Origin: an uncultured virus (IMG/VR IMGVR_UViG_3300042465_005479)
Taxonomy: Duplodnaviria; Heunggongvirae; Uroviricota; Caudoviricetes
IMG/VR virus record: IMGVR_UViG_3300042465_005479
Strand: one strand, 5' to 3'
DNA length: 20,000 nucleotides
Below the pieces are notes generated by a model. That model worked only from the letters and a program-made list of their open reading frames with translations. It was not told the DNA's origin and searched no databases. Below, in pieces: positions 1 through 20,000 of the stretch. The stretch's first letter is position 1. Each line of letters opens with the position of its first letter. The translations under genes and the position numbers were made by a program.

Positions 1-1296
1 GGTTCTAAAAGGTTTATTCTTGCCGATGATATGGGATTAGGTAAAACCACCGCAACCATTATCGCCGCTTTAGAGACGGGTGCAAAGAAAATATTAATTG
101 TTTGTCCGGCATCTCTTAAAATTAACTGGCAAAGAGAAATTGAGAACTATACCGATAGAAGTGTTTATATCTCTGAAGGTAAGAATTTTTCAATAGAACA
201 CGATTTTGTTATTGTAAATTACGATATTCTTAAAAACTTCTACGATTTGAAAGGTAAATCAGAATCTTTAATAACACAAGGAAATTTTGATTTAATTATT
301 TTGGATGAGGCTCATTATGTGAGTAATGGACAAGCCGCAAGAACCAAACTTGTTAATAGTTTTTCTAAAAGTTGTGAAAGAGTGTGGTTATTAACCGGGA
401 CACCGATGACTAACCGTCCAATGAATTATTTTAACTTATTGGCTCTTATTGAGAGTCCGGTGGCTCAGAATTGGATGGCTTACGCTATTAGATATTGTCA
501 AGGTTACCAATTCACCGCAGGAACTCGTAAAATATGGAATGTAACCGGAGCATCCAATTTGGAAGAATTAAGAGACAGAACCTCAAGACAAGTTTTACGT
601 AGGTTGAAAACGGAAGTGTTAGATTTACCTGAGAAAATTATTACACCGGTTTATCTAAGATTAAAGTCAAAACTTTATGAAGGGTTGATGGGGGAATACT
701 ATGATTGGTATAATAAGAATCCCGATGAGTCAACATCTTTGACGGTTCAATTCAGTAAGTTAATGAAAGTTCGTCAGGTAATTGCTGAAGAAAAAATAAA
801 AGATACTATAGAATTAGCTGAAAATATTTTGGAACAAGACAAAAAAGTTATTATCTTTACCAACTTTACTGAAACATTAAACAGAATTGCCGACCATTTT
901 GGAAAACAAGCGGTTAGATTAGATGGTTCAACATCAAAACCTCAACGACAATATGCTGTTGACCAATTCCAAGATAATGAAAAGATTAAAGTCTTTGTTG
1001 GTAACGTAAAAGCTGCCGGTGTAGGTATCACATTAACCGCCGCTGAAGCAGTAATCATTAATGACTTATCATTTGTTCCGGGTGACTTAGCTCAAGCAGA
1101 AGACAGAGCATACAGATACGGACAAAAAAATTCGGTATCAGTTTACTACCCAATATTTGATAACTCAATTGAAGGAATTATTTACGATATGGTAAATCAA
1201 AAGAAACAAAACATTGGAACCGTGATGGGGGACAATATCTCTGAAAGTGGAGATTTTATCGGAGAACTTATGAATAAAATAAACAACCGGGGTTAA
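1..1296 (+). CDS. SNF2/SWI2-family (HARP/SMARCAL1-like) DEAH helicase/ATPase, 5'-truncated
   Basis: The frame is open from base 1 (GSKRFILADDMGLGKT), so the ATG at 31 lies inside Walker A and the true start is upstream of the window. Motifs: ILIVCPASLKINW (Ia), IILDEAH (II), LLTGTP (III), LRRLK, KVIIF (IV), GVGITLTAA (V), QAEDRAYRYGQ (VI). Confidence 0.93.
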   Translation, partial: GSKRFILADDMGLGKTTATIIAALETGAKKILIVCPASLKINWQREIENYTDRSVYISEGKNFSIEHDFVIVNYDILKNFYDLKGKSESLITQGNFDLIILDEAHYVSNGQAARTKLVNSFSKSCERVWLLTGTPMTNRPMNYFNLLALIESPVAQNWMAYAIRYCQGYQFTAGTRKIWNVTGASNLEELRDRTSRQVLRRLKTEVLDLPEKIITPVYLRLKSKLYEGLMGEYYDWYNKNPDESTSLTVQFSKLMKVRQVIAEEKIKDTIELAENILEQDKKVIIFTNFTETLNRIADHFGKQAVRLDGSTSKPQRQYAVDQFQDNEKIKVFVGNVKAAGVGITLTAAEAVIINDLSFVPGDLAQAEDRAYRYGQKNSVSVYYPIFDNSIEGIIYDMVNQKKQNIGTVMGDNISESGDFIGELMNKINNRG

Positions 1297-1307
1297 TTCG
1301 GTTGTTT
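1281..1307 (+). terminator. Hairpin over the helicase stop codon, putative terminator
   Basis: Perfect 9-bp inverted repeat AAACAACCG (1281-1289) / CGGTTGTTT (1299-1307) spanning the TAA at 1294-1296; U-tract is short. Confidence 0.5.
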
Positions 1308-1308
1308 A

Positions 1309-1317
1309 GATATTTAT
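1309..1317 (+). promoter_or_regulatory. GATATTTAT upstream motif (putative phage promoter)
   Basis: TATTTAT at 1311-1317, 18 nt before the ATG at 1336; the same motif and spacing occur before the gene at 2246. Confidence 0.55.
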
Positions 1318-1335
1318 CGTAATAAACAAGCCTAT

Positions 1336-2220
1336 ATGAAAAATACAGAAAACAAGGTTAATCTATTAATTCAAGAGATTAACAAAAACGAAACGGACAG
1401 AAAAATATCATTAGTTTTATCAGAATCAAAAGCAGAAAAATGCTCACCATCTAAAGTTGAAGAAATTAGACAAGTATTCAACACAAACCCAAGAGTGAAA
1501 GAGTCGTTTAAAAACTCAATCAACCATATATTAAGAGAAGTGTTCCCTAACAATTATTACGCAAAAGGTAAATATGGTGAAGGGGAGATGTCCGGAATAT
1601 ACGATTTAGAACAAGAGGGTCGTTCAGTAATAAACAAATTAAACACAAACTATAGTTGTTTTTGTGTGTTACTTAGAGATGTTAATAAAGTTTTATTATC
1701 TCAAAAACAACAACCAATATCGTTTCAAAACTCAGACTCATTTGAACAATTAAACCAAGTTAAACGTTTTGTTAACGTTATTGATGATTATAAAGACAGA
1801 ATTTTTAATCCCGAGTCATCAACATTCCAATCTCTTATGATGGTTTTAGGACAAACCCACGCTTGGGGTCAAAAACGAGAAGACACTACGGTCGAAATCC
1901 TTAAAAAACAATTTGGTAAAGATAATGTAAATGCTGTTGGTAAACTTGGTAGTAGTGAAGATATGATTGGTGGAATTGATTGTGAAATAATTATTGATGG
2001 TGAGAGAAAAACCGCACAAATTAAACCATTCACAAATACCAAAACTGAAGACGGTAACACTATTGTTATGGGTTCAGGAAATGTTAAAAGATATAATACC
2101 GATTGGTTGATATTTGCCAAAAACAACAAAGAAATCCTGATATTTAACAATAAAAACGGTAAAATATGGGGTGGTAATTTTGTTTTCCCTGAAGAAAATT
2201 TAATTTATACTCTTAGCTGA
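1336..2220 (+). CDS. Hypothetical protein with C-terminal PD-(D/E)XK nuclease-like motif
   Basis: 294-aa ORF. The C-terminal GQKRE...EDMIGGIDCEIIIDGERKTAQIKP fits an E...D-x(n)-Q-x-K restriction-endonuclease-fold pattern; the N-terminal part is unrecognised. Confidence 0.55.
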   Translation: MKNTENKVNLLIQEINKNETDRKISLVLSESKAEKCSPSKVEEIRQVFNTNPRVKESFKNSINHILREVFPNNYYAKGKYGEGEMSGIYDLEQEGRSVINKLNTNYSCFCVLLRDVNKVLLSQKQQPISFQNSDSFEQLNQVKRFVNVIDDYKDRIFNPESSTFQSLMMVLGQTHAWGQKREDTTVEILKKQFGKDNVNAVGKLGSSEDMIGGIDCEIIIDGERKTAQIKPFTNTKTEDGNTIVMGSGNVKRYNTDWLIFAKNNKEILIFNNKNGKIWGGNFVFPEENLIYTLS

Positions 2221-2227
2221 TATTTAT
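2219..2227 (+). promoter_or_regulatory. GATATTTAT upstream motif (putative phage promoter)
   Basis: TATTTAT at 2221-2227, 18 nt before the ATG at 2246; overlaps the previous TGA stop. Confidence 0.55.
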
Positions 2228-2245
2228 ATAGAAACACAAATCTAT

Positions 2246-3367
2246 ATGGCTGGAATTGCAGAACCGGAAAGAACCCAACTTTACACACGAATCAAACACT
2301 TATTGGGTGCACCACTTCGTTCGATTGAAATCGAAGACGAAATGATGGATAGTTTAATGGAATTGTCAATTAGTGATTATTCCCAATATGTTCAAGATTG
2401 GTTAATTGAATCCCAATGGACATCCCTATATAATCTTAACTTAGATACTCAATCATTATCAAGAGCATTCATAACTAAAAGTTTAGACTATGAAACTCGA
2501 TACACTTACGCTTATTCAAAAATTGTTGGATTACAAGCCGGTGGTGATTGGGAACTTAAAAAAGATTATATTGATTTAGTTGCTCATCAACAAATTTATG
2601 AAATCCCTGCTAATAGAGAAATCAATGAAGTTATGTGGTATACACCCGCAGAACTTAATAGTATGTTATTAGACCCTTGGACTTTTGGTTCATTGGGTGC
2701 CGGTGGTATTGGTGGACCGGGTGGGTTTGCTCAGATGGGTATGTCAGGTTCAATGTTTATGATGCCAGCGTTTGATATGTTATTGAGAATGCAAGAGAAT
2801 AATATTCAACGAAGAATTATTGCCGGTGATTTAACTTATAGAATTACAGCTTTACCTGAAGGTAAAAAGGCGTTACATTTAATGCAAGTTCCCGGTGGTA
2901 AATTTGACTTTGGTAGTGCAACAATGAAAAGAGGTAAAGTTTGGTATTGGTATTATGACGTAGGTCCTGCAGATAGAGACAAATGTTTAAAATCAAATCC
3001 GGACATTATTAAATTACCTTCAGATGTTCCGTTAGAAGGAATTGATTGGGTAGATTTAAATAACCCCGCTCAAGTTTGGATTCGTCGTTGGTTTACCGCT
3101 TATGTTAAAGAAACTTTAGCGAGAGTTCGTGGTAAATTTAGTGGTAATGTTAAAACACCTGATAGCGAGTTAACAATGGACTATCAATCATTAGCGACAG
3201 AAGCTAAAGATGAAAAGACTAAATTAATTGAAGAATTGATTGGTGCTGAAGGTAGGTTAACAAGATTAAAACCTGAAAAAGTAATGGAACGAGAGGCATT
3301 AATCGCAGAGAACTTAAACAAACAGTTAAAGTTCAGAGCAATGCCAAGACAAATATACGTAATTTAA
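2246..3367 (+). CDS. Neck / head-completion protein (T4 gp13-like)
   Basis: N-terminal LYTRIKHLLGAPLRSIEIEDEMMD and C-terminal WIRRWFTAYVKETLARVRGKFSG...LATEAKDEKTKLIEEL match the pattern of T4-like gp13 neck proteins. Confidence 0.78.
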   Translation: MAGIAEPERTQLYTRIKHLLGAPLRSIEIEDEMMDSLMELSISDYSQYVQDWLIESQWTSLYNLNLDTQSLSRAFITKSLDYETRYTYAYSKIVGLQAGGDWELKKDYIDLVAHQQIYEIPANREINEVMWYTPAELNSMLLDPWTFGSLGAGGIGGPGGFAQMGMSGSMFMMPAFDMLLRMQENNIQRRIIAGDLTYRITALPEGKKALHLMQVPGGKFDFGSATMKRGKVWYWYYDVGPADRDKCLKSNPDIIKLPSDVPLEGIDWVDLNNPAQVWIRRWFTAYVKETLARVRGKFSGNVKTPDSELTMDYQSLATEAKDEKTKLIEELIGAEGRLTRLKPEKVMEREALIAENLNKQLKFRAMPRQIYVI

Positions 3368-3372
3368 TTTAT

Positions 3373-3717
3373 ATGACATTTATAACAAGAACAAAAATTG
3401 GGAACAAATTATTTGGCTCAATGTCCAATTTAAACACAACTAACCCTATTCAAACAGTTACGGTTCCGGAACATAGAACTAATGGCGAAGAATTCATCTT
3501 AGTTAAAGATGTCCCTAATTGTAAAATAATATTAGACCAAAGTAGTACTGAACACATTGTAATAAAGTCATTAACTAATGTTTTAATAGTTCCATTTATG
3601 GGTCTTATTGATGAACAATATGATGAAATATTAATTGAAAGAGGTGCTGCCGTTGAATTATTCCGGGTTGACGGTAATTGGTATATTCTTTCAAGTGATG
3701 GGGTAAAACTACAATAA
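3373..3717 (+). CDS. Small hypothetical protein, probable virion beta-strand domain
   Basis: 114-aa ORF starting 5 nt after the neck gene; C-terminal IDEQYDEILIERGAAVELFRVDGNWYILS resembles short beta domains of phage tail/fibre proteins. Confidence 0.55.
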   Translation: MTFITRTKIGNKLFGSMSNLNTTNPIQTVTVPEHRTNGEEFILVKDVPNCKIILDQSSTEHIVIKSLTNVLIVPFMGLIDEQYDEILIERGAAVELFRVDGNWYILSSDGVKLQ

Positions 3718-3743
3718 AAAAGGTGTCGTATTCGACACCTTTT
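3718..3743. terminator. Bidirectional rho-independent terminator between convergent genes
   Basis: AAAAGGTGTCG-tatt-CGACACCTTTT, an 11-bp perfect stem with A/T tracts on both sides, between the stops at 3717 (+) and 3749 (-). Confidence 0.88.
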
Positions 3744-3748
3744 CTGTT

Positions 3749-6538
3749 TTAATTAATATGTTCTTCCCAACCTGGTTCTGCCAATTCATAAATGTATTCA
3801 GAACTAACACCAACTCTATCCCAAAACTTTAATTCCAAATCAGTTATTGTTAATAAATCCTCAATCGTATCTTGGTCCCCTTCTTTATTTGGTATACCTC
3901 CAACCAACTCACATTGAGTCTTAGTAAAAAACCCTCTATCTTCAGGGTTAGCAATTAATAAACTTTCTCTTAACTCCTTATTAAAAACAATTAATAATGG
4001 TTCCACTTTTTTATTAAATGTTGAGATTGCTCTTGCAACATTATAATCTCCGGTTAAGTCAGGGTTATTCTCAATTTCGGTTTGGTCCAACATATAACAA
4101 TTAAGTTGTATTGTTGAGGTAGACTTATCTTCAGGTTCCATACCATTAACTGATGTAAATAAATCCAATTCTTTTTTAGTGTAATTGTTTTTTGTGATTT
4201 TTTGAACATCTCCGTGTGACGCTTTTAAACCATTATTGACATAGCTAATAACATCTCCCAATGAAACTTTTAAGTCGTGTTTGATAGCCAATTCCATATG
4301 AGCCATTCTACTCATCAATGAACCCGCCTTTGTTTTCTGACCACATCTCTTTTTATAATCTTCAACAGATAGTTTAACTCTCGCTCTTTGAGCGATTTGT
4401 TTTAATGGGATTTGTTGGTTGTATATTCTTTGGTGATACTCAAAATACCACTCAACGAATTCTTGTCCTTTTCCTTCTAATAACAATTTCACACCTTTAT
4501 CTAAAAACACCTCAATGTATAGTGGTAATTTCTTAGATTTAATTGAGTTCCCGGTTAATTTAATTTTACCATTAGATTCCATTGTTGCGTAGTTCTTTCT
4601 ACTCAAGTTAATACAAGAATCCCAAGTTCCATCACAATCTAACCCCATCTCACCTTTCATAAACAAATCATTGTATTCTGCGGTGTCGGCGTAATATCCT
4701 CTGTATTCTTTACCCTCTTTAACTAACCAATTTAGTCCTTTACCAATATAAACTCTATCATCAACACCCTCATCCGGTAAACTAAAGTTAACACCATCCG
4801 TATCAAGTACCAAAGGTGTGTATCCTCGTTTAACAAAGTATTTTACCATTTGACGAAGATATTGTCTTCCGGTGCAGGTAATTCTTTCACCACTATTCAT
4901 TTCCCCCCACTCATAAACGTGTGGTGCTGATAATCCACCAAACATCGAGTTAATAAAGATTTTTAATGGTAATTGTTTTCTATCGTATGAAAGTGATTTT
5001 TTAGAATCAATTGATTTATACTCCGACGCCAAGTTTTTATACATAATACGAGCATTACGGAAATAAGTTAACATCCCTTTCATCCCACCCATAACATCAC
5101 ACTCAGGGAACACGTCGTGAACCAATTGAATAGACGGATATAGGGAAGAGTAATCGAGTTTTAATACGTTGGTAGAGTAACCCACCTTAAGTAGTCTTGA
5201 AAGTCCTCCTACGAAGTCTGTCTTCTCTTCTTTTGCTGGAATAGCTAATTTGTTCTTGTAAGACCAAGCCAACATAATCATTCTCCATAGAGTTGCGGTT
5301 CCCATTGTGGAAACTCTCTCGTATGTTGTTGGTACCATTGATGCTAATAGAAACGTTCCTTGGTTGAATTCATCATCCACTGTCAACGTTTCCTCTAAGT
5401 CATCGTCAAGATATCTCTCCACAATATTATCTCCGGTAACCTTTAAGTATTTCCCCGGGAATCTTGTATCTAAATTATTAAAGTCCGGATTATCGGCTCT
5501 TTTATATTTCCCATTCTCAACATTTAACCAATATTCCTCCTTTTTGGCATACATCGGTCCAATTTCTAAGTGGTCAATATAAACTCGGTCGGGGGCTTCA
5601 GCTTTAATGTATTGAGTAATGTATTTAAGTCCTGCGGATTTAATACTTGAATTGATTGCTTGTGCTCTACGAACTGAGTGGATAATATCAATAATATTAT
5701 AACCCCACAATTGAGTTTGTGAGAATCTCTCTACCTCGTTGGCAAGTTTTAACATACCGTCTTTTTGAGATATGGGTCTTGCCGGGTTTAGTGATTTAGC
5801 GATTTTTTTGATGTCCAAGTTAAGTGCTTTGCATCTCTCAAATATCCAAAACCAGTCAAAGTTTGCTGAATTGTATCCACCAATGATTGATGGTTTAAGT
5901 TCATCGATAATGTTGAAGAACTCAACTAATCCTCTTCGTTCTTGGTCCTCATCCGCACATTCAATAACTTTTTGGTATCCTTTATTGGTTTTGATTCCAA
6001 TCATAAATATACGACCGTCTTTAGGTTCAAGAGCAGTCGTCTCCAAGTCAAATCCGAGTCGGGTGATGTCATTGTATTCTTCATACCCTTTGAATAGTCT
6101 TTTCTCTCTTGAAATTAAATATTGTTCTACCGGTGGGAGAACTGTTAATTTTCCTTTTGTCTTTTCACCCCACGGGTCTACACCACCCTCTTTAAAGAAT
6201 TGGATGAGTGAACGATAACCCTTCATTGATTTAACCATATATTTGAGACCCTTTTCTAATCTCTCATTACCTTTGGTTTCTAACTTATCAATGATGATTC
6301 CGTGTTTTTTCATCGCATCTTTTTGTAAGTCTTTAGATTTTGAATAAAAGTTCAAATCTCTCAAGTCTCCAACCCAAGCAAATGCCGTAAATGTATCTTT
6401 TTTGATTATTTTTCCCTGACTCGGGATTTCTTTAATTTTGTAGACTGAATCTGATACGTAATCATATTCAATCGCAACTATGTGCTCTTCGGGGTCATTC
6501 CCTTCAAGGAATGCCTTAATTTCTTCTTGTGTTATCAT
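3749..6538 (-). CDS. polB: Family B DNA polymerase with 3'-5' exonuclease domain
   Basis: ExoI FDLETT, ExoII GYNSANFDW, ExoIII YLDDDL; polymerase motif A LDYSSLYPS, motif B KIFINSMFG, motif C LDTDGV. 929 aa; no intein or intron seen. Confidence 0.96.
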   Translation of the reverse strand: MITQEEIKAFLEGNDPEEHIVAIEYDYVSDSVYKIKEIPSQGKIIKKDTFTAFAWVGDLRDLNFYSKSKDLQKDAMKKHGIIIDKLETKGNERLEKGLKYMVKSMKGYRSLIQFFKEGGVDPWGEKTKGKLTVLPPVEQYLISREKRLFKGYEEYNDITRLGFDLETTALEPKDGRIFMIGIKTNKGYQKVIECADEDQERRGLVEFFNIIDELKPSIIGGYNSANFDWFWIFERCKALNLDIKKIAKSLNPARPISQKDGMLKLANEVERFSQTQLWGYNIIDIIHSVRRAQAINSSIKSAGLKYITQYIKAEAPDRVYIDHLEIGPMYAKKEEYWLNVENGKYKRADNPDFNNLDTRFPGKYLKVTGDNIVERYLDDDLEETLTVDDEFNQGTFLLASMVPTTYERVSTMGTATLWRMIMLAWSYKNKLAIPAKEEKTDFVGGLSRLLKVGYSTNVLKLDYSSLYPSIQLVHDVFPECDVMGGMKGMLTYFRNARIMYKNLASEYKSIDSKKSLSYDRKQLPLKIFINSMFGGLSAPHVYEWGEMNSGERITCTGRQYLRQMVKYFVKRGYTPLVLDTDGVNFSLPDEGVDDRVYIGKGLNWLVKEGKEYRGYYADTAEYNDLFMKGEMGLDCDGTWDSCINLSRKNYATMESNGKIKLTGNSIKSKKLPLYIEVFLDKGVKLLLEGKGQEFVEWYFEYHQRIYNQQIPLKQIAQRARVKLSVEDYKKRCGQKTKAGSLMSRMAHMELAIKHDLKVSLGDVISYVNNGLKASHGDVQKITKNNYTKKELDLFTSVNGMEPEDKSTSTIQLNCYMLDQTEIENNPDLTGDYNVARAISTFNKKVEPLLIVFNKELRESLLIANPEDRGFFTKTQCELVGGIPNKEGDQDTIEDLLTITDLELKFWDRVGVSSEYIYELAEPGWEEHIN

Positions 6539-6597
6539 AATTATATTTTTTAGATTGACATATTGGCTCCGATATAAATCGGGTTTGTCTTGTTTCT

Positions 6598-6630
6598 ATA
6601 AATATATTGTAATAATCTCATTTAGTCAAA
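6598..6630 (-). promoter_or_regulatory. Putative promoter of the DNA polymerase gene
   Basis: Minus strand reads TTTGACTAAATGAGATTATTACAATATATTTAT. This gives TTGACT-17 nt-TATATT (sigma70-like) and also TTTG-20 nt-TATATTTA (one mismatch from the Bacteroidota -33/-7 consensus TTTG/TAnnTTTG). It lies just downstream of a terminator. Confidence 0.6.
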
Positions 6631-6633
6631 TAC

Positions 6634-6660
6634 AAAAAAAAAAGACCCGAAGGTCTTTTT
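6634..6660 (-). terminator. Rho-independent terminator with C(UUCG)G tetraloop
   Basis: Minus strand AAAAAGACC-TTCG-GGTCTTTTTTTTTT, 3 nt after the stop (6664) of the carbonic anhydrase-like gene. Confidence 0.9.
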
Positions 6661-6663
6661 GTT

Positions 6664-7737
6664 TTATAATGGTAATCCTGAAACATATTCTGATGTTAGG
6701 TCAACCCAACCACCGTTAATACTATATTTCCAAAATTGGTCGATATTAACGTATGATTCATATCCATAATCTGTATTAATAAAAACACCACTAGTGAAAA
6801 ATATCTCAGTAGAAGGTCTTGATAATAACACACTATTTGTTGCTCCCGATAAATTAGCAAATAAATAAGTAAATGCGTTTTCTTTAATTTTATTTGTTGA
6901 AAAAATCATTTGTTTATTATATATTTCTTCCGATGTTCCCGTAAATCCTGATAATGTACCACGAAACGGCCATAAGATATCAACTAACTTATAAAATTCA
7001 TAATCTCCTGAACCTGAATAAGTACTAAATGTTGGTGTGGTAGCACTCCAAGTTGTTAATACCTCACCTATGGCTCCCGCCACAGCTCCACAAGTATTAT
7101 CTGTGATACTATCTGGTTTACCTTTTCTTAACATTCTTCCCGCACGACCATCTATTGTTACACCAATATGAGGTGTACTTGTTATAAATAAAGTTCCGCC
7201 ACTTGTAATGTGGCTAGCCCAAGCACCTAACCCAACAGTTCCAACAAATGGGAACCCTGCTAAACCACCTGACATAAACGGACCAAGAAATGTGTTCATA
7301 GAAGTTGGAAATTGTCCAATATTATCAACACCTGTAAATACGGGACCATCAACATCATCAGAACATATACCTTCGGCGTAAATAATATCATCAGGGGAAT
7401 AACCTTTACTAGTAATAAATCCTTTTGTATACTCACCCCAAGATTCCGATAACGTTGACGAAGAATATGCTAAACCACCTTCCGGATTAACAATACCTCT
7501 AAGGGTAGTTGTATAACCTGATTGTAATGGAGCCGGCGCCGGCACATTAAAATTGTAACTATAGTTATATTCTAAAACATTAATATCATAATTACCATAT
7601 GGATATGGTGTAATATTATTAAATGGTATTGTCTGAATACCTAAATTTTGTGGTGTCCCTCCGGATGCTGGAGTAAAGGTAACAGACGCGGTTTTACCTA
7701 TTAAATTATTACTGATAATTCTTAAACCTATTGACAT
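6664..7737 (-). CDS. LCIB/LCIC-family (theta-class) carbonic anhydrase-like protein with an extra N-terminal domain
   Basis: Ordered family motifs: ICSDD (Cys125, Asp127), GPFMSGGLAGFPFVGTVGLGAWASHI, TPHIGVTIDGRAGRMLRKG (His190), NTCGAVAGA (Cys216), and late GVFINT. The first ~70 aa are a separate beta-rich segment ending in a PAPAP linker. Confidence 0.82.
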   Translation of the reverse strand: MSIGLRIISNNLIGKTASVTFTPASGGTPQNLGIQTIPFNNITPYPYGNYDINVLEYNYSYNFNVPAPAPLQSGYTTTLRGIVNPEGGLAYSSSTLSESWGEYTKGFITSKGYSPDDIIYAEGICSDDVDGPVFTGVDNIGQFPTSMNTFLGPFMSGGLAGFPFVGTVGLGAWASHITSGGTLFITSTPHIGVTIDGRAGRMLRKGKPDSITDNTCGAVAGAIGEVLTTWSATTPTFSTYSGSGDYEFYKLVDILWPFRGTLSGFTGTSEEIYNKQMIFSTNKIKENAFTYLFANLSGATNSVLLSRPSTEIFFTSGVFINTDYGYESYVNIDQFWKYSINGGWVDLTSEYVSGLPL

Positions 7738-7768
7738 AATTATTTTTTTTGTTTTTTTTTATTTATTT

Positions 7769-7777
7769 ATAAATATC
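7769..7777 (-). promoter_or_regulatory. GATATTTAT upstream motif (putative phage promoter)
   Basis: Minus-strand GATATTTAT 31 nt before the ATG at 7737, followed by an A-rich leader with no Shine-Dalgarno sequence. Confidence 0.5.
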
Positions 7778-7793
7778 AAACACTTTAAAAAAG

Positions 7794-8480
7794 TTAAAGT
7801 AAAATGTTTGATATAATATCATTATTTGGGATTATATCATCACCTAAATTATTATCAGGAATACTATTTGTTATAATATTGTTATTTGGTATGATGTCAT
7901 CACCTAAATTATTGTCAGGAATATTACTCGTTATAATATCGTTATTTGGTATAACATCGTCATCTAAATTATTATTAGGGATTGTTTTATAAATAAAATC
8001 TTTGTCTTTAATTAATTCATAATTAAAATATACAAGTGATGGTGGTTGTGGTATAACAGAATGTGATACACAACAAGGATAAACTGATGTGTAGCAAGTA
8101 TCATATTCTAAATCGTCAGCAATAAATGACTCTTGAATATATATGTTTAGTTTTTCCCTAATTGGTAATATTATATTACCGTCAGATGTCTTTATTAAAA
8201 ATTGTCCTTCATTTCTACCCTCAACACTCGTGTCTTGTTTGGTAAATTGATAGTAAATATAATATTCAGGTTCTGCATTGGGGTCGTCAAATATTTTTTC
8301 AACAAACCCCGCTGGTCTTGAAGTTATTTTTGGAATACCTGTCTCAGAATTAACCATAGAAAAGAATATGGTTGAGGATTCCAATAATTCCATAAAATTA
8401 TTGTAATCACTTCTACCATCTTTTACTACTTGAAGTTTAAGAAGAGGTAAGGTTGCGTTTTTCTTTATAAAAAATTCCAT
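7794..8480 (-). CDS. BppU-like (baseplate upper protein N-terminal-type) domain protein with Asn/Asp-rich repeat tail
   Basis: MEFFIKKNATLPLLKLQV...YIYYQFTKQDTSVEGRNEGQFLI...ILP matches the F-x-IK-x-N-x-T-x-P...Y-x-(W/F)...DT...G...G-(E/Q)-F pattern of BppU-like Ig-fold adaptors; C-terminal 3 x 20-aa repeat. Confidence 0.6.
   Translation of the reverse strand: MEFFIKKNATLPLLKLQVVKDGRSDYNNFMELLESSTIFFSMVNSETGIPKITSRPAGFVEKIFDDPNAEPEYYIYYQFTKQDTSVEGRNEGQFLIKTSDGNIILPIREKLNIYIQESFIADDLEYDTCYTSVYPCCVSHSVIPQPPSLVYFNYELIKDKDFIYKTIPNNNLDDDVIPNNDIITSNIPDNNLGDDIIPNNNIITNSIPDNNLGDDIIPNNDIISNILL
7807..7983 (-). repeat. Three imperfect 60-bp tandem repeats (coding)
   Basis: Lines starting 7801, 7861 and 7921 align column by column; they encode IPNNNLDDDVIPNNDIITSN / IPDNNLGDDIIPNNNIITNS / IPDNNLGDDIIPNNDIISN. 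Confidence 0.92.
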
Positions 8481-8494
8481 TAAAGTTTTTATTT

Positions 8495-8502
8495 ATAAAT
8501 AC
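8495..8502 (-). promoter_or_regulatory. GTATTTAT upstream motif (putative phage promoter)
   Basis: Minus-strand TATTTAT (8495-8501) 14 nt before the ATG at 8480. Confidence 0.5.
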
Positions 8503-8516
8503 TTCAAAATATAGAA

Positions 8517-10190
8517 TTAACTTTCTTTTCTTAATGAACCGTCATAATGTTCAAATCTATCGTGTTCCGTTGGTGTTAATAACAATAATCCCGGATTAAT
8601 TTTTCCTTTAACAGTTTCTTGATAACAATAAGACATTAACGTCTGTTCAAATGGGTGAGCCCATTTTGTTTCTAAATAACACTTATAGTTACCTTCTCTT
8701 GTTAATATTATCGGCCAATTACATAAATAAACTTCCCCTGTCGCATATGATAACCCTTTATATGTCCTTATCTCCTTAAATTGTGTTTTAGGTGAATTAG
8801 GGTCTAGTCCTTGAACCGGTAATTTAGGGTTATTCGGCCAATGAGATTGTCTAAAATCTTGAGGGACATTATACCAACTCCATTGAACACTATTATCACC
8901 AAAAAATTCACTAAAATTTAATTTAAGAAAATCAAAATTTTCTTTTTTAACAATCTCTACTGATTTTTGATATAATTTATCAACAAAACGAGGGAACCCA
9001 TTTCTACATACCTCACCTTTTTTTGGATAAAAAGCCATATCGTCTTCAAACCACCAATAACAATCTAAATCAGTTTCATCAAAATGTTCAGCAACAAACA
9101 CTCTCCCCCCGACAATACCAATGTTGTCTTTTTTAATATGTTCAAAACCATATTGTTCACATAGTTCAAGATATCTTGGTGTTGTTGATAAATCGGTTGA
9201 GTTATCTAATAAGAATTTTTTTGGTTTATCAATAAAGTCAGAATCATAATCTAACATAGATTGGATTAATACCTCAAATTGTTTAGGTGAGTTAAATGCT
9301 ATAACATACAATCCAACTTTGGATGTGTCTAAACTATTCGGTTTAATTGGTAAAACACTTTCTTTAACTTGAGTCGTGTTATTTTTTAAGTCCTCAAAAA
9401 ATTTACCCATTAATCCATTATCTTCTATTTCTGAATAACTAATCAACTCAGGGTATTTGTATGTCATAATTGTAAATAACGATTCTTCAGTTCCCATTAA
9501 CCCTTGTGATAATGTATCATTCATTAACCCGTAATAGATACCGTTAATATCTGATATAACATCTTTTCTTCCTCCGAAGAAACCTGCTCGAGCAACCATT
9601 TTAACTGGTTCTCCGGCTAATTCACATAATTCAGGATATTTAAATCCGTGGATTTCAGAATTAGTTTCATAAGGGAAACAAACAAAATGAAAATTTTTAA
9701 CTAATTGAGGTAATTTATCTAAAACCTTATCGTGTGTAAAATATCCCGGGTGAATTGTATTTGTTAACCCAGCGTCAATCCAAAACATATATTCTGAATT
9801 AAACCTATCTAAAATTTTAGCATCGTGTAGGAGATAAATTTTTGACATAACCAACGGGTTATACATCTCTAATTTAGCTTGAGTTGAATCGGTTAACCAT
9901 CCGACTTGATTATACCAATCCGGATTTGTTCTTATATTTTGTATTTTATCAAAAAAATCGTTGTCTTTAAACCAAGACAAACTTCTACGAACAAATTGTG
10001 TGTTTTCACTTCGTCTATTGTTTGACACAAATTTCTCTAACTCTTCGTCACCAAAAATAATCATATTCACATCAACTTGTAATAGTTGTTGAAATTTATC
10101 TAAATAATGTTGGAATGAACGAGACCAACCCTCTTGAAGGTCTCCTCTACCTATATCCCATAATCCTGTCACTAATGTTACTTTACTCAT
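8517..10190 (-). CDS. HtrL/YibB-like domain fused to a GT-A fold glycosyltransferase-like domain
   Basis: N-half: VTLVTGLWDIGR...YLDKF...SKIYLL...FWIDAG...GFFGG...GTEESLFT (HtrL-like). C-half: LYVIAFNSP...LLDNST...NIGIVGGR...WFEDDM (GT2-like with EDD motif). ATGA overlap with the upstream gene. Confidence 0.72.
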   Translation of the reverse strand: MSKVTLVTGLWDIGRGDLQEGWSRSFQHYLDKFQQLLQVDVNMIIFGDEELEKFVSNNRRSENTQFVRRSLSWFKDNDFFDKIQNIRTNPDWYNQVGWLTDSTQAKLEMYNPLVMSKIYLLHDAKILDRFNSEYMFWIDAGLTNTIHPGYFTHDKVLDKLPQLVKNFHFVCFPYETNSEIHGFKYPELCELAGEPVKMVARAGFFGGRKDVISDINGIYYGLMNDTLSQGLMGTEESLFTIMTYKYPELISYSEIEDNGLMGKFFEDLKNNTTQVKESVLPIKPNSLDTSKVGLYVIAFNSPKQFEVLIQSMLDYDSDFIDKPKKFLLDNSTDLSTTPRYLELCEQYGFEHIKKDNIGIVGGRVFVAEHFDETDLDCYWWFEDDMAFYPKKGEVCRNGFPRFVDKLYQKSVEIVKKENFDFLKLNFSEFFGDNSVQWSWYNVPQDFRQSHWPNNPKLPVQGLDPNSPKTQFKEIRTYKGLSYATGEVYLCNWPIILTREGNYKCYLETKWAHPFEQTLMSYCYQETVKGKINPGLLLLTPTEHDRFEHYDGSLRKES

Positions 10191-10756
10191 ATTGTATCTC
10201 TAATTTTATATATTATTTTATCAACAAATTCATATTCCATAATTTTGGATAAGTCTTCGTAAAATAACCCATCCCCGAATACGTCTTCTTGAAACATTGG
10301 TAAATTTTTAGTATTAGGAATGACACCCATACATTTACCAATATTCCCTAGTGTTACTTCTTTTGTCGTCCAATTAATTGTTCCTCCCCATTTATGTTTA
10401 AAAATGTATAGTTTTTTTTCTGTAACGACTTCCCTTATATACTCAAAGGCATCATCAACATAATAATCATCGTCGTCCGCAAACATAATAAAATCACCGT
10501 CAAGGTTATTAATGTGTTTGTTTAATAAAGGGTGTCCAAACTTACCTAATCTATCCCCATCATTTATAATGTGATTTAATTTAAAATTAACATCATAATT
10601 AGATAAAACATTTTGAACAAACTCGTGATTTGTATCGGATATTATGGTAAAAGAATCGTTTTGGGTTAACTGATTTTTAAAACTATCAATCAATCTTGGT
10701 AATGATTCTCTTCCAATAGTTGTGCAAACAATGTTAAAAGAATAGTTAGACATCAT
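10187..10756 (-). CDS. Glycosyltransferase family 2-like protein
   Basis: FNIVCTTIGRESLPRLIDS...IISD...GHPLLN...GDFIMFADDDDYY...GDGLF. Start revised from 10786 to the ATG ATG at 10756/10753, which overlaps the end of the upstream gene. Confidence 0.75.
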   Translation of the reverse strand: MMSNYSFNIVCTTIGRESLPRLIDSFKNQLTQNDSFTIISDTNHEFVQNVLSNYDVNFKLNHIINDGDRLGKFGHPLLNKHINNLDGDFIMFADDDDYYVDDAFEYIREVVTEKKLYIFKHKWGGTINWTTKEVTLGNIGKCMGVIPNTKNLPMFQEDVFGDGLFYEDLSKIMEYEFVDKIIYKIRDTI

Positions 10757-11591
10757 ATTTCTCATCAATTTTATATTTGTCGACATCCAATAAATCCATA
10801 AGGTCCAATATCCCTCTTTGTAAATCTAACCAATCACCAAAATTAAAAAATTTAACGTCATTTGTGTGAGTTAATATAGATAAAACCTCTTGTTCACTAA
10901 TTAATTTACCTGTTGTTGTGTAATATGTTTCAAAAATCGATAAGTAATTAGATAAAACTTTTTGAATAGACTCACTTGTCCCTCCAAACATACCTCCGGG
11001 AACTAACTTAAAGTCTGTGTTAAACATATTAACAAGAACTGCTTTTAATTCGTAATTAACCTGAATTGATTCTCCTCTTAAACAAATAAAACCATTCTCA
11101 GATATTTTTTCATTTATTTTATTTAAAAATAATTCTGAATGGGCAAAAACATTAATGTAATCTCTCCATCTATCGTGACAACTAGTTCCAAAAAGTCCGG
11201 AATCAATCCACACAACATTTTTATTATCTTCACACTCATCGAGTAAAAATTGTAACTTATTAAAAATAACTTCTACATAATTTTTAACACAATAAATTCT
11301 ATCGTAAATTTCCCCTTCGGCAAATTTAACTAATCTAATTGGGTTTATGTTGTTTAGGTAATTTTCAGAATTTAATTCGTGAAACTTTATGGTTACATTT
11401 GGTTGGTTAAATTGTTCACCTAAATGATATTTGTCGTAAGTGTATTGATTAGTGTAAATAACATATTCAAAACCTTCAAAAATTATACTACGTAATGTTT
11501 GGGTTAATAATGGATATGATTTATATACCATACCACCTCTGGAATCTTCATAGTTTAATTCATAAACTGATGTAATAATTTTTAATACCAT
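10746..11591 (-). CDS. HtrL/YibB-like putative glycosyltransferase
   Basis: KIITSVY...YVIYT...NKLQFL...VWIDSGL...PGGMFGG...SEQEVLS has the same motif order as the N-half of 8517..10190. Confidence 0.62.
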   Translation of the reverse strand: MVLKIITSVYELNYEDSRGGMVYKSYPLLTQTLRSIIFEGFEYVIYTNQYTYDKYHLGEQFNQPNVTIKFHELNSENYLNNINPIRLVKFAEGEIYDRIYCVKNYVEVIFNKLQFLLDECEDNKNVVWIDSGLFGTSCHDRWRDYINVFAHSELFLNKINEKISENGFICLRGESIQVNYELKAVLVNMFNTDFKLVPGGMFGGTSESIQKVLSNYLSIFETYYTTTGKLISEQEVLSILTHTNDVKFFNFGDWLDLQRGILDLMDLLDVDKYKIDEKYDV

Positions 11592-12289
11592 TTGTCGTGA
11601 TTGGGGATTAATAAGTTTATGTGTTTGCTAGAATTGTTTTTTAAGTCAACACCGTTATGTAATGCTGAGAAACACATTTCATCTATATTACCCGCAGGTA
11701 TATTATATAAATTGTCAACATATTTAATCTCAATACATTCATCCCAAGTTTTTAAAAATGAATAAAATTTATCTTTATCAATATCTAAAAATTGAATGCA
11801 GTCTTCCGGCATCCACATATCCACTTTATTATATTGAACGTCAAATTTATTTTCATAATGTAAGTATCGTCTTCCTAACATACTATTTGTCTCAACCTCT
11901 TTTTCAAAAAGATAGGTTACTTGACCGGCAACACTATTAGGTATAAAACACTCTAACACATTTTTTTTTGTGAATAATGATTTGTTTGGTATAACATCCG
12001 TATCTGTTAAAATTACTTTAGTAAATCCACTATCTAACGCAAATTTTACTGAGAATCTTTTAACTGAAAAATCAAAATCATAATAATTCGTATTATATGT
12101 CACATATTTTTCATTATATTCCTTAATATGTGAAACAAATACATAATCTTCTTTAGTAATTGATTCCGGATTATCTGTAACTATGAAAATATTTGGTTTA
12201 TCTTCAAATTCTTTAAATGATTCTATCATTCTATTTGTTTGGGCATAATATCTATCACCATAACAAAATGTTGCTATCGCATATTCCAT
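11582..12289 (-). CDS. Putative nucleotide-diphospho-sugar transferase (GT-A, DxD motif)
   Basis: AIATFCYGDRYY...IFIVTDNP...VKRFSVK...VILTDTDV...IDEMCFS; lies within the glycosylation cluster and overlaps the next gene by 10 nt. Confidence 0.6.
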   Translation of the reverse strand: MEYAIATFCYGDRYYAQTNRMIESFKEFEDKPNIFIVTDNPESITKEDYVFVSHIKEYNEKYVTYNTNYYDFDFSVKRFSVKFALDSGFTKVILTDTDVIPNKSLFTKKNVLECFIPNSVAGQVTYLFEKEVETNSMLGRRYLHYENKFDVQYNKVDMWMPEDCIQFLDIDKDKFYSFLKTWDECIEIKYVDNLYNIPAGNIDEMCFSALHNGVDLKNNSSKHINLLIPNHDKWY

Positions 12290-12293
12290 ATTT

Positions 12294-13541
12294 TTACAAA
12301 TTACCTGTTATTCTTTCACACCAACCTTTTGACTTACTAAACGGCCAAACAACCCAGTATTTTGGTTTATGAACAGTTTGGAAATCTCTCCAAACTTTAC
12401 AATACCCATCAGGGTCTCTCATCATATTATTAATCTCATTGATATCAGCATCTTTTCTAAAAAGTGTTTCATCTTTTTCATCGTGGAAAGCAACAACCCA
12501 AAATTCGTAATCTTTTTCAGGAACTTGAGAAAATCCAATGTCGATACAATGTTTAAAGATACTAGCGTAACTTGCCAACCATTCTTCCTCAGTTTCAAAT
12601 ATTTGAGGATTAGGTGCGTAATTTTTATCTAAAGTATATTGTTGAACAGCTCTATTTGAAAATTTAAGACCTGAATAAATTTCATAATCTTTTAAAGTTC
12701 TTTCAGTTCCGAACCCGTAAAAACTAAAGTCCATTGTAACGTCTTCACCGTCCATACCAAATAGTTGACGATTCTTTTTATGAGATAATTCATTTTTCTT
12801 ACCCCACTCTTTATCATCATCCCATTGTTTGGTTCTACCCTTACGAGTATATTCGTGCCAAATAACAGTTTTGTGTGGGTGAAATAAATCGTATCCGTGT
12901 GTAAATGCTCTAACAGCGATTGAGATTTCTTCTCCGTGGAAATAGAATTCAGGGTCGTGTTGAACCTCGACACTAAATTGTCCCAATGTAAATGCCATAT
13001 GGGCGGAGTAAAATCTTGAGGTAACGGGTTCTTTAAGATTTTCCCACCCCGGAATTGTTTCAGGTAAAAAGAAGACGGCACCTTCCGGTATAAATCTATC
13101 AAAAGCCATTCTCCAAGGTTCTTTAACTCTACTTGCCGGGTCATTGTCCGGGTCGAATGAAGAAACATAACCTGTTAGTAAAGGTTTCTTAAATCCTTTC
13201 TTTTGAAGTTGTTTAACCATTTTGATTAGGGTGTCGTCCCAATCTTTTTCAAATCTCATATGAGAATCGATTTGTAAGGTATATTCTTCACCTTTATATA
13301 GTTGTTGAACTTGGTTTCTTGCCCAACAAACCCCTTTGGATTCGGTGTATAGAACATCAATAACTCTAAAACGTTTATCACCTTTGAATTCTGATAAATT
13401 ATCAAAACCATCTTCCGGATGATATTGACGACAAATACCGATTACTAAATTTTTAGGTTTCTTTGCATTCTCCAACATTGATTTAATTGTTGGGATAAGT
13501 TGGGGGTCACGATAGGACGCAATTTGGACAAATATCTTCAT
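12294..13541 (-). CDS. Gnt1/GT60-like polypeptide (hydroxyproline/Thr) alpha-GlcNAc transferase
   Basis: KIFVQIASYRDPQL, GVCWARNQVQQLYKGEEYTLQIDSHMRFEKDWD (DSH motif), FYFHGEEISIAVRAFTHGYDLFHP and WHEYTR are signature segments of the Dictyostelium Gnt1-type GlcNAc transferase family; ~90-aa extra C-terminal domain. Confidence 0.85.
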   Translation of the reverse strand: MKIFVQIASYRDPQLIPTIKSMLENAKKPKNLVIGICRQYHPEDGFDNLSEFKGDKRFRVIDVLYTESKGVCWARNQVQQLYKGEEYTLQIDSHMRFEKDWDDTLIKMVKQLQKKGFKKPLLTGYVSSFDPDNDPASRVKEPWRMAFDRFIPEGAVFFLPETIPGWENLKEPVTSRFYSAHMAFTLGQFSVEVQHDPEFYFHGEEISIAVRAFTHGYDLFHPHKTVIWHEYTRKGRTKQWDDDKEWGKKNELSHKKNRQLFGMDGEDVTMDFSFYGFGTERTLKDYEIYSGLKFSNRAVQQYTLDKNYAPNPQIFETEEEWLASYASIFKHCIDIGFSQVPEKDYEFWVVAFHDEKDETLFRKDADINEINNMMRDPDGYCKVWRDFQTVHKPKYWVVWPFSKSKGWCERITGNL

Positions 13542-13594
13542 TTAATATCTTTTTATTGTAAAAATAATATTTTTTATAAAAAGATAAATAGAAA

Positions 13595-16237
13595 TTATAT
13601 TCCACCATCAATAATTGTCCAACCATACGTTCCGGTTAGAATTGCTCTACCGGCTGAACTACCGGCAGTATATTTAATTGTTCCAAAATTAATGTTAATT
13701 CCAGAGGTTAATGTTGGTAAAGAACTCCATCCATTATAAATTGCGTCAAGATTTGTTGTTGAGTAATCACTAAATGTTTTACCATTCATAAATCCATTAA
13801 AGTTTGTTACGCCGGTAACGTTCCAAGAACCAATATTTTGATTAAATCCTACTGAACCAAACATATTTGACATATTAGTCACATTACTAACGTTCCAAGA
13901 ACCAATAGGTTGATTGAATTGTGTTGCTCCGTTAAACATCTGTTGCATATTTGTTACATTACCAACGTTCCAACCACTAATATTTTGATTAAAAATACTA
14001 CACGTAGCAAACATTAATCTCATTGTTGTAACATTAGAAGTGTCCCAACTAGTTATATTACCATCAAATGCGTAATCAAACCAAAACATATAATCCATAT
14101 TAGTTACTGAACTTACATCCCAAGAATTAAGGTTTTGGTTGAATATTGTGTTAAAAAAGAACATACCTTCCATAGTTGTAACATTTGATACATCCCAAGA
14201 ATTAATATATTGATTAAATGGGGATAAACTAAACATATAATTCATATCTGTAACATTACTTACATTCCATCCCGATAATGGTTGGTTAAATGATGTTGAT
14301 TGATAAAACATATAATCCATTTTAGTAACACTACTAACATCCCAAGAATTAATTGGTTGGTTAAATGGTGTTAAAGGGAACATATCACCCATATCAGTAA
14401 CATTATATGTTGTCCAACCACTAATCATTGGTGAACCACCGTTATTAAATGATGTGCAACCATTAAAAGTTCCTTTCATATTAGTAACACTACCAACATT
14501 CCAAGAACTTAAATTTTGGTTAAAAACGGTATTTTGTAAGAACATATAACTTATAGATTGAACATTTGATACATCCCAAACACCAATTGGCTGATTAAAT
14601 AAATAAGTGTTATCAAACATTGCTCCCATATCAGTAACATTACTAACATCCCAACCTGATATGTCGTCATTAAAATTATGACACTCAAAAAACATACCTT
14701 GCATATTTGTTACGTTTGATGTGTTCCAAGAATTTATAAAAGGGACTGTTGTTAAATTAGTACAATTCTCAAACGTATAAGATAAATTATTTGTTCCCGT
14801 TAAATCTAAAACATCGGTAACATTTGATAATGATAAATTATTACAATTAGAAAAATACGAACCACTATTACCCAAACGTAAACAACCCCACTGTAGAACT
14901 TCTCTAATTTTATTTCTACTAATAGGGTTAACACCAAACGACCACCCAATTAATGTCCCTGTTATTGTTATTATATAATCACCCGGAGTTACATATGTGT
15001 GTGTTCTATTATCGTAAATATTATTAGAGGTTTCCCCATCACCCCAATCAATTGTTCCATAATAAAACCCCGAAGTTTCATATGGTAATGTAATTGATTC
15101 GTTTATAGTTGTTGTTCTCCAAACAGAGATAAAGGATGGTGGTATAACAGGATTACAAGTTTGATATTTAACACATACCTCACAAAAAATGTATGTTGTT
15201 CCGTGGTCCCAAAAATCGGTTACCCAAGTCACAATTTTAGATACACTAATAATTTCTAAACACTCACCAAATGAATTGACAACCGCAGTTCCCGGTAAAA
15301 AGTTAGACGGTAACATAATATATTTTATAATCTTTTTAGCACAACAAGATTGAACTTGGAACAACACATACTTAACAGGTGTTGTTGGTGTGGGAGTGTG
15401 AGTCGGAGTTGGTGTAGGTGTATGAGTCGGAGTTACCGATGGTGTTATTGATGGTGTAGGTGTTGGTGTGGGTGTTGATGTTGGACACGGATAGATAAAA
15501 TTGGCTTTCTGACAATGGTAAATACTCGGTTGAGAACCCATCGCAATAAATGAATAGAAATTGTTTGTAGATGAACTAACAACATAAGTGGCACATCCAA
15601 TGAAACCACTACTTTCAATATAATACGCTCCTGACAGAGGACTAAATGATATTGGTATGTTTGATAAGGTAAATTGGTTTGATGAATCACAACTATCCTC
15701 AAAATAACCAACTATCGGTGGTAATGTTGGAGTGGGTGTCGGAGTGGTGGTTGGTGTAGGTGTTGGTCCGGGGCAAACATCCCCAACACAAATATTAGAT
15801 GAAACCTGAATTATTAATCCACTATCACCATACGGAAATTGACCACAAACATATAATGTGGTTGCCGAGTAAATCTCACCATAGATTAATGTCCCGTCAC
15901 ATTGAGTATACCCAAAATTTAATGTTACCCCTAAAGGGTTATCAATTGAGATACAATTACAAACGGAATTTGTTGGTGTGGGAGTGGGTGTTGTCGTTGG
16001 TGTTTGACTAGGAGCAGGTTCACCACAAAAATGATATTGAATTTCTTCACAACCAATGTTATCTGTGACTATCACTAAGACTTCTTGAGAACCTGATAAT
16101 TCTGTTGGTATGTTTAGAATTAACGGGACTGATGAGACAGCTGTCGCAACAACATAACAATACGTTCTTGTTATATCACATATTGATATGTTATATGGGG
16201 AATGTCCGGATAAACTTGTGATTTCAATTACTTGCAT
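13595..16237 (-). CDS. Modular putative virion surface protein: Cys-rich modules with (Pro-Thr)n linkers, PKD-like domain, DUF285/BspA-type repeats
   Basis: Three PT-rich tracts separate Cys-rich modules; FISVWRTT...TIDWGDG...HTYVTPGDYIITITG is PKD-like; 13 W(D/N)VSNVTNM..MF....FNQ.I..-type repeats follow; C-terminal cap ends YGWTIIDGG. No signal peptide seen. Confidence 0.85.
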   Translation of the reverse strand: MQVIEITSLSGHSPYNISICDITRTYCYVVATAVSSVPLILNIPTELSGSQEVLVIVTDNIGCEEIQYHFCGEPAPSQTPTTTPTPTPTNSVCNCISIDNPLGVTLNFGYTQCDGTLIYGEIYSATTLYVCGQFPYGDSGLIIQVSSNICVGDVCPGPTPTPTTTPTPTPTLPPIVGYFEDSCDSSNQFTLSNIPISFSPLSGAYYIESSGFIGCATYVVSSSTNNFYSFIAMGSQPSIYHCQKANFIYPCPTSTPTPTPTPSITPSVTPTHTPTPTPTHTPTPTTPVKYVLFQVQSCCAKKIIKYIMLPSNFLPGTAVVNSFGECLEIISVSKIVTWVTDFWDHGTTYIFCEVCVKYQTCNPVIPPSFISVWRTTTINESITLPYETSGFYYGTIDWGDGETSNNIYDNRTHTYVTPGDYIITITGTLIGWSFGVNPISRNKIREVLQWGCLRLGNSGSYFSNCNNLSLSNVTDVLDLTGTNNLSYTFENCTNLTTVPFINSWNTSNVTNMQGMFFECHNFNDDISGWDVSNVTDMGAMFDNTYLFNQPIGVWDVSNVQSISYMFLQNTVFNQNLSSWNVGSVTNMKGTFNGCTSFNNGGSPMISGWTTYNVTDMGDMFPLTPFNQPINSWDVSSVTKMDYMFYQSTSFNQPLSGWNVSNVTDMNYMFSLSPFNQYINSWDVSNVTTMEGMFFFNTIFNQNLNSWDVSSVTNMDYMFWFDYAFDGNITSWDTSNVTTMRLMFATCSIFNQNISGWNVGNVTNMQQMFNGATQFNQPIGSWNVSNVTNMSNMFGSVGFNQNIGSWNVTGVTNFNGFMNGKTFSDYSTTNLDAIYNGWSSLPTLTSGININFGTIKYTAGSSAGRAILTGTYGWTIIDGGI
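13780..14740 (-). repeat. DUF285-type ~25-aa (~75-bp) coding repeats, 13 copies
   Basis: Recurrent plus-strand ACATCCCA/ACGTTCCA/ACATTCCA words at ~72-75-bp spacing, encoding WDVS/WNVS-type units. Confidence 0.88.
15377..16022 (-). repeat. Three Pro/Thr low-complexity tracts (~15377-15485, ~15718-15773, ~15971-16022)
   Basis: GGTGTN/GGAGTN hexamer runs encoding PTSTPTPTPTPSITPSVTPTHTPTPTPTHTPTPTTP, PGPTPTPTTTPTPTPTLPP and PAPSQTPTTTPTPTPT. Confidence 0.9.
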
Positions 16238-16254
16238 AAACTATTCATTATTTA

Positions 16255-16262
16255 ATAAATAG
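16255..16262 (-). promoter_or_regulatory. CTATTTAT upstream motif (putative phage promoter)
   Basis: Minus-strand TATTTAT (16255-16261) 17 nt before the ATG at 16237. Confidence 0.5.
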
Positions 16263-16268
16263 TCCTAA

Positions 16269-16769
16269 TTAACCAATTGAAATTACTAACCCATTTTTAA
16301 TTACAACAGTTAATCCATCAACGGTTTTAAATGTAGTTGTTATACCGGAAAAAATAGGTTCTTCATTTTGGTTAATAATTAACTCTTCCGAATAAAGAGT
16401 GTCTGATGGTATATAAATTTGTTGATTATCAATATCGTCTAATGATAAAGCAACAAATGCGTCATATAAAAAATAACCTAAATCAAATTGATTGTTGTCA
16501 AATTCACTTCTTGTTGATTTAAAATTTTTATATACTTCATCATTTAACGATAAACGTATTTCGATTGCATCCCAATTCTTACAATCGGAAATCCCATTTT
16601 GTGTTTTTATTGCGTCTAACACAATAGAATTAGAAACGTCATTCAATAGATTTTTAACTGAAATACTATCCATTGTATTAATATCCCTTCTCATTATTAA
16701 AAGACTATTTATTTCTAAAATATTTTGATATAAAACAATCGTCAAAAAATTCCAATTTGTATATTCCAT
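16269..16769 (-). CDS. Hypothetical protein with fibre-like C-terminal motif
   Basis: 166-aa ORF starting 1 nt after the fibre gene stop; ends FSGITTTFKTVDGLTVVIKNGLVISIG, resembling the G-x-T-x-T-F...DG-x-TV-x-x-x-NG-L/I C-terminal motif of phage fibre/spike proteins. Confidence 0.55.
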   Translation of the reverse strand: MEYTNWNFLTIVLYQNILEINSLLIMRRDINTMDSISVKNLLNDVSNSIVLDAIKTQNGISDCKNWDAIEIRLSLNDEVYKNFKSTRSEFDNNQFDLGYFLYDAFVALSLDDIDNQQIYIPSDTLYSEELIINQNEEPIFSGITTTFKTVDGLTVVIKNGLVISIG

Positions 16770-16770
16770 A

Positions 16771-19700
16771 TTATGTATTTTTTAATATCATTATTGTTAA
16801 TGTGCCTTGGTTTATTGCTCCAAAACCACCACTTACCGTGGCGTTTTGACCCTGAACAGTTGCTGTATCAACCTCAACAGTATGAATTCCTGCTGATAAT
16901 GTTATAATAACCGACATATTCCAATTTGCGACCCAGTTTCCTACCGTAGCATTTCCCGTTGGGTTGTCGGCATACATTCTTTGATATCCACCGTTGGGTA
17001 ATATAATACCATCCACCACTAATGCCACATCAATTGCCGAACCACTAGTTGTTGTGGTTCCAACGGTATTAACCCCACCATTTGTTTGTATACAAACCAT
17101 AGTTTGTGTAGGTACAGTTATTGTAGTGGTCAATCCCGGTATTAATGTTAGTAATGTAGTTGTATTGGTAACGAGTAATGAGGTAGAACCTGTTATCATC
17201 GTACCAAATTGACCCAACGTAAGTGCACTACCATTACCAAAATATGTTCCACCACTAATTGTTGTTCCTGAGATACCCCCGGTTGATGATATAAGTCCGG
17301 TCGATGTTACTGAACCATCATCTTTAACATCAAATACTTCAGTATTTGCGTAATTTTTCAACGTTAAATAACTTTGAGGAGTAAATACAGAAGGTGAGTT
17401 TAGTTTAACAACTAAATTATCAAATTGTAAATTTTGATTTGCTGCGGTTGAATAATTAAAGAATACTCCAAGAGAACTCATTAAACTAGACGTGTATGTA
17501 CTATCAACTGCACTACCAATTAATGTTGTTACGGTTGTAGGGTCACCCCACGCAACTGCACCATCGTCTCTGAAATAGTATGTCCAAGTATTTGTTGATG
17601 GCGTATATACAATTCTTGCACTAACATAATTAGTACCTGCCGCGAAAACACCTCCTGAAATTATATCTGTTCTAGTACCAAATAATCCACTGGTATATCT
17701 AACTAACCTCCAATTTCTTGTTCCTGTTCCACCATAAACTAATGCGTATCCGTTACCGGTATTCAGAAGTGTTCCACTAGTACCCGCTAAAACAACTGCA
17801 GCTCCATAGGTACCGGCTGAGAATCCTGGAAATATGGTGTTTCTATTTGTTCTTAGATTAAATGACCATTCAACATTTACAGTATTTAATGATAATGTTG
17901 GATTAAATGGTGAGTTAAAACCGGATAATGGTACCGTAGTGTATGACTGACCCGCAGGATTTCCGTTTGCAATATTTAAATAAGTTGATGCCGTTATTGT
18001 TGCATTACCAGCACCTGTATTTGTATTTGTGTAGGTTAACGATGGTGAACCTCCGGGTGATAGAGTAACTCTATTATAATCATCAGTAAATGCTGAAACA
18101 GCAATCGGTGTTGACGGTAGATTGGTTGAGTTAAGAACTACAGTTCCCCCACTTATTGTTGTTGCGGATATTGTATTTGCCGTTAAACCTCCTGTAAATA
18201 TTGTTGCTCCCGTTACTGTTCCTCCTGATAATGGTAAGAAAGGTGTTGGTGGTAAATTTTGGTATGTTGTTGCTGAAATAGTAGTGGCGGTTAAACCTCC
18301 TGTAAAGTTTGTTGCACCTGTCACTGTTCCTCCTGATAATGGTAAGAAAGGTGTTGCCGGTAAATTAAAATAAGTTGTTGCTGATACTGATGTCGCACCA
18401 AAAGTACCGTTTACATCTAAATTAAAATTTAATATTGGATTGACAACATTTGTATTAACACCAACATTACCATTCCCTAATTCTTGAAGGATTAAATTCC
18501 CTGGATTTCCACCCCCGTTTGACCTAGAACTAATTGACTTCCCATTAGTTGACCCCGTGATATCCCCGTAAAATAGTATATTACCTGATATCCCCGGACT
18601 ATAATTATCGGTTGTGATTATTAATGGGCTCGAGTTATTTTTTAGTATTACTTGACCTGTTACCGTTCCACCTGATAAAGGTAAGAAAGGTGTTGGTGGT
18701 AAATTTTGGTATGTTGTTGCGGATATTGTAGTTGCAGTTAACCCTGATGCAAATGTTTGTCCCGCACTAAAATTATTATCAATATTTGTTAATGCTAAAT
18801 TATTATATTTGTTTGAATCTAAATGATAATATTGGTTAGGAAGACCTCCTTGTATGTTCGTTAAATCATTGTGAACTCCGGGAGCACCACTTGGTTGAAA
18901 TACTGATGAAAATGCCGACTGTGTAATACCTGTTGTCGCACTTACCTCAATAATAATCCTACCAACCAAAAATGTGTGTGATGTAATTAGTTCAGGTAAA
19001 TTTGGTTCACTTGAAGCGTCCGCTAATAATATATTATCGAATTGTCCATCACTAACCACCTCATATAAGTGGTCATTTAATTCTTGTCCTCTAAAATACC
19101 AATTAACTAAATATTTTCCTGCGGTTGCTGATACTAAATCAGTACCATTATCATAGTAAAGATTATTAATTGTATTTGCTGTTGTGGTATAAACCCACGT
19201 ACCGCCTGAATGGAAATTTCTAAAAAAAAGTCCTAATGAAGTTGTGTCATTAACTATTTGACGATTAGTGGCGTTCCAAACAACACCTGAAGATAAGGTT
19301 ACAATACCTGTACTTCCACTTAAACCTAACGAACAACCACTTTCTCTCGCGAATCTATCTGTATATACAATACGTTCATTTAATTTACTTGGTAAACCCG
19401 CACCCTCATCACCAAACTCTAAAACGTGAATAAAATTATTTGTTCGATAGACAATCATATATAATAGAATACTACTAAAATCAACAGTCCCCTCATTATC
19501 TAAAACATTATATCTAGGAACCCCATTATTATATTCAATTATAATATAATTTGTGTCGTTATTTATTAATGCCGGAAGTGACCCGACACCTGTGGTTCCG
19601 CTTGAAATTGAATAAAATTTAAGAGGCTCAAAAAAATTAGGGTTGTCGTATAATGCAACCGTTATCTGCGGTAAATTAATTGACCCGTCATTATTACTTG

Positions 19701-20000
19701 ACCAACCTGTGTTACCACTAATAACTCCCGGGTCATAATTAGATGGTCCAAAAATATTAAAAGTACCACCTGTACTATTTGTAAAAATAGTGTTGCCTTG
19801 GAAATATGTTCCTCCGGTAATAAAAACGTCTTTTGGTAAATTATAATATGTTGTTGCCGAAATTGTGTTTGCGGTTAAACCATCTGTAAATATTGTTGCT
19901 CCCGTTACTGTTCCTCCTGATAATGGTAAGAAAGGTGTTGCAGGCAAATTTTGATATGTTGTTGCGGAAATTGTGTTTGCAGTTAAACCATCTGTAAATA
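16771..20000 (-). CDS. Large Gly/Thr/Ser-rich modular tail-fibre/virion adhesin-like protein, 5'-truncated
   Basis: The frame stays open to the window edge (...FTDGLTANTISATTYQNLPATPF...), so the TTG at 19947 is not the start. Repeated PFLPLSGGTVTG...GLTANTISATTYxNLP units separate globular modules; contains HNDLTNIQGG...YYHL. Confidence 0.78.
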   Translation of the reverse strand, partial: FTDGLTANTISATTYQNLPATPFLPLSGGTVTGATIFTDGLTANTISATTYYNLPKDVFITGGTYFQGNTIFTNSTGGTFNIFGPSNYDPGVISGNTGWSSNNDGSINLPQITVALYDNPNFFEPLKFYSISSGTTGVGSLPALINNDTNYIIIEYNNGVPRYNVLDNEGTVDFSSILLYMIVYRTNNFIHVLEFGDEGAGLPSKLNERIVYTDRFARESGCSLGLSGSTGIVTLSSGVVWNATNRQIVNDTTSLGLFFRNFHSGGTWVYTTTANTINNLYYDNGTDLVSATAGKYLVNWYFRGQELNDHLYEVVSDGQFDNILLADASSEPNLPELITSHTFLVGRIIIEVSATTGITQSAFSSVFQPSGAPGVHNDLTNIQGGLPNQYYHLDSNKYNNLALTNIDNNFSAGQTFASGLTATTISATTYQNLPPTPFLPLSGGTVTGQVILKNNSSPLIITTDNYSPGISGNILFYGDITGSTNGKSISSRSNGGGNPGNLILQELGNGNVGVNTNVVNPILNFNLDVNGTFGATSVSATTYFNLPATPFLPLSGGTVTGATNFTGGLTATTISATTYQNLPPTPFLPLSGGTVTGATIFTGGLTANTISATTISGGTVVLNSTNLPSTPIAVSAFTDDYNRVTLSPGGSPSLTYTNTNTGAGNATITASTYLNIANGNPAGQSYTTVPLSGFNSPFNPTLSLNTVNVEWSFNLRTNRNTIFPGFSAGTYGAAVVLAGTSGTLLNTGNGYALVYGGTGTRNWRLVRYTSGLFGTRTDIISGGVFAAGTNYVSARIVYTPSTNTWTYYFRDDGAVAWGDPTTVTTLIGSAVDSTYTSSLMSSLGVFFNYSTAANQNLQFDNLVVKLNSPSVFTPQSYLTLKNYANTEVFDVKDDGSVTSTGLISSTGGISGTTISGGTYFGNGSALTLGQFGTMITGSTSLLVTNTTTLLTLIPGLTTTITVPTQTMVCIQTNGGVNTVGTTTTSGSAIDVALVVDGIILPNGGYQRMYADNPTGNATVGNWVANWNMSVIITLSAGIHTVEVDTATVQGQNATVSGGFGAINQGTLTIMILKNT
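18150..20000 (-). repeat. Dispersed 108-bp (36-aa) repeat units in the fibre gene
   Basis: The GGTAAGAAAGGTGTTG core occurs at 18233, 18341 (108 bp later), 18680 and 19925. Perfect matches: 57 bp (18192-18248 = 19884-19940) and 41 bp (18233-18273 = 18680-18720). Confidence 0.9.

Follow-up and report, generated by a model that had tools for sequence, protein, structure and literature searches.

A T4-like myophage (myovirus) of about 270 kb from lake water encodes a 357-residue protein, P0001, that joins an Ig-like N-terminal module to a zinc carbonic anhydrase (CA) domain of the LCIB/theta type, and the clade to which it belongs appears, from sequence comparison, to be virus-specific and almost confined to tailed phages. 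Because the N-terminal handle of P0001 is common to DUF285-type and other large proteins, its gene follows a late-promoter-like motif and its homologues elsewhere take up positions in structural blocks, we favour, at roughly even probability, a late, virion-associated enzyme over a cytoplasmic gene that supplies bicarbonate. The initial annotation of this DNA had proposed the latter, auxiliary role, against which the handle, the motif, the structural-block positions and the lack of a close cellular donor all speak.

The window, that is, the whole 20,000-nt stretch of DNA analysed here, is part of a 38,896-bp IMG/VR virus record. A near-identical record (G001; 272,437 bp, 91% complete), whose copy of P0001 is 100% identical, encodes a terminase, portal, prohead protease, major head protein, tail sheath, tail tube and baseplate, and the source contig is a fragment of such a myophage, as its initial description as phage-encoded implied. 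That the contig is cellular, or that the reading frame is a chance frame or pseudogene, has next to no probability left: one member of the clade does lie on a 1,571-bp contig binned into a bacterial metagenome-assembled genome (MAG), but these virion genes, the viral loci encoding relatives (25 in a first search, 139 in a second) and the full-length conservation of P0001 in more than 100 homologues together refute it. Cultured phages gave no match by tblastn of P0001 or megablast of the window, and neither P0001 nor a set of 18 relatives and proteins with the handle has a family in PHROGs.

The host is probably a member of the Bacteroidota. Shine-Dalgarno-like words stand ahead of just 10 of 252 ORFs and the leaders are A-rich, so the host looks more like Bacteroidota; the nearest cultured capsid relatives include both a Microcystis phage and a Flavobacterium phage, and no tRNAs were found in G001, which therefore gives no host clue from that side. 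The idea of a cyanophage whose CA short-circuits the host CO2-concentrating mechanism was rejected, with psbA and nblA each present in 0 of 5 records.

The P0001 reading frame runs uninterrupted across 6664..7737 on the minus strand (Table 1). The gene has glycosyltransferase genes on one side and the DNA polymerase gene on the other and stands outside the head or tail block, with fibre-like, adaptor-like and sheath genes at most about 10 kb away. Both signals that the initial annotation had assigned to it, an upstream motif of its own and a terminator, are present, and with a TATAAATA-type motif in front and the hairpin terminator behind, between it and the polymerase gene, it is its own unit in this phage. 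Terminator-like sites number six in 6300-8700, against 0.8 expected from shuffles. The site ahead of the polymerase gene is sigma-70-like, so the upstream signal of that gene differs in kind from that of P0001. Contigs from RNA libraries (two runs, one sample) match parts of the P0001 and polymerase genes at 90-97% identity, covering 7043-7422 of the former with 14 differences; they indicate presence only, with DNA carry-over possible, carry no start, strand or timing signal, and are uninformative for the stretches of P0001 that they leave uncovered.

Table 1. Features of the P0001 locus, in coordinates of the window.
Feature	Position	Strand	Remarks
P0001 coding sequence, 357 aa	6664..7737	-	Ig-like N-terminal module, Pro-rich linker and LCIB-type carbonic anhydrase domain
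Handle, residues 1-68: six-stranded Ig/FN3-like beta-sandwich, then linker VPAPAP	7534..7737	-	AF2 models
Pfam LCIB_C_CA match, residues 99-332	6742..7443	-	Fold-based domain limits ~89-357
Active-site codon stretch	7090..7365	-	C125 7363-7365, D127 7357-7359, H176 7210-7212
Active-site codons, continued		-	H190 7168-7170, R204 7126-7128, C216 7090-7092
Promoter-like motif ATATTTATAAATAAA, core TATAAATA	7762..7776	-	24 nt 5' of the P0001 ATG
Intrinsic-terminator-like hairpin and T run	6639..6660	-	9 pairs, 4 nt past the P0001 stop codon
Sigma-70-like site TTGACT-17 nt-TATATT	6601..6629	-	Ahead of the polymerase gene; consensus match only
Family-B DNA polymerase gene	3749-6538	-	Downstream of the P0001 gene, same strand
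Conserved upstream neighbour, 228 aa, without family match	7794..8480	-	Motif (1 mismatch) at 8488-8502

Residues ~89-357 of P0001 constitute a domain of the LCIB/theta (beta-fold) zinc CA family by profile, sequence and fold. The Pfam profile LCIB_C_CA (PF18599) matches with an E value of 4.6e-27 and 95.2 bits (cut-off 25) over profile positions 6-216 of 223, and Foldseek aligns the AF2 model of P0001 (pLDDT 92.6) to the diatom protein PtLCIB4 (5b5y_A; E 2.4e-17, TM 0.84), to 6kfs (TM 0.82), to Chlamydomonas LCIB/LCIC (5b5x, 5k5w; TM 0.71) and, more weakly, to canonical beta-CAs. Sequence matches in the PDB follow suit (6kfs, 1.2e-16; PtLCIB4, 6e-13), those to Chlamydomonas LCIB/LCIC being far weaker (E 0.007 and 0.012) despite their common family and fold. 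Profile search and superposition thus bear out the family first proposed, and the residues named with it (Cys125-x-Asp127, His190, Cys216 and the GGLAGFPFxG signature) are all exact in the 357-residue translation, which reads C125-S-D127 and has GGLAGFPFVG beginning at residue 157.

C125 and C216 are the only cysteines of P0001, and H176 and H190 its only histidines. Together with D127 they align (C125/D127/H176/H190/C216) to C46/D48/H88/H102/C126 of PtLCIB4, whose residue numbers were counted by hand from the alignment, anchored on the S47R and H88A entries, and whose residue roles were taken in part from alignments and the titles of PDB entries. The metal ligands C125, H190 and C216, described from the outset as intact, appear so by this alignment. 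They are kept, as are D127, H176 and R204, in 70 of 70 family rows inspected (29/29 close, 20/20 intermediate and 21/21 distant), and the same six residues are invariant across 30 phage homologues whose overall identity is just ~54%.

PtLCIB4 and PtLCIB3 of Phaeodactylum tricornutum and 6kfs are the closest parallels in family and fold, and PtLCIB4 and 6kfs share with P0001 the Cys-His-Cys ligands, the Asp that follows the first of these Cys, a further His (H88 in PtLCIB4) and the GGLAGFPF loop. Structural alignment nevertheless gives only 21-23% identity, and P0001 differs from both in a 9-residue insertion past its CSDDVD motif, in Gly for Arg at position 131 and in the extra Ig-like module. 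It is encoded by a phage, whereas PtLCIB4 comes from a plastid-bearing alga, and nothing evident ties it to a CO2-concentrating mechanism. The LCIB/theta type is known from such mechanisms in algae; algal LCIB/LCIC work at recapturing CO2 round the pyrenoid, and no such setting is available to a phage whose host is probably heterotrophic.

The conserved active site suggests that P0001 is catalytic, with CO2/bicarbonate as its likely substrate. It is improbable that the fold is used without catalysis, as a virion-borne sensor of bicarbonate, CO2 or pH or as a receptor-binding head whose zinc site is structural or ligand-binding. Chlamydomonas LCIB may need modification for activity, and only diatom forms 'appear to be constitutively active', according to the accessible part of one account (PMC9614477). 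Position 131, six residues past the Cys and Arg in PtLCIB4 and 6kfs, is Gly or Ala in the phage clade, and N-termini vary among the homologues of the viral clade, as they do in receptor-binding proteins. Against this, many distant family members also have no Arg there, so that its absence is not a defect specific to the phage clade, and the retention of D127, H176 and R204 beyond the three ligands in every row inspected goes beyond the demands of a structural metal site. P0001 has the invariant D127, and R204 is invariant family-wide; either R204 or the Arg131 absent here might be the partner of the Asp.

Intact and strongly conserved catalytic residues would equally suit a cytoplasmic auxiliary enzyme, which would interconvert CO2 and bicarbonate for purine, pyrimidine and fatty-acid carboxylations or buffer pH in jumbo-phage DNA synthesis, its handle serving as an oligomerisation or localisation module. 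We regard this as rather unlikely, while noting that P0001 has no obvious signal peptide by eye, that a DNA polymerase gene adjoins both the P0001 gene here and its homologue at another locus (L105), and that the auxiliary genes reported from viruses include CAs of three classes, alpha, beta and gamma (bioRxiv 10.64898/2026.01.21.700432; PMC13037468). Those CAs, from sponge viromes (alpha, beta, gamma) and from dinoflagellate giant viruses, are virus-encoded like P0001 but of other classes, and in the accessible portions of the reports they are treated as metabolic, while neither the LCIB/theta type nor any virion module or setting among structural genes is mentioned. A literature search found no described phage LCIB-family protein, in keeping with what the initial annotation had supposed.

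The ancestry of P0001 fits poorly with a host-derived auxiliary gene. Taking the survey of viral loci into a phylogeny placed 33 of 33 viral rows in one clade (support 100, stem 0.7), apart from bacterial homologues; only the 1,571-bp MAG contig, whose protein is 46% identical to P0001, joins them, and the nearest row outside is a long-branched Chitinophagaceae MAG contig (support 93). A scan of 185,579 species genomes, keyed to one peptide pattern and therefore liable to miss some relatives, returned 93 cellular relatives, all at most 33% identical to P0001 bar that same contig, and thus no close cellular homologue of the kind that would mark a recent host-derived auxiliary gene. Bacterial LCIB-family proteins (Planctomycetota, Balneolaceae and, among Bacteroidota, Prolixibacteraceae and Chitinophagaceae) have the domain and invariant residues of P0001 but fall outside the viral clade and lack the handle. 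The missing donor, unusual for an auxiliary gene acquired from a host, and the long viral stem both argue against a cytoplasmic auxiliary enzyme.

Gene position in other phages argues in the same direction. Among 13 handle-less viral loci examined, 12 place the homologue inside structural blocks: in three it is flanked by a head-tail adaptor gene on one side and by the tail sheath and tube genes on the other, and in nine it lies past the major head protein gene and ahead of a 'virion structural protein'. In the remaining one it adjoins a DNA polymerase gene. At locus L105, a carbamoyltransferase gene also adjoins the homologue. The link to carbamoyl phosphate that this prompted was dropped, as Carbam_trans_N occurs in 0 of 5 related records, a count that also weighs against the cytoplasmic enzyme.

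P0001 shares its handle module with DUF285 proteins and further large proteins encoded by this phage. The first ~70 residues of P0001 recur, at 50-64% identity, at the N-terminus of proteins of ~690-785 aa and of other sizes, and a handle profile finds five copies in G001, namely the P0001 gene, ORFs of 803, 744 and 1,040 aa, two of these large ORFs bearing DUF285-type repeats, and a stand-alone copy of 69 aa. The handle-gene cluster of G001 sits between the terminase and portal genes, where the virion status of its members is probable at most, and the sharing of a handle with DUF285 fibre-like proteins at this place is a further point against a cytoplasmic enzyme. Modular phage surface proteins with common N-terminal anchors or Ig-like domains occur in multi-tailspike phages, in T4 Hoc and among structural proteins. 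The likeness lies in one small Ig-like N-terminal module set on several large proteins of the same phage; the cargo differs, being a fibre, lectin or depolymerase in those proteins and a CA fold in P0001. The handle fold itself is generic Ig/FN3-like, matching 71 chains at Z >= 5, and many unrelated rows share the best VIA Z of 6.3. No BFVD match fell below E 0.098, the ESM Atlas yielded no usable match, and known phage anchors showed neither a sequence match nor a specific fold match to the handle in PHROGs, structure searches and BFVD.

The exact 15-mer ATATTTATAAATAAA ahead of P0001 contains TATAAATA, which we take to be the core of the T4 late promoter. Allowing up to two mismatches, the window holds 5 sites against 1.25 expected, a count reached in 2 of 200 shuffles, and G001 holds 52 against 12-29 in Markov controls, a modest enrichment; with up to one mismatch, 13 of the 14 sites in G001 lie 0-60 nt ahead of a same-strand start. 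The TATAAATA core is retained ahead of 19 of 34 orthologues, with close variants in the remainder. Within G001, the motif stands ahead of 4 of the 11 virion or lysis genes annotated through PHROGs, with an exact copy at the prohead protease, one mismatch at the tail sheath and two mismatches at the adaptor-like and endolysin-like genes, versus 0 of 16 replication/repair genes checked. P0001 thus bears a T4-type element that is common to virion genes and absent from the replication genes checked, which again counts against a cytoplasmic role, and by the likeness of this element to T4 late promoters its expression would be late. The motif is absent ahead of the major head, portal, terminase, tube and baseplate genes of G001 and of every other handle-bearing gene there, and it often ends just 7-9 nt from the ATG, a short distance if a promoter is to have a leader.

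In the late, virion-associated reading, P0001 would be a two-part protein, with an Ig-like handle (residues 1-68) and a zinc enzyme domain (~89-357), produced late and alongside virion proteins. The handle would fix it to the particle as a decoration of head, neck or tail, where its interconversion of CO2 and bicarbonate may alter the pH or inorganic carbon nearby, whether in the extracellular space, on the surface of the host or upon entry. Virion attachment, as we infer it, has to be set against a gene that lies outside the head or tail block in this phage, a handle that is only generically Ig/FN3-like and a motif that the other handle-bearing genes do not share; we also know of no obvious benefit to a phage from an extracellular CA. 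We hold it possible, if doubtful, that the whole virus-specific branch of theta-type CAs is built into tailed-phage particles through interchangeable N-terminal handles. If so, a virion-carried enzyme for CO2 and bicarbonate could let the particle sense or alter inorganic carbon and pH at the host surface while it adsorbs or ejects its DNA; alternatively, the enzyme could be delivered with the genome.

In the accessible portions of the work cited above, the viral CAs listed so far belong to the alpha, beta or gamma classes and count as metabolic helpers. P0001 and its relatives depart from these in their LCIB/theta type, which makes up a large separate clade in tailed phages, in the fusion to putative virion-type handles and in the placement among head, neck and tail genes in other lineages. 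If particle-borne, P0001 would represent a new kind of virion activity and prompt one to ask why CO2 or bicarbonate should be handled extracellularly by a phage of lake bacteria; if cytoplasmic, it would even so be the first phage representative of its enzyme family, a compact and probably soluble LCIB-type enzyme suited to biochemical work.

The open reading frame encodes a 357-residue protein whose assignment to the LCIB/theta-type carbonic anhydrases, made in the initial annotation, holds at the level of both sequence and model. It matches the Pfam family LCIB_C_CA (E 4.6e-27, 95 bits against a cut-off of 25), and a PDB sequence search returned LCIB-family entries only (6kfs at 1.2e-16, the Phaeodactylum tricornutum protein PtLCIB4 at 6e-13, and 9vzj), with Chlamydomonas LCIB and LCIC as weak matches. 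Foldseek placed the AlphaFold2 model (78 sequences, pLDDT 92.6, pTM 0.83) closest to PtLCIB4 (E 2.4e-17, TM 0.84), followed by 6kfs (0.82) and LCIC/LCIB (0.71), while ordinary beta-carbonic anhydrases ranked lower (E 1e-4 to 3e-3).

The ligand residues and glycine-rich signature reported earlier are likewise in place: C125 is followed directly by S126-D127, H190 and C216 are present, and GGLAGFPFVG runs from residue 157 onward. C125 and C216 are the only cysteines in the protein, and H176 and H190 its only histidines. C125, D127, H176, H190 and C216 align to C46, D48, H88, H102 and C126 of PtLCIB4, in a numbering inferred from the S47R and H88A PDB entries; with R204 they are kept in 70 of the 70 family rows inspected and do not vary across 30 phage homologues whose identity is only ~54%. 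The Arg that PtLCIB4 and 6kfs carry six residues past the first Cys is replaced by Gly or Ala in the phage clade, which we do not read as a defect because many distant family members also miss this Arg. Family, fold and catalytic residues point to a likely active zinc enzyme, and we hold it quite improbable that the LCIB-like domain is a non-catalytic sensor or binding module. According to a review, diatom LCIB forms appear constitutively active and Chlamydomonas LCIB may need modification (PMC9614477).

The window belongs to a 38,896-bp IMG/VR virus record (CheckV completeness 13%), and the identical protein is encoded on seven viral contigs, one of which, G001, is a near-identical record of 272,437 bp that is 91% complete. 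The claim that the gene is phage-encoded is borne out by the head, tail and packaging genes on G001, which carries terminase, portal, prohead protease, a gp23-like major head protein, tail sheath, tube, and baseplate hub and wedge, together with a sigma factor and a complete set of replication genes. Its capsid and portal share 38-45% identity with their counterparts in Microcystis phage Mel-JY01, Flavobacterium phage immuto and uncultured huge phages, with more distant matches including Rhodothermus phage RM378 and T4-like phages. Judged by this gene set and these relatives, the source phage is an uncultured T4-like jumbo myovirus.

Near-identical DNA occurs in 22 lake-water metagenome runs, some of which may be the source and many of which may share one campaign. 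As host clues, psbA and nblA were searched for and not found, no tRNA genes were found across 272 kb of G001, and the G+C content is 32%. Shine-Dalgarno-like words precede only 10 of 252 G001 ORFs of at least 100 aa, and leaders are A-rich (50-60% A at positions -14 to -2). Low Shine-Dalgarno use with A-rich leaders and such clues is a pattern typical of Bacteroidota, which we take on these indirect grounds to be the likelier host.

Of the 245 homologues recovered by a word-index search, more than 100 are full-length at 52-57% identity, and their contigs reach 320 kb; an exhaustive search gave 724 at E 1e-3 or better. Pattern scans located relatives at 139 loci in IMG/VR and 93 among cellular genomes, one for each of 185,579 prokaryote species. 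The top cellular relative, 46% identical, lies on a 1,571-bp MAG contig (L133), and the remainder, from Planctomycetota, Balneolaceae and Bacteroidota, reach at most 33%. In a quick maximum-likelihood search of 88 rows with long branches present, all 33 viral rows and L133 form one clade (SH-aLRT 100, stem 0.7); among the cellular rows a long-branched Chitinophagaceae contig comes closest (support 93), a sister relation that is unsure given such a search. L133, from a bacterial MAG, is the sole 'cellular' member of the clade and is nested among viral rows, and it probably represents phage DNA that was binned with the MAG. ESM Atlas clusters nearest the query are labelled mostly viral, which is a lead only. 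Literature searches, with subscription journals largely uncovered, turned up no described phage member of the LCIB/theta carbonic anhydrases, in line with the earlier remark that no characterised one was known.

The upstream motif and terminator attributed to the gene were both recovered (see table). The motif, ATATTTATAAATAAA, contains TATAAATA, which we take to be the T4 late-promoter core. Allowing up to one mismatch, G001 has 14 sites, 13 of them 0-60 nt upstream of a same-strand start codon; allowing two, it has 52, where 20 Markov controls gave 12-29. Exact copies stand ahead of the prohead protease gene and the gene following the portal gene, one-mismatch copies ahead of the tail sheath gene and the 228-aa neighbour, and two-mismatch copies ahead of adaptor-like and endolysin-like genes. 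Among the genes checked, it precedes 4 of 11 PHROG-annotated virion/lysis genes versus 0 of 16 replication/repair genes (Fisher ~0.02); it is absent before the G001 major head, portal, terminase, tube and baseplate genes and before other genes bearing the handle, the small Ig-like N-terminal module of our protein. The TATAAATA core lies upstream of 19 of 34 orthologues, the others having variants such as TATAATAAATAAA, and the downstream polymerase gene, from which the terminator separates our gene, shows a sigma-70-like site in place of the motif. Sharing the motif with virion genes suggests late expression alongside them, although the gap to the ATG is short in several cases (7-9 nt), which counts against a firm late-promoter reading. 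One freshwater RNA library has contigs over 7043-7422 at 96% identity, which show neither timing nor certain transcription.

Features of the window and of the related record G001
Feature	Location	Strand	Remarks
Terminator-like hairpin	6639-6660	minus	nine pairs + T run, four bases past stop codon
LCIB-like gene	6664-7737	minus	open reading frame, 357 aa
Upstream 15-mer ATATTTATAAATAAA	7762-7776	minus	24 bases ahead of start codon
Conserved neighbour, 228 aa	7794-8480	minus	no family match; motif at 8488-8502, 1 mismatch
Five probable glycan-modifying genes in a run	8517-13541	minus	HtrL_YibB-like, GT2, two unknowns, GlcNAc-transferase-like
DUF285 (BspA-like repeat) protein, 880 aa	13595-16237	minus	long Pro/Thr linkers; without handle
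Fibre-like protein, >1075 aa	16771-19998	minus	without handle; 108-nt tandem repeat (18157-18384), PATPFLPLSGGTVTGAT-type units
Four adjacent handle-bearing ORFs (803, 744, 69, 1040 aa)	G001:C1:17021-25006 (L049, L050, L052)		between terminase and portal genes

The 228-aa neighbour has at its end a 60-nt tandem repeat (7807-7979, 2.9 copies) encoding IPNN(D/N)IITSNIPDNNLGDD units, and conservation of this protein within the 54% clade is confined to the N-terminal ~60%. The glycan-modifying run comprises genes of 557 aa (HtrL_YibB-like), 199 aa (GT2), 281 and 235 aa (the unknowns) and 415 aa (GlcNAc-transferase-like; phrog_24687, E 1.6e-168), and G001 encodes GDP-sugar dehydratase/epimerase-like, aminotransferase and further glycosyltransferase genes at 48-56 kb. 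The phage may add glycans to Pro/Thr-rich surface proteins of its own; the DUF285 and fibre-like proteins are probably surface or fibre proteins. Elsewhere in G001 (C1:2402-4335 and 33815-34957), ORFs of 270, 215, 145 and 380 aa have an N-terminal EEKNRILNLHES-type motif in common and form a small paralogous family, one member of which is preceded by the exact upstream motif.

The handle, residues 1-68, is modelled as a beta-sandwich of six strands, with a Pro-rich linker after it; its fold is a generic Ig/FN3 sandwich only (best Z 6.3, many ties), and a BFVD search with it gave no match. At 50-64% identity it heads proteins of ~690-785 aa and others without a Pfam or PHROG family. A profile found five copies in G001: our gene, ORFs of 803, 744 and 1040 aa, and a 69-aa ORF that is the module alone. 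Two of the large ORFs have DUF285-type repeats and Pro/Thr-rich linkers, and the four ORFs other than our gene occupy the place that the sheath and tube genes have in T4. Elsewhere in the viral clade the N-terminus differs, with a second recurrent module of ~45 residues or a short leader only. An enzyme domain that is combined with different N-terminal modules, one of which also heads several large repeat proteins, resembles by analogy the architecture of phage surface proteins.

Within the jumbo-phage group the position of the gene is conserved, in the order helicase, 294-aa gene, adaptor-like gene, 114-aa gene, polymerase, LCIB-like gene, 228-aa gene and glycosyltransferase, and the LCIB-like gene has diverged to ~54% identity while the polymerase remains at ~70%. 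Position elsewhere was surveyed at 13 loci with a handle-less homologue (PHROGs run on part; L127 annotated by BLAST to G001 alone). At three (L107, L116, L127) the order is head-tail adaptor, three ORFs, LCIB-like gene, small ORF, tail sheath and tail tube. At nine (L106, L113, L117, L118, L122, L123, L125, L131, L132) it comes after the major head protein gene region and ahead of a 'virion structural protein' gene (phrog_29507, identified in 4 of 4 loci scanned). At L105 it is flanked by a carbamoyltransferase-glycosyltransferase fusion and a polymerase gene. This 931-aa fusion, upstream at L105:105-2900 (plus strand), begins with a Nol-like carbamoyltransferase (phrog_1601, E 6.5e-101), and in another part shares 46% identity over 567 residues with the window's HtrL-like glycosyltransferase.

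The initial annotation proposed an auxiliary enzyme supplying bicarbonate or modulating pH, and such a metabolic helper would suit a gene that adjoins the polymerase gene in the source phage; viral carbonic anhydrases of other classes are described as auxiliary genes in recent work (bioRxiv 10.64898/2026.01.21.700432, PMC13037468). Against it stand the handle, the upstream motif, the placing within structural blocks in other lineages and the lack of any cellular donor, and we consider this role rather unlikely. For the same four reasons we lean, with confidence evenly balanced, towards a late, particle-associated protein over a host-derived metabolic helper. We can only guess at what a particle-borne carbonic anhydrase would do: it might shift pH or bicarbonate locally at the host surface, have a sensing role, or be delivered together with the DNA.
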